Virus record (IMG/VR): IMGVR_UViG_3300042923_000569
Span: 1-64,000 of that record
Strand: one strand, 5' to 3'
DNA length: 64,000 nucleotides
The notes beneath the pieces are model-generated. The model saw only the letters and a list, made by a program, of their open reading frames with translations, did no database searches and was not told the origin of the DNA. Every line of letters begins with the position of its first letter. Position 1 is the first letter of the stretch. This document shows positions 1 through 64,000 of the stretch, in pieces. A program made the translations under genes and the position numbers.

Positions 1-258
1 ACCATGAAGGTAGATACCATCGCTAATCATACGACCTGCACATGATACGGTTTTAATTTCCCCGCTGATTTTGCTTAGGGTGAAGATTGCTTTACGTTGT
101 GAGTTTTTAAAACCGTCAATACCAGGTAGTGCACGGTCAAAAGTACTTAGAGCATATTCTAAGGATGATTGGTTAATATAATCTGAACTTCCAAAGTCCA
201 GTAGGGTTAATTCGTTTGGAACTACTTCTTGTGTTTGAGTTTTCTTTGATTTACGCAT
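1..258 (-). CDS. gp52: Topoisomerase II GyrA/ParC-like subunit (T4 gp52-like), 5' part, runs off window; absent from ORF track
   Basis: Manual translation MRKSKK...FDRALPGIDGFKNSQRKAIF...GRMISDGIYLHG matches the RA(I/L)P..DG.K..QRK and YxHG motifs; SD GAGG upstream; follows the GyrB-like gene. Confidence 0.88.
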   Translation of the reverse strand, partial: MRKSKKTQTQEVVPNELTLLDFGSSDYINQSSLEYALSTFDRALPGIDGFKNSQRKAIFTLSKISGEIKTVSCAGRMISDGIYLHG

Positions 259-281
259 TCCATTTGCCTCTTTGTTATTTC

Positions 282-300
282 GGGGTACATCCTGTACCCC
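282..300 (-). promoter_or_regulatory. 8-bp intergenic hairpin GGGGUACA-GGA-UGUACCCC without U-tract (CsrA-site-like CAGGAUG)
   Basis: Perfect inverted repeat between the gp39 stop and the gp52 SD. Confidence 0.6.
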
Positions 301-308
301 ACTAATTC

Positions 309-2288
309 TTAGTCTTCTTTAGTCCATTCTTTTCGGTCGTCAGCACGTTCCTTATTAAAGATTAGGTCTAAGGTTGCCCCTAGATTGCCATCATCAGTAA
401 TAGCTACTGCAACGCCATTTTCTAATGCATCACGGAAGTTTGAAACTTCTAGAGTCCCAAGACCTTTTGCACGAGTGGCTTTCCAACCTTTCCATTCTTC
501 AGGATCGTATTCATGGACGTTATGACCATAGAAGTATCTTGATTCTTTACCCTTTTCTAGAATAATAAATGGAGTTTTGAAAATATAAATGAATGGATTT
601 TCTGTATCTGCGAATAGTTCAGGCCAGAACTTATAGAAAAAGTTCACGACTAGAGCACCGATGTTTTTACCATCTTCATCTTCGTCAGCACAGATATATA
701 ATTTACCGAAGTTTAAACTATCACGATCTAGTTTTTCTCCAGGAATAATATTTAATGAAGCCATAATGTCATGAATAGCCGATGGTTTGTCAGCCGTACC
801 CATTAGATCCTTAGTCTTCTCTTTACCGTTTACGTTTTGGATTTTACCACGTAATGGAAGAATACCATGAATAGCTGAGTTACGAGCTGCTGTCATTGAA
901 CTGACCGCTGAATCACCTTCTGCAATTAGAAGAATACATTCTTTACGTGGAACAGTATCGTTAACATCACGAAGCTTAGCTACTTTACCTTTAAGTAAAC
1001 GCTTAGCCATTTTGCGATCTTCATCTGCATCTTTCTTATTAGTACGCTCAGCACAACGAGCATAAATCTCTTCGACCCAATCATTATTCTTCTTGATTAG
1101 TTCTACAAAGAATTCTTCGCTTAGTGCATTCTGTACTGGTTTAATGACATTTTCATTAGTTAACTTGGTTTTGATTTGTGAGTTGAATGTTGGAGTATTC
1201 ATCTTAGTGACGTTATAAATCAACAAACCTTCTTCAATATCAGAACGGTTAGGAGTCATCTTCTTTTGCTTAGACTTACGTTCAAGTGCTTTAATTACAC
1301 CCAATGCAAACTTCTGCTGGAACGTATCTAAGTGTGTACCACCTTCTAAGGATGGTGCGTTGTTTACAAGACCTTGCATATGCAAGTTCTTACTCAAACC
1401 CTGTACTGCATTTGGTACGATTAAGAAAGTACTGTTCAAGCCTGTTTCTGCATCGTCAACTTGCAATGACATAGTTTTAGCAGAACCGAACAAACCTTTA
1501 CGTGCAACGGTAATTTTATCACCATTCAAATAAATTTTATAAGTAGGGTTAGCTGCTGCAATTTCTTTAAGAATACTGAAGACTAGTTCAGTAGGTAGAG
1601 TGTGTACTTTAAACACTTCTTTACTGATTTTAAATCTTACTGTAGTTCCTGTTTTTTCAGTAGCAATCTTACGAATAGATGGCTCGTCAATTCCAAGTTC
1701 AGGAAACATTTGCGTTCCTTCTGTGAATTTCTGAGTAAACTTATATGTACCATTATATTCGGAGTTTGCTTTATCTGTTTTGTAAGGCTTACCAGTACGA
1801 TGAATTTCAAGTTCAGCTTTCTCACTAACAATCATTACTACTGAACCACCAAGACCGTTCATACCAACTACGTTGTTACGTTCATCATCATTAAAGTTAC
1901 GTCCAGTTTTCATTTCTGTTAGAACCATAGTACAGACATGTTTCTGTGCTTCTGGTACATAGTCAATGGGAATACCACGACCATTATCGCTAATTTCGAA
2001 CTCAAGTTCATCTTCATTATATGTTACATGCAAAGTTGGGCTTTTAGCACCGGACTTTACGAATTCATCTAATGAGTTGTCCACGATTTCGCGGAATGAA
2101 GTTAGTAAAGCTGGAACCCAACGTAAATTTTGTACGTTAAAACCATCTTCACCGAAAAGTAGTACTGGTTGTTCATGTTCTGATTTAGAACCCAAATACA
2201 TTTCAGTACGGATACGAGCATGTTGATATTCAGTTAGTTGTTGAACACCGTGTTCTGCTAGGACTGAACTTTTCTTTTCCTTTGCCAT
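309..2288 (-). CDS. gp39: Topoisomerase II ATPase+TOPRIM subunit (T4 gp39+gp60 as one ORF)
   Basis: GHKL motifs EIVDNSLDE, DNGRGIP, GMNGLGG; TOPRIM EGDSA, PLRGKI, DEDEDG; KGLG. Confidence 0.95.
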   Translation of the reverse strand: MAKEKKSSVLAEHGVQQLTEYQHARIRTEMYLGSKSEHEQPVLLFGEDGFNVQNLRWVPALLTSFREIVDNSLDEFVKSGAKSPTLHVTYNEDELEFEISDNGRGIPIDYVPEAQKHVCTMVLTEMKTGRNFNDDERNNVVGMNGLGGSVVMIVSEKAELEIHRTGKPYKTDKANSEYNGTYKFTQKFTEGTQMFPELGIDEPSIRKIATEKTGTTVRFKISKEVFKVHTLPTELVFSILKEIAAANPTYKIYLNGDKITVARKGLFGSAKTMSLQVDDAETGLNSTFLIVPNAVQGLSKNLHMQGLVNNAPSLEGGTHLDTFQQKFALGVIKALERKSKQKKMTPNRSDIEEGLLIYNVTKMNTPTFNSQIKTKLTNENVIKPVQNALSEEFFVELIKKNNDWVEEIYARCAERTNKKDADEDRKMAKRLLKGKVAKLRDVNDTVPRKECILLIAEGDSAVSSMTAARNSAIHGILPLRGKIQNVNGKEKTKDLMGTADKPSAIHDIMASLNIIPGEKLDRDSLNFGKLYICADEDEDGKNIGALVVNFFYKFWPELFADTENPFIYIFKTPFIILEKGKESRYFYGHNVHEYDPEEWKGWKATRAKGLGTLEVSNFRDALENGVAVAITDDGNLGATLDLIFNKERADDRKEWTKED

Positions 2289-2322
2289 TTTTTAATTCCC
2301 TTTATTGTTTCTTAGCCAGTAT

Positions 2323-2351
2323 ATTATAGCATAAATTGTTTCTTTGTTTCA
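2323..2351 (-). promoter_or_regulatory. TGAAAC-class promoter of topoisomerase operon
   Basis: TGAAAC-17 bp-TATAAT with extended -10 TGc. Confidence 0.8.
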
Positions 2352-2380
2352 AAAAAATAACGACGCATATAGCGTCGTTA
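2351..2380 (-). terminator. Intrinsic terminator
   Basis: TAACGACGC/GCGTCGTTA stem followed by a T7 run on the minus strand. Confidence 0.8.
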
Positions 2381-2384
2381 ATAT

Positions 2385-2750
2385 TTATAGAAGAACTAAG
2401 ATAGCAATAATGACGTAGTGAGTCAAATGGTGTGCCATCTGGTCTAATCCTAAGTACCACCAGAACTGAGGTTTAGTACTGTCAGTAGTTCGTGATGCCT
2501 CAACCTTTACTTTATCTACAATAAAATGCACTACAAAGTCTAATACTGCAACAGCAAGTGCAATTTTAAATCCAAAGAATAAACCAATTAAGAAAGTACC
2601 GATGAAATGTACCGCTGCGTGTGCAGTTAATGGTAATTCCCATCCTTCTTTCTTAAACTTACCTAACATGTAAGTACCCTGCAAAGGGTAATCACATACA
2701 AAATGCTTAATTTGAAATGCTATTAAAAGAATAAAAAGTGTGACAATCAT
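2385..2750 (-). CDS. DUF3307-like membrane protein
   Basis: HFVCDYPLQ, L..H..VH, HFIVD..K, GLDQMAHH pattern; hydrophobic helices. Confidence 0.75.
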   Translation of the reverse strand: MIVTLFILLIAFQIKHFVCDYPLQGTYMLGKFKKEGWELPLTAHAAVHFIGTFLIGLFFGFKIALAVAVLDFVVHFIVDKVKVEASRTTDSTKPQFWWYLGLDQMAHHLTHYVIIAILVLL

Positions 2751-2757
2751 AATTACC

Positions 2758-5109
2758 TTATTTTACTAGTAGGAATTGAAGGTCGGCTGAAGGTGAATCT
2801 TCATCGCCCCAATATTTGTGAAATTTCTCTGGTGTTGCTCTTTGAATAATTTCGCCATCAGAAACTACATATACTTCATGATTGGAAATTAACTTCTGCC
2901 AAAAACGAATAGCATCTTCTGAATGCAACGTATCACTCAAAATCTGTAGACCGCTTTTAATCATATCCATATACATCTGATAGACTATTCCTTTACGTCC
3001 ACGCTTTGCTGCAATAGCTTCAATGTGAAATACCTTACCAATTAACTGACCACTAACTACTGCAATCTCATTACCTGAATCGTCATACGCCATATATCCA
3101 GAACCATTTTTTGATTTAGCCACGGAAAATCCATCATGTTCAGCAACAGGGATCATTTTATCTCTTGAATTCAACTTTGCAGTTTTATCAACAAATTCAA
3201 CAGGGTCTGTATCAGCAAATGCATCAAATCGTTGTGGCATTTCTTGTAATTGATCCTTATTAATTAATTCCTGTTCATCAGCATCATCAATATCGTGCTC
3301 TAACTCTGCATTCTGAACAATATCAGCTAACCCACGCATAGAAGATTCAGCCATTGCAGACATACGTTCTTTACGGGATGCAGTACGTTCTACGTAATAA
3401 TCTAGACGCTCATCAAAATCAGCAATATCACTTGCACTTAGGAGTGCTTTAGAAATATGTCTAGGTTCAACTTCCGGTTTGTAATAACTTTCAAATAACT
3501 TGTTGGCAAAAGATTCAAAATCTTGTTCCTTCAAATTATTGAACATGTTTTCACCACCATTCATGTCGAGTGAATATTTTTTACCAGAAGATTGAACTGT
3601 CATCTTGAATTTTACACCAGCCATCTCAATTTCAAAATAACCTTCATCTTCAATATAATCATTAAATGTGATGTTCTTAGTACTATCTTGATTTAAGAAC
3701 TCTGCACTTTCAGCAAGGTTTTCAACTGCAAATAATAACCCATTTAAATTTGCATCAGGAGTTGATTCATCTTCTAACTTGTCTTTTAGCTTTAGAATAT
3801 TTCTCATATTTCCAAGATATTCAATTGGTAATGATGCCATTTGTTCTTTAGTTAGATCAATGCGAAGCTTTTTCTCATCACCTTCTTTAACTAGTAGGAA
3901 ATATTCGTCTTCGTATCTTTTTCTAAAAACTACTGAATATGATGGTTGATACCCACCATCAACAAATAATGTAAACTGTTCTGGATCTTCCATATTCACA
4001 TCATTATTGGTGGTTGGTTGCTGATCATATTCTCTCCATACTCGAAGATATAAATCCCCCATTAGGCTTTGTCCAGCTTCAGGGTAATCTAAACTCTTTT
4101 GTGAGTGGTGCCCGTCGGAAATATCCTTCTCTGATGAATCAAATTCATGATCTTCATCTTGATTTAAATCATTATCATAAAAGTTATTTACGAACTTATA
4201 AATCAATTTCATTGCCTTATTTGCACGAGCATCCTCTTTGTACTTTCTAAGTACTGAAATGATTTTGGATTGACCAAGAGTTTTCATAGCATATTGTATG
4301 GAATTGGAAATATCTTTATTTTTATTTCCAGTAAGTTCATCTTTATTATTTTCAAGCCATTGAGTTGCACGCAACGCCAAATCTTGAACTTGTGGTCCAA
4401 ATTCAACCCCACCAGCATAATATCTGTCATCACCTGTATGGGAGCCACTATAGCCTTTAGCACGCATAGTTTGCTGATCATTTGGATTCAAATTTTTTAA
4501 AACTACTGATTGAATAGTGTGTTGTAACTCATGCTGTACAGTATCCATAAAGTAATTTAGATGATCCACTATTGCATTAATATCATTACTGTTTTTTATT
4601 TCAGCATTATAATTAGGAACACCAAGATCTAACTCATTATAAGTTTCATCAGTACCACTACTACCAGCTTTATCAATGAATTGATTACTGATTTTCATAG
4701 TAATACGCATTTTATCAATAAGTTCTTTGGTCTTTGGATTTTTCTTTAAATTATCAGGTAATTGATTAAAGATCTCATCTGCATCCAATTTAAGATTAGT
4801 ACTACTGTTAACATACTTTTTCAAGTCATTTGGTGAAAGTACCGAAGCATTATATTTTCGCTGGAACCTTTTGCACCAATTCAATAGTGCAGTGGCTTTT
4901 TCAGATTGGCCTTTATTTTGTAAATCATGCTGTTTCATTACAGCCATTGTTAAGAGTACTGAACCAATAAATTTCTGTACTCTCTGTAATAATGCTGGTG
5001 GTACATTTAAAACACCAACACCTCTAGCTTCATCCAGTACCTGTTCTTCTTCAGCCGGAGGCTGGATTGCAGCATTTAAATGCTCATGAGCCTTACTTAT
5101 ATTTGGCAT
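2758..5109 (-). CDS. Multidomain protein: N-terminal HExxH zincin-like domain, C-terminal GNAT-like domain; probable internal head protein
   Basis: QHELQH plus YY..G.EF.PQ; C-terminal FHIEAIAAKRGRKGIVYQMY...SD...AIRFWQKL; LDEA and LQEM putative protease sites. Confidence 0.6.
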   Translation of the reverse strand: MPNISKAHEHLNAAIQPPAEEEQVLDEARGVGVLNVPPALLQRVQKFIGSVLLTMAVMKQHDLQNKGQSEKATALLNWCKRFQRKYNASVLSPNDLKKYVNSSTNLKLDADEIFNQLPDNLKKNPKTKELIDKMRITMKISNQFIDKAGSSGTDETYNELDLGVPNYNAEIKNSNDINAIVDHLNYFMDTVQHELQHTIQSVVLKNLNPNDQQTMRAKGYSGSHTGDDRYYAGGVEFGPQVQDLALRATQWLENNKDELTGNKNKDISNSIQYAMKTLGQSKIISVLRKYKEDARANKAMKLIYKFVNNFYDNDLNQDEDHEFDSSEKDISDGHHSQKSLDYPEAGQSLMGDLYLRVWREYDQQPTTNNDVNMEDPEQFTLFVDGGYQPSYSVVFRKRYEDEYFLLVKEGDEKKLRIDLTKEQMASLPIEYLGNMRNILKLKDKLEDESTPDANLNGLLFAVENLAESAEFLNQDSTKNITFNDYIEDEGYFEIEMAGVKFKMTVQSSGKKYSLDMNGGENMFNNLKEQDFESFANKLFESYYKPEVEPRHISKALLSASDIADFDERLDYYVERTASRKERMSAMAESSMRGLADIVQNAELEHDIDDADEQELINKDQLQEMPQRFDAFADTDPVEFVDKTAKLNSRDKMIPVAEHDGFSVAKSKNGSGYMAYDDSGNEIAVVSGQLIGKVFHIEAIAAKRGRKGIVYQMYMDMIKSGLQILSDTLHSEDAIRFWQKLISNHEVYVVSDGEIIQRATPEKFHKYWGDEDSPSADLQFLLVK

Positions 5110-5110
5110 A

Positions 5111-7276
<2,166 letters not shown>

Positions 7277-7288
7277 AAGTATTAGTTA

Positions 7289-7819
7289 TTAAATGTCACC
7301 TGGGAAATCGCGACGGATAAGATTTTCAAGTAATTCCATACTATCCATTGATTCTGATTCATAAATTTCAATCATATCAGTTTCAAGTTCATTACCTGTT
7401 GCGACATTGGCAGTTTCAACCATACAAGAGAATGTATGCATTAGTTCCATAGTACCTTTCGCTACTACAGCAGAACCTTCATGATGAATAGCATTCACAA
7501 TGTTATGAGTTTCTTCATAATCTTTGCGGAAAATGTCAGCCACAATCTGTTCAACATAACTAGCTGAGGTTGTAGCATTATCAAGAATAACAAGTTCAAA
7601 TTGTGGAACTTTTAATGTTGAAACTGGATTGTCTTTAAGGAAAGCATCAAAGCCGTACTTAATTGCATCCAATTCTTCCAAATCAAAAGAATCTTTAATT
7701 TTTGAAACATAATCAGTAATATCATTCGTGCCGACAATATAATATACTGAGTTTTTGTAAGAAGCTTTAACCACATCAGTACCAAATAGTGAGAAAACTT
7801 CACGTACAATATTAACCAT
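7289..7819 (-). CDS. clpS: ClpS-like adaptor with N-terminal extension
   Basis: ELVILDNATT...VEQIVADIF...IVNAIHHEGSAVV aligns to ClpS YKVILVNDDYT...AVHYQGKAI. Confidence 0.7.
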   Translation of the reverse strand: MVNIVREVFSLFGTDVVKASYKNSVYYIVGTNDITDYVSKIKDSFDLEELDAIKYGFDAFLKDNPVSTLKVPQFELVILDNATTSASYVEQIVADIFRKDYEETHNIVNAIHHEGSAVVAKGTMELMHTFSCMVETANVATGNELETDMIEIYESESMDSMELLENLIRRDFPGDI

Positions 7820-7841
7820 ATAATAGAACTCCGAGATGAGT

Positions 7842-7869
7842 GGGTGTTAAAACTATTTAGTTAACACCC
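7842..7869 (-). promoter_or_regulatory. 9-bp inverted repeat enclosing late-type TAAATA (7854-7859)
   Basis: GGGTGTTAA/TTAACACCC with CTAAATA in the loop. Confidence 0.55.
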
Positions 7870-7886
7870 TTATAAATTTTTTGTAC

Positions 7887-8396
7887 TTATTTTGCTTTAA
7901 CTGTGCAGGTGATATTGTTTCCCTGTACTGCAATTTGTTGAACAAACTCAGACTCATTAATACGAGAAACTACTTCTTTCAAGCGTTCAGTATTTGCTTT
8001 AACGAGTTCAGGGTTTGCTCGTGTACGTCCTGCCATTTTCATGACAATACGAACATGTTTACCTTCTTCAATAAACTTTTGTGCAGACTTTAATTTAGTA
8101 CTCAAGTCATGTTCATGAGTGTTGTATGCGAATTGTACTTCTTTAATTTGAACTGCGGTTTCACGCTGTTTCTTTTTGTTGTTCTTTTCAGTTTGTTTTT
8201 GATCGTACAAGTACTTGTTAAGATCAGCAACTTTAACAACGGGAACATCTTGTTCAGATACTTGAATTAAATCTAATTCTTTACTGTAAGCAAAAGAAAG
8301 TGCAGCAGCGATTGCCATTACTTTGCTAGAACCGTCTTCTTCTACTAAACGAACGTTCTTTGCAGTAATTTTTTCGTTGGCAATAACAGATTTCAT
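7887..8396 (-). CDS. infC: Translation initiation factor IF-3 (both domains)
   Basis: NEKITAKNVRLV, A...A....LDLIQVS...PVVKV.D..KYLY..K, IKEVQF.......HDL..K......F...G..V. Confidence 0.93.
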   Translation of the reverse strand: MKSVIANEKITAKNVRLVEEDGSSKVMAIAAALSFAYSKELDLIQVSEQDVPVVKVADLNKYLYDQKQTEKNNKKKQRETAVQIKEVQFAYNTHEHDLSTKLKSAQKFIEEGKHVRIVMKMAGRTRANPELVKANTERLKEVVSRINESEFVQQIAVQGNNITCTVKAK

Positions 8397-8434
8397 ATAG
8401 GTTTTATAACTCCGAGGGGGTATTCATTAGGTAA

Positions 8435-8462
8435 ATCATAACATAAATTTCAGATTTGTCAA
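8435..8462 (-). promoter_or_regulatory. Host sigma70-type promoter of IF-3 gene
   Basis: TTGACA-16 bp-TATGAT with extended -10 TG. Confidence 0.65.
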
Positions 8463-8466
8463 GCGT

Positions 8467-8661
8467 TTATCGCTTGTCGTCTGCGTCTTTCAATGCTTTG
8501 CAGATTTCTTGTACAAATTTCAAATTTGCAATAGCAGTATCTGCAACACTGCGGGTACGTGGATAAGGGGCTTCTTTAGACATTTTTTCTAAATCATAAA
8601 TTATCTTATCAAAAGCAGAAACGTCCTCTAGAATCCTATCATAAAAAGTTTTGTCGTCCAT
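8467..8661 (-). CDS. Hypothetical protein (64 aa)
   Basis: ORF with SD GGAG in operon context. Confidence 0.55.
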   Translation of the reverse strand: MDDKTFYDRILEDVSAFDKIIYDLEKMSKEAPYPRTRSVADTAIANLKFVQEICKALKDADDKR

Positions 8662-8682
8662 GTCAACTCCATGTTGAAAATA

Positions 8683-9216
8683 TTATAGTGTAATGTAACT
8701 AACGGTAGTACTAACAGTTTCTGCTGGAACATCAACGTAGATCGTTTCTAGTTCATGATAATTGTTGGTAGTTGTTGCACCTGGATACGGAGCACGGTTC
8801 ACAGTTTTCTGTACTTCAACAAACTCACCAACGATTTCTTGTGCAAGTGATTCATCGATGATTGTCTTGATCACTAAACTTGCTACGTCTTCTGGTACTT
8901 GACCTTCAACAAAAGGAACCTGATTTACAAATGCATCATAGCTGATGTAACCAACGGTGATTTTTGCATCAGTTGGGATTGCAGTTGCAGATCCAGCCGT
9001 AGTGTAATCGATCTTGAAGTATACTGGAACAGCTAGTTCACTTAGTTTACGTTCAATTTGTTTTAGACGAACAAATGCAATACCTTTATCAAGGGTTTGT
9101 GCATCAGTAGGTACTGTAGTACTGGTATTGTCATAATCTGAGTACTGATAAAACTTTTTATCATCTAAAAGTTGACCAGGTACTTCGATAGTAAATGCTT
9201 GAAATAAATTGTTCAT
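8683..9216 (-). CDS. Hypothetical late/virion protein (start moved to MNNLFQ)
   Basis: SD GGAG before ATG 9216; late-type TAAATA upstream; T/V/A-rich. Confidence 0.55.
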   Translation of the reverse strand: MNNLFQAFTIEVPGQLLDDKKFYQYSDYDNTSTTVPTDAQTLDKGIAFVRLKQIERKLSELAVPVYFKIDYTTAGSATAIPTDAKITVGYISYDAFVNQVPFVEGQVPEDVASLVIKTIIDESLAQEIVGEFVEVQKTVNRAPYPGATTTNNYHELETIYVDVPAETVSTTVSYITL

Positions 9217-9243
9217 TGTAGTCTCCAATATAGAACTTTATAC

Positions 9244-9277
9244 TATTTATGTGTGAACATATTAGAAAGTTCACACA
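9244..9277 (-). promoter_or_regulatory. Late-type TAAATA (9244-9249) abutting a 9-bp inverted repeat
   Basis: TGTGTGAAC/GTTCACACA immediately upstream of TAAATA. Confidence 0.55.
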
Positions 9278-9292
9278 AGGGCAGTTAACCCG

Positions 9293-10629
9293 TTAATATC
9301 TTCCGTTTTTACGTAACATTACGCTATAACGTGGACGGGTCAAAGCTGTATAAAGGATACGGCATTTAGTATCGTTGTTTGCAATGCGTTCGATAAAATC
9401 TGTATCGAACCAGATATTATTAAAAGTACTTCCCTGTGACTTGTGAGCAGTAGTTGCATATGGATAGTTTATAACGTTAATCTTATTCTTGATAACGTAA
9501 TAGTCCTGCCACATGTACGGCTTTTTAGTTAATGGATTTTCTGCTTTCTTTTCAATCTTATCTACCAAATCTTCAAGATGCTTATCCAATGTAAGTCGTG
9601 TATACGGCCCAACCCCAAGAATGAAATTACCATTTGGTAATTTAAACTGCCAACAATCAATACCTAGAAATGATTCTTGTCTTATTTCTGGACACTGAAT
9701 TATTTGCTGTACTGTGTATGGACAGTTCTCAGTAATGGTTTCAAACACAATTGGTTCACCTGCAACAAATTCTGATTCAGTATGTTCTGGAAACACTTCG
9801 TTTCTGATATACATGTTTGCAAAGTTTACACGATAGTTTGTATAAGCAATAATCTTATTCTCTTGAACAAAATCATATAATTTTCTTGAAGAAGTTCGGT
9901 TCTCATTAACATATTCTTTATAAATGTCCAGAAATAGCATCTCGTCATCAATTGGCGTGATGGTATCCATTCCTTCCAGATTATTAAGAATATCCATTGG
10001 TTCCCGACCAGTACCGATACATTCACGAATCTGAGTTGCGACATTGATAATTGGATTATCAAGTGCCTGACGTAAAACATCAGTAAGTTCATATTTTAGT
10101 GTAATGTCAAAGGTAGGACTTAGTTTTGTTACATTGTTAGTTCCTTCAGTTTCAACTGGAGGTAATTGACATGAATCACCAATGAAAATAATAGCCCTAC
10201 GAACACGGTGAATCTGGCTCATAATATGCTGATACATCTCTTCGGAAATCATACTACATTCATCAACGAATAGTACGTCAACCATAGCAGTACTGTTCTT
10301 TGATTGTGGGTCATGCTTAAGTACTTGACGACTCTTTTCATAGACTAACTTAAGTCCTAAAAAGGAATGGATAGTACTTACTAGTGCGTCATCTTTTGTC
10401 AATCCAACATTGACTAACATATCACGAAGCACAGCGTTAGCTTTATGTGTAGGTGAAGTTACTGCAATGTTATATCCTTGATAGATATTTTCAATAATTT
10501 TAGAAACTAAAGTACTTTTACCAGTTCCTGCAAAGCCGATGATTACAGCTTCCGACCGACCAGGAAAATTATTAATTCGGTCGATTACATCATCAAAAAT
10601 ATATTGTTGCTTATCCGTAAGCGTAATAC

Positions 10630-10633
<4 letters not shown>
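9293..10633 (-). CDS. dda: Dda-like SF1B DNA helicase
   Basis: GFAGTGKS, SPTHKA, DECSM, GDSCQLPPV, YATTAHKSQGSTF, YTALTR. Confidence 0.92.
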
Positions 10634-11955
<1,322 letters not shown>

Positions 11956-11980
11956 AGTTGGCTCTGTTGTTAATGTAGAT

Positions 11981-12009
11981 ATTATACCATAATCGTCTTA
12001 TACGTTTCA
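11981..12009 (-). promoter_or_regulatory. TGAAAC-class promoter (frd-rnhA-dda operon)
   Basis: TGAAAC-17-TATAAT, TGg extended -10. Confidence 0.8.
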
Positions 12010-12038
12010 CTTATTTGCTATTTTTATGTACGTATCGG

Positions 12039-12044
12039 TAAATA
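12039..12044 (+). promoter_or_regulatory. Late-type TAAATA for the holin-like pair
   Basis: TAAATA-N4-TATA upstream of SD GGAGAGG. Confidence 0.5.
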
Positions 12045-12077
12045 TGTATATAAATTATTAAATAATGGAGAGGATAA

Positions 12078-12800
<723 letters not shown>

Positions 12801-12811
12801 GGAGAATAAAC

Positions 12812-13468
12812 ATGTTTAATCGTAAAGAACATCTACCTATCATCGGAAAGATGCTTACACTGGTTGCGTGTTTCGTACTTGGTTTGTTCATTCTGTTTAA
12901 TATGGATGCGATTCATAGAAAAACGGAAGCAGAAGTAGCTCCAGCAATAATGAAAAATATGTCTTCTGTTAATCAACAGAACACTGAAGTCATTAATATG
13001 GAGTTCAAGAAGATGATGATGAAATTTCCTGATATATCTTCTGTTGTCTTATACAAGTTTGTATCAGATAAAGGAACAAAGATGTACACTGGTCAGATTA
13101 ATATAACATCTGAAACCAATGACGGTACTAAATTACCAAACGATAGCACAGTTGTCCCGATGGTAGATGGTACTAATAATATTCAGGAAATACTCTTGAA
13201 TAATGTACATTACGAAAACATTGCAACTATACAACTACTTTGTGAAACCCGATATGATAATACTCAACCATATTCATGTGAACGGTATAAACGTAACGGT
13301 GAAACTTATAAAAGTATAGTGTCTATTCCCATTGTCCAAAACATCGATATTGGTGTTATTGGCTATGTGATGATAACTCTAGGATCTGAATACGATAACC
13401 TTCAAGTTCAAAATCTTGTTAACGGTCTAAGACCAAATCTGGCTAATGTCCAAATATTAGCTAAGTGA
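12812..13468 (+). CDS. Second T-holin-like paralog (TMD plus GAF-like domain)
   Basis: TMD LTLVACFVLGLFILF; SSVVLYKFV and SIVSIPIV..IGYVMITL mirror the upstream gene. Confidence 0.5.
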   Translation: MFNRKEHLPIIGKMLTLVACFVLGLFILFNMDAIHRKTEAEVAPAIMKNMSSVNQQNTEVINMEFKKMMMKFPDISSVVLYKFVSDKGTKMYTGQINITSETNDGTKLPNDSTVVPMVDGTNNIQEILLNNVHYENIATIQLLCETRYDNTQPYSCERYKRNGETYKSIVSIPIVQNIDIGVIGYVMITLGSEYDNLQVQNLVNGLRPNLANVQILAK

Positions 13469-13470
13469 AT

Positions 13471-13499
13471 AAAAAGGGAGCCAATGGCTCCCTTTTTTT
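13471..13499. terminator. Bidirectional terminator
   Basis: AAAAAGGGAGCCA-A-TGGCTCCCTTTTTTT between convergent genes. Confidence 0.9.
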
Positions 13500-14205
13500 A
13501 TTGTACAATAAACTTACTTAGGTCTGGTTCAAAGAACCCCATACCTTTAAGTACTTTACCATCACCTGCACGATTGATAATATAAAATGTATTACCATTA
13601 TGTGTTACTTCACTAGTAGTTGCACCAATGTAATCATTTTTTCCTTCAATTACACGAGCTTTAATACTTTCATCTGCTTCAGTACGAGTTTTACAGAATT
13701 TGCTCATATTTGATTGGTGAACTTCATTAAATGCACCAATTAAATCAAAGTTATGTGCATGAGCAATACCAATTACTGAAAGTACAATGTTGTTTAAACC
13801 AATCTGAATAGTACGGCGGTCACCTTGAACTAGACCACGTTCAGTTTGATTGTAACCATCTTGAACATGTCTACGTGTGTCGTAAGCAGATGAAATTGTC
13901 ATTGCTTGAGACTTGACGCTCTGAAGATGAGAATACACTTCATGTTCAATTGATTCTAGACCAAACGTAGCATATGCACCATAAGCAACATAAAGTACAT
14001 CACAAATACCGTCTAGAATACCTTCTAGATTATCAGTATCAACTGAATCGAATAGTTCATTCTTACCGTTCATTTCTTCATCAATAAGACGTAAACGGAA
14101 GTTACCAACTTTAGTTGTAGGATTTTTCCATGAAGTGTTAACTTCTTGACCTGCAACTGACATAAACTCTACTACTGACTCAAATTGATTTGTTGTGGTA
14201 GTCAT
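13498..14205 (-). CDS. MazG/PRA-PH-like NTP pyrophosphohydrolase
   Basis: LIDEE...EL, LDGICDVLYVAYG, AFNEVHQSNMSK, DGKVLKG..F.EPDL; start set at the TAATG overlap. Confidence 0.85.
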   Translation of the reverse strand: MTTTTNQFESVVEFMSVAGQEVNTSWKNPTTKVGNFRLRLIDEEMNGKNELFDSVDTDNLEGILDGICDVLYVAYGAYATFGLESIEHEVYSHLQSVKSQAMTISSAYDTRRHVQDGYNQTERGLVQGDRRTIQIGLNNIVLSVIGIAHAHNFDLIGAFNEVHQSNMSKFCKTRTEADESIKARVIEGKNDYIGATTSEVTHNGNTFYIINRAGDGKVLKGMGFFEPDLSKFIVQ

Positions 14206-14591
14206 TACCATTCTCCATAATATGCATCACCGTACTGAACAGTGATGTGTCCGATTTCTGCGAATTGTGGTTCAATATTCGAAAGAATAAAAAGCAAATC
14301 CTCGCAGTACTTCTTAATGTATTCTTCACTAAAATCAGAACTTTTAATCTGAATTAGAATGTTTGTTGCATTTGATGAACCGCCAATAAAAGTACTATCA
14401 TCGTATTCATAAATGGCATCTAGTAATTCACCCTCAAAAGGTGAATCGAAAAGACCGGCGGTTAAATCAATTGATACTAACGATTCTGCAAACTCATTAA
14501 GATGTAATTTCTTAATTGTTCTTTTAGAACGTGCTGATGTTTTTGGTAATGATTCTTTTACTTTTGAAAATGTATACTGCATTTTTATCAC
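14205..14591 (-). CDS. yggL: YggL/DUF469-like ribosome-associated protein
   Basis: RSKRTIKKLHLNEF vs E. coli RSRRLRKKMHIDEF; C-terminal DAYYGEW vs DVWWD. Confidence 0.7.
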   Translation of the reverse strand: MIKMQYTFSKVKESLPKTSARSKRTIKKLHLNEFAESLVSIDLTAGLFDSPFEGELLDAIYEYDDSTFIGGSSNATNILIQIKSSDFSEEYIKKYCEDLLFILSNIEPQFAEIGHITVQYGDAYYGEW

Positions 14592-14821
14592 TTGCGATTA
14601 GTACGACGAGCTTTACGAGCTACTTTATTTGAAGCACGACGTTTTGCTTTAATTTTACGCTTCAATGCTTTATCTGAATCTTTCTTCATATAATAACCAG
14701 AAAGACGTTCAATCATTTTACGAGTATATTCAAGGTCCGCTTCAGTCATTTCATAACCAGGAACTTCTTCTGCTGCTGCTTCTAGATTGTTGTTTACCAT
14801 TTGATTTAGTTTCTCGTTCAT
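14588..14821 (-). CDS. Hypothetical protein with basic tail
   Basis: Ends KRRASNKVARKARRTNRK; first gene after the promoter at 14850. Confidence 0.6.
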   Translation of the reverse strand: MNEKLNQMVNNNLEAAAEEVPGYEMTEADLEYTRKMIERLSGYYMKKDSDKALKRKIKAKRRASNKVARKARRTNRK

Positions 14822-14849
14822 AATTTTTCCTTTTTCTGTGAACTCAATT

Positions 14850-14878
14850 ATTATACCACAAATCTTTCGTCTGTTTCA
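14850..14878 (-). promoter_or_regulatory. TGAAAC-class promoter
   Basis: TGAAAC-17-TATAAT, TGg. Confidence 0.8.
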
Positions 14879-15078
14879 TTTTCTTGCCGATTTAGAATAG
14901 GCATGAAGTATGCAATTTTATCTGTAGGAATATGCTGCAATCCCTGTAGTACTATGCCATTGTCATAAGTTTCAATGATCATGTCAGTAAACTGTTCACC
15001 CGATATTAGTTTAATGTAATACGGATATGATGGATCAAAAGAGAACACATCTTGAATTGTTGGATTTTGATTAGCCAT
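14851..15078 (-). CDS. Hypothetical protein (start likely MANQN; the longer call overlaps a terminator)
   Basis: Open frame, weak SD. Confidence 0.4.
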   Translation of the reverse strand: MANQNPTIQDVFSFDPSYPYYIKLISGEQFTDMIIETYDNGIVLQGLQHIPTDKIAYFMPILNRQENETDERFVV

Positions 15079-15094
15079 TAATATAATTCTCATT

Positions 15095-15118
15095 AAAAAA
15101 GGAGGCATAGCCTCCTTT
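15095..15118 (-). terminator. nrdB terminator
   Basis: AAAGGAGGC/GCCTCCTTT stem plus T run. Confidence 0.8.
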
Positions 15119-15123
15119 AGTTA

Positions 15124-16245
15124 TTATAGTTCGAAACTTCCGAATGATTCTTCAGAAATATCATTTACAACACCACCAAGAATATAAGAACTGATTTCAG
15201 TTTCTTGTGGAGCTACCTGTACATCGGCACCAGCAATCCAGCTTTGTGTCCAAGGTAAAGGATTATTTTGACTTACACTGTACGGACATTTTACGCCTGC
15301 TGCCATCATACGTTTAGAACCAATCCAACGAACATACTGCTTAAGAATTGCTGCATTTAGACCAATGATAGAACCATCTTTGAATAGGAAATCAGCCCAT
15401 TCTTCTTCCTGAACAATTGCGTCCATGAACATTGTCTGTACTTCATCTGCACATTCTTCTGCAATTTTAGCGAAGTCTGGATCTTCCTTTTTCAATAAGC
15501 GTAACATCATTTGAGTTGCACCTAAGTGAATATTTTCATCACGACAAATGAAACGAATGATCTTAGCATTACCTTCCATTTTTTCATTCTCTGCAAAACT
15601 CCATGAACAAGCAAAGCTTACATAGAAACGAATACCTTCTAAGATGTTGATACTATTGATACATAACCATAGTTTCTTTTTCAATTCATAAAGATCAACT
15701 ACAACTTCTTCGCCGTTGACAACGTGTGTACCCACGCCTAATAGACGATACTTAAGAATGTAGTCATCAAGATCATCATAGTACTTTGCAATATCATCAG
15801 CACATGATGTAATTTCAGGAATATCTAACATGGTGTCAAATACTTCTGATGGGTTTGCATATACGTTACGAATAATATGTGTATACGAACGGCTATGAAT
15901 ACTTTCAAAAAACGCCCAAGTTTCAATGAATGATTCAATCTCAGGTAAAGAAGCAATTGGTAGTAGAGCTAAGTTAGGACCACGACCTTGTACTGAATCA
16001 AGAAGAATCTGACGCTTTAGATTTGATGTGAAAATATGACGTTCATGATCCTGTAGTGATTTAAAATCAATACGGTCTTTAGAAAGGTCAACTTCCTGTG
16101 GACGCCAGAAGAAACTCTGATGGCTCTCTGTCATTTTTTCAAATGGAGAGTACTTAACTGTATCATAACGCTGAATGTCAACTGACTCATCCAAGAACAT
16201 ATTTTTAAGTAGGTGAGAGGTTTCATTCTTTTTAAATACTGACAT
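15124..16245 (-). CDS. nrdB: Class Ia ribonucleotide reductase beta subunit
   Basis: FFWRPQEVD, LDSVQGR, ESIHSRSY, EGIRFYVSF, RDENIH. Confidence 0.97.
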   Translation of the reverse strand: MSVFKKNETSHLLKNMFLDESVDIQRYDTVKYSPFEKMTESHQSFFWRPQEVDLSKDRIDFKSLQDHERHIFTSNLKRQILLDSVQGRGPNLALLPIASLPEIESFIETWAFFESIHSRSYTHIIRNVYANPSEVFDTMLDIPEITSCADDIAKYYDDLDDYILKYRLLGVGTHVVNGEEVVVDLYELKKKLWLCINSINILEGIRFYVSFACSWSFAENEKMEGNAKIIRFICRDENIHLGATQMMLRLLKKEDPDFAKIAEECADEVQTMFMDAIVQEEEWADFLFKDGSIIGLNAAILKQYVRWIGSKRMMAAGVKCPYSVSQNNPLPWTQSWIAGADVQVAPQETEISSYILGGVVNDISEESFGSFEL

Positions 16246-16254
16246 TGTTTTTCC

Positions 16255-17028
16255 TTATGTGTTAATCTTTTTTCCAAGTTTATATGACAACCAGTGAATA
16301 TCACGTAGGCCGTCTTTAGAAGTAGCGTGAAGTTCTAATAGTTCGTTCCATGTTAGAACAGTAGTATCTAATGGTGTATGTGCATGATAACGATCAATAC
16401 CGTCTTGACATGGATCAAACGCCATAATTTGTGCACCGGTAATAGTTGCTGCTGGTGCGGCAAGACCTAATAAACTTCTTATATCATCCGAAATAATTTG
16501 GAACGTTGCTAATGCTGCAACACTCAACTGATCCCATTTTTCTTTGATGAAATCTACCGTTAATTTCTGGTAACGAGAAATATAATTACTATCCAAGTAC
16601 TCCCATTTTTCTTTGATAAAATCAACTGTCATCGTTTGATAACGGGAAATTTGTTCACCAACTTTATCTGAGAATGATAATAACTGATCCCACTTATCTT
16701 TCAAGAAATCTTCTGTTAGTGTTTGGTACTTAGTAATAGTTTCAATTGCGGTGGATTGAAAATCGCTCCACTTTTCTTTAATTAATTCAATTGGCATGAT
16801 TACGTACTGTGCAATCACATTTTTGTTAAACCAAGCCCACTTTTCTTTAATAAAATCCATTGTCATTGTTTGGTAACGAACTAATGCGTTTGCATCTAAA
16901 CGATGAAAATGTTTTTCAATAAAGTCTTGTGGTAGTTTTTGATATTGAATAACTTGGTTCATATCCAAGTCATCCCAAAATTCCTCAATAAATTCCAAAT
17001 CCATTGGTTTTGTATAATCGACTTTCAT
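16255..17028 (-). CDS. Protein of about 23-aa tandem repeats (I.xYQ.LT.DFIKEKW; tryptophan-repeat-like) with a small C-terminal domain
   Basis: About 7 repeats; 69-bp DNA periodicity (16532 vs 16601). Confidence 0.75.
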   Translation of the reverse strand: MKVDYTKPMDLEFIEEFWDDLDMNQVIQYQKLPQDFIEKHFHRLDANALVRYQTMTMDFIKEKWAWFNKNVIAQYVIMPIELIKEKWSDFQSTAIETITKYQTLTEDFLKDKWDQLLSFSDKVGEQISRYQTMTVDFIKEKWEYLDSNYISRYQKLTVDFIKEKWDQLSVAALATFQIISDDIRSLLGLAAPAATITGAQIMAFDPCQDGIDRYHAHTPLDTTVLTWNELLELHATSKDGLRDIHWLSYKLGKKINT

Positions 17029-17041
17029 TTATTACACCGAT

Positions 17042-17065
17042 AAAAAATCCCGTCAGTGACGGGAT
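17042..17065 (-). terminator. Terminator between nrdA and the repeat gene/nrdB
   Basis: ATCCCGTC/GACGGGAT plus T run. Confidence 0.7.
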
Positions 17066-17073
17066 ATTTAATT

Positions 17074-19404
17074 TTAAATTTTACAACTATCGCAATCTTC
17101 TTCATCTTCTTCCATTGGTGGAAGTTGAATCACGATACCTTTTTCTTTCTTCACATCTTCCAATTTATCCAAATCAACTTCACCTGAACCATCATTGGTA
17201 TTCATATAATAAAGATTTTTTAATCCGTACTTATAACACTTCATTAAGTCTTCAAGTAACATAGACATAGATAATTTTTTATCTGGATAGTTTTCTGGAT
17301 TATAACTGGTATTTGCACTAATACTTTGGTCAATGTATTTTTGTAATACCCCACAGATCTTAATGTAACCATCGTTACTTGTCTGTTCCCAAAGTAGGGT
17401 GTACTTATTCTTTAATTTTCCAATCTCAGGAACAACTTGTTTTAGAATACCATCTTTAGATGCTTTAACTGAAACTAAGTTACGTGGTGGTTCAATACCA
17501 TTAGTACTGTTACTGATTTGTGCAGAAGTTTCTGCTGGCATTAGTGCCATAGTTGTTGCATTGCGAATACCATATTGAGCAATGTCAGCACGTAGTGTAT
17601 CCCAATCCATTTTTAATTCTGTTCCTACTAGAGAATCAATACTTCTCTTGTAAGTGTCAATTGGTAGAATTCCTTTAGCATATTTTAGATTCTCAAACTT
17701 CTCACAACGACCTTGCTCTTTAGCAAGCTGTACTGAGGATTTAAGCAAATAATATGACCAAGCTTCTGACCACTCATTGATAGTTGCTAGTGCTCCGTCA
17801 TCGTAACGTAAGCCACGCTTAGCCAAGAAGTATGCTAAGTTGATGATACCTACACCTAACGGACGATAAGCCTTTGTAGCTCGTTCTGCGTGGATTACAG
17901 GGTATTCCTGATAGTCAAGTAGTGCATCTAATGCACGTACTGCCAAGTCACATGCTTCTTCCATTTCAGAAGGAGTGTCAAAGTTGCCCCAATTAATAGC
18001 AGCCAAAGTACAGAGACTTATTAAACCATTCTCATCATCTTTAACATCTTCAAACGGAATTGAAGGTAATGCTATTTCCTGACATAAGTTACTTTGCTCA
18101 ACTGGTGCAACTTTCTCATCGAATGGTGAGTGTTCATTAGTCAAGTCAATATTCTGAACATAGATACGACCTGTCTCAGAACGCTCTGTCATGAACTGTG
18201 AGAAGGCTTCAATAGCAGTCAATGTCTTGCGACGGATACTAGGATCATTCTCGTACTGAACGTATAGACGCTCAAATTCGGCCTGATCTGAACAGAACGC
18301 ATCATACAACCCAGGAACATCACTTGGTGAGAAGAATGTAATATTCTTACGATCAAGCAAACGCTGATATAGTGTTTTGTTAAACTGGAAACAATAATCC
18401 AACTGGCGAACACGAGAGTTCTCAGTACCTTTATTGTTTTTAAGAACAATCAGATCTTCAAATTCATAATGCCATAATGGAAAGTGGACTGTTGCTGCTC
18501 CGCCTCGAACACCACCCTGCGAACAGGATTTAACAGTTTTTGCAACTGCCGATAGGAATGGAATAAGACCAGTATGTACTGCATCACCGCCGCGAATCTC
18601 AGAACCAACGGCACGAACTCGACCATAGTTTACACCAAGGCCAGCTTTCTTAGAGATATATTTCATGATAGCAGAGTTACCTGCTGCAATACTATCTAGG
18701 CTGTCACCAACGTTAAGTACTACACAAGAGCTAAACTGGCGTGTATTAGTACGTAGACCTGCCATGATAGGGGTAGGTAAACTAATATCAAAATTACTTA
18801 CTGCATCATAAAACTTTTTAACCCACTGAATACGATTTTCAGTATAATTCATGAATACGATAGCTGAAATCATCATATATGCCATTTGAGGAGTTTCAAA
18901 GATTTTACCTTCGATTCCTTTTTTTGGATTGGCACGGTTTTGAAGTAAGTATTTTCCTTCCCATTGCTTCATTGCAACAAACGTAAATTTATCATCACGT
19001 TTGTGTTTGATATAACGACCAAGTTCTTCTAACTCTTGAGTAGAATACTTTTCAAAAATTTCTTTATCGTATTTTCCAATTTCTACTAGTTTGGTAACAT
19101 GGTCGATGAATTTGATTGGCTCATAGCTACCATATACTTGCTTGCGAAGAGAATAATTAATCAATCTTCCTGCAACATATTGGTAATTAGGAGTTTCTTC
19201 AGAAATTAGCTCCGAAGCGGCCTTAATTAGAATGTCGTGAATGGTTTGGGTATTCATACCTTCAAAAAACTGAAGCTGTGAACGCATTTCAATTTCTGAA
19301 ACTGAAACTCCGGTTAGACCTTCACACGCAAAAAATAAAATCTGGTGAATTTTATCTAAATCAAGTGCTTCCTTTGCACCATCACGTTTAGTAACGTTAA
19401 TCAT
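17074..19404 (-). CDS. nrdA: Class Ia ribonucleotide reductase alpha subunit with ATP cone
   Basis: VTKRDG ATP cone, PTPIMAG, SSC, SNLCQEI, MPAETS, C-terminal CDSCKI. Confidence 0.97.
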   Translation of the reverse strand: MINVTKRDGAKEALDLDKIHQILFFACEGLTGVSVSEIEMRSQLQFFEGMNTQTIHDILIKAASELISEETPNYQYVAGRLINYSLRKQVYGSYEPIKFIDHVTKLVEIGKYDKEIFEKYSTQELEELGRYIKHKRDDKFTFVAMKQWEGKYLLQNRANPKKGIEGKIFETPQMAYMMISAIVFMNYTENRIQWVKKFYDAVSNFDISLPTPIMAGLRTNTRQFSSCVVLNVGDSLDSIAAGNSAIMKYISKKAGLGVNYGRVRAVGSEIRGGDAVHTGLIPFLSAVAKTVKSCSQGGVRGGAATVHFPLWHYEFEDLIVLKNNKGTENSRVRQLDYCFQFNKTLYQRLLDRKNITFFSPSDVPGLYDAFCSDQAEFERLYVQYENDPSIRRKTLTAIEAFSQFMTERSETGRIYVQNIDLTNEHSPFDEKVAPVEQSNLCQEIALPSIPFEDVKDDENGLISLCTLAAINWGNFDTPSEMEEACDLAVRALDALLDYQEYPVIHAERATKAYRPLGVGIINLAYFLAKRGLRYDDGALATINEWSEAWSYYLLKSSVQLAKEQGRCEKFENLKYAKGILPIDTYKRSIDSLVGTELKMDWDTLRADIAQYGIRNATTMALMPAETSAQISNSTNGIEPPRNLVSVKASKDGILKQVVPEIGKLKNKYTLLWEQTSNDGYIKICGVLQKYIDQSISANTSYNPENYPDKKLSMSMLLEDLMKCYKYGLKNLYYMNTNDGSGEVDLDKLEDVKKEKGIVIQLPPMEEDEEDCDSCKI

Positions 19405-19407
19405 CGT

Positions 19408-19417
19408 ACATCCTTGT
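19408..19417 (-). promoter_or_regulatory. ACAAGGAUGU over the nrdA SD (CsrA consensus-like)
   Basis: Exact ACANGGANGU pattern just upstream of the ATG at 19404. Confidence 0.45.
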
Positions 19418-19446
19418 CGTTGTTTTTCTTAAAAATCTTAGTTTTA

Positions 19447-19452
19447 TATTTA
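19447..19452 (-). promoter_or_regulatory. Late-type TAAATA upstream of nrdA
   Basis: ATAAATA just downstream of a weak terminator (AGGC/GCCT plus T6). Confidence 0.4.
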
Positions 19453-19477
19453 TTAGGGGCGAAAAAAGGCGGGAGCC

Positions 19478-20056
19478 TTAAAGTGCATCCCACCCGCGAA
19501 TTATGAATTCCACAGTACAACTTTCAGCACTATCATTTGATAATGTGATTGCCATTCTGTTTGTTCCCGTATCGAAAGCTGGGTCTTCAAATTCGATGAC
19601 CACTAAACCTTCTGTTTGATTTGTATTGTTTTGTTGGGCGATAAGTACTGTACCGTCCTGAACCACAAGTTGTACTGCACCAGATTCAAGCAATGTACTA
19701 CCAGACGCATTACTGAATGCTACGTATTCAATAAACACACGAGAAGTACTTTGTATGTTTACAGTAGCATTACCATTTGCTGGAACTGTTACTTTATATG
19801 GTTTGTTTACTAGTGTATTGATGATATTCCAAGGGGTGAATTCTGTAAGAATCTCTACGTTCTCTTTACCAGAATTAGGGGCGTTTTCCCAGGTGCGGCC
19901 TGCAACAATAGATGCAGGTTCAGATGTGCTTGGTAATCCAATGAATACACGACCAACATCAGTACTGAATCCTACCTGACCTTTCTCTAGTGCTAGAGGC
20001 AGGTCACGCTGTTTACCCATTCGAACTTGCATCAATGCAATTTCTTTTTGAGCCAT
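19478..20056 (-). CDS. Virion structural protein (fibre/collar-type N-terminal domain)
   Basis: QVRMG...LP.AL..G.VGFSTD.GRVFIG motif typical of phage fibre N-termini; late promoter. Confidence 0.55.
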   Translation of the reverse strand: MAQKEIALMQVRMGKQRDLPLALEKGQVGFSTDVGRVFIGLPSTSEPASIVAGRTWENAPNSGKENVEILTEFTPWNIINTLVNKPYKVTVPANGNATVNIQSTSRVFIEYVAFSNASGSTLLESGAVQLVVQDGTVLIAQQNNTNQTEGLVVIEFEDPAFDTGTNRMAITLSNDSAESCTVEFIIRGWDAL

Positions 20057-20084
20057 AACTAAAATCTCCTATTAAAGTATAGAA

Positions 20085-20639
20085 TTATTTAGTACTTTCG
20101 TCTTTCGCTTTAACTTCAGCAATACGAATGTCAATTAGCTCATTTACTTTAGCTCCATCTACAGCAGTAAGAATTGGTGCTGGTACAGCACTCTTAAGGT
20201 GTTTTAGATATGGTGCAAAAGATTTAAATTCTTTTTCTTGAAGTGCGGTGTTAATTACATCAACATCTTCTTGTGCACTTTCGGTGCGAACGATTTCAAC
20301 TTCATCATCAGCAATAACAACTGAATTTTTAATTTCTTCTAAATCTTGTTGTTGTTCAACAGTATTAGTTTTATAATTTTCAATGGTTTCATTTACTGAA
20401 GTAGTTTCATCAACTACTGGTTCATCTTGAATCATAATATCAGCGATTTCTTCAGCAATTTGTTCTGCTGTTTTTCCACCACGAACTTTATAATCTTTCA
20501 CTGCTGAAATTAGTTTTACTGGAAGCGGTAGTGCGTCAAGGTCAGCTTCTGATAATTTAATCAGTTCCTGAATATCATAGCCTTTTGCTTGTACTGCTTT
20601 AATTGCGAATAAATCTTGTTTCATTGCTCTAGTTCCCAT
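20085..20639 (-). CDS. Hypothetical acidic protein
   Basis: Open frame in operon; possible HhH-like N-terminus. Confidence 0.6.
   Translation of the reverse strand: MGTRAMKQDLFAIKAVQAKGYDIQELIKLSEADLDALPLPVKLISAVKDYKVRGGKTAEQIAEEIADIMIQDEPVVDETTSVNETIENYKTNTVEQQQDLEEIKNSVVIADDEVEIVRTESAQEDVDVINTALQEKEFKSFAPYLKHLKSAVPAPILTAVDGAKVNELIDIRIAEVKAKDESTK
20086..20091 (-). promoter_or_regulatory. Late-type TAAATA-N4-TATAC
   Basis: 30 nt before ATG 20056. Confidence 0.55.
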
Positions 20640-20641
20640 TT

Positions 20642-21343
20642 TTACATTTCTCCACGCTGAGTATAATATTGCTCTACTCGTTCAATCCACATACGTTTAG
20701 CTTCTTCGAAGTCTTCACCTTCTATAATAAATTCTTGATAGACAAGATTTTCAGGATCTGCTCGAACACAAATAAAAATAACACCACGTTGAATATCAGT
20801 TCCGTGTTGTTGATTGTGTGCCAAGGCATAAGCGGCTAACTGAAGACGATAGTTTTCAATATATTCCCACGTCTTAGGTTTTCGTGAATTTTTATAATCC
20901 ATTATAGAAGGGATACCGTTGTGCATTCCTACTAAGTCTGTCGTTCCAGCCCAAAGACCATTATAAAACAACGGAACTTCCTGGCCCCAAATCTCATTGA
21001 TAGCAGGCCATGCATTCATCTGAATACAATCTGCCATGTTTCGGGCAAGTACTCGTATTGGCATTCCACCATGATGATCAGGATCGCCAACTAATCTGCG
21101 TTCCAAATTCTCATGCATGAAGGTTCCGACTGTGGTTGCTTCTAATGTTATTTCTTTTGCTGCGGCTTCACCGACTCTTGCTCTCCACTTCTTCAATCCT
21201 TCATCATCAGAGGTGGCACTTAGTATTGTAGTCACGGATGGTAGGTTTCCACTTGGGGTAGAATAAAGGCGACCATCGGGGCCGCCTTCAATTCGTTCAT
21301 AACCGACATACGTGTACTTATTGATAATAGGTGGAATGTACAT
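20642..21343 (-). CDS. PD-(D/E)XK exonuclease (MGME1/cyanophage exonuclease-like)
   Basis: LPSVTTILS, GT..H..LE, E..L....WAGT.D, IMDYKNS, QL.AYA.A. Confidence 0.85.
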   Translation of the reverse strand: MYIPPIINKYTYVGYERIEGGPDGRLYSTPSGNLPSVTTILSATSDDEGLKKWRARVGEAAAKEITLEATTVGTFMHENLERRLVGDPDHHGGMPIRVLARNMADCIQMNAWPAINEIWGQEVPLFYNGLWAGTTDLVGMHNGIPSIMDYKNSRKPKTWEYIENYRLQLAAYALAHNQQHGTDIQRGVIFICVRADPENLVYQEFIIEGEDFEEAKRMWIERVEQYYTQRGEM

Positions 21344-21353
21344 CCTGTACTCC
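21333..21353 (-). promoter_or_regulatory. Hairpin covering SD and AUG of the exonuclease, loop CAGGAUG
   Basis: GGA-GUAC-AGGAU-GUAC-AU-UCC. Confidence 0.45.
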
Positions 21354-21356
21354 TAT

Positions 21357-21385
21357 ATTATAGCACATGTTTTTCGTTTGTTTCA
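21357..21385 (-). promoter_or_regulatory. TGAAAC-class promoter
   Basis: TGAAAC-17-TATAAT, TGc. Confidence 0.8.
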
Positions 21386-21386
21386 A

Positions 21387-21719
21387 TTATCTTTGTTTTA
21401 AATTACTTGCTGCTGCTTTTGTTGCCATATCACTTACTTGTTCTTCTGAAGATTCTGCATTATCACCACTTGGAGTAGTGTCAGTACCTTGTAAAGTTAC
21501 TATGTCAGAATTTGCATCCTGAACAAAAGGAAGTGTGTTTAAAATGTCCATAATTACATTATACGGAACATCGATATTAGTTCTCTTTTTGATTTCATTA
21601 ACCAAAGATTGAACACTAACCTGTTCTCTGCCAGTGGCAATTAAGGATAGTGCTATAGTACTAATCATATTACGTATATCTTTACCTGGTGCATCTTCGG
21701 TTATTTGACTGAACCTCAT
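21387..21719 (-). CDS. Hypothetical, probable head-associated protein
   Basis: MRFSQITED N-terminus (I-x-E site). Confidence 0.6.
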   Translation of the reverse strand: MRFSQITEDAPGKDIRNMISTIALSLIATGREQVSVQSLVNEIKKRTNIDVPYNVIMDILNTLPFVQDANSDIVTLQGTDTTPSGDNAESSEEQVSDMATKAAASNLKQR

Positions 21720-21731
21720 ATGTACCTCCGG

Positions 21732-22379
21732 TTATTTTAGGATCTTTAGAACCTTAGCAATTTTACTTTCGTTCTCTGATAACCATTGATTCATTTCAGC
21801 TTTAGAGCTAAAGTACTTGTTACCAACAGAACCTTTAACGCTTTCTAGTTGGATACCAATACGTTTAGACTTAGCTGATTCTTTCATCGCACGGTCAATT
21901 GGAGTTGGTTCAGGAAGTGCTTCAGCATCATCTGTTAGATCCGCATCTGATTCAAAATCAAAATCATCACCATCAACATCGATATTAACATCATCGAATG
22001 AACTTTCGTCAGAACCCAAATCAGAAACTGCTGGAGAACTTGTAATATCACCAGTTAGTTTTAGAGTTTCAGTACTGATCTTATCTTTAACATCCATAAT
22101 AGTTTTTACTGCATGGTCTAATAGACCACTGATGTTATTACGGAAGCTTTCTGCTGCATCCAAACCATGTTCAGCTTTAATACGGTCCAATAGTGGACCA
22201 AGTACGTCAACACCCATGTTGTTAATAACTTCAGCTTGACGTTGTAGTTTATCTACGATTTCACCCTTAACGGCTAGTACGATTTCAGCTTTCTCAATAT
22301 TTGATTCATTTAGATGAACAAAATTTAGAGCTTCAACACGACTACCGGATTCCATCATTTTTTGAAATTTCTTTGACAT
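21732..22379 (-). CDS. Hypothetical, probable head-associated protein
   Basis: MMES/LNES/MKES motifs, acidic linker; TAAATA at 22413-22418. Confidence 0.6.
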   Translation of the reverse strand: MSKKFQKMMESGSRVEALNFVHLNESNIEKAEIVLAVKGEIVDKLQRQAEVINNMGVDVLGPLLDRIKAEHGLDAAESFRNNISGLLDHAVKTIMDVKDKISTETLKLTGDITSSPAVSDLGSDESSFDDVNIDVDGDDFDFESDADLTDDAEALPEPTPIDRAMKESAKSKRIGIQLESVKGSVGNKYFSSKAEMNQWLSENESKIAKVLKILK

Positions 22380-22411
22380 TTACTATTTCCTTATAAATGA
22401 AATTTATATCC

Positions 22412-23218
22412 TTATTTAGTTATGAAACCTTCTTCTTCTAAGAAGTTCAATACTTTTGTACGTAAGTCGCTTGCTTTCCTTTTATGTTCAGCAATAACTC
22501 CATCCAATTCTTGTGCCTTATCGTACCGTGATTCTTTAAGTACATTCTGACGTTGTTTAGCAGCTTCAATTGCTTCTTTAACAACTTTGGTATATTGAAT
22601 ACCTGAACTGATAATACCTAGAACTTTAGGATCAGTTAATGTTTTTCCAGCGTTCAAAAGATTACGAAGTGCAATTGCAGATTCATACATCATGATATTA
22701 TCAAGAATGATCTGATTCGTTGCATTACATTTAACACTATACGTTTTTGCATTTTTCATTCCAAGTACGTATTCTTCAATAATCGACCAGTGTAAACCCG
22801 GTTGATATGGCCTTTGTGTAGGCTGTACTGGAGTGTTGGTAGTTTGTGGATTGACCTGCCGCATTCTTACTTGAATTGGAGATTCAATATATTCCTCTCC
22901 TTCGTCTGGTATATATCTACCATATATACTGTCTAGGTCGGTGGACTCATCCATAAAGCCACCTTGATCATAAAATTGTGCATCTTCTTGATGAAGATTA
23001 CCATATTCACCAGTTAAATCATTTAGTGAATGTAAAAGGTTTTTTGTTTCAGCAAGATTAACCTGTGCAAAATCATTAACGAAAGTACTTCCGTCAGCTA
23101 ATCTTGTAGTTTTAGGTACGGCACGACCTTCCTCGATATCATCAAATGCAGACATGATATCAGACATAAGATCTACACCCTGTTTACGTTGTTCATATTC
23201 GCCATAATCGTCACTCAT
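22412..23218 (-). CDS. Hypothetical conserved protein
   Basis: Long ORF in late cluster. Confidence 0.6.
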   Translation of the reverse strand: MSDDYGEYEQRKQGVDLMSDIMSAFDDIEEGRAVPKTTRLADGSTFVNDFAQVNLAETKNLLHSLNDLTGEYGNLHQEDAQFYDQGGFMDESTDLDSIYGRYIPDEGEEYIESPIQVRMRQVNPQTTNTPVQPTQRPYQPGLHWSIIEEYVLGMKNAKTYSVKCNATNQIILDNIMMYESAIALRNLLNAGKTLTDPKVLGIISSGIQYTKVVKEAIEAAKQRQNVLKESRYDKAQELDGVIAEHKRKASDLRTKVLNFLEEEGFITK

Positions 23219-23433
23219 TGCTTACTCCTTTTAATTGATACAAAATATTCAGTGTCGCCATCTTCATCTATATTTAATACTCCACGAGATACGAGTTTAT
23301 AACCCAACTCTTGGTAATACTCTCCTAAAGATTCAACATCAACTCGAATATTTGCATCAATCTTTTTTAACAAACGGTATTCTTCATTAGATACAATAAT
23401 AGAATAACCATTTTTTGTATCTACTGATCTCAT
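23215..23433 (-). CDS. Hypothetical protein (72 aa)
   Basis: Coupled by TAATG/ATGA overlaps; LVSRGVL motif. Confidence 0.6.
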   Translation of the reverse strand: MRSVDTKNGYSIIVSNEEYRLLKKIDANIRVDVESLGEYYQELGYKLVSRGVLNIDEDGDTEYFVSIKRSKQ

Positions 23434-24350
23434 TAACGACCTCTCATACGTGAACAGAAGTCGATGATTTGTGAAAGTACTTCATCAGCATTATGCATAC
23501 CTTCGTTACCTTCAACTGATTCTTCACCAGAGGTATTCTCTTCACCTTCAATATCACCAATAGCCTGTGCCAGTTGGCCCATACTTGGTTGTTCATGAGT
23601 TAGTGGTGAACTTGTTTGTTCAACATGTGCAACATCAGGTGGTGCCATAACATCTTCAGAATCATTTTCTTCATATTCAGCTTCTTGAACAGGCTGAACA
23701 TCATCTAAACCAAAAACACTTAGTTGGTTTGATTGATTAGGATCTTTAGTTACTACTAAGGTTTGGTCAGTAGTAGGGCCAACGTCCACACCAACAACTG
23801 GTTCAATATCAGTTGAACCTGTAGAATTACCAGGGACAGTAACTTTAAAGTTCTGATTATTAGCATTTTGCTGTAGTTGAGTTTGTTTTAACTTAGCAGC
23901 AGTTTGTGGATTGATTTGTGTTTGTTGGGTATTAGTATTCTTTTGATTAATCTGATTAGCAGATAAAGTACTTGCTAAATCTTCATTAAGTTCATCAAAA
24001 ACTAAAGTTTTAATTTCAGCTAATGTTAGATGAGAATTTTCACGCAATGCAAAAGTACAATGCTGCTTGAAGAAACGTTCTAATTCATTTACTGATAGTT
24101 TATTCAAAGAACTTACTTCAGCAGATTCATTAATCTTAGTATTTGTGAACAACTTATAACTCTCACTCATACGTGCTTTGTACTTTTGAAGTACTTGCAT
24201 AATAGCTCGGTTATCAGAGTTATCCATTGCTTGATTGATTTCGACGAAATCACCAGCATCCATAGAATTTAGTGCCTGGTTTACATCCATCTGTAAACCG
24301 TTTGCATCAGCAAATTTTTGCAATTCCTGTGCAGTTTGTTGTATATCCAT
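23433..24350 (-). CDS. Hypothetical Q/N-rich, probable head-associated protein
   Basis: MSES/INES/LNED motifs, low complexity. Confidence 0.6.
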   Translation of the reverse strand: MDIQQTAQELQKFADANGLQMDVNQALNSMDAGDFVEINQAMDNSDNRAIMQVLQKYKARMSESYKLFTNTKINESAEVSSLNKLSVNELERFFKQHCTFALRENSHLTLAEIKTLVFDELNEDLASTLSANQINQKNTNTQQTQINPQTAAKLKQTQLQQNANNQNFKVTVPGNSTGSTDIEPVVGVDVGPTTDQTLVVTKDPNQSNQLSVFGLDDVQPVQEAEYEENDSEDVMAPPDVAHVEQTSSPLTHEQPSMGQLAQAIGDIEGEENTSGEESVEGNEGMHNADEVLSQIIDFCSRMRGR

Positions 24351-24395
24351 ATTATCTCCAAAAAGAAAAACCTTTTCTGTACATGATGATATTTA

Positions 24396-24794
24396 TCATG
24401 TACGGGAAAAGGTTTGCTTTGTGATGCTGATATTTCGCTCGGTTGTCGTATTATTAAATTTAGTTAGTCTAGTTCCATTAACTTCGGTAGGAAGAACTAA
24501 TGGAACACCCATAACTTTAATATCAACATTCATTGGCAGTGCAAATTTAAAAGTACTAACAACACATTCTCCCCACACTGACGGAAGATTGTAAAATGAT
24601 GAATTGTTGTTCTTACTTAAGTCAACCTCAGTTCGAACAACACTTACCATCATTGGTCTATCGAATTCCATAACACATTCAATTAGTCTAGACAGATTCA
24701 TTGCACCGGTAAACGTACCATCCACGATAGGAGGTGTTAGTCCATCACCAATATCAACTACTGTGTTGATCGTATAAAATGTATAGGAAATCAT
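24396..24794 (-). CDS. Hypothetical protein (start moved to MISYTF)
   Basis: The track start at 24839 lies inside the 54-aa upstream gene; ATG 24794 follows its stop with SD AAGGA. Confidence 0.55.
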   Translation of the reverse strand: MISYTFYTINTVVDIGDGLTPPIVDGTFTGAMNLSRLIECVMEFDRPMMVSVVRTEVDLSKNNNSSFYNLPSVWGECVVSTFKFALPMNVDIKVMGVPLVLPTEVNGTRLTKFNNTTTERNISITKQTFSRT

Positions 24795-24795
24795 G

Positions 24796-24960
24796 TTAGT
24801 CCTTTTTCTTAGATGTTTGCTTGTATTCTTTATATCCAAAGAAATTAGATTTAGGTAAACGTGTTACTAATGGAAAATGTAATCCAGAACTAACAGACGC
24901 AATACCACCAGCACTCGTTGCACCGGCTGATGCATTTTCATCAATCTTTTTATTTTTCAT
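24796..24960 (-). CDS. Unannotated 54-aa protein resembling the mature major-capsid N-terminus
   Basis: MKNKKIDENASAGATSAGGIASVSSGLHFPLVTRLPKSNFFGYKEYKQTSKKKD; fills the gap exactly. Confidence 0.8.
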   Translation of the reverse strand: MKNKKIDENASAGATSAGGIASVSSGLHFPLVTRLPKSNFFGYKEYKQTSKKKD

Positions 24961-24961
24961 A

Positions 24962-25231
24962 TTAATTACCTTTGTTCTTACGTTTATCTGTTAGGGCTAT
25001 GTTTTCAAGACCCTTTTCGAATTTACGATAGTCCCGGTTCTTAATACTCAAATAAAGACGCCGGGTTAAATCCTCAGCATCTTCTTCATCAAATTCTTCT
25101 TCAATACTGTCAAGAAGATTAATAATCGAATTTATTGCATGATCTGCACGATTACCAATGCTCTGTAACTTATCTTTATCGTTAGTATAGTTCATTATAC
25201 TATCTAAAAAATTGTGCTTGTTTTTTGACAT
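24962..25231 (-). CDS. Hypothetical helical protein (89 aa)
   Basis: Tight operon packing. Confidence 0.6.
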   Translation of the reverse strand: MSKNKHNFLDSIMNYTNDKDKLQSIGNRADHAINSIINLLDSIEEEFDEEDAEDLTRRLYLSIKNRDYRKFEKGLENIALTDKRKNKGN

Positions 25232-25233
25232 AA

Positions 25234-26724
25234 TTACGTCCTACCATTCAAAAAGTTTCGCATACTGGAAACCTTGTCTTGAGCCTTTGGTGTATTTATG
25301 TCTGTCGAATCAGTACTGGTCAAATTTTGAGTAACCGGTTTTTTGGTTACTTGGGTAAGCTTATTTGATAATGCACCCAATGCAGATTGTCCTGGTAGTG
25401 TAGGAGTTGCCATTACGCCACCTTTACCAACACGACCTTTACCACTATGTTTGAATTTGGAGTTAATTTCCATTTCTTGAATAGTTTGTGGATGGTCTAG
25501 TACTCGCAATGAATCAATATCATAAGACATTACAAGTTTAGAACCTACTGCGGAGCTGTTACGTGTTTTCTGGAAGTCAAATACCATTTCACCACGTTCT
25601 TTACGTGCATCGATGTAAATTACGTTATCTGCGGTATAGATTTTGGAAATACCACCTGCGATCTGTGCTTGGCTCTTAACATCTTCACCACTAACACCAG
25701 AACGGTTGAACTGACATGCTGTAAAGACGGTTAAATCCATTTTCATAGCAAGAGCACGTAATTCTTCAGATACAAACTTATCTTTTACAAACGCATTTGA
25801 TTTATCATTGGGTCCACAACGGTCAGAAGTTAATAGATCAAGGTAATCGACACAAACATAATCAAGTTTTACACCAGTTTTAATCTGTAGTTCACGAATA
25901 TAACTTTCAATGTCATTAACAGTACTGACTGATTCTGGTAAACGGTGAATACGTAGCTTACCGTTTGTTTTTTCTTCAATTTTAACTTTTGCAGCAGTTT
26001 CGCTAATATCAACCTTAACACGACCCTGAGCAGTATCAACCATCATACCGTAGATACGTACTGCTACTAGTTCTTTAGCAAGTTCTAGTGAGATATAGGC
26101 ACCATTAAGACCAGCTTTACTGAAGTTTACTGCTAAGTTTTGTAGTACTACTGATTTACCACCACCTGATGCAGCAGCGAAGATTTCTAACTCCTGACGA
26201 CCAAAACCACCGAACAATTTATAGTCCAATGTTTCCCAGCCAGATTTGAAACTGCCTTGCATATCAGCTAGAGAGCTAATTACTTCTTCTGGATTTTCAT
26301 AAATGTCCAAACCTAAATCATTTTGGACTGTTACAAGCATAGCTTCACGAATAAGTTCTTCGATTCCACCGTAACGCTTTTGGTTAACGAGTTCCATTCC
26401 TTGCTGAATTGCTAAAGCAAGTGCTTTATGACGACAAAATTCACCAACACTATCAAGTACTGCTTGTTGATTTAATTCCTGTACTGGCGTTTCAGTATAA
26501 ACACCATCAGCGTTATGTTTAATGTCATTAAGCGTAGGAGCCACGTTGTACTTTGTTGAATAATCATGTACATATTGAATACTTGGTGCGAATTCCTTAT
26601 CAAAGTATTCAGGCTTTAGGACATTCTTGCACCGAACATATAGATCCGGTGTACTAAAAATCTGTGATAGAAGATATAGTTGATATTGAATGTCGTATTT
26701 TCTTACGTCCGTGTTAGTTGCCAT
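25234..26724 (-). CDS. gp41: DnaB-like replicative helicase
   Basis: AASGGGKS, YISLEL, CVDYLDL, TACQFNR, AGGISKIYTAD, KTRNS. Confidence 0.93.
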   Translation of the reverse strand: MATNTDVRKYDIQYQLYLLSQIFSTPDLYVRCKNVLKPEYFDKEFAPSIQYVHDYSTKYNVAPTLNDIKHNADGVYTETPVQELNQQAVLDSVGEFCRHKALALAIQQGMELVNQKRYGGIEELIREAMLVTVQNDLGLDIYENPEEVISSLADMQGSFKSGWETLDYKLFGGFGRQELEIFAAASGGGKSVVLQNLAVNFSKAGLNGAYISLELAKELVAVRIYGMMVDTAQGRVKVDISETAAKVKIEEKTNGKLRIHRLPESVSTVNDIESYIRELQIKTGVKLDYVCVDYLDLLTSDRCGPNDKSNAFVKDKFVSEELRALAMKMDLTVFTACQFNRSGVSGEDVKSQAQIAGGISKIYTADNVIYIDARKERGEMVFDFQKTRNSSAVGSKLVMSYDIDSLRVLDHPQTIQEMEINSKFKHSGKGRVGKGGVMATPTLPGQSALGALSNKLTQVTKKPVTQNLTSTDSTDINTPKAQDKVSSMRNFLNGRT

Positions 26725-26731
26725 TAAAACC

Positions 26732-27778
26732 TCAAATCCATTTGTCTGTTTGTACTCTTATGTCGAATCTGTCAGTGAATATGCTTTTATGTAGAAGTTG
26801 TAAACAAAACAACCTTCCGTACTTTGCACATGCCTCATCAAAATCCTTTATGTGACGAATTCCATTTTCATCACGAACTGTTCCGAAATCAGGCATTGCT
26901 ACACTGAATCCGTTTTCTATAGCTTGTTCTATTGTGACTAAACCATCCTTATCACGATCTGGAACAATAACTATATTTTTTCCACGTTCAGAGGCTTTAT
27001 GCAACAATTCTAATTGTGCAGAACTCATGAAGTAGTTATTAGAAGCCATGCCGCCCATTAATGCTGCGTCAATTGGTCCTTCTCCGACAAGAATAGTTTG
27101 TATTCTGTCATCATTTAGTAAATCGAAGTTATAAAAAATGCTCGTGCTAACTTGATTACGATATCTGTACTGACTATCTTTATCAATATGACGAGCGGTA
27201 TAACCGATAATGTTTCCATTCATATAGTACGGAATTATGAATCTCTGAAACATATAAAATTCTTTAGACGGACTCCAGTACAAATCTAAGTCCAACAGAT
27301 AGGGATTACGCTCATTTACTGCATTTACAACTTTAATAAAATCTGGCGGTATGTTTTCCATATTCACCCATTCTAAAAAAGGCTTTGCATCGCTTGGCAT
27401 CTCTCTCTGTACGATTTTCTGATATAACTTAGACGCAGCAGTATCCTGTACTTCATAGTCTCCACTTTCAACCATCTCTTTTGCAATTAACTTAATTGCA
27501 GCGAGTTGTTTATCGTTTGCACCATAAGAATTAAGAAGCGTTTCCATATCACGACTTAAGTATCTTCCAGGCGACCATCCAGTTTTTAAGTGGCAGTTAA
27601 AACAGTTATAGGTAACGGAACCATCGTTTCTAAACATATGGTTTCCGCGACCCTTGGTATCTGGTCTTGATTGCCCTCTGTACACACAAGCAGGGCAATT
27701 GTGTTGATTCCAGCGGTCCATTATTGGTGCCGGATCATGCATAATTGATGATATAATATCTTGTATCTGATTCATCAT
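26732..27778 (-). CDS. gp61: DNA primase
   Basis: Zn finger CPAC...CFNC; IIPY...GYTAR; TOPRIM EGPIDA, PDRDKDG, KDFD. Confidence 0.9.
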   Translation of the reverse strand: MMNQIQDIISSIMHDPAPIMDRWNQHNCPACVYRGQSRPDTKGRGNHMFRNDGSVTYNCFNCHLKTGWSPGRYLSRDMETLLNSYGANDKQLAAIKLIAKEMVESGDYEVQDTAASKLYQKIVQREMPSDAKPFLEWVNMENIPPDFIKVVNAVNERNPYLLDLDLYWSPSKEFYMFQRFIIPYYMNGNIIGYTARHIDKDSQYRYRNQVSTSIFYNFDLLNDDRIQTILVGEGPIDAALMGGMASNNYFMSSAQLELLHKASERGKNIVIVPDRDKDGLVTIEQAIENGFSVAMPDFGTVRDENGIRHIKDFDEACAKYGRLFCLQLLHKSIFTDRFDIRVQTDKWI

Positions 27779-27810
27779 TCATATCCTATGTCTGTGTCAG
27801 TACTTTGATT

Positions 27811-27839
27811 ATTATACCATAAATCTTAAATCTATTTCA
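27811..27839 (-). promoter_or_regulatory. TGAAAC-class promoter, TGAAAT variant (primase-helicase)
   Basis: TGAAAT-17-TATAAT, TGg. Confidence 0.7.
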
Positions 27840-27840
27840 T

Positions 27841-28812
27841 TTATCTACGGATCAAAATCTTAGGAATCGTACTTAAAGGATTGTAGTCTTTCTTTACGAT
27901 ATTAGGAGGGAAATTTTGAACAATTGGTGGAATAAGAGAAACAACTCTAAGCCACATTAACTGTCCACGGAAATTGAATGTCTGAATTCCATCTAAAGGA
28001 ATTGGAACACCATTAACATCAAAATCATTCTCGATGTAATCTTTACCGTCTAATTTAATAATGAACCATTTATAATCTTCTGCGTCTTTAGGAGTTTCAT
28101 TTAATAAACAACCCTGTAATTGAACGCGTCCAATGAAATTACGGAAATAATAAGCAACAGTACTTAATCCATCAACAAGTCCATATTGTGCAGCCGCTCT
28201 GATAGCAGAACTATGAAGAACATCAAAGTCTCCAACAACACCATTAGAAATAGGTTTTTGTTCTTTATCTTTGATTGGCAACCATGATGGATTATGGGTT
28301 GCACTAATTTCTTGACTTGGTGTAAATGTAGGTGCTGCAAGATTACTGATAATTAATTCAGAACTTGCCTCAAATCCTAATCCCGTATATAAGTATTCAG
28401 TAGGTTCAATAAGACTTCCGTCCATTGTTACTTTAGTAATACTCCAACGATATTTAGATCCTACGCTTAGGTCTTGTATAACACCTGCCGGTACTAAACA
28501 CCCATAATACACTTTTTGTTTGTTATTAATTGTAGGTCTTGCTTGTCCAGCTTCTGATACCCATGATGGTAGAACTTTCTCAAGTACCGTTTCAAAGATA
28601 CGTGTATCGCTTCGTGCATCATATATATTGAAGACTAGATATTGATTATCACTAATCAATGTATATTTTCCATCAGCATTATGTATGGTAAAGCTTAATG
28701 GATTGTTTGCACCTTTATAAATTGTAAGTTTCTCATTATTGAATGGCATATTGAAATTGCCTAGAGATACTTCATTGTTATAAGGATACATGTAAACGCC
28801 GTGATGTGCCAT
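27841..28812 (-). CDS. Hypothetical late/structural protein
   Basis: Beta-rich; late promoter at 28851. Confidence 0.55.
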   Translation of the reverse strand: MAHHGVYMYPYNNEVSLGNFNMPFNNEKLTIYKGANNPLSFTIHNADGKYTLISDNQYLVFNIYDARSDTRIFETVLEKVLPSWVSEAGQARPTINNKQKVYYGCLVPAGVIQDLSVGSKYRWSITKVTMDGSLIEPTEYLYTGLGFEASSELIISNLAAPTFTPSQEISATHNPSWLPIKDKEQKPISNGVVGDFDVLHSSAIRAAAQYGLVDGLSTVAYYFRNFIGRVQLQGCLLNETPKDAEDYKWFIIKLDGKDYIENDFDVNGVPIPLDGIQTFNFRGQLMWLRVVSLIPPIVQNFPPNIVKKDYNPLSTIPKILIRR

Positions 28813-28822
28813 GTGTAACCTC

Positions 28823-28856
28823 TATAAATAATATATATTATCAATAACAATATTTA
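28823..28856. promoter_or_regulatory. Face-to-face late promoters: TATAAATA (+, 28823-28830) and TAAATA (-, 28851-28856)
   Basis: Each hexamer points across the other toward its own gene. Confidence 0.55.
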
Positions 28857-28866
28857 TGGAAGTCCT

Positions 28867-29220
28867 ATGAATGAACACAAAACTTATCCGTTCGTGACGG
28901 TCATAGAGCACGACGAGGTAATCTACTACGGAATCATTAAGATTAAGAGTAAACAATATATGACTTTGTATTGCTTTTCTGAAATGGATGAATCCAATCA
29001 AGAAGAACTGTTACTATTAGCGAATAACTGGTGGTGGCAAAGTAATCGAACAATTCCTATTTGCTTGTTTATGCAAGAAGAAATGGAAAAATTTGAACCT
29101 TATACTAAACGATTTAATACTGACCAAGTTAAAGTACACTCAGGTCCAGTAATATCATTAAGTGATCTACCGACAAAACGAATCAAACGCCGCAATGTTG
29201 CACTCAAGAAGAAGAAATAA
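28867..29220 (+). CDS. Hypothetical conserved protein
   Basis: YPF..., WWWQSNR.IPI, GP..SL, basic tail. Confidence 0.7.
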   Translation: MNEHKTYPFVTVIEHDEVIYYGIIKIKSKQYMTLYCFSEMDESNQEELLLLANNWWWQSNRTIPICLFMQEEMEKFEPYTKRFNTDQVKVHSGPVISLSDLPTKRIKRRNVALKKKK

Positions 29221-29854
29221 TAAATTCTACTAGAGCGTTTAACTGTACAACAATCATCAAACTATATGCATAAGCATGAGGCTTTTTAAAGTACCTTAAC
29301 TTTTTACCTTCTGCGTCAAGCCCAATACTATCATAATCCCAAATCACAGCACGCACTTCATCCCAACTATTCATACTCTGACACTGACGTTTCCCAGGAC
29401 GGATCATTGCAATAAACATTGCAAGTTCATCAATGCTACGTGGACGCCATATATTAAGTAAAGTTATATGCTTCTTAATCTGTGATAATTCTTCTACGAA
29501 TTCTGGCACTAATAATAGATCCCAATCCGGCTCTTTGTTCATTAATTCCTTCAGGTGATCCCTATCACGCACATGTTCGTAAGCCGACTGAGAAAGAATA
29601 TCAACTTTTTGGTATCCTAATCTTTCGGCTTCTTTGTATTGAATACTAGCTAATCCACTAATAGGATCTACTGGTATATTATCAAAATGCACGCCACTAT
29701 TATGCGGGAATAACCCATCTTCCGTAATTCTCTCAACACTTCTAGTACAAGGTAGTTGCTCAATCACAGACTTTCCATCTTTGAAATCAATATCAATATC
29801 TGTTCTTGCTTTACGGTAATTAATAACCTGAGTATTCTTGTGATCCATATCCAT
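29204..29854 (-). CDS. Miniature DnaE/PolIII-alpha catalytic core (216 aa)
   Basis: TDIDIDF, HNSGV, GYQKVDIL, LAMFIAMIRPG, FKKPHAYAY in DnaE order. Confidence 0.85.
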   Translation of the reverse strand: MDMDHKNTQVINYRKARTDIDIDFKDGKSVIEQLPCTRSVERITEDGLFPHNSGVHFDNIPVDPISGLASIQYKEAERLGYQKVDILSQSAYEHVRDRDHLKELMNKEPDWDLLLVPEFVEELSQIKKHITLLNIWRPRSIDELAMFIAMIRPGKRQCQSMNSWDEVRAVIWDYDSIGLDAEGKKLRYFKKPHAYAYSLMIVVQLNALVEFIISSS

Positions 29855-30167
29855 TAGTAATTTCCTTCAATCTCTGAACTTCATTCTTTAATGTCTGAAC
29901 TTCACTAATCAGTACTGAGATAGCGTTATGTTGTTCTTTAATTCTATTCCGCATAGTACTTAACATATCTTCATGCCCTTTAAGGATCATAGCAACACGT
30001 TCTAGTTTAGCAGGGTCCGAAATTTGGAACTTACGATTCCCTAATGTAATCTCTGTTACTGAACCACGCTGAAGAATATCTAACTTAGACTGTGCTTGTT
30101 CTTTTAGTACTTCACTTTTCTTATCAAAACTTTCATCTGGTTTAGATGAATACATTCCTTTGCTCAT
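29820..30167 (-). CDS. Hypothetical coiled-coil protein
   Basis: Heptad-rich C-terminal half. Confidence 0.6.
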   Translation of the reverse strand: MSKGMYSSKPDESFDKKSEVLKEQAQSKLDILQRGSVTEITLGNRKFQISDPAKLERVAMILKGHEDMLSTMRNRIKEQHNAISVLISEVQTLKNEVQRLKEITNGYGSQEYSGY

Positions 30168-30892
30168 AAACCTGCCTCTACAAGTAGTTTTCTTATATCT
30201 ACCACTTCATCGCTGTATCGAATTTGAAGAATCTTGAAATATGTAGGATCGATAAATCTAGCAAGATAATCAAGTTCAGAATCTGAAAATCGATTAAGTA
30301 GTTTATTGCCACTTTCTGGAGATGCAATATATATGAGCCAGGGTGATAGTTTACCTGTCTCGAACCATAGAATTGCACGTTCGGTACTTACATTGTCAAA
30401 GAAACTCGTCCAGTCATTATCTGTAGCAACCCCCCACTCAACTAAAGCATTAATTGAGCGTTCAATTCCACGGCGTGGATGTTCATTGCGAATACATTTA
30501 ATAACCCATTCTTCATATGTTTTATGTGAACGCCATTCGTAAACGGTCATCCCACCAGTTAAAACATGTTCGATGAATTGTTCCTTATTTAGAATATCGT
30601 TCGTCAAAATATATTGAGCGAACTCATAGAAATCATTGAAGTATCGTGATTTGATAAACTGCATCAAAGGTTCTTCATTCTTTTTCATCTGGAATTTATG
30701 GGCTTCCATAAAAAGCATATACAAACGATATGCTTCACGCATTAAACGTGATTCACGATCATTATACCGGTCACGCTTGATACATGCATGAGTCAGTACT
30801 GTGTCTTCTCGTTTATATGACTTTCCACAAAATCTACATTCATAAGTAGGGGCTTTAGCAGCCCCTTTATTACTTTTTGCCATACTTTTCAC
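30164..30892 (-). CDS. Conserved protein with N-terminal Zn finger
   Basis: CRFCGKSY........HAC; GKLSPW. Confidence 0.65.
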   Translation of the reverse strand: MKSMAKSNKGAAKAPTYECRFCGKSYKREDTVLTHACIKRDRYNDRESRLMREAYRLYMLFMEAHKFQMKKNEEPLMQFIKSRYFNDFYEFAQYILTNDILNKEQFIEHVLTGGMTVYEWRSHKTYEEWVIKCIRNEHPRRGIERSINALVEWGVATDNDWTSFFDNVSTERAILWFETGKLSPWLIYIASPESGNKLLNRFSDSELDYLARFIDPTYFKILQIRYSDEVVDIRKLLVEAGL

Positions 30893-31715
30893 TTTCTGCT
30901 TTGAATAGTTTTAGAAGAGATTTAATCTCTTGTTCAGATGAACCAAGATCCTGAAGCAGTTCGCTAAAGGTTTCTTTGGTGTATCCTGCTAACAAAATTT
31001 TATATTCAGCTTCACTTAATTGTGCAGCAGTATATTCAGATTGTGTACGTTTGATAATCTCAAAAAGATTCTTATCAACGTTTTTTAAACCTTTACAATG
31101 TGGTAACCAGTTATGAGCACGCTTTTGCGGTCCAATCATTTCTGATACAGAACACATCAATTGGTAAACTAATTCAGGATGATTCTTCATTTCCCAAAAA
31201 TCTTGATTAACCATATCATTAAGTAGAATTAAGTGGTACTTAATAGTAGTGCTATCAATTAGCGATATAATTTCACTACCACCAATTCCAAATTCTTGCA
31301 TAGTACTGATTAATGCGTCAGCAGAGGATTTATCCTGGACTGCAAACTTAATACGCCAATCATACTTAGCATGTTCATACTTAGCAGCACTGATACAAAT
31401 TCCAGCATCAGTACTGTTAAATTCATCTTTTAGTTCATTAAGAGCATCTTTGCCACCGGCTGACCATTTTCCAAAGACAGTTTCAACTTTCTTTGCATTA
31501 TAAGTCACTTGAACAGAGTCGTCTAGAGAACTTACCCAACGTAAAACAATATACGGTTGGAAATGCTTCTTTTCTTTTTCGCTTAGTGTATCAAAATAAC
31601 CATAATCGGCCATATCAATCTTTTCAAGTAAAAGATTCATGTCTAATTTGGTATTTGAACCAGTAACTGAATCTTCATCCTCTGAAGTTGTTGGCAAACC
31701 GCTAAAATCGAACAT
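30870..31715 (-). CDS. gp62: Clamp-loader small subunit-like protein with an internal insertion of about 90-100 aa
   Basis: YFDTL...KKHFQPYIVLRWVSS and ND.VN..FW....HPEL...LM.......KR.H.WL. Confidence 0.55.
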   Translation of the reverse strand: MFDFSGLPTTSEDEDSVTGSNTKLDMNLLLEKIDMADYGYFDTLSEKEKKHFQPYIVLRWVSSLDDSVQVTYNAKKVETVFGKWSAGGKDALNELKDEFNSTDAGICISAAKYEHAKYDWRIKFAVQDKSSADALISTMQEFGIGGSEIISLIDSTTIKYHLILLNDMVNQDFWEMKNHPELVYQLMCSVSEMIGPQKRAHNWLPHCKGLKNVDKNLFEIIKRTQSEYTAAQLSEAEYKILLAGYTKETFSELLQDLGSSEQEIKSLLKLFKAESEKYGKK

Positions 31716-32218
31716 TATTCACCAATTCCTAAAAATAAATCTTGGATTTTTTCATTTTCATCTGCAAAGTACACACATGGTGGATTTTTACCATTAAACA
31801 ACGGTACTGCAAGTAAATTTTTCTTTGGTAGCATTGGAATTTGCCATTTAGTAGTTAGTGTGAAAACACGAAGTACTTTTACTGTCTCATAACGTGGATA
31901 CATCGAGCGAATTGGGTTATAAACAAACGCACGAGGGTCTTTCATGTTTAAGATATTCTCAATGGTACACATTTCCATCATACCAGTATCTTCATCGCCT
32001 AGCAAAATCTGCCAGCCCAACGGTACTTGTACAACGTGATTGCCGATTTGTAAATCAGCACTAATACTGTTAAAAGAAACAGTATTGTGAATGTGTTTGA
32101 AATAATAATCAGCATCTTCTACTGAGCTTAAATCAAGTACACAATACATTTCTTCTGGAATGGTATCTGAAACCAAATCCATTTCAAAAGAGTAGTTTTC
32201 AGGTGTTAAAATATTCAT
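31715..32218 (-). CDS. Conserved beta-rich protein, possible degenerate Hint-like fold
   Basis: IGNHVVQVP..WQIL, V.V.RV..., NLLAVP spacing; no catalytic Cys1/His-Asn. Confidence 0.4.
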   Translation of the reverse strand: MNILTPENYSFEMDLVSDTIPEEMYCVLDLSSVEDADYYFKHIHNTVSFNSISADLQIGNHVVQVPLGWQILLGDEDTGMMEMCTIENILNMKDPRAFVYNPIRSMYPRYETVKVLRVFTLTTKWQIPMLPKKNLLAVPLFNGKNPPCVYFADENEKIQDLFLGIGE

Positions 32219-32226
32219 GTAAATCC

Positions 32227-32664
32227 TTAATAATAATTGTTGTCTTCGTCTTCATCGTCCTGATAATAATCTTCGTCATCATCAGTACAGCCGTAGAACT
32301 CCAATCCATAAGTTTCACATAATTCCTGAATTTTATCGACGTCAGTATCAAGATACACATCAAAATTACCAGATACGCTAATCACATCAATGTAGGATTT
32401 AGCATCAGTACTGGCATAGATAATGTCATATTTGTGTTCTTTGTCGAATTTAGCATCAAGTCGTGTTTTAATGTCGTAGATATTAACCCACGAATCATCA
32501 TCCGCTTGGCAGCGGTACACATAGGTGTCATCTGTTTCTAGATCCGGTATGTAATCAACCGAAAACACCATATCATCGATTAATGATTCCTCTGTTATTA
32601 GGGTATCAATAATCTCCAAAATTTCAGAATCGCCAATAAAGGCAAGACTAGATCGAAGTTCCAT
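32227..32664 (-). CDS. Highly acidic hypothetical protein
   Basis: About 42 D+E vs about 9 K+R in 145 aa (hand count). Confidence 0.65.
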   Translation of the reverse strand: MELRSSLAFIGDSEILEIIDTLITEESLIDDMVFSVDYIPDLETDDTYVYRCQADDDSWVNIYDIKTRLDAKFDKEHKYDIIYASTDAKSYIDVISVSGNFDVYLDTDVDKIQELCETYGLEFYGCTDDDEDYYQDDEDEDNNYY

Positions 32665-32715
32665 TTCAAAATTCCTTTTGTTCCATATGCCTATATTATA
32701 TCACAAATTTTATTT

Positions 32716-34200
32716 TCATTCCATATTTTCCCAATCAGAAACGATAGTTTGTTCATATGGGTATTGTACTTCATTGTAATATGCAATACGTTCTCGTTGG
32801 TGCTTAGCACTGTACTTATTAGAACCTGAAATATCAAAAATCTCTACGTGATCTTTATCTTCTGCACGGCGTAATCCACGTCCAATACTCTGAATAGTCC
32901 TTACAAAACTCTTACCGGGTTCAATGAGTACTACATTATATAAACGACTGATACTAATACCAGTACTTGCAACACCATAGGTAGCAATAAGTATTTTGTT
33001 ATCAGCCCAACGAATTTCACCATATGAAGCTTCACGATCTTTCTTCTTTGTCTTACCCCTAACAAACTCGGTAACTGGAATTCCTAAGAATTCACATAGT
33101 AGTTCCCCAGCTTCCAATCTATCTACTAGTACTAACGTGTTACCAGTTTCTGCAATAGCAGCTATGAATGTAGCAATATACTGCATTCTTGCTCTATCAG
33201 TAACTAGGTACTTTAATTCTTCCTGATAGTTAGAAAACTTCATCTTACTTTGCATCTTAATACAGTTAACGTTACATGTACTAAGAATCTTTTTATCTTG
33301 AAGTTCTTTTGCTGAGATTGTATAAATTATGTCACCAACATTACACTTAATCTTAGCTGCTAGTACTGGATCTTTTGGAATAGTACCAGTTAAACCCCAG
33401 CGTAACGGAATATTACACATGACCTGTCCAAGTACTGCATGTAGTGCTTCTGCTGCACTGGTATGTGCTTCATCTACAATAACTGCAATAACTCCACTGA
33501 TAAAGTCATTAACATCCTGTTCAGTTAGTTCTAGTTCACCCTTTTTGGTTTTCTTCCATAGGGAGTTAAGTGACTGCCATGTAGTAATAGTATGTTGGTG
33601 ATTAAGTTCTTTTTTATCACCATAGAACACACCAGCATCAAGACCACACATTTCATAGTCATTATATGTCTGCTGAACAAGATCTTTGTTAGGTACGATG
33701 ATAATACTTCTTCCGTACTTCTCAACACTTTTAGACATTGCAGCAGTAATTAGTGTTTTACCAGAACTAGTACTTGCTAATAGCAATCCATGTGGATTTC
33801 TTAGACACGCATTTACAGCATTTACCTGGTGTTCACGAAGGATTATTTTTTCACCTTCCATGTGGTGACCAGCAGGAAATTCTACATAATCGAAAATATT
33901 CTCATCAATTTCTTCAAACTCAAAGTTATGTTGAATACGTTGATCTTCGATATCGATCATTATGTTATGTTTTTCAAGAATAGGTAGTAATTGCTCTAAC
34001 ATATGATAGCTAGTAGCACCACCGATGTTCATAAAGTTCACTTTACCATCCCAGCGGCCCATTCTTCCCGCTGGGGTAAATTTTGCATATGGTAGTGTGA
34101 ATGAAACCTTACGAATCATTTCTTGACGAATATTAGGGGCAAGCCCCTCAAATTTACAGTTAACTTCATCCTGAAGAATTAACTTACAAGTTCCACTCAT
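32716..34200 (-). CDS. uvsW: UvsW-like SF2 helicase
   Basis: LREHQ, TSSGKT, VDEAH, GLTGT, ATYGVASTGISI, QSIGRGLR. Confidence 0.93.
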   Translation of the reverse strand: MSGTCKLILQDEVNCKFEGLAPNIRQEMIRKVSFTLPYAKFTPAGRMGRWDGKVNFMNIGGATSYHMLEQLLPILEKHNIMIDIEDQRIQHNFEFEEIDENIFDYVEFPAGHHMEGEKIILREHQVNAVNACLRNPHGLLLASTSSGKTLITAAMSKSVEKYGRSIIIVPNKDLVQQTYNDYEMCGLDAGVFYGDKKELNHQHTITTWQSLNSLWKKTKKGELELTEQDVNDFISGVIAVIVDEAHTSAAEALHAVLGQVMCNIPLRWGLTGTIPKDPVLAAKIKCNVGDIIYTISAKELQDKKILSTCNVNCIKMQSKMKFSNYQEELKYLVTDRARMQYIATFIAAIAETGNTLVLVDRLEAGELLCEFLGIPVTEFVRGKTKKKDREASYGEIRWADNKILIATYGVASTGISISRLYNVVLIEPGKSFVRTIQSIGRGLRRAEDKDHVEIFDISGSNKYSAKHQRERIAYYNEVQYPYEQTIVSDWENME

Positions 34201-34208
34201 CCTTGAGT
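34195..34208 (-). promoter_or_regulatory. ACUC-AAGGAU-GAGU hairpin overlapping the uvsW AUG (CANGGANG)
   Basis: Perfect 4-5 bp stem, GGA in loop, start codon in the 3' arm. Confidence 0.5.
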
Positions 34209-34222
34209 CCTTATTTTATTTC

Positions 34223-35068
34223 TTAGTGCGGTTGTTCATCCAATGTAATCGAACCGTCTTCCATTCTGCGTGTAATTTCAGTTTCTACTGTATACGCTAG
34301 ATCAGCATCAAAGTTTGGCATATTAGAATTTAGTACATCCATATTCATAATCATCCACATTAGATAATTCTGAGGTACTTCTTCCATTAACATTCCTTTG
34401 TGCTTACCAATAGTCATTACACTGTATAGGATTGGAGTATTTGCTAGTGCAACTACTTGTGAACCAATTTCCATACTGGTATCAATTAAACCACGTTCAA
34501 TCGCTATATTTACTAAGTGTACAAGTACCTTATATGTCATATATACATCATCTTCAGCACTGTGTGGTACAATTTTACGAGTACATGTTGTATGTAACCC
34601 AAATTTAAACCACAAGAAGCTTAATGTTAGGTTTTTAAACTCAGGGTCTTCAGCAAATAGTTTCTTTGCAAGTTTTAGTGTACAAATCCAACGGCTATCA
34701 TCAACAAACGGTGCAAATTCCGTTGCATCAACACGTTCACTGTTTTTAAGTAGCATTCTACGGTCAAACTGCACATTGTGTCCTACAAAGTACTGTTTTA
34801 GTTCAAAGAATGGATAAAACTCATTATGTCCATCAGCATAAGTTTCATGTCCAACTAAATCTTCTTCAGTAATGAAATGAATAGCAGATGCGTCGGCAGG
34901 AATACCATTTACTGGTTTAAAACGTTCGGTGTAATTTACCATATCCTCAAACGAATCATTTGAACTATTAGGAAATGACGCACTGAATTCAATAATTTCA
35001 GATACATCATCTACACCAGTAGTTTCAGTGTCAAGTACTATAATATTGTTAAAAAAGTCTTCTAGCAT
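34223..35068 (-). CDS. DEDDh 3'-5' exonuclease (ExoX/DnaQ-like) with C-terminal GK(H/Y)KG domain
   Basis: LDTETTG, GHNVQFD, CTLKLA, HSAEDDV, IGKHKG..EEVP..YL.W; start moved to MLEDFF. Confidence 0.88.
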   Translation of the reverse strand: MLEDFFNNIIVLDTETTGVDDVSEIIEFSASFPNSSNDSFEDMVNYTERFKPVNGIPADASAIHFITEEDLVGHETYADGHNEFYPFFELKQYFVGHNVQFDRRMLLKNSERVDATEFAPFVDDSRWICTLKLAKKLFAEDPEFKNLTLSFLWFKFGLHTTCTRKIVPHSAEDDVYMTYKVLVHLVNIAIERGLIDTSMEIGSQVVALANTPILYSVMTIGKHKGMLMEEVPQNYLMWMIMNMDVLNSNMPNFDADLAYTVETEITRRMEDGSITLDEQPH

Positions 35069-35084
35069 TGTATTATTTTGTCCT

Positions 35085-35115
35085 AAAAAACAAAAAGGAC
35101 GCAATAAGCGTCCTT
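35085..35115 (-). terminator. Terminator after uvsY
   Basis: AAGGACGC/GCGTCCTT plus T-rich run. Confidence 0.75.
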
Positions 35116-35120
35116 AAAAA

Positions 35121-35585
35121 TTAATCTAATCTTGCGTCTTCGATGCCTGCTGTTCTCAATCGAACAATATTGTTCAACTGGAATGCTTTCATCTCTAACG
35201 ATTTTACTACGCCTGCTAATTGATTCCGAATATATGACACATCAGCTATCAATTGCGATAACGCCACAACATCAGGATCGCCATCAACATATTTCTTACA
35301 GTCTGCACTTGAAAGAGCACGTTTGTAGTGCTCTAAGAATGTTTTAAACTTTTCAGATTCGAGTTGTCTCATTTCTATTTCTAGAATTTCGAGTACTGCC
35401 TCTACTTGTTGAAATTGGCTGAAGCGTAATTCATGGTATGCAGGCAACTTTTGAGCAATTTGTTCAATTAAACCTATTTGTTTAATCTCACGGCGAGCTT
35501 CTTCAAGTTCTTCTTCGAAGAATTCAACCATGTCAAGTATTTTGGATTTATCATCTTTAATAATCCAGTGCCATGCCTTAGCCAT
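35121..35585 (-). CDS. uvsY: UvsY recombination mediator
   Basis: Helical, KYVDGD, K..E.K.FQL.NIV.LR.AG; follows uvsX. Confidence 0.75.
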   Translation of the reverse strand: MAKAWHWIIKDDKSKILDMVEFFEEELEEARREIKQIGLIEQIAQKLPAYHELRFSQFQQVEAVLEILEIEMRQLESEKFKTFLEHYKRALSSADCKKYVDGDPDVVALSQLIADVSYIRNQLAGVVKSLEMKAFQLNNIVRLRTAGIEDARLD

Positions 35586-35587
35586 TA

Positions 35588-36724
35588 TTATTCTCCGGTT
35601 AGTTCTTCGTCTGGTGTTTCAACATCAAGACCGAAATCTTCATCGCCCTTTTCTTCTTCAGGGACATGTGAGATTAATGGATGACGAACGAATTGTTCCA
35701 TTACTAAATCTAGACAATCAGATTCATTATTCATCCAACCTTTACGATATAGTAGAATTTGCTCACCAGTATCAATATCAACATATGATAGACGGTTTCC
35801 TGATTTCTCAATTAGGCCGTACTTCTCAAACATGTCAAGAAGACCACTGCGAGGATTCATACCTTTATCCCAAGGAATTTTGATTTCCACATCTTCAAAT
35901 GGTTTGTTGTAACGTGTTTTCATGACTTTACATTTAGAACGAATACCACTTACATCAGAAGTTTTATTACCATCTTCATCTTCTTTTAGTTTTAGTTTAC
36001 CCATCGCAACAACGATTGAGGAAGCGTATACTAAACCAGAACCACCACTGATTTTAGGATCAGGACTGAACATATCTTGGCTTTCATATGAGTGGTTTAC
36101 ACATACCATTCCCATATTCAATGCACCAATACTGTTTACACAGTTAGTGATGAATGCTTTTAACTGCTTAGGTTTATGACCCATGTCACCTTTTAGATTA
36201 CCCGCTTTCATTTGATCGTTAGCAATTTCAGTATTCAACATACCGATACTATCAATAATGAATAGAACTTTTTGACGTTCATCACGTGGTACATCTTCGT
36301 ATTCTTTACGATAACCTTCAATGAATTCATAAGTGAATTTAGCAACGTCGCCAATCATACCCATGTTCATTTTAAGTAGTTTTTCAGGTGAGGTATCTAC
36401 ACCAAGTGCCTGAAGCCATTCTGAATCCAATGCGTTCTCAGAGTCGATTATAACTACAAAAATGCCTTGTTTCTGTGCTTCACGAGCAATATTACCAGAT
36501 ACGATGAATGATTTACCGGAACCGGATTCACCAGCAAACATTGTTACTTTGCCAAGTGGAATGCCCTTTTTAAAATCGCCACTAATACGGTAATTAAGTG
36601 CGAAGTTACCAGTACTAACCCAAGTATCAGGATCGTGGAATCCAATACTTACACCAGAGTTCTTTTTAACTGAGGCGGTACTGTTTTTAATAATGCTTGC
36701 AAGACCTGCTGAAAAATTCTTCAT
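35588..36724 (-). CDS. uvsX: UvsX/RecA recombinase
   Basis: STGN.ALN, GESGSGKS, DSENAL, IDSIG, SGGSG..Y.SS, KTRY. Confidence 0.95.
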   Translation of the reverse strand: MKNFSAGLASIIKNSTASVKKNSGVSIGFHDPDTWVSTGNFALNYRISGDFKKGIPLGKVTMFAGESGSGKSFIVSGNIAREAQKQGIFVVIIDSENALDSEWLQALGVDTSPEKLLKMNMGMIGDVAKFTYEFIEGYRKEYEDVPRDERQKVLFIIDSIGMLNTEIANDQMKAGNLKGDMGHKPKQLKAFITNCVNSIGALNMGMVCVNHSYESQDMFSPDPKISGGSGLVYASSIVVAMGKLKLKEDEDGNKTSDVSGIRSKCKVMKTRYNKPFEDVEIKIPWDKGMNPRSGLLDMFEKYGLIEKSGNRLSYVDIDTGEQILLYRKGWMNNESDCLDLVMEQFVRHPLISHVPEEEKGDEDFGLDVETPDEELTGE

Positions 36725-36744
36725 ATTTTTCTCTCCATGAAATG

Positions 36745-36769
36745 ATTAAGGCCAATCCTTGGCCTTAAT
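36745..36769 (-). promoter_or_regulatory. 11-bp hairpin with AGGAU loop in the gp32-uvsX spacer
   Basis: ATTAAGGCCAA-GGA-TTGGCCTTAAT; no sense-strand U-tract. Confidence 0.55.
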
Positions 36770-36786
36770 TTTTTACTTACTACTTA

Positions 36787-37827
36787 TTAGCCGCCTTTAG
36801 CTTTTAGCTTAGCAACTAGCTCGGCTGGAGATAGTTTAGCGGTGGTAGCTGCTGGAGTTGCTGCTTTAACAGGTTCTACAGGAGCAGATTCAACAGCGGC
36901 TGGTTTAGTTTCAGCTACTACTGGAGTAGATGGAACTGAAGCAGTTTGTGCTGCTGGAGTAGTTGGAGCGGTAGTGCTTGAACCAGTTGCTGGTTTTTGA
37001 ACGCCTGCTGGACGATAGAACTCAGCCCAACGTGCAGGATCGTATGCTTCACCGTTACAAGATGCTTCGAACATCTCACGAATCGCATTCAATTCTTCTG
37101 GAGTTGGTTGTTTTGGCATGAATTCACTTAGAGTGAATAGACCATATTGTTCAATCGCTTCTAGTTCATCACCGTTTAGTGGACGCTCGGAGAATTTGAA
37201 CTGAGATGAGTCATAGGTATTGAAACCACCACCATTTTTAGTCTTGATTACACGGAAATCACGTCCATGCTGATAATCAGTTGGTAGTTCTGCCACATCT
37301 GGATTCAAAATGATAGATTTGATTTTTTCAAACAAATCTTTGTTCACTAGAACACGGCGAATTGGGTTTTCAGGTGCGTTGTCGTCTTTAACTTCAACTG
37401 AGCCTGGTGCAATCATGCATTGGAATAGATAAGTTTTCTTTTTCCAGTACTGTGATGCTTGTTTAGATAGATCTTCGTTACCTGTCTCTTTAGCCACTTT
37501 ATACCACTGACGAATCTCGGTAAGAATAGGACAAGAGTTTGGAACCCACATTTCGTTGCATGGAACTTGTAGACGTACTTTATCAGTGTGTACACCTTTC
37601 ACGCCGTTGAAAGTAAGATTAATCATCTCACGCTCACGCCAGAAGTAAGTGTTATTCTGATCTGCGTCTGGTAGAAAACGTAGATTTAGATCTTGGTTTT
37701 CAGGAATGTTCCAGAACGCTAGAAATGCGTCAGGTTGACCATTTCCGGTAAAGGTTCCGCTTTTTGCTGCTTCAGCTTTTGCCGCTTCAGCCGCTAGTAA
37801 TGCACGAATTTCTGCTAATGATGCCAT
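36787..37827 (-). CDS. gp32: Single-stranded DNA-binding protein (start moved to MASLAE)
   Basis: LRFLPD, CPI......W, KK.YLFQ, PTDY..G.DF...K..., Y..S.F; SD AAGGA. Confidence 0.88.
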   Translation of the reverse strand: MASLAEIRALLAAEAAKAEAAKSGTFTGNGQPDAFLAFWNIPENQDLNLRFLPDADQNNTYFWREREMINLTFNGVKGVHTDKVRLQVPCNEMWVPNSCPILTEIRQWYKVAKETGNEDLSKQASQYWKKKTYLFQCMIAPGSVEVKDDNAPENPIRRVLVNKDLFEKIKSIILNPDVAELPTDYQHGRDFRVIKTKNGGGFNTYDSSQFKFSERPLNGDELEAIEQYGLFTLSEFMPKQPTPEELNAIREMFEASCNGEAYDPARWAEFYRPAGVQKPATGSSTTAPTTPAAQTASVPSTPVVAETKPAAVESAPVEPVKAATPAATTAKLSPAELVAKLKAKGG

Positions 37828-37909
37828 TTTTGATTTCCTTATCAATTTGCTTCTTGGTTTCTTTGTTTAATTTGCTTATTGTCGCCAGCTTCATGCCGTT
37901 GACTTTCAT

Positions 37910-37938
37910 ATTATACCACAATATTTCGTGGCGTTTCA
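37910..37938 (-). promoter_or_regulatory. TGAAAC-class promoter P1 of gp32
   Basis: TGAAAC-17-TATAAT, TGg. Confidence 0.8.
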
Positions 37939-38039
37939 TTTTTCTCTACTATACACAGGTAAAATACCTAAAGTACAATAAAATAAAATGGCTTTTAAGT
38001 CTGTGCTGACTATATCTGAGTTGCCTCAAATCTATTTAC

Positions 38040-38068
38040 ATTATACCACAAAAAGGTATAACGTTTCA
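38040..38068 (-). promoter_or_regulatory. TGAAAC-class promoter P2 of gp32
   Basis: TGAAAC-17-TATAAT, TGg; flanked by TAAATA on both sides. Confidence 0.8.
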
Positions 38069-38087
38069 TTTATTTAACGGAGGGGGC

Positions 38088-39389
<1,302 letters not shown>

Positions 39390-39406
39390 TCAAATCTGTA
39401 TAGATA

Positions 39407-39412
39407 TATTTA
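39407..39412 (-). promoter_or_regulatory. Late-type TAAATA-N4-TATAC
   Basis: 30 nt before ATG. Confidence 0.55.
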
Positions 39413-41122
<1,710 letters not shown>

Positions 41123-41150
41123 CTAGTTTACCCATGCGGGTTTTCTAGAC

Positions 41151-41156
41151 TATTTA
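41151..41156 (-). promoter_or_regulatory. Late-type TAAATA for terL
   Basis: CTAAATA 40 nt before ATG. Confidence 0.5.
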
Positions 41157-41179
41157 GCAATTAAAAAAGTAAAAATTAG

Positions 41180-41695
41180 TTACGATGATCTAACAGTTAC
41201 AACTCTGTTATACATAAATGCATGATTTTTAGGTATTTCATAATTATCAACAAAAATATATTCAAAATTCCTTCCACGTAATCCATTTTCTACATCTTGA
41301 ATAAAATAAATCTTAGAATTATTAGAGAAAGTGAATGTATTTGAGGTACGTTGTTCAAGAGTAATAAATCTTTGGTCTTCTGGTAGACGTTCTTGGAATT
41401 TATCAAATAATTCATTAATAATATCAAAATTATATCTAAAGATACTATATGACTTTCCACAAAGTGCCACATTAATATTTTTATTGAATAAAACTGTCCA
41501 TAATGCAGCTATCATAATTGTTGTTGTAGTTCCATCACCACGATTTGTAATAATTTCGTAATGGTCTGAATGATCCATATTAATAATATGGTTCATATCA
41601 TTCATTTGATGTTCTCTAAGACATATTTCTAGATATTCTTCTATAAAATAGAAAATAGTTTGTCTACAAATTTCATATTCTAATGCATAATTCAT
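41180..41695 (-). CDS. Truncated, degenerate terminase-ATPase paralog (pseudo-ATPase)
   Basis: Colinear with TerL N-domain: YFIE, HQ, NRGDGTTT, LW..LFN, FSNNSKI, LRG, IFVDNY. Confidence 0.75.
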   Translation of the reverse strand: MNYALEYEICRQTIFYFIEEYLEICLREHQMNDMNHIINMDHSDHYEIITNRGDGTTTTIMIAALWTVLFNKNINVALCGKSYSIFRYNFDIINELFDKFQERLPEDQRFITLEQRTSNTFTFSNNSKIYFIQDVENGLRGRNFEYIFVDNYEIPKNHAFMYNRVVTVRSS

Positions 41696-41705
41696 AATCT
41701 TCCTT

Positions 41706-41730
41706 AAAAAGTACCGTCAAGTGACGGTAC
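41706..41730 (-). terminator. Terminator before the pseudo-terminase gene
   Basis: GTACCGTCA/TGACGGTAC plus T5. Confidence 0.65.
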
Positions 41731-41739
41731 ATAGTACTA

Positions 41740-42239
41740 TTAAATCTGTTTTTGTGTATATGTTAGGTCCATATAAGTCTTAAATGGTCCATATAGTGCT
41801 TCAGTATTGTTTCGTTCGTTGTAAATATCGATACTTAGAGTTAAACGAGGAAGATATGTTCCATTTTCACTACGAACCAACCACCAGCCAGGATAAAAAC
41901 GCTTTTTAGAGCGTGTACTTTTCCTGAAAGTACCGATACCTAATGGATCATCATATAAAATATCAATAATAGTGTCTGTATCATTAATCGGATAGTCGCC
42001 TAATGCTTTTGATGCATTGGTCGAATCAGTCACTACAATTTCTGCATATGTGAATGTTTCATTAAGTAATTCTTCAAGTTCTGAAATAGTTTTGAATTTC
42101 AATATTCCAGTACTGGTAAAGAACTCTAAACCTGTACGTTCGGTAGTACCTTCATCATAATTAACTAGAATACCCATCTTTTCACCAGTATTAGTTTCAA
42201 CAATAAATGAATATTCAGTTAGTACTTTAAGAATTGCCA

Positions 42240-42240
<1 letters not shown>
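41740..42240 (-). CDS. Conserved hypothetical protein
   Basis: TAATG-coupled to rnh; KS..Y.PGW, YGPFKT. Confidence 0.65.
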
Positions 42241-43286
<1,046 letters not shown>

Positions 43287-43363
43287 GAAAACAAATAAAT
43301 AATTGCATATAAACACTTTACATCATTTTTTATTCGTTATTAATACCAACGAAATGAAAATGA

Positions 43364-43392
43364 TAAATAACATTAAGCAGGCAAAAGCCTGC
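43364..43392 (+). promoter_or_regulatory. Late-type TAAATA followed by a 5' stabilising hairpin GCAGGC-AAAA-GCCTGC
   Basis: Upstream of a highly biased-codon structural pair. Confidence 0.55.
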
Positions 43393-43417
43393 ACCAAATT
43401 AGACAAGGAGATTTCTT

Positions 43418-43978
43418 ATGAGTCTTAATTCTTTTGATCGTAACTATGGTATGTCTGCTAATAGTCGCGAATATTGGGGTGGTAATAACGGTTTCGTTAC
43501 TGTTGTTGTTTCTCTACCAGCCGATGTTGAAATCGGTGTATCAACAGTAGCATTCGATGGTACTGAACTTGGTAATAACGCTGCTCAAACAGCACTATCT
43601 GCTGCTGAAAAGAACCAGTTCATCATCGCACAAGCTCTTGCACAACGTGCGGTTCTAGTAACTACTTCTGCCCTATCTACTTCAGTAAATCCTACTGCTG
43701 CTGGATTCGGAACAGTCGGTGGAAACGTTATCGCTTTCGGTTCTGCTGGTACTCTTGCTACTAATTCTTTCGGTATTACTTACATTGTTGAACGTCAAGA
43801 CGTTTTCACTAAACAAGAAAACAAACCTGGTTCTACTTATGCTCTAACTGTAGATCCTGCTGCTGAGATTGCTGCAAATCTAGCACAAGCTGGTGTATTC
43901 CAGAAGAAAGATGGTACTCCTGCTGCTGCTGCCGGTGTTGCAATTAAAGTATTTGCTGCACTACCAGTACTACTATAA
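43418..43978 (+). CDS. Ala/Thr-rich abundant structural protein (paralog 1)
   Basis: Strong codon bias like the MCP; QRAVL, ITY.VER..VF, AIKVF. Confidence 0.65.
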   Translation: MSLNSFDRNYGMSANSREYWGGNNGFVTVVVSLPADVEIGVSTVAFDGTELGNNAAQTALSAAEKNQFIIAQALAQRAVLVTTSALSTSVNPTAAGFGTVGGNVIAFGSAGTLATNSFGITYIVERQDVFTKQENKPGSTYALTVDPAAEIAANLAQAGVFQKKDGTPAAAAGVAIKVFAALPVLL

Positions 43979-43993
43979 TAAGAGGAATATAAT

Positions 43994-44650
43994 ATGTTAG
44001 AACGTATTAATGGTTTCTCCGAAAGTGGTGTTTTGGGTTATTTCTACGGAAAAAATGCCCTAGTTTCAATCGCTATCGGTGGTGCATCTGATGTTGTTGT
44101 TAAGGTTACTGGTGCTGTATGTTCTTTCGTAGAACTTCAACGCTTCCTTAATACCGAAGATGCTGATGTAATTGTCGCATTCCTAAATGACAAAAACGTT
44201 GTTCGTGTTGACGGTACTGATTTCGTAGTTGGTACTCTAGCTGCTGATTATACCGCTGCTTATGCTGCTCAAACTAACGTTAAACGCGTAATTGACATTG
44301 TTCAACAACGTGCTGTTATCCTAAGTACTTCACTAACTGCACAAGACGTTGCTGTTGCTGGTTTCAAAAATGCCCCTGCTGGTGTTTCTGCGGCTGCTTC
44401 TGTAGCTGATGCAAACGTGATTACTTTCCTAGTAGAACGTGCGAATGTGTTTGATAAAGATCTTACTTCATTCCAAGGTGTTCCAGATGGTACAATTGAT
44501 GAAGGTCGTCTACTAATTGATGATCTAACTGCTGTTCCAATGCTTTCAGCTACTGCTACTGAAGTGATTCTTGCTTCTTCTGCAACTGCTGCTGCGGCTG
44601 GTAACTTTGCGATTAAAGTGTATAAGGCTATTCCAGCACTATCAATTTAA
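43994..44650 (+). CDS. Ala-rich abundant structural protein (paralog 2)
   Basis: QRAVI, ITF.VER..VF, AIKVY. Confidence 0.65.
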   Translation: MLERINGFSESGVLGYFYGKNALVSIAIGGASDVVVKVTGAVCSFVELQRFLNTEDADVIVAFLNDKNVVRVDGTDFVVGTLAADYTAAYAAQTNVKRVIDIVQQRAVILSTSLTAQDVAVAGFKNAPAGVSAAASVADANVITFLVERANVFDKDLTSFQGVPDGTIDEGRLLIDDLTAVPMLSATATEVILASSATAAAAGNFAIKVYKAIPALSI

Positions 44651-44662
44651 TAGAATAAAAAG

Positions 44663-44696
44663 AAAAGGGAGAACATTATATGTTCTCCCTTTTTTT
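44663..44696. terminator. Bidirectional terminator
   Basis: AAAAGGGAGAACA/TGTTCTCCCTTTT between convergent genes. Confidence 0.9.
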
Positions 44697-45414
44697 ATTC
44701 ATAGATTTTGAAATCAGTAGAACCAGTCGTTTGATTCATTTCGTCGTTTACGCTTGTTAACTTTGTGTCGTAGTCACCACTGTAATCTTCAGTAGCTAAC
44801 TTACGACCCCAATCTTTAATAAAGTTATCAATGATTTCGTGTTCATCAATTCCCGGATGACCTTCAGCTCGAAGTTTTTTCCAGAAATATTCATTATAGT
44901 CAAATGACATTATTAGGTCATTTGTCTCTTCGTCAAATTCCACATCAAATGCAAACCAAGGCTCCTTATTAAAGGTTGCAACCTCTTTATCATATTCATT
45001 CTGTGAAATAGACTCATATTTCAATGCATATGCCAATGCTGCTAAGTACTTTTTACCTTCGTCCTTAATTAACTCAACATACTCTTTATCGTAAGTTTGT
45101 TGGTCAATCTTTCCGAATTTCAATTGTAACTCAAGAGAACGTTCGTTAACTACACTAGAAGGTATAACAGAAAACTCTTCATCGATGTGGATTTTATTTA
45201 ATTCATATTGAAATTCATCAATTTCTTCATGATTGAACTGAATTTCATTCTTTGCCTTTTGTAAGTCGTACTTAGTCAAGTACTGCACTTCTGCACGTTT
45301 CAAATCTGCTTCTAATCCTTCGTAATTAAAGTCGATTAAAGCAAGCTCTTTAGCTTTACCTTTAAGACCCCAATGAGAAGGATATAACCAGAATGGTATA
45401 ATCTTTTTAGCCAT
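44695..45414 (-). CDS. Conserved hypothetical protein (start moved to MAKK)
   Basis: EPW..., .DYN..F...L...G, W domain. Confidence 0.6.
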   Translation of the reverse strand: MAKKIIPFWLYPSHWGLKGKAKELALIDFNYEGLEADLKRAEVQYLTKYDLQKAKNEIQFNHEEIDEFQYELNKIHIDEEFSVIPSSVVNERSLELQLKFGKIDQQTYDKEYVELIKDEGKKYLAALAYALKYESISQNEYDKEVATFNKEPWFAFDVEFDEETNDLIMSFDYNEYFWKKLRAEGHPGIDEHEIIDNFIKDWGRKLATEDYSGDYDTKLTSVNDEMNQTTGSTDFKIYE

Positions 45415-45691
45415 TTTTCTTTCCAAATATATCACCAATTTTCATAACAAAGTACTTTTTATCACCTTCATCATGTGGCATATTTAGTGAAGATTTACCA
45501 AAAACAACAACGTCGCCATCGGCTAGGTTATGTTCTTCACGTTCACCATTATCAAGAAAACGACCTGGACCAACACTGATAATTGTGCCGGTGCATGGTG
45601 GTTCAACTTGAGTAAGAATAATGCTAGTTGTAGTTGGTGTTACATCAGATAGTTCGATGAACACATAATCATTAATAGCTTGTAAACTCAT
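45407..45691 (-). CDS. groES: GroES/cpn10 co-chaperonin
   Basis: AINDYV, IILT, GTIISVGPG, GDVV.F.K, DI.G. Confidence 0.9.
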   Translation of the reverse strand: MSLQAINDYVFIELSDVTPTTTSIILTQVEPPCTGTIISVGPGRFLDNGEREEHNLADGDVVVFGKSSLNMPHDEGDKKYFVMKIGDIFGKKNG

Positions 45692-45716
45692 TTATTCGAC
45701 TCCATTCAAAAATAAA

Positions 45717-45923
45717 TTAGTATCCGCCAGTATTGGCGAAGAAATTACCACGGAAATACAGATTACTTCCTTTATCACCTGCGGTATATGCTTCGTACTT
45801 CATGGTTTGTTCCCCTTCACATTCAGGGCAATCATGGGGGTTTTCTCGATCATTAATTTTAACGATCTTTTCCATTGAATGTTCACATGCTTCAGTACTA
45901 CAGCGATATGTATATAGTGGCAT
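45717..45923 (-). CDS. FmdB-family zinc-ribbon protein
   Basis: MPLYTYRC...C.H..E......CP.C..., F.G.F.. Confidence 0.85.
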   Translation of the reverse strand: MPLYTYRCSTEACEHSMEKIVKINDRENPHDCPECEGEQTMKYEAYTAGDKGSNLYFRGNFFANTGGY

Positions 45924-45936
45924 TTTTCTTTCCTTA

Positions 45937-46551
45937 TTAAACAGTAATTTTTCGAGAATCTTCTAGTGCTTTGTAGTATGCAGCTTTTGCAACTGGATTA
46001 CTTTCAATAACAGCTAATGAGTTTTCCTGTGAAACACCCGCGAAGATTTGTTGTGTACTATTTACTGTCTCAAAAGCAGTGCGAACTTCGTGAAGAGTTC
46101 TAGGGAAGAAATTCATGAAAGAACTATCTACTGACACATTCAAATATTCCAAACCACTTACTGATTCTGTGTGTACGTGACCGTGAACATTATTTTTTCC
46201 ACGTAATTCTTCAGGGTGAAGTGGTGCGTGGGAAAGCCAGAACTCTTTATACTTCAGTAGTCCATGAACTTCGTCAAAAGCTTCACATAGTTTTTTGGTA
46301 GAAATATATTCAGAACAGTGGTTACCCAAGATAAGAATTTTACTACCAGGAAGTTCTTTAATAAAATCTAAGTACTTTTCATCAAAGATAACATCACCTA
46401 AGAAGAACATAGTATCTCTTTTTGTACAAACTTCAGAAAGAATATATTGAAAGTACAAATCATTGTGAAGGGTGCTTTCAAATACCGGACGATATTTCCA
46501 AATATTCCGGTGACCCATATGGGTGTCTGCTATAAAGCGTGGGGTACTCAT
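45937..46551 (-). CDS. Calcineurin-like metallophosphoesterase
   Basis: ADTH.GH, LGD, GNH, LSHAP, HGHVH, NVSVD. Confidence 0.9.
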   Translation of the reverse strand: MSTPRFIADTHMGHRNIWKYRPVFESTLHNDLYFQYILSEVCTKRDTMFFLGDVIFDEKYLDFIKELPGSKILILGNHCSEYISTKKLCEAFDEVHGLLKYKEFWLSHAPLHPEELRGKNNVHGHVHTESVSGLEYLNVSVDSSFMNFFPRTLHEVRTAFETVNSTQQIFAGVSQENSLAVIESNPVAKAAYYKALEDSRKITV

Positions 46552-46565
46552 TATTTTATATTCAA

Positions 46566-46591
46566 AGAAAAAGGGAACCGAAGTTCCCTTT
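46566..46591 (-). terminator. Terminator with UUCG loop after gp45
   Basis: AAAGGGAAC-TTCG-GTTCCCTTT plus T run. Confidence 0.85.
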
Positions 46592-46601
46592 AATTTTACT
46601 A

Positions 46602-47333
46602 TTATGCACCACTTACGTAGATGCTATATACTGCAACACCAGTATCAACTGTTACGTTTAACATACCAGTTTTGGTAAATCCTAATGACTTACTTTCAGC
46701 ATTAGATACGCGGTTTAATGCTTGAAGTACGCGGTCAATTGGATAACCGTAACCTTTGGTTAGTTCACCTTCTGTTTTAGAGAATAGTAAAGTACCGGTA
46801 TGGTTGTTTTTATTCTTTTCACCAACGTAAAAATATAAACTATCGTCTTCAGTGAAGGGAGTGACTAAAGCAGAGAATGATTTAAACACACCTGAGAAAC
46901 TTTTTAGTTCATTGACCTTAGAAGCACTAGGTGTAACCTGTACGTCATAAGCTTGGTCAGTAAAACGTGGTTGAGGTGGAATATATTTTTCCGCAACAAC
47001 TAGATAGTTGGTATTTGCATCGTCTGAATTGAAAGTTAAGCTTTTAACTACATTATCTTTCGCATTCACACTAATTTTAGTACTTTCTGATTTGTAGACA
47101 TTTAAGTTTAGTAGACCTTGAAGCATTCCAAGATTACCAATACCAAAACGACCAACAACTTCAGGTACATCTTCCTTGGTATATGCACGCATAACCAAAG
47201 TTTTATCGGCTGTATAAGCTTCCATGTAAACACGTTGACCTTGACCGCGATCTTCGCTAGAAACTGCGATACAATCAAAATCAATACCAGATGTGGTTGT
47301 TACTAGGTCGCGTAGTACGTCACGTAATTCCAT
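46602..47333 (-). CDS. gp45: Sliding clamp-like protein
   Basis: 243 aa, two-domain beta/alpha periodicity, position near DNA polymerase; weak sequence evidence. Confidence 0.55.
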   Translation of the reverse strand: MELRDVLRDLVTTTSGIDFDCIAVSSEDRGQGQRVYMEAYTADKTLVMRAYTKEDVPEVVGRFGIGNLGMLQGLLNLNVYKSESTKISVNAKDNVVKSLTFNSDDANTNYLVVAEKYIPPQPRFTDQAYDVQVTPSASKVNELKSFSGVFKSFSALVTPFTEDDSLYFYVGEKNKNNHTGTLLFSKTEGELTKGYGYPIDRVLQALNRVSNAESKSLGFTKTGMLNVTVDTGVAVYSIYVSGA

Positions 47334-47365
47334 TTGTTAAATCTCCATTTTGTGTTAACGGGTAT

Positions 47366-47394
47366 ATTATACCAGAATAATTCTACCCGTTTCA
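47366..47394 (-). promoter_or_regulatory. TGAAAC-class promoter overlapped by an 8-bp inverted repeat
   Basis: TGAAAC-17-TATAAT; AACGGGTA/TACCCGTT flanks the -10. Confidence 0.8.
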
Positions 47395-47400
47395 TTTTTG

Positions 47401-47877
47401 TTAGATATTAGTAGTATTACTTTCGTTTGTCATAATAGCAGTATGTTCAGACATATTTTCATTATTTTTAAACATAGCAAGACCCATTTCATATATTCTT
47501 GCTGAAACACTATAGTCAATTTCATCGCTAACTACTGTACTGCCATCACGATACAACCAATCTGGTTGATTAACAGTCCCAAATGTCGCGGTATATGGTT
47601 GATTACTTACCCAAGGTTTATTATTCCAAGGAGTAGTATCAATTGGTGGGTATGGTTTGATTGTTGGTGAAACAATAGGTACTTGAACAACCTTTTCAAT
47701 AGTTTTAATTTCAATTTTATAAAGGGAAACTACCTTTTCCCCTTCTAATATTGATCCAACCTTTTTGAAACCAGAACCTTCAAGAATTTCTGATTCTTCT
47801 TTAGTTTCAGCACGAACAATATCGTACTCACCGCATGAAGAGATTGCTCTCCCAATGCGTTCATAAATGTTAGACAT
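47401..47877 (-). CDS. Hypothetical protein
   Basis: ORF with SD GAGGA after gp43. Confidence 0.55.
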   Translation of the reverse strand: MSNIYERIGRAISSCGEYDIVRAETKEESEILEGSGFKKVGSILEGEKVVSLYKIEIKTIEKVVQVPIVSPTIKPYPPIDTTPWNNKPWVSNQPYTATFGTVNQPDWLYRDGSTVVSDEIDYSVSARIYEMGLAMFKNNENMSEHTAIMTNESNTTNI

Positions 47878-47891
47878 ATTTTATCCTCTTA

Positions 47892-50800
47892 TTACCAAGC
47901 GAAGAAACCAGTGTTTAATTCGATGGTACTTTTCTCTGTTATACCAATATCCATATCAAGAATACCGAAGATATTACCTAATTTCTTAGTTAGTACTGCC
48001 ATTTCCATAGTATCGTCATCGAATGGTAATTCCATGAACCAATTTGGTAAGTAGTCTGCACAGTCAATTGGGTATCCAACTTTAGTAATCCCTAGTGGAT
48101 TAGGTTTTAGGTCACATACGATAACTTTTGTACCGTCTGTTGCTTCTGGAACTGATTTATCATCGTTTAATTCACGAAGTTTATTCCAGTAGATTGCTGC
48201 TTTAACATGACCAACTGAACATTTTCCTGTTTCCTGGAATTCTTTCTCTTTGTTGGTATAGTTCTTAACAGTTTTTGGTGATCCCTTCTCTACGCTTGGT
48301 TTATCTTTAAACTCACGTTTAAAAGTACGTACTCGGTTACGTAATTCTTCCTCAGATTCACCAACTAGTAATGCGATTAGTGTTTCTTCAAGGAAATTCT
48401 GGATGTATTTTGGTGTGTCTGAACGTTTAATTTCAAGACCCATTGCCTTAATTTCACCAGGTGAACCGTTTTCATCCTTACGGAATCCATCTTCCCAAAA
48501 CTTTAGAATTGCATAACGTTTCTTTTTCAAGAATAAACCACGAGAACCGACCATTTCTAGATCTGCACCAACGATTTTACCGTTTTCAAGACCAGTATTG
48601 AAAGTTGTATCCATAAATTCAGGGAATGATGAACCTACTGTATCACCAATCATCTGATATAGTTCAACTACTTCAGAACGTGATAGGTTAAATTCCATAT
48701 CATTTTCTTTATAGTAGTGTGCAACACTGAAATATACTGAGTCAGTATCGCCATATACTACTACACCACCATTATGATCGTAAGTTTCAGTACATACTTC
48801 ATTAATCTTACTTGCAAGGTGTTTAGTCATACTACGACCAGTTAAAGTAACTGATTGTCCTAGTCGTTTATCGAAGAAACGAGAACCTTTATTCAACAAC
48901 GCACCATATAGTGAGTTTAAAAGAATCTTACGAATCTGTTGGTTCTGCTTCCAGAAATCAGACTGAGTTTTACAGTACTTTTTATCAGAATCAGCCACAA
49001 ATAAACGACCATCTTCAATTCTCATGCCATTTTGTGCAATAATCTTTGCTATTTCAGCAGGATTCTTATCAGCAATTGCTAGACGAAGCAAATAAATTGG
49101 ATCATCTTCATGAAGGTTGGTTTTATGTAGTCCATTTCCAGATTGTAATGACTTTAACTCATTTTCTAAGTCAGCTAGCATATTTTCAGGCATTTCCCAG
49201 CCATCGGTAGCCAAGTGCTTATAGTCAATTACCATTTTCTGTTGTGCTTTACGTTCAGAATACCAAACTGTAAGAATTTCTGGAATTACACCATACTTCG
49301 TCTTATCAAAAAGTGTTCCATTTGCACTTAATACAATAGTACTGTCAGAATTAAAGATAATGTCATATAATTCTTCGCCGGTTGCTTGGAAACTCGTACC
49401 ATCTTCTAAATCTACGGTAATTACTTCCTGTGATTTCTCACGAACCATAGTGAATTCGACGCTTGCAAACAAACCATGCCATGCTTCAGTCCATTTAGGA
49501 TCGAATTTACCACGACCACCATTTTTAGCCCATTTAACACGCTGTTCTTCAATTTTAGATGCCAAATATGCATCAGTGTAATCCTGTCGCAATTGTCCAA
49601 GAATACATTCAGTACTCATGCCTAATGTGCGAAGAACTGTTGGGTATAGTGAGTTAAAGTCCACGCAACCTAACATATCAATCAATCCAAGAATAGGATC
49701 TTGTACCCATGCTCCAGCAGCTTTAGAACCACTTTGTGATTCACCATCTTCATCATCATCTAAGTCAATATCATAATCTTGATACGCAAAATCTTCTTCT
49801 TCTTCAACTTTACGTTTATTGAATACTACTTCACCACGTTGGTGAGCAAGATTTATAATTGCGGTGTCAATTAGTGCTACTGAACCCATAGTTGTTGTGA
49901 TTAACACACATTCTTTATGAGCAAGACGGTTATGTAGGTTGATAAAGTCCATCTTTTCATCGATTTTCTTAAGTAAGATACTATCTTGCTTAGAATAACG
50001 AAGAAAACGCATATAATCTTCACGATATAGCTTATCTAATGAACCATCATATGGTACTTTGTTCTCGCCAGTTACTTTCTCTGCAATATAATCAAGTTTA
50101 TATGACTGTTCAACTTGACCAGCATGTTTTTTGTATAGTGCAAGGTAATCTAAGTGGACGCGTCCAACTAAATCGTAGGTAACGATGGTTTTACCGAACA
50201 TATCTGCTTCACGTGCATTTGGTTTTTTATTCCATAAGCACCAGCGAGCTAATGTAGCTTCATTGAAAACCTTTCTGGTACGGTTAACCATATATGGAAT
50301 ATCAAAGAACTCACTATTCCAACCAGTAAGAATGTCACTATCTTCAATTAGCTCAAAGAAGGTTTCAAACATCTCTGATTCTTCAGTATATAGTACTACT
50401 ATACTGTTTGGATCATTGGTTTCAGCATTTAAACGATTAATAATGTCCTGTGCCTCAATATTATCCATACCAGTAGGTGCCATAGTAAGAACATAGTCTT
50501 TACCTGACCAACTTTGGTATAGTGATATTGCAGTTACACGGTTAAATGGATCACTTGGGGAGGCATAACCAAATTTAGGGTGAAAGTCGGTTTCGATATC
50601 GAAATAAGCGATGTTTAAATCGGGTGAAGGCTTACCCATGTAGTGTTTTGCAAGGGTTTTAAACGTAACATTACAATCCGCTTCATAAATCTTAGCAGAT
50701 GCAGGTAATGATTCCATTTGGCGTTTCATTTCAGAATACCGGGAGAATTCAAACTTCTCGGCCATAGTACCGTTGATAGTTTTATGCTCACCGTTTGGAG

Positions 50801-50921
50801 ATTCTACATAGTATTCATATACTGGCTCAATTTCACGCAGTATACGACGACCATTGACACGTTCTGCTACATGCAAAACTTCTCCGGTGCGTTTTCTATC
50901 CATATATCCATCTATATACAT
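47892..50921 (-). CDS. gp43: Family B DNA polymerase
   Basis: FDIET, WN...FD.PY, DFNSLYP, KILLNSLYG, YGDTDS, KKRY; no intein. Confidence 0.97.
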   Translation of the reverse strand: MYIDGYMDRKRTGEVLHVAERVNGRRILREIEPVYEYYVESPNGEHKTINGTMAEKFEFSRYSEMKRQMESLPASAKIYEADCNVTFKTLAKHYMGKPSPDLNIAYFDIETDFHPKFGYASPSDPFNRVTAISLYQSWSGKDYVLTMAPTGMDNIEAQDIINRLNAETNDPNSIVVLYTEESEMFETFFELIEDSDILTGWNSEFFDIPYMVNRTRKVFNEATLARWCLWNKKPNAREADMFGKTIVTYDLVGRVHLDYLALYKKHAGQVEQSYKLDYIAEKVTGENKVPYDGSLDKLYREDYMRFLRYSKQDSILLKKIDEKMDFINLHNRLAHKECVLITTTMGSVALIDTAIINLAHQRGEVVFNKRKVEEEEDFAYQDYDIDLDDDEDGESQSGSKAAGAWVQDPILGLIDMLGCVDFNSLYPTVLRTLGMSTECILGQLRQDYTDAYLASKIEEQRVKWAKNGGRGKFDPKWTEAWHGLFASVEFTMVREKSQEVITVDLEDGTSFQATGEELYDIIFNSDSTIVLSANGTLFDKTKYGVIPEILTVWYSERKAQQKMVIDYKHLATDGWEMPENMLADLENELKSLQSGNGLHKTNLHEDDPIYLLRLAIADKNPAEIAKIIAQNGMRIEDGRLFVADSDKKYCKTQSDFWKQNQQIRKILLNSLYGALLNKGSRFFDKRLGQSVTLTGRSMTKHLASKINEVCTETYDHNGGVVVYGDTDSVYFSVAHYYKENDMEFNLSRSEVVELYQMIGDTVGSSFPEFMDTTFNTGLENGKIVGADLEMVGSRGLFLKKKRYAILKFWEDGFRKDENGSPGEIKAMGLEIKRSDTPKYIQNFLEETLIALLVGESEEELRNRVRTFKREFKDKPSVEKGSPKTVKNYTNKEKEFQETGKCSVGHVKAAIYWNKLRELNDDKSVPEATDGTKVIVCDLKPNPLGITKVGYPIDCADYLPNWFMELPFDDDTMEMAVLTKKLGNIFGILDMDIGITEKSTIELNTGFFAW

Positions 50922-50946
50922 CTTATTTCCTTATAATAAACGCAAT

Positions 50947-50980
50947 TAAAAACATAATGCCCCATTCATTGGGGCATTAT
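50947..50980 (-). terminator. Terminator between dsbA and gp43
   Basis: ATAATGCCCCA/TGGGGCATTAT plus GT5. Confidence 0.6.
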
Positions 50981-50986
50981 TTACTA

Positions 50987-51292
50987 TTAGTAGTCTGAGT
51001 CATCCATTTGTGCAAGATTACCAGATACAGTAAGAATAGTTTCTACTTCGTCTTGTGCACGAACTTTATCAAAGAAGTCTTGTTTGTAGATACGCATTGC
51101 AGCAGATTTTAGTTTAGCCTTATCAAGACCAAGCTCATCAGCTAGGGTATCCATGAAGTCACCATATGATTCTTTGATGGTATCAATATGAGTTAGTTGG
51201 ACTACAGCAGAATTGAGGCCATCTTTAAGTTTTTTACGTTGAACGTCATTTAACTCAGTTGCTTCAATTTTAGATTCAGTTTTCTTAGCCAT
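50987..51292 (-). CDS. dsbA: T4 DsbA-like dsDNA-binding protein (GapR/DUF2312-like fold)
   Basis: MAKK..., DELGLDKAK......YK.D....EVE aligns to T4 DsbA DELGVDGK...LYHKD. Confidence 0.7.
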   Translation of the reverse strand: MAKKTESKIEATELNDVQRKKLKDGLNSAVVQLTHIDTIKESYGDFMDTLADELGLDKAKLKSAAMRIYKQDFFDKVRAQDEVETILTVSGNLAQMDDSDY

Positions 51293-51309
51293 TGTATTCT
51301 CCATGTTAT

Positions 51310-51342
51310 AAAAAAAGCACCCTAACTCTCCGTTAGGATGCT
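51310..51342 (-). terminator. Terminator/attenuator overlapping the transcription start of the promoter at 51346
   Basis: 11-bp stem (one G.U), GGAGA loop, U7. Confidence 0.7.
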
Positions 51343-51345
51343 CAT

Positions 51346-51374
51346 ATTATACCAGATCATTTTTTAGCGTTTCA
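51346..51374 (-). promoter_or_regulatory. TGAAAC-class promoter (dsbA-gp43)
   Basis: TGAAAC-17-TATAAT, TGg. Confidence 0.8.
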
Positions 51375-51375
51375 T

Positions 51376-51819
51376 TTATTTGGTGTATTTTTCGACAAGG
51401 ATTGTATGTAGTTCACTTAAACGTACTAACTTTTCAGTTGTTATAATTCCCAAATCGGATTGTAATCTCAGTTCTCTATATTCATCTTTGAGTTGTTCTA
51501 ACTCGCGAATTTCCATCTTATTTTTGTAGTACTCAGTCTCAGTAACATGTTTAAATTCACCATCAATATAATACCACCCATAAGGGTTTTCATTAAATTC
51601 AGAAGGTAAATCTTCTAAAGTTATAATTGAACAATCTACTGGAAATATTTCATAAGGATCAACGAAAGAATATCTAACAAAACAGTTTTCATCAACTGCT
51701 ATCTTAACACTGTTATTATCTAAAGTTTTTCTATATTCATACCAATCAATGCCAGTTGCTGTATCTTTAAGATACAAAACATTGGCAAGTTTTTGTTCAG
51801 GACTATACGTTTTAAACAT
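51376..51819 (-). CDS. Tail fibre assembly chaperone (Tfa/gp38-like)
   Basis: YLKD..G.DWYE, KIA.D, D...IFP....I, W.YIDG; TAATG-coupled to the fibre. Confidence 0.8.
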   Translation of the reverse strand: MFKTYSPEQKLANVLYLKDTATGIDWYEYRKTLDNNSVKIAVDENCFVRYSFVDPYEIFPVDCSIITLEDLPSEFNENPYGWYYIDGEFKHVTETEYYKNKMEIRELEQLKDEYRELRLQSDLGIITTEKLVRLSELHTILVEKYTK

Positions 51820-53432
51820 TATAATACTCCAACGGTGTACCAAACACCACCAATCTGTTTCTGTACATATCTATAAAAAATAGCATCAACATCTTCGATC
51901 CAAATTTTGCTAGTTTCAGTATCGGCAACACCAACCATAACAGAACCATCAGGTGCATATGCTGCTCTACCTTGATCAAAATTAACAAAGTTTCTGTTAA
52001 CTAGAGTACCCATTGCACTTAATCTAATATCTTGAACTCCAATATCGATATTTAATGAACCATTACCATCAGCAGTTATGCCATTTACTGAACGTAGTAC
52101 GTTTCTTCCACCTACAATAGAGGTATTTCCAGTAACAATAGAACCAGACGAAGTGATATTACCTGAACTATCGATAACGACTTCTGAACCACCTGCACTA
52201 CGTAAACGTAGACTGTTTGTTGTCGCATTATGATATATAGCACCACGTTCACCACCAGTACTGTTCTGGAACCATAGTATGACGTTAGTATCATTTGCAC
52301 GAATAGCAGCAGAGTTTGCTATAGTTAATGAACCGGTCATTGTATCACCAGCTTTTAGTACATATCTAGAATCCCCTGCTGATTGGTTCAATGCGGTACT
52401 TGGTTGTGCAATGTTATATAAAATAGCAACATTAAAATGTCTAACATCAACATCAGTTAAATTATGGCTGTGAACCGTTGTATTTCCATTAGGGTAAACA
52501 CCATACGTAGTACTGAATGCTGTTCTACTATCTGAACCACTTACTGATTGCACAGTTCTTGTATTTGCTTCACCATTAATACGTAAACCATTATAAGATA
52601 AGCCATCATCCCAAGTTTTTCCAGAAATGAACAAACCATCATCACCATTACCACCAGAAAGACCAACCATCATACCAACACCATGATAGTGTAATGGTTC
52701 TTGAATTGTTGTATTAGATATAGTTCCTGAACCTGATACTACTGAATCAGTTTTAGTTACACCAGAAGTATTGATACTTTTTAAATAAGCGTTTTGGTTC
52801 AAATTAGGAACTTGTTGTGTAACTGATGTTATTCCATTCCACGTCCAGTAAAAGCCATCAGAGAAACACCAACCAGTTTTAGTTACAAATGGTGCATTTA
52901 TAGATCCATCACGTCCATTTTGACCACCACTAACGCCACTCATTTGTTCACGAATACTTTCAACAGACTGACCTGAAGTTAATGAATAATGCATTAAACT
53001 TCCTGGTAGTGATGAAGTGAAAAGTCCAGGAACATCAGTAGGACTAGTGGTGCTTGATGGGAAAACAATATTAAGGTTAGTTCCGCTTACTGAAGCAGAA
53101 GCAACTGAACTTGATGAATAGGTTACAGTACTGACACGATTAGCCAGTTTGTTATTAATTTCTGTCAATGAAATATTAATAGGTGCAAGTACTTCGTCTT
53201 TTGAAAGTAATTCTACCCACGATACGCCATTATGGTACTTTAACGATTTAGTGTTAATGTCAAATACTACCGCACCTGCTTCACCTACTGGCAATTGTTT
53301 ATTAGGGAATACAACTGACGATGCATCAAGTCTTAATGGACGTGGTGATGTTGGTGTTCCACCTTCGATTACAATAGTCGCAGTATTCGTGCTAGTGATT
53401 TTATTACTAGCATGATTAAATCTTATACTCAT
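51819..53432 (-). CDS. Tail fibre protein
   Basis: H.HGV motifs, RYVLKAGDTMTGSL, C-terminal VQDIRL...APDG.VM.G...FYR..QK.IGG.WYTV of P2/Mu-type fibres. Confidence 0.85.
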   Translation of the reverse strand: MSIRFNHASNKITSTNTATIVIEGGTPTSPRPLRLDASSVVFPNKQLPVGEAGAVVFDINTKSLKYHNGVSWVELLSKDEVLAPINISLTEINNKLANRVSTVTYSSSSVASASVSGTNLNIVFPSSTTSPTDVPGLFTSSLPGSLMHYSLTSGQSVESIREQMSGVSGGQNGRDGSINAPFVTKTGWCFSDGFYWTWNGITSVTQQVPNLNQNAYLKSINTSGVTKTDSVVSGSGTISNTTIQEPLHYHGVGMMVGLSGGNGDDGLFISGKTWDDGLSYNGLRINGEANTRTVQSVSGSDSRTAFSTTYGVYPNGNTTVHSHNLTDVDVRHFNVAILYNIAQPSTALNQSAGDSRYVLKAGDTMTGSLTIANSAAIRANDTNVILWFQNSTGGERGAIYHNATTNSLRLRSAGGSEVVIDSSGNITSSGSIVTGNTSIVGGRNVLRSVNGITADGNGSLNIDIGVQDIRLSAMGTLVNRNFVNFDQGRAAYAPDGSVMVGVADTETSKIWIEDVDAIFYRYVQKQIGGVWYTVGVL

Positions 53433-53466
53433 ATAAATCAATCCTCGCGTTTATATATTATAGAGA

Positions 53467-53472
53467 TATTTA
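53467..53472 (-). promoter_or_regulatory. Late-type TAAATA for the tail fibre
   Basis: 35 nt before ATG. Confidence 0.5.
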
Positions 53473-53476
53473 TGAT

Positions 53477-53788
53477 TTAGTCTGTCTCTTCTTCTAAATC
53501 ATCAAATACTGTATCTATCATATTAGCAGCAAGTTTCTTTGGCATTTTATACCATTCTTTTCCTGCACCTTGAGTTGCATTCATAAGCTTCAAGCGTTTA
53601 TTAACTTCTTTTTCGGCGGCTTTAGCATCTTCAAAATACACTTCATGATAGACTTCATAGTCTCTAAACGGAGAACCTGTCTGATAAGTACTTAGACGTG
53701 TTTTCATTTCTTCTTTTGATGTAAATCCAATCTTAACCCATTCAGGCCATGCTTGGTTTACGATTACATAACAGATCTGATTAGACAT
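53477..53788 (-). CDS. T5orf172/GIY-YIG superfamily protein
   Basis: CYVI......VKIGFT......RL..YQTGSP..Y, AEK, KEW. Confidence 0.8.
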   Translation of the reverse strand: MSNQICYVIVNQAWPEWVKIGFTSKEEMKTRLSTYQTGSPFRDYEVYHEVYFEDAKAAEKEVNKRLKLMNATQGAGKEWYKMPKKLAANMIDTVFDDLEEETD

Positions 53789-53816
53789 AGTTCTACCCTC
53801 TTTTTTAGTGGGGTAT

Positions 53817-54251
53817 TTATCCTCTCAAAATCTGCACTTTTACACCGTGATTATTCAAATTTGACAGTACTGGATTAGCATTAATAACCTGTCTGGTGAT
53901 ATTTTGCTGACCGTACAGATTTACTGGATTACTCATTTCCTGCATAGTGGTTGAAGGTAACTCATTCAACATAGGAGCATGAGGATTATCTCGTACCAAT
54001 TTTTCCTGATATTTTTTTAGATATTCTGTATATGTCATTTCCTCAAAATCAGTATACATTATATCATCGACATATGAATCCATACTGTAGTATACCGCAT
54101 CAGTACCACAGCATAGAATTCCAAGGTCTTCGATATAGCCAACCATTTTATTATCTTCATACAATATCTGAAACCGGCTATGAACGCTTTGGTGATAGTA
54201 TTGGCGAGGATTACGATAGACTACTACTGTTGAATTTGGTTTTATGATCAT
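53817..54251 (-). CDS. Hypothetical protein
   Basis: First gene after the promoter at 54266; SD GGAG. Confidence 0.55.
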   Translation of the reverse strand: MIIKPNSTVVVYRNPRQYYHQSVHSRFQILYEDNKMVGYIEDLGILCCGTDAVYYSMDSYVDDIMYTDFEEMTYTEYLKKYQEKLVRDNPHAPMLNELPSTTMQEMSNPVNLYGQQNITRQVINANPVLSNLNNHGVKVQILRG

Positions 54252-54265
54252 ATTATTTCTCCATG

Positions 54266-54294
54266 ATTATACCACAAATTTGAAAGTCGTTTCA
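54266..54294 (-). promoter_or_regulatory. TGAAAC-class promoter
   Basis: TGAAAC-17-TATAAT, TGg. Confidence 0.8.
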
Positions 54295-54336
54295 TATGGT
54301 ATCGAACGTATTTAGTTTAGGGATATTAGAAACGCG

Positions 54337-54360
54337 AAAAGGACGCCGAAGCGTCCTTTT
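54337..54360 (-). terminator. Major capsid terminator, cUUCGg loop
   Basis: AAAAGGACGC-TTCG-GCGTCCTTTT. Confidence 0.85.
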
Positions 54361-54404
54361 TCTTTTTAACATCAGATTTTTTTAAATCTAAACGTTACTT
54401 CAAA

Positions 54405-55580
54405 TTACATGAAGGTTACGTTGCGGATAGCAATTTTGCTGTAGTAGTCAGCAGCGTTACCTAGTGATGAAGTACTGTCAGTTAGCTGTACATAACCATA
54501 ACGAGTTAGGAAGCTAGTAACTAGTTCACCAGTGTTAGGGTCCATTACAGTACCAGAAGCCATCAATGGGATGTAAGGGCAGTAGAATGCACCAGCATCA
54601 GTTTCTTGATTACCTTTATAACCGATTAGTACATCAGTACTGTCATCAGCATAGGTATCAACATAAACACGCATTGTTGAGTTTAGAACACCAACGAATT
54701 TAACGTTAGTTGGAGCTTCGAAAGTACCTTCAGTAGTACGTGCAAAACTAGAAGTAGTTGCAGACTGTAGAATGGTTAGAGCAGTTGGAGAAACAACAGC
54801 CCAATTCGCTGCACCACGTTTGGTACGACGAGCAACTTCGTTAGCTTGACGGTTGATTAGAGTAGCTAGAGCAGCGTGTTCATCACCAACGAAGGTAGCA
54901 ACACCGGTAACTTTAGACTGATCGTAAACAACAGCAGCAGCACCTGGAAGTGCACGTAGACGAGCTAGCAATTCTTGGTCGATTTCAGTAGTGATTTCTT
55001 GTGCGATAGCAGCCATTAGTTCAGCTTCAACGTCAATACCGTGTTGTGCTTGTGCATCTTGTGCAGATTCAACAGTCCAACGAGCAGATAGACGACGAGA
55101 TTGAGCTTCTACGGTTTCACGTAGAATACGGATGTTAACACGACGACCCATAACACCTTCTAGTTGAGAAGTAGGTGCAGCACGTGGTGCAGTGTTATCA
55201 GAGTTTACTTCACCAGTGTAAGACTTAGCGATTTTGTAAGGTGATAGAGCTTCTTCACCAGCAACAACGCCTGGAGCGTTATCAGCATATTGAACACGTA
55301 GTGTATGAATCTGACCAACTGGACCAGTCATAGGTTGAACACCAATAATTTCGTTAGCAATAACGGTTGGCATAACACGACGGATAATTGGTAGAATTAC
55401 TTTGTTTAGTGTAGCGATGTTACCAGCAGAAGTTGCACCAGCAGTTGCAGATTCGCGTAGCATTACTTTACGTTGGTTATCTAGAACTGATTCCATTACA
55501 GTTTTACGATTACCACTTAGACCTTCAACAAGCTTATCCTTTACAGCAGCCCATTTAGATTCAGTTAATAGTTGTGACAT
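54405..55580 (-). CDS. gp23: Major capsid protein (start moved to MSQLLTES)
   Basis: IRRVMP..IA..IIGVQPMTGP, A.SRRL.A.W..E..QD, EI..EID, FYCPYIP, TRYG; extreme codon bias. Confidence 0.96.
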   Translation of the reverse strand: MSQLLTESKWAAVKDKLVEGLSGNRKTVMESVLDNQRKVMLRESATAGATSAGNIATLNKVILPIIRRVMPTVIANEIIGVQPMTGPVGQIHTLRVQYADNAPGVVAGEEALSPYKIAKSYTGEVNSDNTAPRAAPTSQLEGVMGRRVNIRILRETVEAQSRRLSARWTVESAQDAQAQHGIDVEAELMAAIAQEITTEIDQELLARLRALPGAAAVVYDQSKVTGVATFVGDEHAALATLINRQANEVARRTKRGAANWAVVSPTALTILQSATTSSFARTTEGTFEAPTNVKFVGVLNSTMRVYVDTYADDSTDVLIGYKGNQETDAGAFYCPYIPLMASGTVMDPNTGELVTSFLTRYGYVQLTDSTSSLGNAADYYSKIAIRNVTFM

Positions 55581-55609
55581 TATAAATCTCCTCAAAAGAT
55601 ATTTTTTAC

Positions 55610-55641
55610 TTTTCTGTATACTTTATTTATCAGACAGAAAA
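55610..55641 (-). promoter_or_regulatory. MCP late promoter TAAATA (55624-55629)-N3-TATAC inside an 8-bp inverted repeat
   Basis: TTTTCTGT/ACAGAAAA flanks. Confidence 0.6.
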
Positions 55642-55656
55642 ATTAGCATTTAATAA

Positions 55657-56778
55657 TTAACGATTTTTATCCATTCCTGATAATTTAGTAATTTCGTTTA
55701 GGAAATCTAAGTCATCAGAAGATAGCTCATCATTTTTAATGATACTTTCACGGTTTCCAGTTACTACTTTACCTTCCGTTAGAGCATTTTTAGCCTTATT
55801 ATTAACTGCTGGACGGCTAGGATTAGCAGCAGATTCATTTACAGTACCCTTAAGAACAGATTTGTGGTACTTGCTGAAATTTTCTTTTAGCTTCTCGGTT
55901 GGAGATGTTGCTAGTAGAGATTCCATAATTTGTTTTTGTTGAATAGTAAGTGGCTTAGTTAGTTCAGAGATGATTGCAGAACGTGCTGCGTTATCTTCCA
56001 TAATACGAACTTTACGTTTAGCATTTTCAGCTTCTTTACGAGCTTCGCTTAAAGCTACTTTCGCAGAGATTGCTTCTTCTTCAGCTTCTTTAACAGATTC
56101 ATTAAGCTCACGTAGAATAGAACTTTCGTTATATTGTTTGCTGTAGAATTCATTTGAGAATGCTTCGAAAATCTTACGACCGAACATGTTTTGTTTTGCT
56201 TCTAGTAGATCAACTTTAAGAGCATTTAAGTTCTTTTCGGTAGTCTCAGCAATATAAGTCGCTGCGGTTTCAGCAGTACGCTTAATAAAGTTTGCACGTG
56301 CTTCCGCAATTTGCTTACTTCCTTCTGCAATCAACTTAACGCGAGTTTCAACTAGTTCACGTTTTTCTTGATGGAAATCTTTAAGTTCTTCTGCTAGGAC
56401 ACGATTACTGAATCCCATGAATTTACTTAGACTTTCATTAATATGTTTGCGTTCTTGACGCATAGTTTTTACTTCTTCAGCTAGTACTGTGTTAGCGAAG
56501 TCTGAGAAATTACCCAAAGTCTTACGAAGTTTAACGCGGTCTTCTACAAGTTTACGCTTTTCAGCATATACATCTGACATTTGTTCGCTGATTACTTCAG
56601 CCATCATTTTGTCTAGACCTTCTGTTAGTTTCGATAAGTCTTCTTGGTAACGTTCTTTCATTTCTTCACGCATTTCAGCAGCTACGATAGCTTTTTCTTC
56701 ATTCCATGCTTCCTGAATTAGCTTTTTAGCTTCGTCAGAAAGAGATGATTCTTTTAGAAACTGATCCAATTTTGACAT
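55657..56778 (-). CDS. Prohead core scaffold protein (gp22-like)
   Basis: Coiled coil, many L/I-x-E sites, located between protease and MCP. Confidence 0.85.
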   Translation of the reverse strand: MSKLDQFLKESSLSDEAKKLIQEAWNEEKAIVAAEMREEMKERYQEDLSKLTEGLDKMMAEVISEQMSDVYAEKRKLVEDRVKLRKTLGNFSDFANTVLAEEVKTMRQERKHINESLSKFMGFSNRVLAEELKDFHQEKRELVETRVKLIAEGSKQIAEARANFIKRTAETAATYIAETTEKNLNALKVDLLEAKQNMFGRKIFEAFSNEFYSKQYNESSILRELNESVKEAEEEAISAKVALSEARKEAENAKRKVRIMEDNAARSAIISELTKPLTIQQKQIMESLLATSPTEKLKENFSKYHKSVLKGTVNESAANPSRPAVNNKAKNALTEGKVVTGNRESIIKNDELSSDDLDFLNEITKLSGMDKNR

Positions 56779-56827
56779 TCGTTCTCTCCTTTAAAGTACA
56801 GATATATCTGCACTCTTGATGTACAGA

Positions 56828-56835
56828 TATTTATA
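56828..56835 (-). promoter_or_regulatory. Late promoter TATAAATA for scaffold
   Basis: Exact T4 late consensus; GTACAGATAT direct repeat and CAGATATATCTG palindrome downstream. Confidence 0.65.
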
Positions 56836-56846
56836 AATTTATTTTA

Positions 56847-57479
56847 TTAACCTTTCAAATTCTTAAAAAATTGATGAATTTCATCATCAATAGTCTGAGA
56901 GGTTCCTTTGGTAGATTCAAACACTCGTTTTGAACCAGTTACAGGTGATCCGTACTTACTATTTAGAGATTCAAATACCGCTTTTGGATATGCATCTGGA
57001 GCACTAGGTTGTGCTACAATATCAATAGTTACGATTTCAAAATCTGATACAATACCGTTATGGTCAACATTACCTGAACCACGTGAACTCACACCCAATT
57101 TAACGCCACTTTCAATCATTGTACGAATATCTTTACCATGAGTGGTATCTAGTAACATAATGGTAGCCATACCATTTGCACCTTCCATCCAAACTTCAGT
57201 AATCATACCCACTACACGATCTAAATTAACAGTTAGTGTTTCAGGGTGGTCACATTCACATAAAATACTTTCGCCACGACGAATCCTTTCAGCCATATTA
57301 TTTACTGCTCTCGCAATTTCAGCGAAAGGATATACGCGTTCGTTCAAGTTTCTACGGTCAGCTTGAATTGCAATACCACGAAGGTAGCAATTCTTACGTC
57401 CAGTAACCTGATCCTCTTTGTACTCTAGTACTATTCTAGAATCATTGAATGAAGACCATTCTCTAATCATATTGCTCAT
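56847..57479 (-). CDS. gp21: Prohead protease
   Basis: N.NERVYP, ECDHP, GVSSRGSG, DIVAQPSAP.AY. Confidence 0.93.
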   Translation of the reverse strand: MSNMIREWSSFNDSRIVLEYKEDQVTGRKNCYLRGIAIQADRRNLNERVYPFAEIARAVNNMAERIRRGESILCECDHPETLTVNLDRVVGMITEVWMEGANGMATIMLLDTTHGKDIRTMIESGVKLGVSSRGSGNVDHNGIVSDFEIVTIDIVAQPSAPDAYPKAVFESLNSKYGSPVTGSKRVFESTKGTSQTIDDEIHQFFKNLKG

Positions 57480-57501
57480 AAAAATGATCTCCCTTCTTTA
57501 A

Positions 57502-58326
57502 TTATTTTTGTTTTGGTAGTGGTGATTTAGAAGTTGCAGCAGTATTTTTAGGAACACTTACTGGTTTCAATACATTCTTACCGCTGTCCATAACGTTGTT
57601 GTTATCTTCAACTTTCGCAGATAGTGCATCTGAGTTTTCGAATTTGTCATCAGTCGCATCAACAGTGCCGTCTTTGATAGTTACTGGCTTAACACCGTCT
57701 ACTGGAGACTTAGCATTAGAAGCAACTACTGACTTCTTGTTAACACCTGCTTTTTCACTTTTTTCTGGAGCAGTTACACTTTTCATTTTGTAAGCTTCAC
57801 CAACTTTTTCAGCACCGAAATCTACATCAGAGAATTCGTCTTCAGTTTCTTCTTCAGAATCACCGAAATCATCAGATTGATCATCGAAATCAGCATCTCC
57901 ACCTTCGATTTCATCAAACATACGTTCTAATGAATCAAATGCAGACTTAATAGATTCCCATTGGTCAGCGTCTGGTTGTGCACCAGCTTCTTCACCACCG
58001 AAATCTTCTTCACCACCGAAATCACCGTGTGCTTCTTCAGCTTCTGGTTCTTCTTCTTCAGCTAGGCCAGCGAATCCGAACATACCTTCATCAAGTTCTT
58101 CTTCTTCGTCTAGTTTGTAGCCAACATCGTCAGTCATATCTTCTGAAGGATCGGTGTCTACGTCTTCGCAAACTTCTTCTTCTTCAGCTTCCATTTCTTC
58201 TTCTAATTTTTTATTAATTTCTTGTGCTTGTTCAACAAAGTACTTACGCATTTTTTTATCAGCTACTTCGTTATCGCCATTAGCAAAAGCTTGGATAGCT
58301 TCTTGCAATAGTTTAATATTTGCCAT
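57502..58326 (-). CDS. Acidic prohead core protein (gp67/68-like; start moved to MANIK)
   Basis: Very E/D-rich with LQEA/LDEG sites, between portal and protease. Confidence 0.7.
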   Translation of the reverse strand: MANIKLLQEAIQAFANGDNEVADKKMRKYFVEQAQEINKKLEEEMEAEEEEVCEDVDTDPSEDMTDDVGYKLDEEEELDEGMFGFAGLAEEEEPEAEEAHGDFGGEEDFGGEEAGAQPDADQWESIKSAFDSLERMFDEIEGGDADFDDQSDDFGDSEEETEDEFSDVDFGAEKVGEAYKMKSVTAPEKSEKAGVNKKSVVASNAKSPVDGVKPVTIKDGTVDATDDKFENSDALSAKVEDNNNVMDSGKNVLKPVSVPKNTAATSKSPLPKQK

Positions 58327-58370
58327 TATATCCTCCAAAAGATATACAAAAATTTATTTTGGTATGTCAT

Positions 58371-58376
58371 TATTTA
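58371..58376 (-). promoter_or_regulatory. Late-type TAAATA-N4-CATAC
   Basis: Upstream of core protein. Confidence 0.5.
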
Positions 58377-58437
58377 TTGATTCAAAAAATACCATTTTCA
58401 AAAAAGCTTAAAAATGGTACTTTTCAACTAAAATAAC

Positions 58438-58665
58438 TTACATCATGCCGCCAGACTGTTCAGCAGGTGCAGCCGCATATACGACTGCTACTACTGCATC
58501 ACGCTTGGAGGCTTCGTTTTTCTTAAATTCCCTGTACTTTCTCAAGTTGTTGAGAATTTGCAATGTCAATTTAGGTTTGCGAGTATCGGTGATTTGATAT
58601 ACCGTCTGATCATCTTCAGGGTCATACATCGAATCATCTTTAGCTTCAAAAATTTCGTCCAACAT
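58438..58665 (-). CDS. Small conserved head-assembly protein
   Basis: D..Y....D......RK.KLTL..LN.LR motif; IFEA; TAAATA at 58711. Confidence 0.65.
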   Translation of the reverse strand: MLDEIFEAKDDSMYDPEDDQTVYQITDTRKPKLTLQILNNLRKYREFKKNEASKRDAVVAVVYAAAPAEQSGGMM

Positions 58666-58722
58666 AACCTACATCCTTATAATTAATCGTTCATGAGAAC
58701 GAATCATAACTATTTATGGTCG

Positions 58723-60462
58723 TTAAAATGAATTACCTAAACTATTAGGGTCAAATCCACCACCACCAGATTGTTCCTGATATTCGGCGTCAGCACTTGC
58801 TAAATTACCATCATCATCTAATCCTAAATCGGATTCTGGTGAATTAGGTGATTCAATACCTACTGATTGTAGACCCGCATCGGCTCCTGGAGCACCTTCA
58901 CCAGCAGCATTAGTAATAGCTCCCGGATTTTCTTGCATCCATAGTCTTTCATTCTCTACAATATCGTCTTGTTCGAAGCCCATTTGCTTCATAATGAATT
59001 GTTTAGAGAAGTATGGAAGATCATTCAATGGCATATATGTTTGGATTAATTTAGCATCCATTTCTGCTCTGCGGTTTGCTGCAAAGTTCATTGGTGGATT
59101 GAAATTAACTTCAAATGATGATGCACTGATGTTATATCCATTTTTAATCATATAACGTTTAAATTCTTCATCAAAAATACGACTAATAATACGTTGATAA
59201 CGCATACATTCATTATTAAAACGCAATTCACTAGCCATCGCTTGTGTTGCACCATCACCAAACATAGCTACACCGCCATCATCTGGTCCCATTGGTAGAT
59301 ATGAAGCAGGAATCTGTAAACCACGAATTAATTTGTTATTGAAATAACGTAAATCGTCAATTTGTCCTAAATTATCACCACCTGGTAAAGTTTCCACTGA
59401 AGAACCACGTCCTTCCGCTGTTTGAGGGAAGAAATAGTCTTCTAGAATACTTAATGGGTTATATGCTGCATCCATTAATGAAGTACTGCCACCTTTATTG
59501 GAAGGAATTCTTCGCTGGTGGATATCATTCTTAACACGCTCAACATATGCCATCGCTTGGTGCGGTTGCATATCACCAACATCGATTTTAAATACACGAC
59601 GTTCTGGAGCACGCTGAACACGGTAGATAATAATACTATCTTCCAATAGTTCTTTTTGTTTGTAGACTTTAAAGATATTTTCTAAGATACTTGTACCAAA
59701 AGGCCAGAAAGGATCTTGTCCAGTATTTAGGGATAGGTGAATTACGTGTTCAGCCGCTACTGGTAACACATCTAATTGACCGTTAGTGCCGAATGGATTA
59801 GAACTATCTGTTCCACCGCCTCCGGCAGCTCCACCTACTGAACCATATTGGTTTCCAGCACCAGATAATGAATTAGGTAATGTACCGTAAGCCTGTTTAT
59901 CAAATCCTAATTGAGTATTACTCATTACTTTGTCACGGATATTAAGAGAAATATCACGCATGTAATAAATTATTGGATTTTTACCAGTAGATTCATTTAC
60001 TACTACCTTATCGACATTCATTGGGTTGACCCAATACCATTCAAAGGTTTCTGGATCACGAACAAAGAATTGATCGCCGTATTTTAGAATTCCACGAATA
60101 ATGTCATAAATTCTAACCTTAAATTCATTAAGGTCACTCCATGACTCCAATCTATCTTCTAATGTAGTTACTTCGGTATCACCCATTGTATCTTTATATT
60201 GAATATTAAATGGCAATCCAAAATCTTTAGTACTTTGTGTACAGAAATCCGCAATAATGTTTAAAGCGGTGCGAATTTCAGGGTCTTGGTCCATTTGATC
60301 GTACTGACGATAACGGTCAACACGGTTTGATAATCCGGTATATACAGCAGGTAGATAAGAAGCGAAATTTGTTTTCGCTCCTGATGACTGTACGGGATTG
60401 TTGTTTTGTGGGGTGCTCGATATTTTCGAACGCCCCATTGTCATATGACGTTTCCAACTCAT
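58723..60462 (-). CDS. gp20: Portal protein
   Basis: Y..MD.D.EI..AL, LED..IIYR..RAPERRVF.IDVG, EDYF.P..EGRG..V.TLPGG.NLG. Confidence 0.96.
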   Translation of the reverse strand: MSWKRHMTMGRSKISSTPQNNNPVQSSGAKTNFASYLPAVYTGLSNRVDRYRQYDQMDQDPEIRTALNIIADFCTQSTKDFGLPFNIQYKDTMGDTEVTTLEDRLESWSDLNEFKVRIYDIIRGILKYGDQFFVRDPETFEWYWVNPMNVDKVVVNESTGKNPIIYYMRDISLNIRDKVMSNTQLGFDKQAYGTLPNSLSGAGNQYGSVGGAAGGGGTDSSNPFGTNGQLDVLPVAAEHVIHLSLNTGQDPFWPFGTSILENIFKVYKQKELLEDSIIIYRVQRAPERRVFKIDVGDMQPHQAMAYVERVKNDIHQRRIPSNKGGSTSLMDAAYNPLSILEDYFFPQTAEGRGSSVETLPGGDNLGQIDDLRYFNNKLIRGLQIPASYLPMGPDDGGVAMFGDGATQAMASELRFNNECMRYQRIISRIFDEEFKRYMIKNGYNISASSFEVNFNPPMNFAANRRAEMDAKLIQTYMPLNDLPYFSKQFIMKQMGFEQDDIVENERLWMQENPGAITNAAGEGAPGADAGLQSVGIESPNSPESDLGLDDDGNLASADAEYQEQSGGGGFDPNSLGNSF

Positions 60463-60477
60463 TTTTATATAACTCCA

Positions 60478-62679
60478 TTATACATTTCGAGGTGGCTCGG
60501 TATTTTCTGCAATCTGTCGCAATAACACTGCGATTTGACCGTTGTTCTGACCTTGCTGCTCTAGGTTATTTAGTATTTCGCCAAGTAGCTTACTTGCCTG
60601 TTCATTACTTGCATTTTTAGCAGTTTGAACGTTTTCAGTATCACTTTGATCGGCTTGTTCAACTTTTGCAGGAGGTGTATATTCAGGTGGTGCAGTTACT
60701 TTCTGAACTCCAGCCGTTTTAGGCTGAGAAGCAGTTGGTGATATTGGTTTAGCATCATTGGAAGCAGTTTTACCATCTGTTTTAACATCTTCATCATCTG
60801 AATCATTCCACCAGCTTTTAATTCGTCCTAACATACTAGAGAATTTACTTTTTAGTGAATTTATTGCATCTTGGAATTTAGTTTTAACATCATCGAAGTT
60901 TATACTTAATTTACTAATCTTATTGAATACCGCAGTAACGTCAGAAAAAATATGTTTAATTGATCCTGCTAGTTCTTTACCGGCAGCATCAACATCAGCA
61001 TCTGAACCAGTAAACATTTCCCAAATTAATTTTCCTACACGAATAGGTATTTGTATAAGGTCACCAGCTAAATTACCAAAAGCTTCAGATACTTTATTCC
61101 AAGAATCTCCAAAAATCATACCCATTAACTTAGAAGGAATACTTGCAAGCATTCCAAATGGTCCAGACATTCCTGTTTGGAATTTAGCAATCGCATCAGT
61201 TGCCAGTTTAGACATGAAATCCCAACCATCAGTACTGTTATCTGCCAAGTTCATTAGATAAGACGTTGCTTTTTCTGCGAACTTTGTATAAAACTCATTA
61301 AATGGTTGTGTAAATGTATTACCTAACCATAAATTAAATCTGTTAGTAAATTCCTCAATAACCGGACTAGGATTATTTTTTGGGTCATTCAACAAGTTCA
61401 TTGTTTGAAGCATTTGACGGTGGAAATTTTCAGCCGCTGTGTTACCAACCGCTCGGTCGATATCAGCTTGCTTAGAAATCATATCCTGATGTTCTTTAAT
61501 GAAGTTTGCAGTCATTTTATTAATAGTACGTTGGTCTGTAATTCCAGATTTTTGTACACCCTGCATGAACTGTGCGAATTGCTGAGAAACTTCATCGTTA
61601 AATTCTTCAGGTAATGATCCTAATGACCATTTAGAAGCATTTAATTGTTGTGAAGTTTTACCAAATTCACCCATAGATGCAAACATACTATTCCAAGTTT
61701 TCATTACCTCGACAGATTTCTTTTCAGTGAATCCCGCTTGATTTTGTAATGCAGAAATAGTTGCTCCAGTATCAATATTAGTACTTAAATCATTAAAACG
61801 AGAAAGTAATTCATCAACACTTTTACCAACAGCTTTACTTAGATATGTCATTGAGCCGACAAATTTAGTCGTACTCTGTGATTCATTCATATTACGCATT
61901 GTCTGCTGACTAGCGTACATTTTTTCGAACTTGAAGTTTTTTGCGGTAATATCAGCTAGTTGCTGTTGGGATACACCATATAATCCCATTTGTTCCTGTG
62001 TAAGTTGAACGGTATTTAGTAATTTACCAAAATGTTCTACACCGTCGCCGTACATACCTTCCATTGCAGCAAGAGAATCGCTGTTTTTGGTTACTGCTTG
62101 ACTAAATTCATTGATGCTCATAAATGCAGCACCCGAACCTTTACGTACTGTCAACATCCCGTTGGCTAACGTAACACCAGCACTGTTTAACTGATTATAC
62201 ATTTGTAACTGCTGGTTTAAATATTCATAAACCATTGCACCTACTTGTACAATTTGCATAAATCCACTAGCAACTAATCCAATTGGCCCAGGTAATGCAC
62301 CCAATGAACGTTGTAGTATTTTTGCAGATGTTCCAACTGAACCAACAACGTTCTGGATATTTCCATTATTACCTAACGCTGTTCTTCCGAGATTTGATGC
62401 TTCTCCGAATAAATCTTTAAATGCATTCTTGAAGCTACTGCCGCCGCCACCAGAATTACGATTATTATTTCCATTATTTCTTCGATTACCGCGATTACCG
62501 CCGTTATTACCAGAACCATTTCCATTGTTATTACCACCGCCTCCACCAGAACCATTTTTCTTTCCAGTGTTCTTTTTGACGTCGAGTAGTATTTCACGCA
62601 TCGCACTTAAATTATCATTCATGGAAACACTTTGGTCTAACAATTGCTGTTGGATATAGTCGTTGCTTAATCCTGCCAT
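60478..62679 (-). CDS. Tape measure / hub protein (gp29-like; start moved to MAGLSN)
   Basis: 733 aa, helical, G/A-rich with W/F periodicity; adjacent to gp26-like chaperone. Confidence 0.7.
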   Translation of the reverse strand: MAGLSNDYIQQQLLDQSVSMNDNLSAMREILLDVKKNTGKKNGSGGGGGNNNGNGSGNNGGNRGNRRNNGNNNRNSGGGGSSFKNAFKDLFGEASNLGRTALGNNGNIQNVVGSVGTSAKILQRSLGALPGPIGLVASGFMQIVQVGAMVYEYLNQQLQMYNQLNSAGVTLANGMLTVRKGSGAAFMSINEFSQAVTKNSDSLAAMEGMYGDGVEHFGKLLNTVQLTQEQMGLYGVSQQQLADITAKNFKFEKMYASQQTMRNMNESQSTTKFVGSMTYLSKAVGKSVDELLSRFNDLSTNIDTGATISALQNQAGFTEKKSVEVMKTWNSMFASMGEFGKTSQQLNASKWSLGSLPEEFNDEVSQQFAQFMQGVQKSGITDQRTINKMTANFIKEHQDMISKQADIDRAVGNTAAENFHRQMLQTMNLLNDPKNNPSPVIEEFTNRFNLWLGNTFTQPFNEFYTKFAEKATSYLMNLADNSTDGWDFMSKLATDAIAKFQTGMSGPFGMLASIPSKLMGMIFGDSWNKVSEAFGNLAGDLIQIPIRVGKLIWEMFTGSDADVDAAGKELAGSIKHIFSDVTAVFNKISKLSINFDDVKTKFQDAINSLKSKFSSMLGRIKSWWNDSDDEDVKTDGKTASNDAKPISPTASQPKTAGVQKVTAPPEYTPPAKVEQADQSDTENVQTAKNASNEQASKLLGEILNNLEQQGQNNGQIAVLLRQIAENTEPPRNV

Positions 62680-62692
62680 GTGTTCTTCCTCA

Positions 62693-62734
62693 TAAATAAT
62701 CGTATACAAAATATATAGTATAGTCATATTTATA
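62693..62734. promoter_or_regulatory. Face-to-face late promoters TAAATA (+, 62693-62698) and TATAAATA (-, 62727-62734), both followed by N4-TATAC
   Basis: Spacer between the divergent tape measure and chaperone genes. Confidence 0.65.
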
Positions 62735-62745
62735 ATGGAGTCGAT

Positions 62746-63603
62746 ATGAATAAGATGAACCCTTTATCAAAGTACACTAAAGTAGAAGTACTTTATACAA
62801 AGTTGATAAGTAACAATGTTGTGAAATACAACGAAGGTGTTTTAGTAAATGACACTGTGGAATGTGGCGTTTGTGCACGTTCTGCACGAGATGAATTAAT
62901 GTTCAATAACCCTGACGCACTAATGAATGGTGAAGCAGTATCTAGTGTTATTGAGAACTGCGTACCAAATATTGCAGACGCAAGAAAACTTTTTGTTCCA
63001 GATGTTGAACTACTATTGATTGCAATTAAATTAGCAACAAAAGAAACCGAATATCATATTGAAGTAGATTGTCCTGAATGTGGTCATCATGGTGCATTTG
63101 AACGTAACCTACAAGTACTATTAGATAGTGCTGAACTATTAGAAAAGCAACCAGAATTACTATTAGAAGATGTAGGTGGTCTACTTCTTAAATTCAGACC
63201 TCAAACATGGCAGGAATATAATACCTTTGGACAGAATATGTTCCAGCAACAAAAGAAAGCACAGATCCTAGAAAAACGTGATGATTTAACTGATGAACAG
63301 AAAATGGAAGTCTTTAGTCAAATCTTTGAAGAAATGACAAGATTGAGTTTTGATATGATTGTTTGTAATATTGATAGTGTTGAAACTGTAGACGGGAATG
63401 TGATTACTGAGAAGGAATTTATTGCAGAATGGTTGGGTGTACAGCCTTCATTTATTCTCAAACAAATTCGAGAAAAAGCAGATGAAGTCAATAATTGCGG
63501 AGTTTCGCATGAGATGGATGTAGGATGTTCTAAGTGTGATCATGAATGGACAATCGAAAATCTTCAATTTGACCCAAGCAATTTTTTCGTACAAAGCTTC
63601 TAA
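62746..63603 (+). CDS. T4 gp26/gp51-like baseplate hub / tail assembly chaperone
   Basis: NPL..Y, CVP.I, D...LL.AI..AT, CPEC, C.KC.H, terminal DPSNFF. Confidence 0.8.
   Translation: MNKMNPLSKYTKVEVLYTKLISNNVVKYNEGVLVNDTVECGVCARSARDELMFNNPDALMNGEAVSSVIENCVPNIADARKLFVPDVELLLIAIKLATKETEYHIEVDCPECGHHGAFERNLQVLLDSAELLEKQPELLLEDVGGLLLKFRPQTWQEYNTFGQNMFQQQKKAQILEKRDDLTDEQKMEVFSQIFEEMTRLSFDMIVCNIDSVETVDGNVITEKEFIAEWLGVQPSFILKQIREKADEVNNCGVSHEMDVGCSKCDHEWTIENLQFDPSNFFVQSF
63582..63588 (+). other. Candidate -1 programmed frameshift site T TTT TTC
   Basis: X XXY YYZ heptamer in frame, 4 codons before the stop. Confidence 0.75.
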
Positions 63604-63800
63604 TTTCTGAACCGGAAGAAATACGGAAAGAAATAGCAGACCTAAGATTGAACTCGGAAGATATTAAAAGTGGATTGATGGAGGTGTCAGTGTACATAGA
63701 GAACACTACATATGAAACGCTACTGAATATGCCTGTAACCGACAGAGATCTTCTTGTGAAGCAATATAATAAAAAGGTCAAAAAAGAAAATAAGAAATAA
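63585..63800 (+). CDS. Unannotated -1-frame extension (71 aa, GT/gpE'-like)
   Basis: FRTKLLISEPEEIRKEIADL...YETLLNMPVTDRDLLVKQYNKK...; bounded by TGA at 63570; no good own start/SD; terminator follows. Confidence 0.75.
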   Translation, partial: FRTKLLISEPEEIRKEIADLRLNSEDIKSGLMEVSVYIENTTYETLLNMPVTDRDLLVKQYNKKVKKENKK

Positions 63801-63805
63801 TTAAG

Positions 63806-63830
63806 AACCAGCCATTGTGCTGGTTTTTTT
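63806..63830 (+). terminator. Terminator after the frameshifted chaperone
   Basis: AACCAGC/GCTGGTT plus T run. Confidence 0.8.
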
Positions 63831-64000
63831 GTATCTAAATTATCTTAACTCTTTAGATTTGCCATTCTTCGAATGTCAAAGAATTTTCGTTGTTCTGTAC
63901 ATCACTAACGTTCTGTACTGAATCAACTCAATTCAGATTTATATCTAATGCATCACTGTTAACGTTACACACTTTATACTGACGAGATTTGTTTCATTTA

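Follow-up and report, generated by a model that had tools for sequence, protein, structure and literature searches.

At the end of a 64,000-nucleotide stretch of a giant T4-related phage (IMG/VR record IMGVR_UViG_3300042923_000569; hereafter the window), a gene of the T4 gp26/gp51 hub-assembly family lies head to head with a tape measure protein (TMP)-like gene, and its reading frame ends shortly after a potential slippery sequence. The features of the locus are as follows.

60478-62679, minus strand: neighbouring TMP-like virion protein gene (probable tape measure), with a likely start at the ATG at 62679; the mechanically called ORF runs to 62727
62691-62698, plus strand: weak late-promoter-like CATAAATA (7 of 8), about 48 nt upstream of the hub gene
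62727-62734, minus strand: T4-type late-promoter motif TATAAATA, an exact match, upstream of the TMP-like gene
62737-62740, plus strand: Shine-Dalgarno (SD) sequence GGAG, 5 nt before the ATG of the hub gene
62746-63603, plus strand: zero-frame ORF of 285 aa, a gp26-like hub assembly protein (short product)
63582-63588, plus strand: slippery heptamer T_TTT_TTC (X_XXY_YYZ), the proposed -1 shift site
63588-63800, plus strand: -1 frame extension of 70 codons plus TAA, predicted to form a four-helix domain, which together with residues 1-281 of the zero frame would give a 351-aa long product
63803-63828, plus strand: intrinsic terminator (10-bp stem, 6-nt loop, T run) right after the -1 stop

The 285-aa ORF ends AAT TTT TTC GTA CAA AGC TTC TAA, with the heptamer in phase. 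The -1 frame follows a TGA at 63570-63572, is open from 63573 and ends at the TAA at 63798-63800, such that 75 codons are open, 70 of them after the slip, and no terminator lies between the two stops. Within the window alone this arrangement is uncommon but not decisive: 8 of 84 long open frames carry an in-phase heptamer in their last 20 codons, although only this one has a -1 frame open for 50 or more codons. The preliminary description, which proposed a lambda G/GT-style -1 programmed frameshift in a gp26-like gene, was thus correct as to the anatomy of the site. Its further claim that the hub and tape measure genes share paired late promoters was only partly confirmed, because the plus strand has only the imperfect motif. 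Five exact matches to the T4-type motif in the window are not more than expected by chance, so that the assignment of the minus-strand motif rests on position only.

Given that homopolymer runs are error-prone, we next considered whether the arrangement might be a sequencing artefact or a decaying C-terminal domain. Contigs from 4 independent runs (4 studies) span the site with 2-3 SNPs and no indel, indicating that the T6 run is not an assembly error. One long-read contig (L288) has an in-frame junction, but also a fragmented upstream gene, and was set aside as probable homopolymer error. Together with the conservation, purifying selection and confident predicted fold described below, the independent assemblies without an indel refute the artefact or decay explanation for practical purposes.

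To assess the identity of the zero-frame product, we compared it with family models. It matches Pfam PF12322 (T4_baseplate) at E 9.6e-23 (81.4 bits against a cut-off of 24.5; residues 55-281 on profile positions 37-218 of 219) and phrog_150 at E 2.8e-28, covering profile positions 1-234 of 282, and its AlphaFold2 model has a pLDDT of 93.6 and a pTM of 0.89. We relied on these models for family membership because hhalign of the hub profile against T4 gp26 aligned the central Zn ribbon rather than the C-terminus (50% probability). The product of the divergent neighbour matches phrog_14121 ('virion structural protein', E 0, aligned from residue 17) and its homologues are annotated as putative tape measure proteins; these were detected in virions by mass spectrometry (MS), with 29 peptides for CBB_251 (PMC5259590), and in PA5oct and fENko-Kae01 according to the record notes. 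ESM Atlas resemblance to PhageMin_Tail/TMP_3 clusters (0.93) is a lead only.

We next investigated whether the site is conserved, by collecting loci with N-terminal or central peptide patterns that did not include the site itself. All 268 loci keep a canonical in-phase slippery heptamer 0-33 nt before the zero-frame stop (3 nt in most lineages), followed by a -1 ORF of 60-81 codons. Of these, 186 form a jumbo and marine set (163 unique sequences, in 74 clusters at 70% identity and 19 at 50%), including RaK2, CBB, GAP32, 121Q-like, PA5oct, Atu_ph07, XacN1 and Vibrio 2.275.O, with -1 ORFs of 72 codons or more from the site; the other 82 are cyanophage and Aeromonas Aeh1/Ah1-type loci with -1 ORFs of 60-70 codons. 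The heptamer is TTTTTTC in most, TTTTTTA in 3, A_AAT_TTT in 4 and TTTTTTT in XacN1. All three of its synonymous positions are fixed across lineages at 29% protein identity, although Phe codons elsewhere in these genes are mixed (TTT 466 / TTC 260). Notably, where the T run shortens to T5, the site moves 3 nt upstream to A_AAT_TTT, and the product still reads NFF. The zero-frame tail after the site varies in length and sequence (VQSF, VQGFSSQNQKK, E or A before the stop), whereas the -1 peptide FFRxxLL..EEI is conserved.

These data bear on the alternative that the -1 ORF is an independent small gene translated from its own start codon, the heptamer being only the coding of a conserved Phe-Phe. 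Indeed, records for CBB, GAP32, BF, 121Q-like and other phages annotate a separate CDS of 58-69 aa with an ATG, PHROGs holds it as a 59-aa family (phrog_18291, which the extension of the window matches at E 2.8e-35), and FF or F is a conserved motif of PF12322 even in T4 gp26, which ends EFFELL with the non-slippery codons TTC TTT. However, the first ATG lies anywhere from codon 1 to 75 after the two Phe codons and is 20 or more codons downstream or absent in 39 of 74 clusters; PA5oct has no Met at all, and gene callers called nothing there in PA5oct and in one further sequence (L032). In the window no ATG or GTG lies within 22 codons of the site, there is no ATG before 63675, and the first possible start is a TTG at 63648 without an SD sequence. 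Moreover, amino-acid conservation begins at the heptamer, upstream of all annotated starts, as does the signature of purifying selection: among single-base codon differences, the synonymous fraction right after the heptamer is 0.51 in the -1 frame against 0.20 and 0.18 in the other two frames. The independent-gene reading therefore appears very unlikely. The suggestion in the preliminary description that the terminal FF may be the trace of a conserved slippery site also fits, since a short paralogue in one sequence (L285) still carries TTTTTTC with no -1 ORF behind it.

A second possibility is that the long product is made by transcriptional slippage, with RNA polymerase adding one U in the T6 run, which would give exactly the same 351-aa protein. 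Consistent with this, we found no conserved stimulatory RNA structure for a ribosomal shift. RNAalifold on 15 Rak2-like sequences predicted no pairs, the 70 nt downstream of the site in the window fold weakly (-9.4 kcal/mol, z -0.5), the mean z over 75 lineages is only -1.1, strong hairpins 7 nt downstream occur only in XacN1, Atu_ph07 and PA5oct, and no upstream SD-like stimulator is visible. An invariant GCTTCT 8 nt after the site in the Rak2-like set is explained by the Leu-Leu codons of the -1 frame and is not kept at nucleotide level in distant lineages. The efficiency of a ribosomal shift may therefore be low. Nevertheless, six T would be short for productive slippage, which in bacterial and IS-element cases usually seems to need about 8 or more. 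What is conserved is the X_XXY_YYZ pattern, including the base before the two Phe codons, rather than run length: the four loci with only T5 keep the in-phase tandem-slippage heptamer A_AAT_TTT, and others use U_UUU_UUA followed directly by a stop. DNA contigs show no length heterogeneity, although contigs hide rare variants. Without read-level RNA data, we thus consider transcriptional slippage unlikely rather than excluded.

Next, we explored what the long product might be. T4 gp51 (249 aa) consists of a PF12322 domain (E 3.9e-52, residues 1-201) plus about 48 further residues, PF28602 Gp51_C, a C-terminal helical piece that starts VF-KLLVNPDEI, whereas T4 gp26 (208 aa) is the domain alone. 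In phrog_150 the window protein covers profile positions 1-234, gp26 covers 14-235 and gp51 covers 13-280, such that the two predicted products have the same two architectures as the T4 proteins, with the junction at the same profile position. In cyanophages and Aeh1-type phages the -1 peptide is clearly Gp51_C: the peptides of S-RIM50 and Ah1 hit phrog_634 ('hub assembly catalyst') at 3.4e-29 and 8.2e-15, a T4-type gp51 C-terminal HMM hits 44 of 44 such peptides (best E 4.7e-11; the best decoy scores 9.2 bits) and hhalign gives 95%, E 3e-8. The small 'gp51 baseplate hub assembly catalyst' ORFs annotated in T4-like cyanophages, such as the 45-aa CDS of S-RIM50, are the 3' part of the same kind of -1 ORF, placed directly after a gp26 gene that ends SFFA with T_TTT_TTC 3 nt before the stop, but are treated in the databases as independent mini-genes.

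For the extension of the window, which is of the jumbo type, homology to Gp51_C is only moderately supported. For the jumbo-type profile, hhalign against the gp51 C-terminus gives 37-73% probability (E 3.5e-4 to 3e-5), colinear and at the very C-terminus; an extension HMM scores above 5 bits on 60 of 92 gp51 proteins against 4 of 1012 decoys; and ESM Atlas resemblance to Gp51_C clusters is 0.92. However, the window sequence itself scores 0.2 bits against the gp51 C-terminal HMM, which is not significant, no PHROG or Pfam link exists for the jumbo-type extensions (the Pfam models searched did not include PF28602), and hhalign of the extension or hub profile against the single T4 gp51 sequence was uninformative. 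The extension folds with confidence (AlphaFold2 pLDDT 94.3). Importantly, about 20 of the best 150 hits of the extension profile are 319-351 aa proteins with a PF12322 domain and the extension in frame, and all 3 that we looked up lie directly after a 294-296 aa short paralogue. A local HMM scan of the window, 50 kb of CBB and the T4 stretch found no second PF12322 paralogue, but the HMM did not detect T4 gp26 or gp51 either, so that a divergent paralogue elsewhere in the 358-kb genome could not be excluded.

Collectively, these results suggest, with a probability of roughly 0.85 and in the absence of direct protein or RNA evidence, that the gene is decoded in two ways. Most ribosomes would stop at the TAA at 63601-63603 and give the 285-aa protein made of the PF12322 domain alone, the counterpart of T4 gp26. 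A fraction would slip back one base when the two tRNA-Phe sit on UUU UUC of U_UUU_UUC, re-pair on UUU UUU, read CGU next and continue for 70 codons, giving a 351-aa protein with the same 281 N-terminal residues plus the predicted four-helix domain (junction FDPSNFF-RTKLLISEPEEI; predicted tryptic peptide CDHEWTIENLQFDPSNFFR), the probable counterpart of T4 gp51. In this reading the site fixes a ratio of short to long protein from one mRNA that ends at the terminator at 63803-63828. The frameshift of the preliminary description is therefore supported, although the correspondence of the long product to gp51 had not been seen there. We found no report of this frameshift in full-text literature searches.

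In T4, gp26 and gp51 are listed as hub assembly chaperones, both are needed for hub assembly and gp51 is absent from the particle (PMC3004832). By analogy, both forms probably act during assembly of the central hub and tape measure complex and are not virion parts. As indirect evidence only, the virion MS of CBB lists the TMP-like neighbour but neither the hub protein nor the small ORF (PMC5259590), and the hub protein, unlike the neighbour, is not flagged as MS-detected in the PA5oct or fENko-Kae01 records. T4 differs in using two separate, divergently transcribed paralogous genes without a slippery site, gene 25 following gene 26 directly; in addition, the N-terminal domain of the window protein is about 75 aa longer and its extension is 70 aa against about 48 aa.

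Programmed frameshifts in tail assembly chaperone (TAC) genes are a hallmark of long-tailed phages, and the lambda G/GT, P2 E/E+E' and Mu systems (Xu, Hendrix and Duda 2004, as cited in PMC9024508) give, as predicted here, a short and a C-terminally extended protein in a fixed ratio through a -1 slip near the 3' end of a tail-assembly gene linked to the tape measure gene. The comparison holds as logic only, not as homology. The gene of the window is divergent from the TMP-like gene rather than between the tube and TMP genes on the same strand (in T4 and S-RIM50 the context differs again), the heptamer is U_UUU_UUC rather than G_GGA_AAG, and the N-terminal domain is a 280-aa Zn-ribbon-containing fold, much larger than gpG or gpE. 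No TAC Pfam or PHROG hit, no PDB sequence hit and no PDB fold match for either domain (best E 0.7 and 6.9) were found; a BFVD search returned only the extension's own family, apart from a weak hit to a Microbacterium phage TAC (E 0.72), and ESM Atlas gave a weak lead to P2 GpE clusters (0.90).

More tentatively, and short of even odds, a frameshifted gp26/gp51 gene might be the ancestral state of the whole T4 superfamily (jumbo Rak2/PA5oct/Atu_ph07-type phages, cyanomyophages and Aeh1-like phages), the two essential and long-enigmatic hub genes 26 and 51 of T4 being a duplicated, subfunctionalised replacement of that frameshift. The short/long pair would be the functional counterpart of lambda G/GT, with the short form handling the tape measure and hub core and the C-terminal domain of the long form recruiting or releasing the next component, and the rule of two chaperones in a fixed ratio would then extend to T4-like contractile tails through a non-homologous protein family.

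This locus and its 268 relatives indicate that most of the T4 superfamily outside the T-even core very probably encodes the gp26-like and gp51-like forms from one gene through a conserved U_UUU_UUC site, whereas T4 and at least one other lineage encode them as two genes. For many phage genomes this implies an annotation correction, since the -1 ORF is currently called 'hypothetical protein' or a 45-aa 'gp51', or is missed altogether (PA5oct, Ah1). The one-gene and two-gene lineages offer a natural genetic system in which to ask why the ratio matters, and gp26 and gp51 would, under this hypothesis, be short and long versions of one assembly factor, needed in a set ratio.

The contig, of 357,873 bp in IMG/VR, belongs to a Rak2-like jumbo myophage, its best DNA matches being Pectobacterium phage CBB and Cronobacter phage GAP32, at about 81% identity. 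Inspection of the sequence confirmed the arrangement proposed in the preliminary description, namely a slippery heptamer near the end of a gp26-like gene followed by an overlapping open -1 frame. The relevant features are:

62746-63603 (+), ORF of 285 aa ending AAT TTT TTC GTA CAA AGC TTC TAA
63582-63588, T_TTT_TTC heptamer in X_XXY_YYZ phase with this ORF
63570-63572, TGA after which the -1 frame opens
63798-63800, TAA at which the -1 frame ends
63648, TTG in the -1 frame, without a Shine-Dalgarno sequence
63803-63828, terminator with a 10-bp stem
60478-62679 (-), divergent gene for a TMP-like virion protein

A slip at the heptamer would join residues 1-281 to 70 further codons, giving 351 aa with the junction ...FDPSNFF-RTKLLISEPEEI. 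The -1 frame has no ATG or GTG for 22 codons after the site, only the TTG, and there is no terminator between the two stops. Inside the window, 8 of 84 long open frames have an in-phase heptamer in their last 20 codons, but only this one has a -1 frame open for 50 or more codons. Contigs of four independent sequencing runs cover the site with 2-3 SNPs and no indel, and thus the T6 run is real. Notably, the contigs of all four runs end or branch shortly afterwards, at 63856-63891, where the summed contig depth jumps (up to about 1082, in X9, against 35 on the gene) and loose ends show other sequences joined upstream of the element. Given that a 29-nt core (63861-63889, containing the small palindrome CATTCTTCGAATG) occurs only once in the 64 kb, this looks like a short intergenic repeat present elsewhere in the genome or in co-occurring relatives.

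We next asked what the gene encodes. The 285-aa protein matches Pfam PF12322 'T4_baseplate' (E 9.6e-23) and phrog_150 'baseplate hub' (E 2.8e-28, covering profile positions 1-234 of 282). The -1 peptide matches phrog_18291, a 59-aa family of unknown function, from its residue 19 onwards, which means that annotators of related phages call the 3' part of the -1 frame as a separate small gene. Homologues of the hub protein are mis-named in public records, including those of Yersinia phages fHe-Yen9-03/-04 and entries under JGI names, as 'Lead, cadmium, zinc and mercury transporting ATPase', 'ribosomal protein S27E' and 'glutaredoxin', presumably because of the CxxC zinc-ribbon motifs. The divergent neighbour is a virion protein (phrog_14121), annotated as a putative tape measure protein in Erwinia phages and resembling TMP clusters in the ESM Atlas; it was detected by virion MS in CBB (29 peptides), and in PA5oct and fENko-Kae01 according to the record notes. 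Its mechanical ORF starts at 62727, but the PHROG alignment begins at residue 17, and the real start is therefore probably the ATG at 62679 (MAGLSNDY...); the N-terminal part carries a long Gly/Asn-rich low-complexity run (GGGGGNNNGNGSGNNGGNRGNRRNNGNNNRNSGGGG). Downstream of the TMP-like gene lie two further genes:

58723-60462 (-), T4-type portal (PF07230, E 1.3e-117)
57502-58338 (-), very acidic 278-aa protein of scaffold-like composition

The tape-measure-like gene thus sits directly beside the head genes, unlike the arrangement around T4 gene 29.

To test the frameshift comparatively, we first examined ten annotated relatives from at least three genera plus unclassified phages. In these, the heptamer is identical and in phase, the downstream ORF is always in the -1 frame, and that frame is always open over the site. 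The zero-frame tail differs (VQSF*, EQSF*, VQGFSSQNQKK*, GFSFSLPNQKK*, A*, E*), whereas the -1 peptide FFR(T/S/I)(K/R/Q)LL..(P)EE(I/V) is conserved upstream of the annotated ATGs, whose positions differ from phage to phage. Additional loci were then collected with protein patterns taken from the N-terminal and central parts of the hub protein, so that the sampling was blind to the site. Together with isolates (PA5oct, Atu_ph07, XacN1 and Vibrio 2.275.O) and three metagenome loci, this gave 186 loci comprising 163 unique sequences, which form 125, 74 and 19 clusters at 90%, 70% and 50% protein identity, respectively. All 186 carry an in-phase slippery heptamer 0-33 nt before the zero-frame stop. 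TTTTTTC is by far the most common, while three loci have TTTTTTA followed directly by the stop, four have A_AAT_TTT, and XacN1 has TTTTTTT. The -1 ORF from the site is 72-81 codons in all 178 complete metagenome cases and 74-82 codons in the four isolates. The four A_AAT_TTT loci are informative: their T run is only five, the slippery pattern has moved three bases upstream, and the predicted product still reads ..NFF...

Phe codons elsewhere in these genes are TTT 466 and TTC 260, so the fixed TTT-TTC, and the fixed T before it, are not a matter of codon usage. The first ATG of the -1 ORF lies anywhere from codon 1 to 75 after the two Phe codons and is 20 or more codons downstream or absent in 39 of 74 clusters; PA5oct has no Met in the whole -1 frame, and nothing is annotated there in its RefSeq record (-1 ORF at 2334-2561 of the locus). 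In the Rak2-like clade, single-base codon differences between the heptamer and the CBB-type ATG are 51% synonymous in the -1 frame, against 20% and 18% in the other frames, and diversity peaks at -1-frame third positions. An AlphaFold2 model of the 72-aa extension, built from 71 sequences, has pLDDT 94.3 and four predicted helices, the first two of which start in the stretch upstream of any possible internal start. The hub domain also models well (pLDDT 93.6, pTM 0.89).

None of the 120 closest homologues listed for the hub protein is longer than 298 aa, and it was T4 that gave the key to what the long product corresponds to. T4 gp26 (208 aa) and T4 gp51 (249 aa) both match PF12322 (E 8.8e-64 and 3.9e-52), but gp51 has about 48 extra C-terminal residues, which newer Pfam releases call PF28602 Gp51_C. 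In phrog_150, gp26 covers profile positions 14-235 and gp51 covers 13-280, compared to 1-234 for the window protein. gp26 ends ..KEFFELL* with TTC TTT, which is not slippery, and gene 25 follows at once. gp51 instead continues in frame as ..DVF-KLLVNPDEI...MIPAERGFVLKLIEKDKQ, to be compared with ..NFF-RTKLLISEPEEI...NMPVTDRDLLVKQYNKK in the window. The ESM Atlas places the window's extension near clusters carrying Gp51_C (0.92) and more weakly near P2 GpE (0.90, a lead only). Profile comparisons of the jumbo-type extension with gp51 align the two C-termini colinearly: hhalign gives E 3.5e-4 at 37% probability against full-length gp51 and E 3e-5 at 73% against the C-terminal part, and the extension HMM scores above 5 bits on 60 of 92 gp51 proteins, against 4 of 1012 decoys. 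This supports probable homology but does not prove it. The window sequence on its own is not significant (0.2 bits).

The link is firm in other lineages. Cyanophage S-RIM50 (Kyanoviridae) has a gp26 gene ending ..ASFFA*, with T_TTT_TTC 3 nt before the stop and a -1 frame open for 70 codons there (66 from the heptamer), of which only the 3' 45 codons are annotated, as 'baseplate hub assembly catalyst gp51'. Aeromonas phage Ah1 (Straboviridae) has the same arrangement, unannotated in its RefSeq record (-1 ORF at 2202-2384 of the locus), and all 82 further cyanophage and Aeh1-type loci keep it. The -1 peptides of S-RIM50 and Ah1 hit phrog_634 'hub assembly catalyst' at 3.4e-29 and 8.2e-15. A T4-type gp51 C-terminal HMM hits 44 of 44 such peptides (best E 4.7e-11; the best decoy scores 9.2 bits), and hhalign gives 95%, E 3e-8.

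Finally, we searched the extension profile against 1.84 billion representative proteins, which gave 764 hits. About 20 of the best 150 are proteins of 319-351 aa with the extension in frame at the C-terminus (junction ..LDxxxxxF-R(N/S)(K/R)(I/L)(L/I)..EE(I/V)), after a PF12322 domain. All three that were looked up (Logan contigs L285, L286 and L287) lie directly downstream of a 294-296 aa short PF12322 paralogue, in the same synteny, divergent from a large TMP-like gene; the long genes there encode 343-351 aa, and the short and long proteins are only about 23% identical to each other. In L285 the short gene still ends ..TNFFTDNK* with TTTTTTC, but the -1 frame closes after 3 codons. By contrast, in the ENA long-read contig ctg47966l the hub gene is split into 232-aa and 261-aa calls and the junction ..FDPASFFRRKLL.. 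is in frame, which most likely reflects a set of homopolymer indel errors of a long-read assembly rather than a natural fusion. There are thus two genomic solutions, one gene plus a slip or a short gene plus a long gene, the second of which arose in T4-type phages and, independently, in at least one other lineage.

The most likely mechanism is tandem -1 slippage of the two tRNA-Phe on U_UUU_UUC, which would produce a minor long form alongside the major short form from one late mRNA. No conserved stimulator was found: RNAalifold predicts nothing in the Rak2-like set, the window's downstream 70 nt fold weakly (z -0.5), and only some lineages (XacN1, Atu_ph07, PA5oct) have strong hairpins starting 7 nt after the site. 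The zero-frame stop lies 3 nt after the heptamer in most lineages (104 of 182 and 82 of 82) and 12 nt after it here, and may or may not contribute. Transcriptional slippage would give the same protein and cannot be excluded without read-level RNA data, although the T5 variants, the conserved tandem-slippage pattern and the short run argue against it. Although nothing has been shown at the protein or RNA level, we put the probability that the site is a functional programmed frameshift, or at least produces the fusion, at about 0.85-0.9. The frameshift interpretation of the preliminary description is supported, with the refinement that the long product is probably the gp51 counterpart, an equivalence in role that we consider likely, if less secure than the frameshift itself.

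Function is inferred from T4, where gp26 and gp51 are listed as hub assembly chaperones and gp51 is required but absent from the particle (PMC3004832; see also PMC9024508). In agreement, the CBB virion MS lists the TMP-like neighbour CBB_251 but neither CBB_250 (hub) nor CBB_249 (small ORF). In logic, the arrangement is like lambda G/GT and P2 E/E+E', with a -1 slip near the 3' end of a tail-assembly gene linked to the tape measure gene. However, the gene is not a member of those families, as there is no sequence or fold similarity and the gene order differs, and whether the pair acts as a G/GT-like chaperone of the hub and tape measure complex appears about as likely as not. The gene is a member of the gp26/gp51 family, for which full-text literature searches found no description of a frameshift and no database record examined annotates a joined CDS; -1 slips in tail-assembly genes are known, and one within this family would be new. 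The most interesting consequence is that it would explain T4's gene pair 26/51 as the two-gene equivalent of a widely conserved frameshift.
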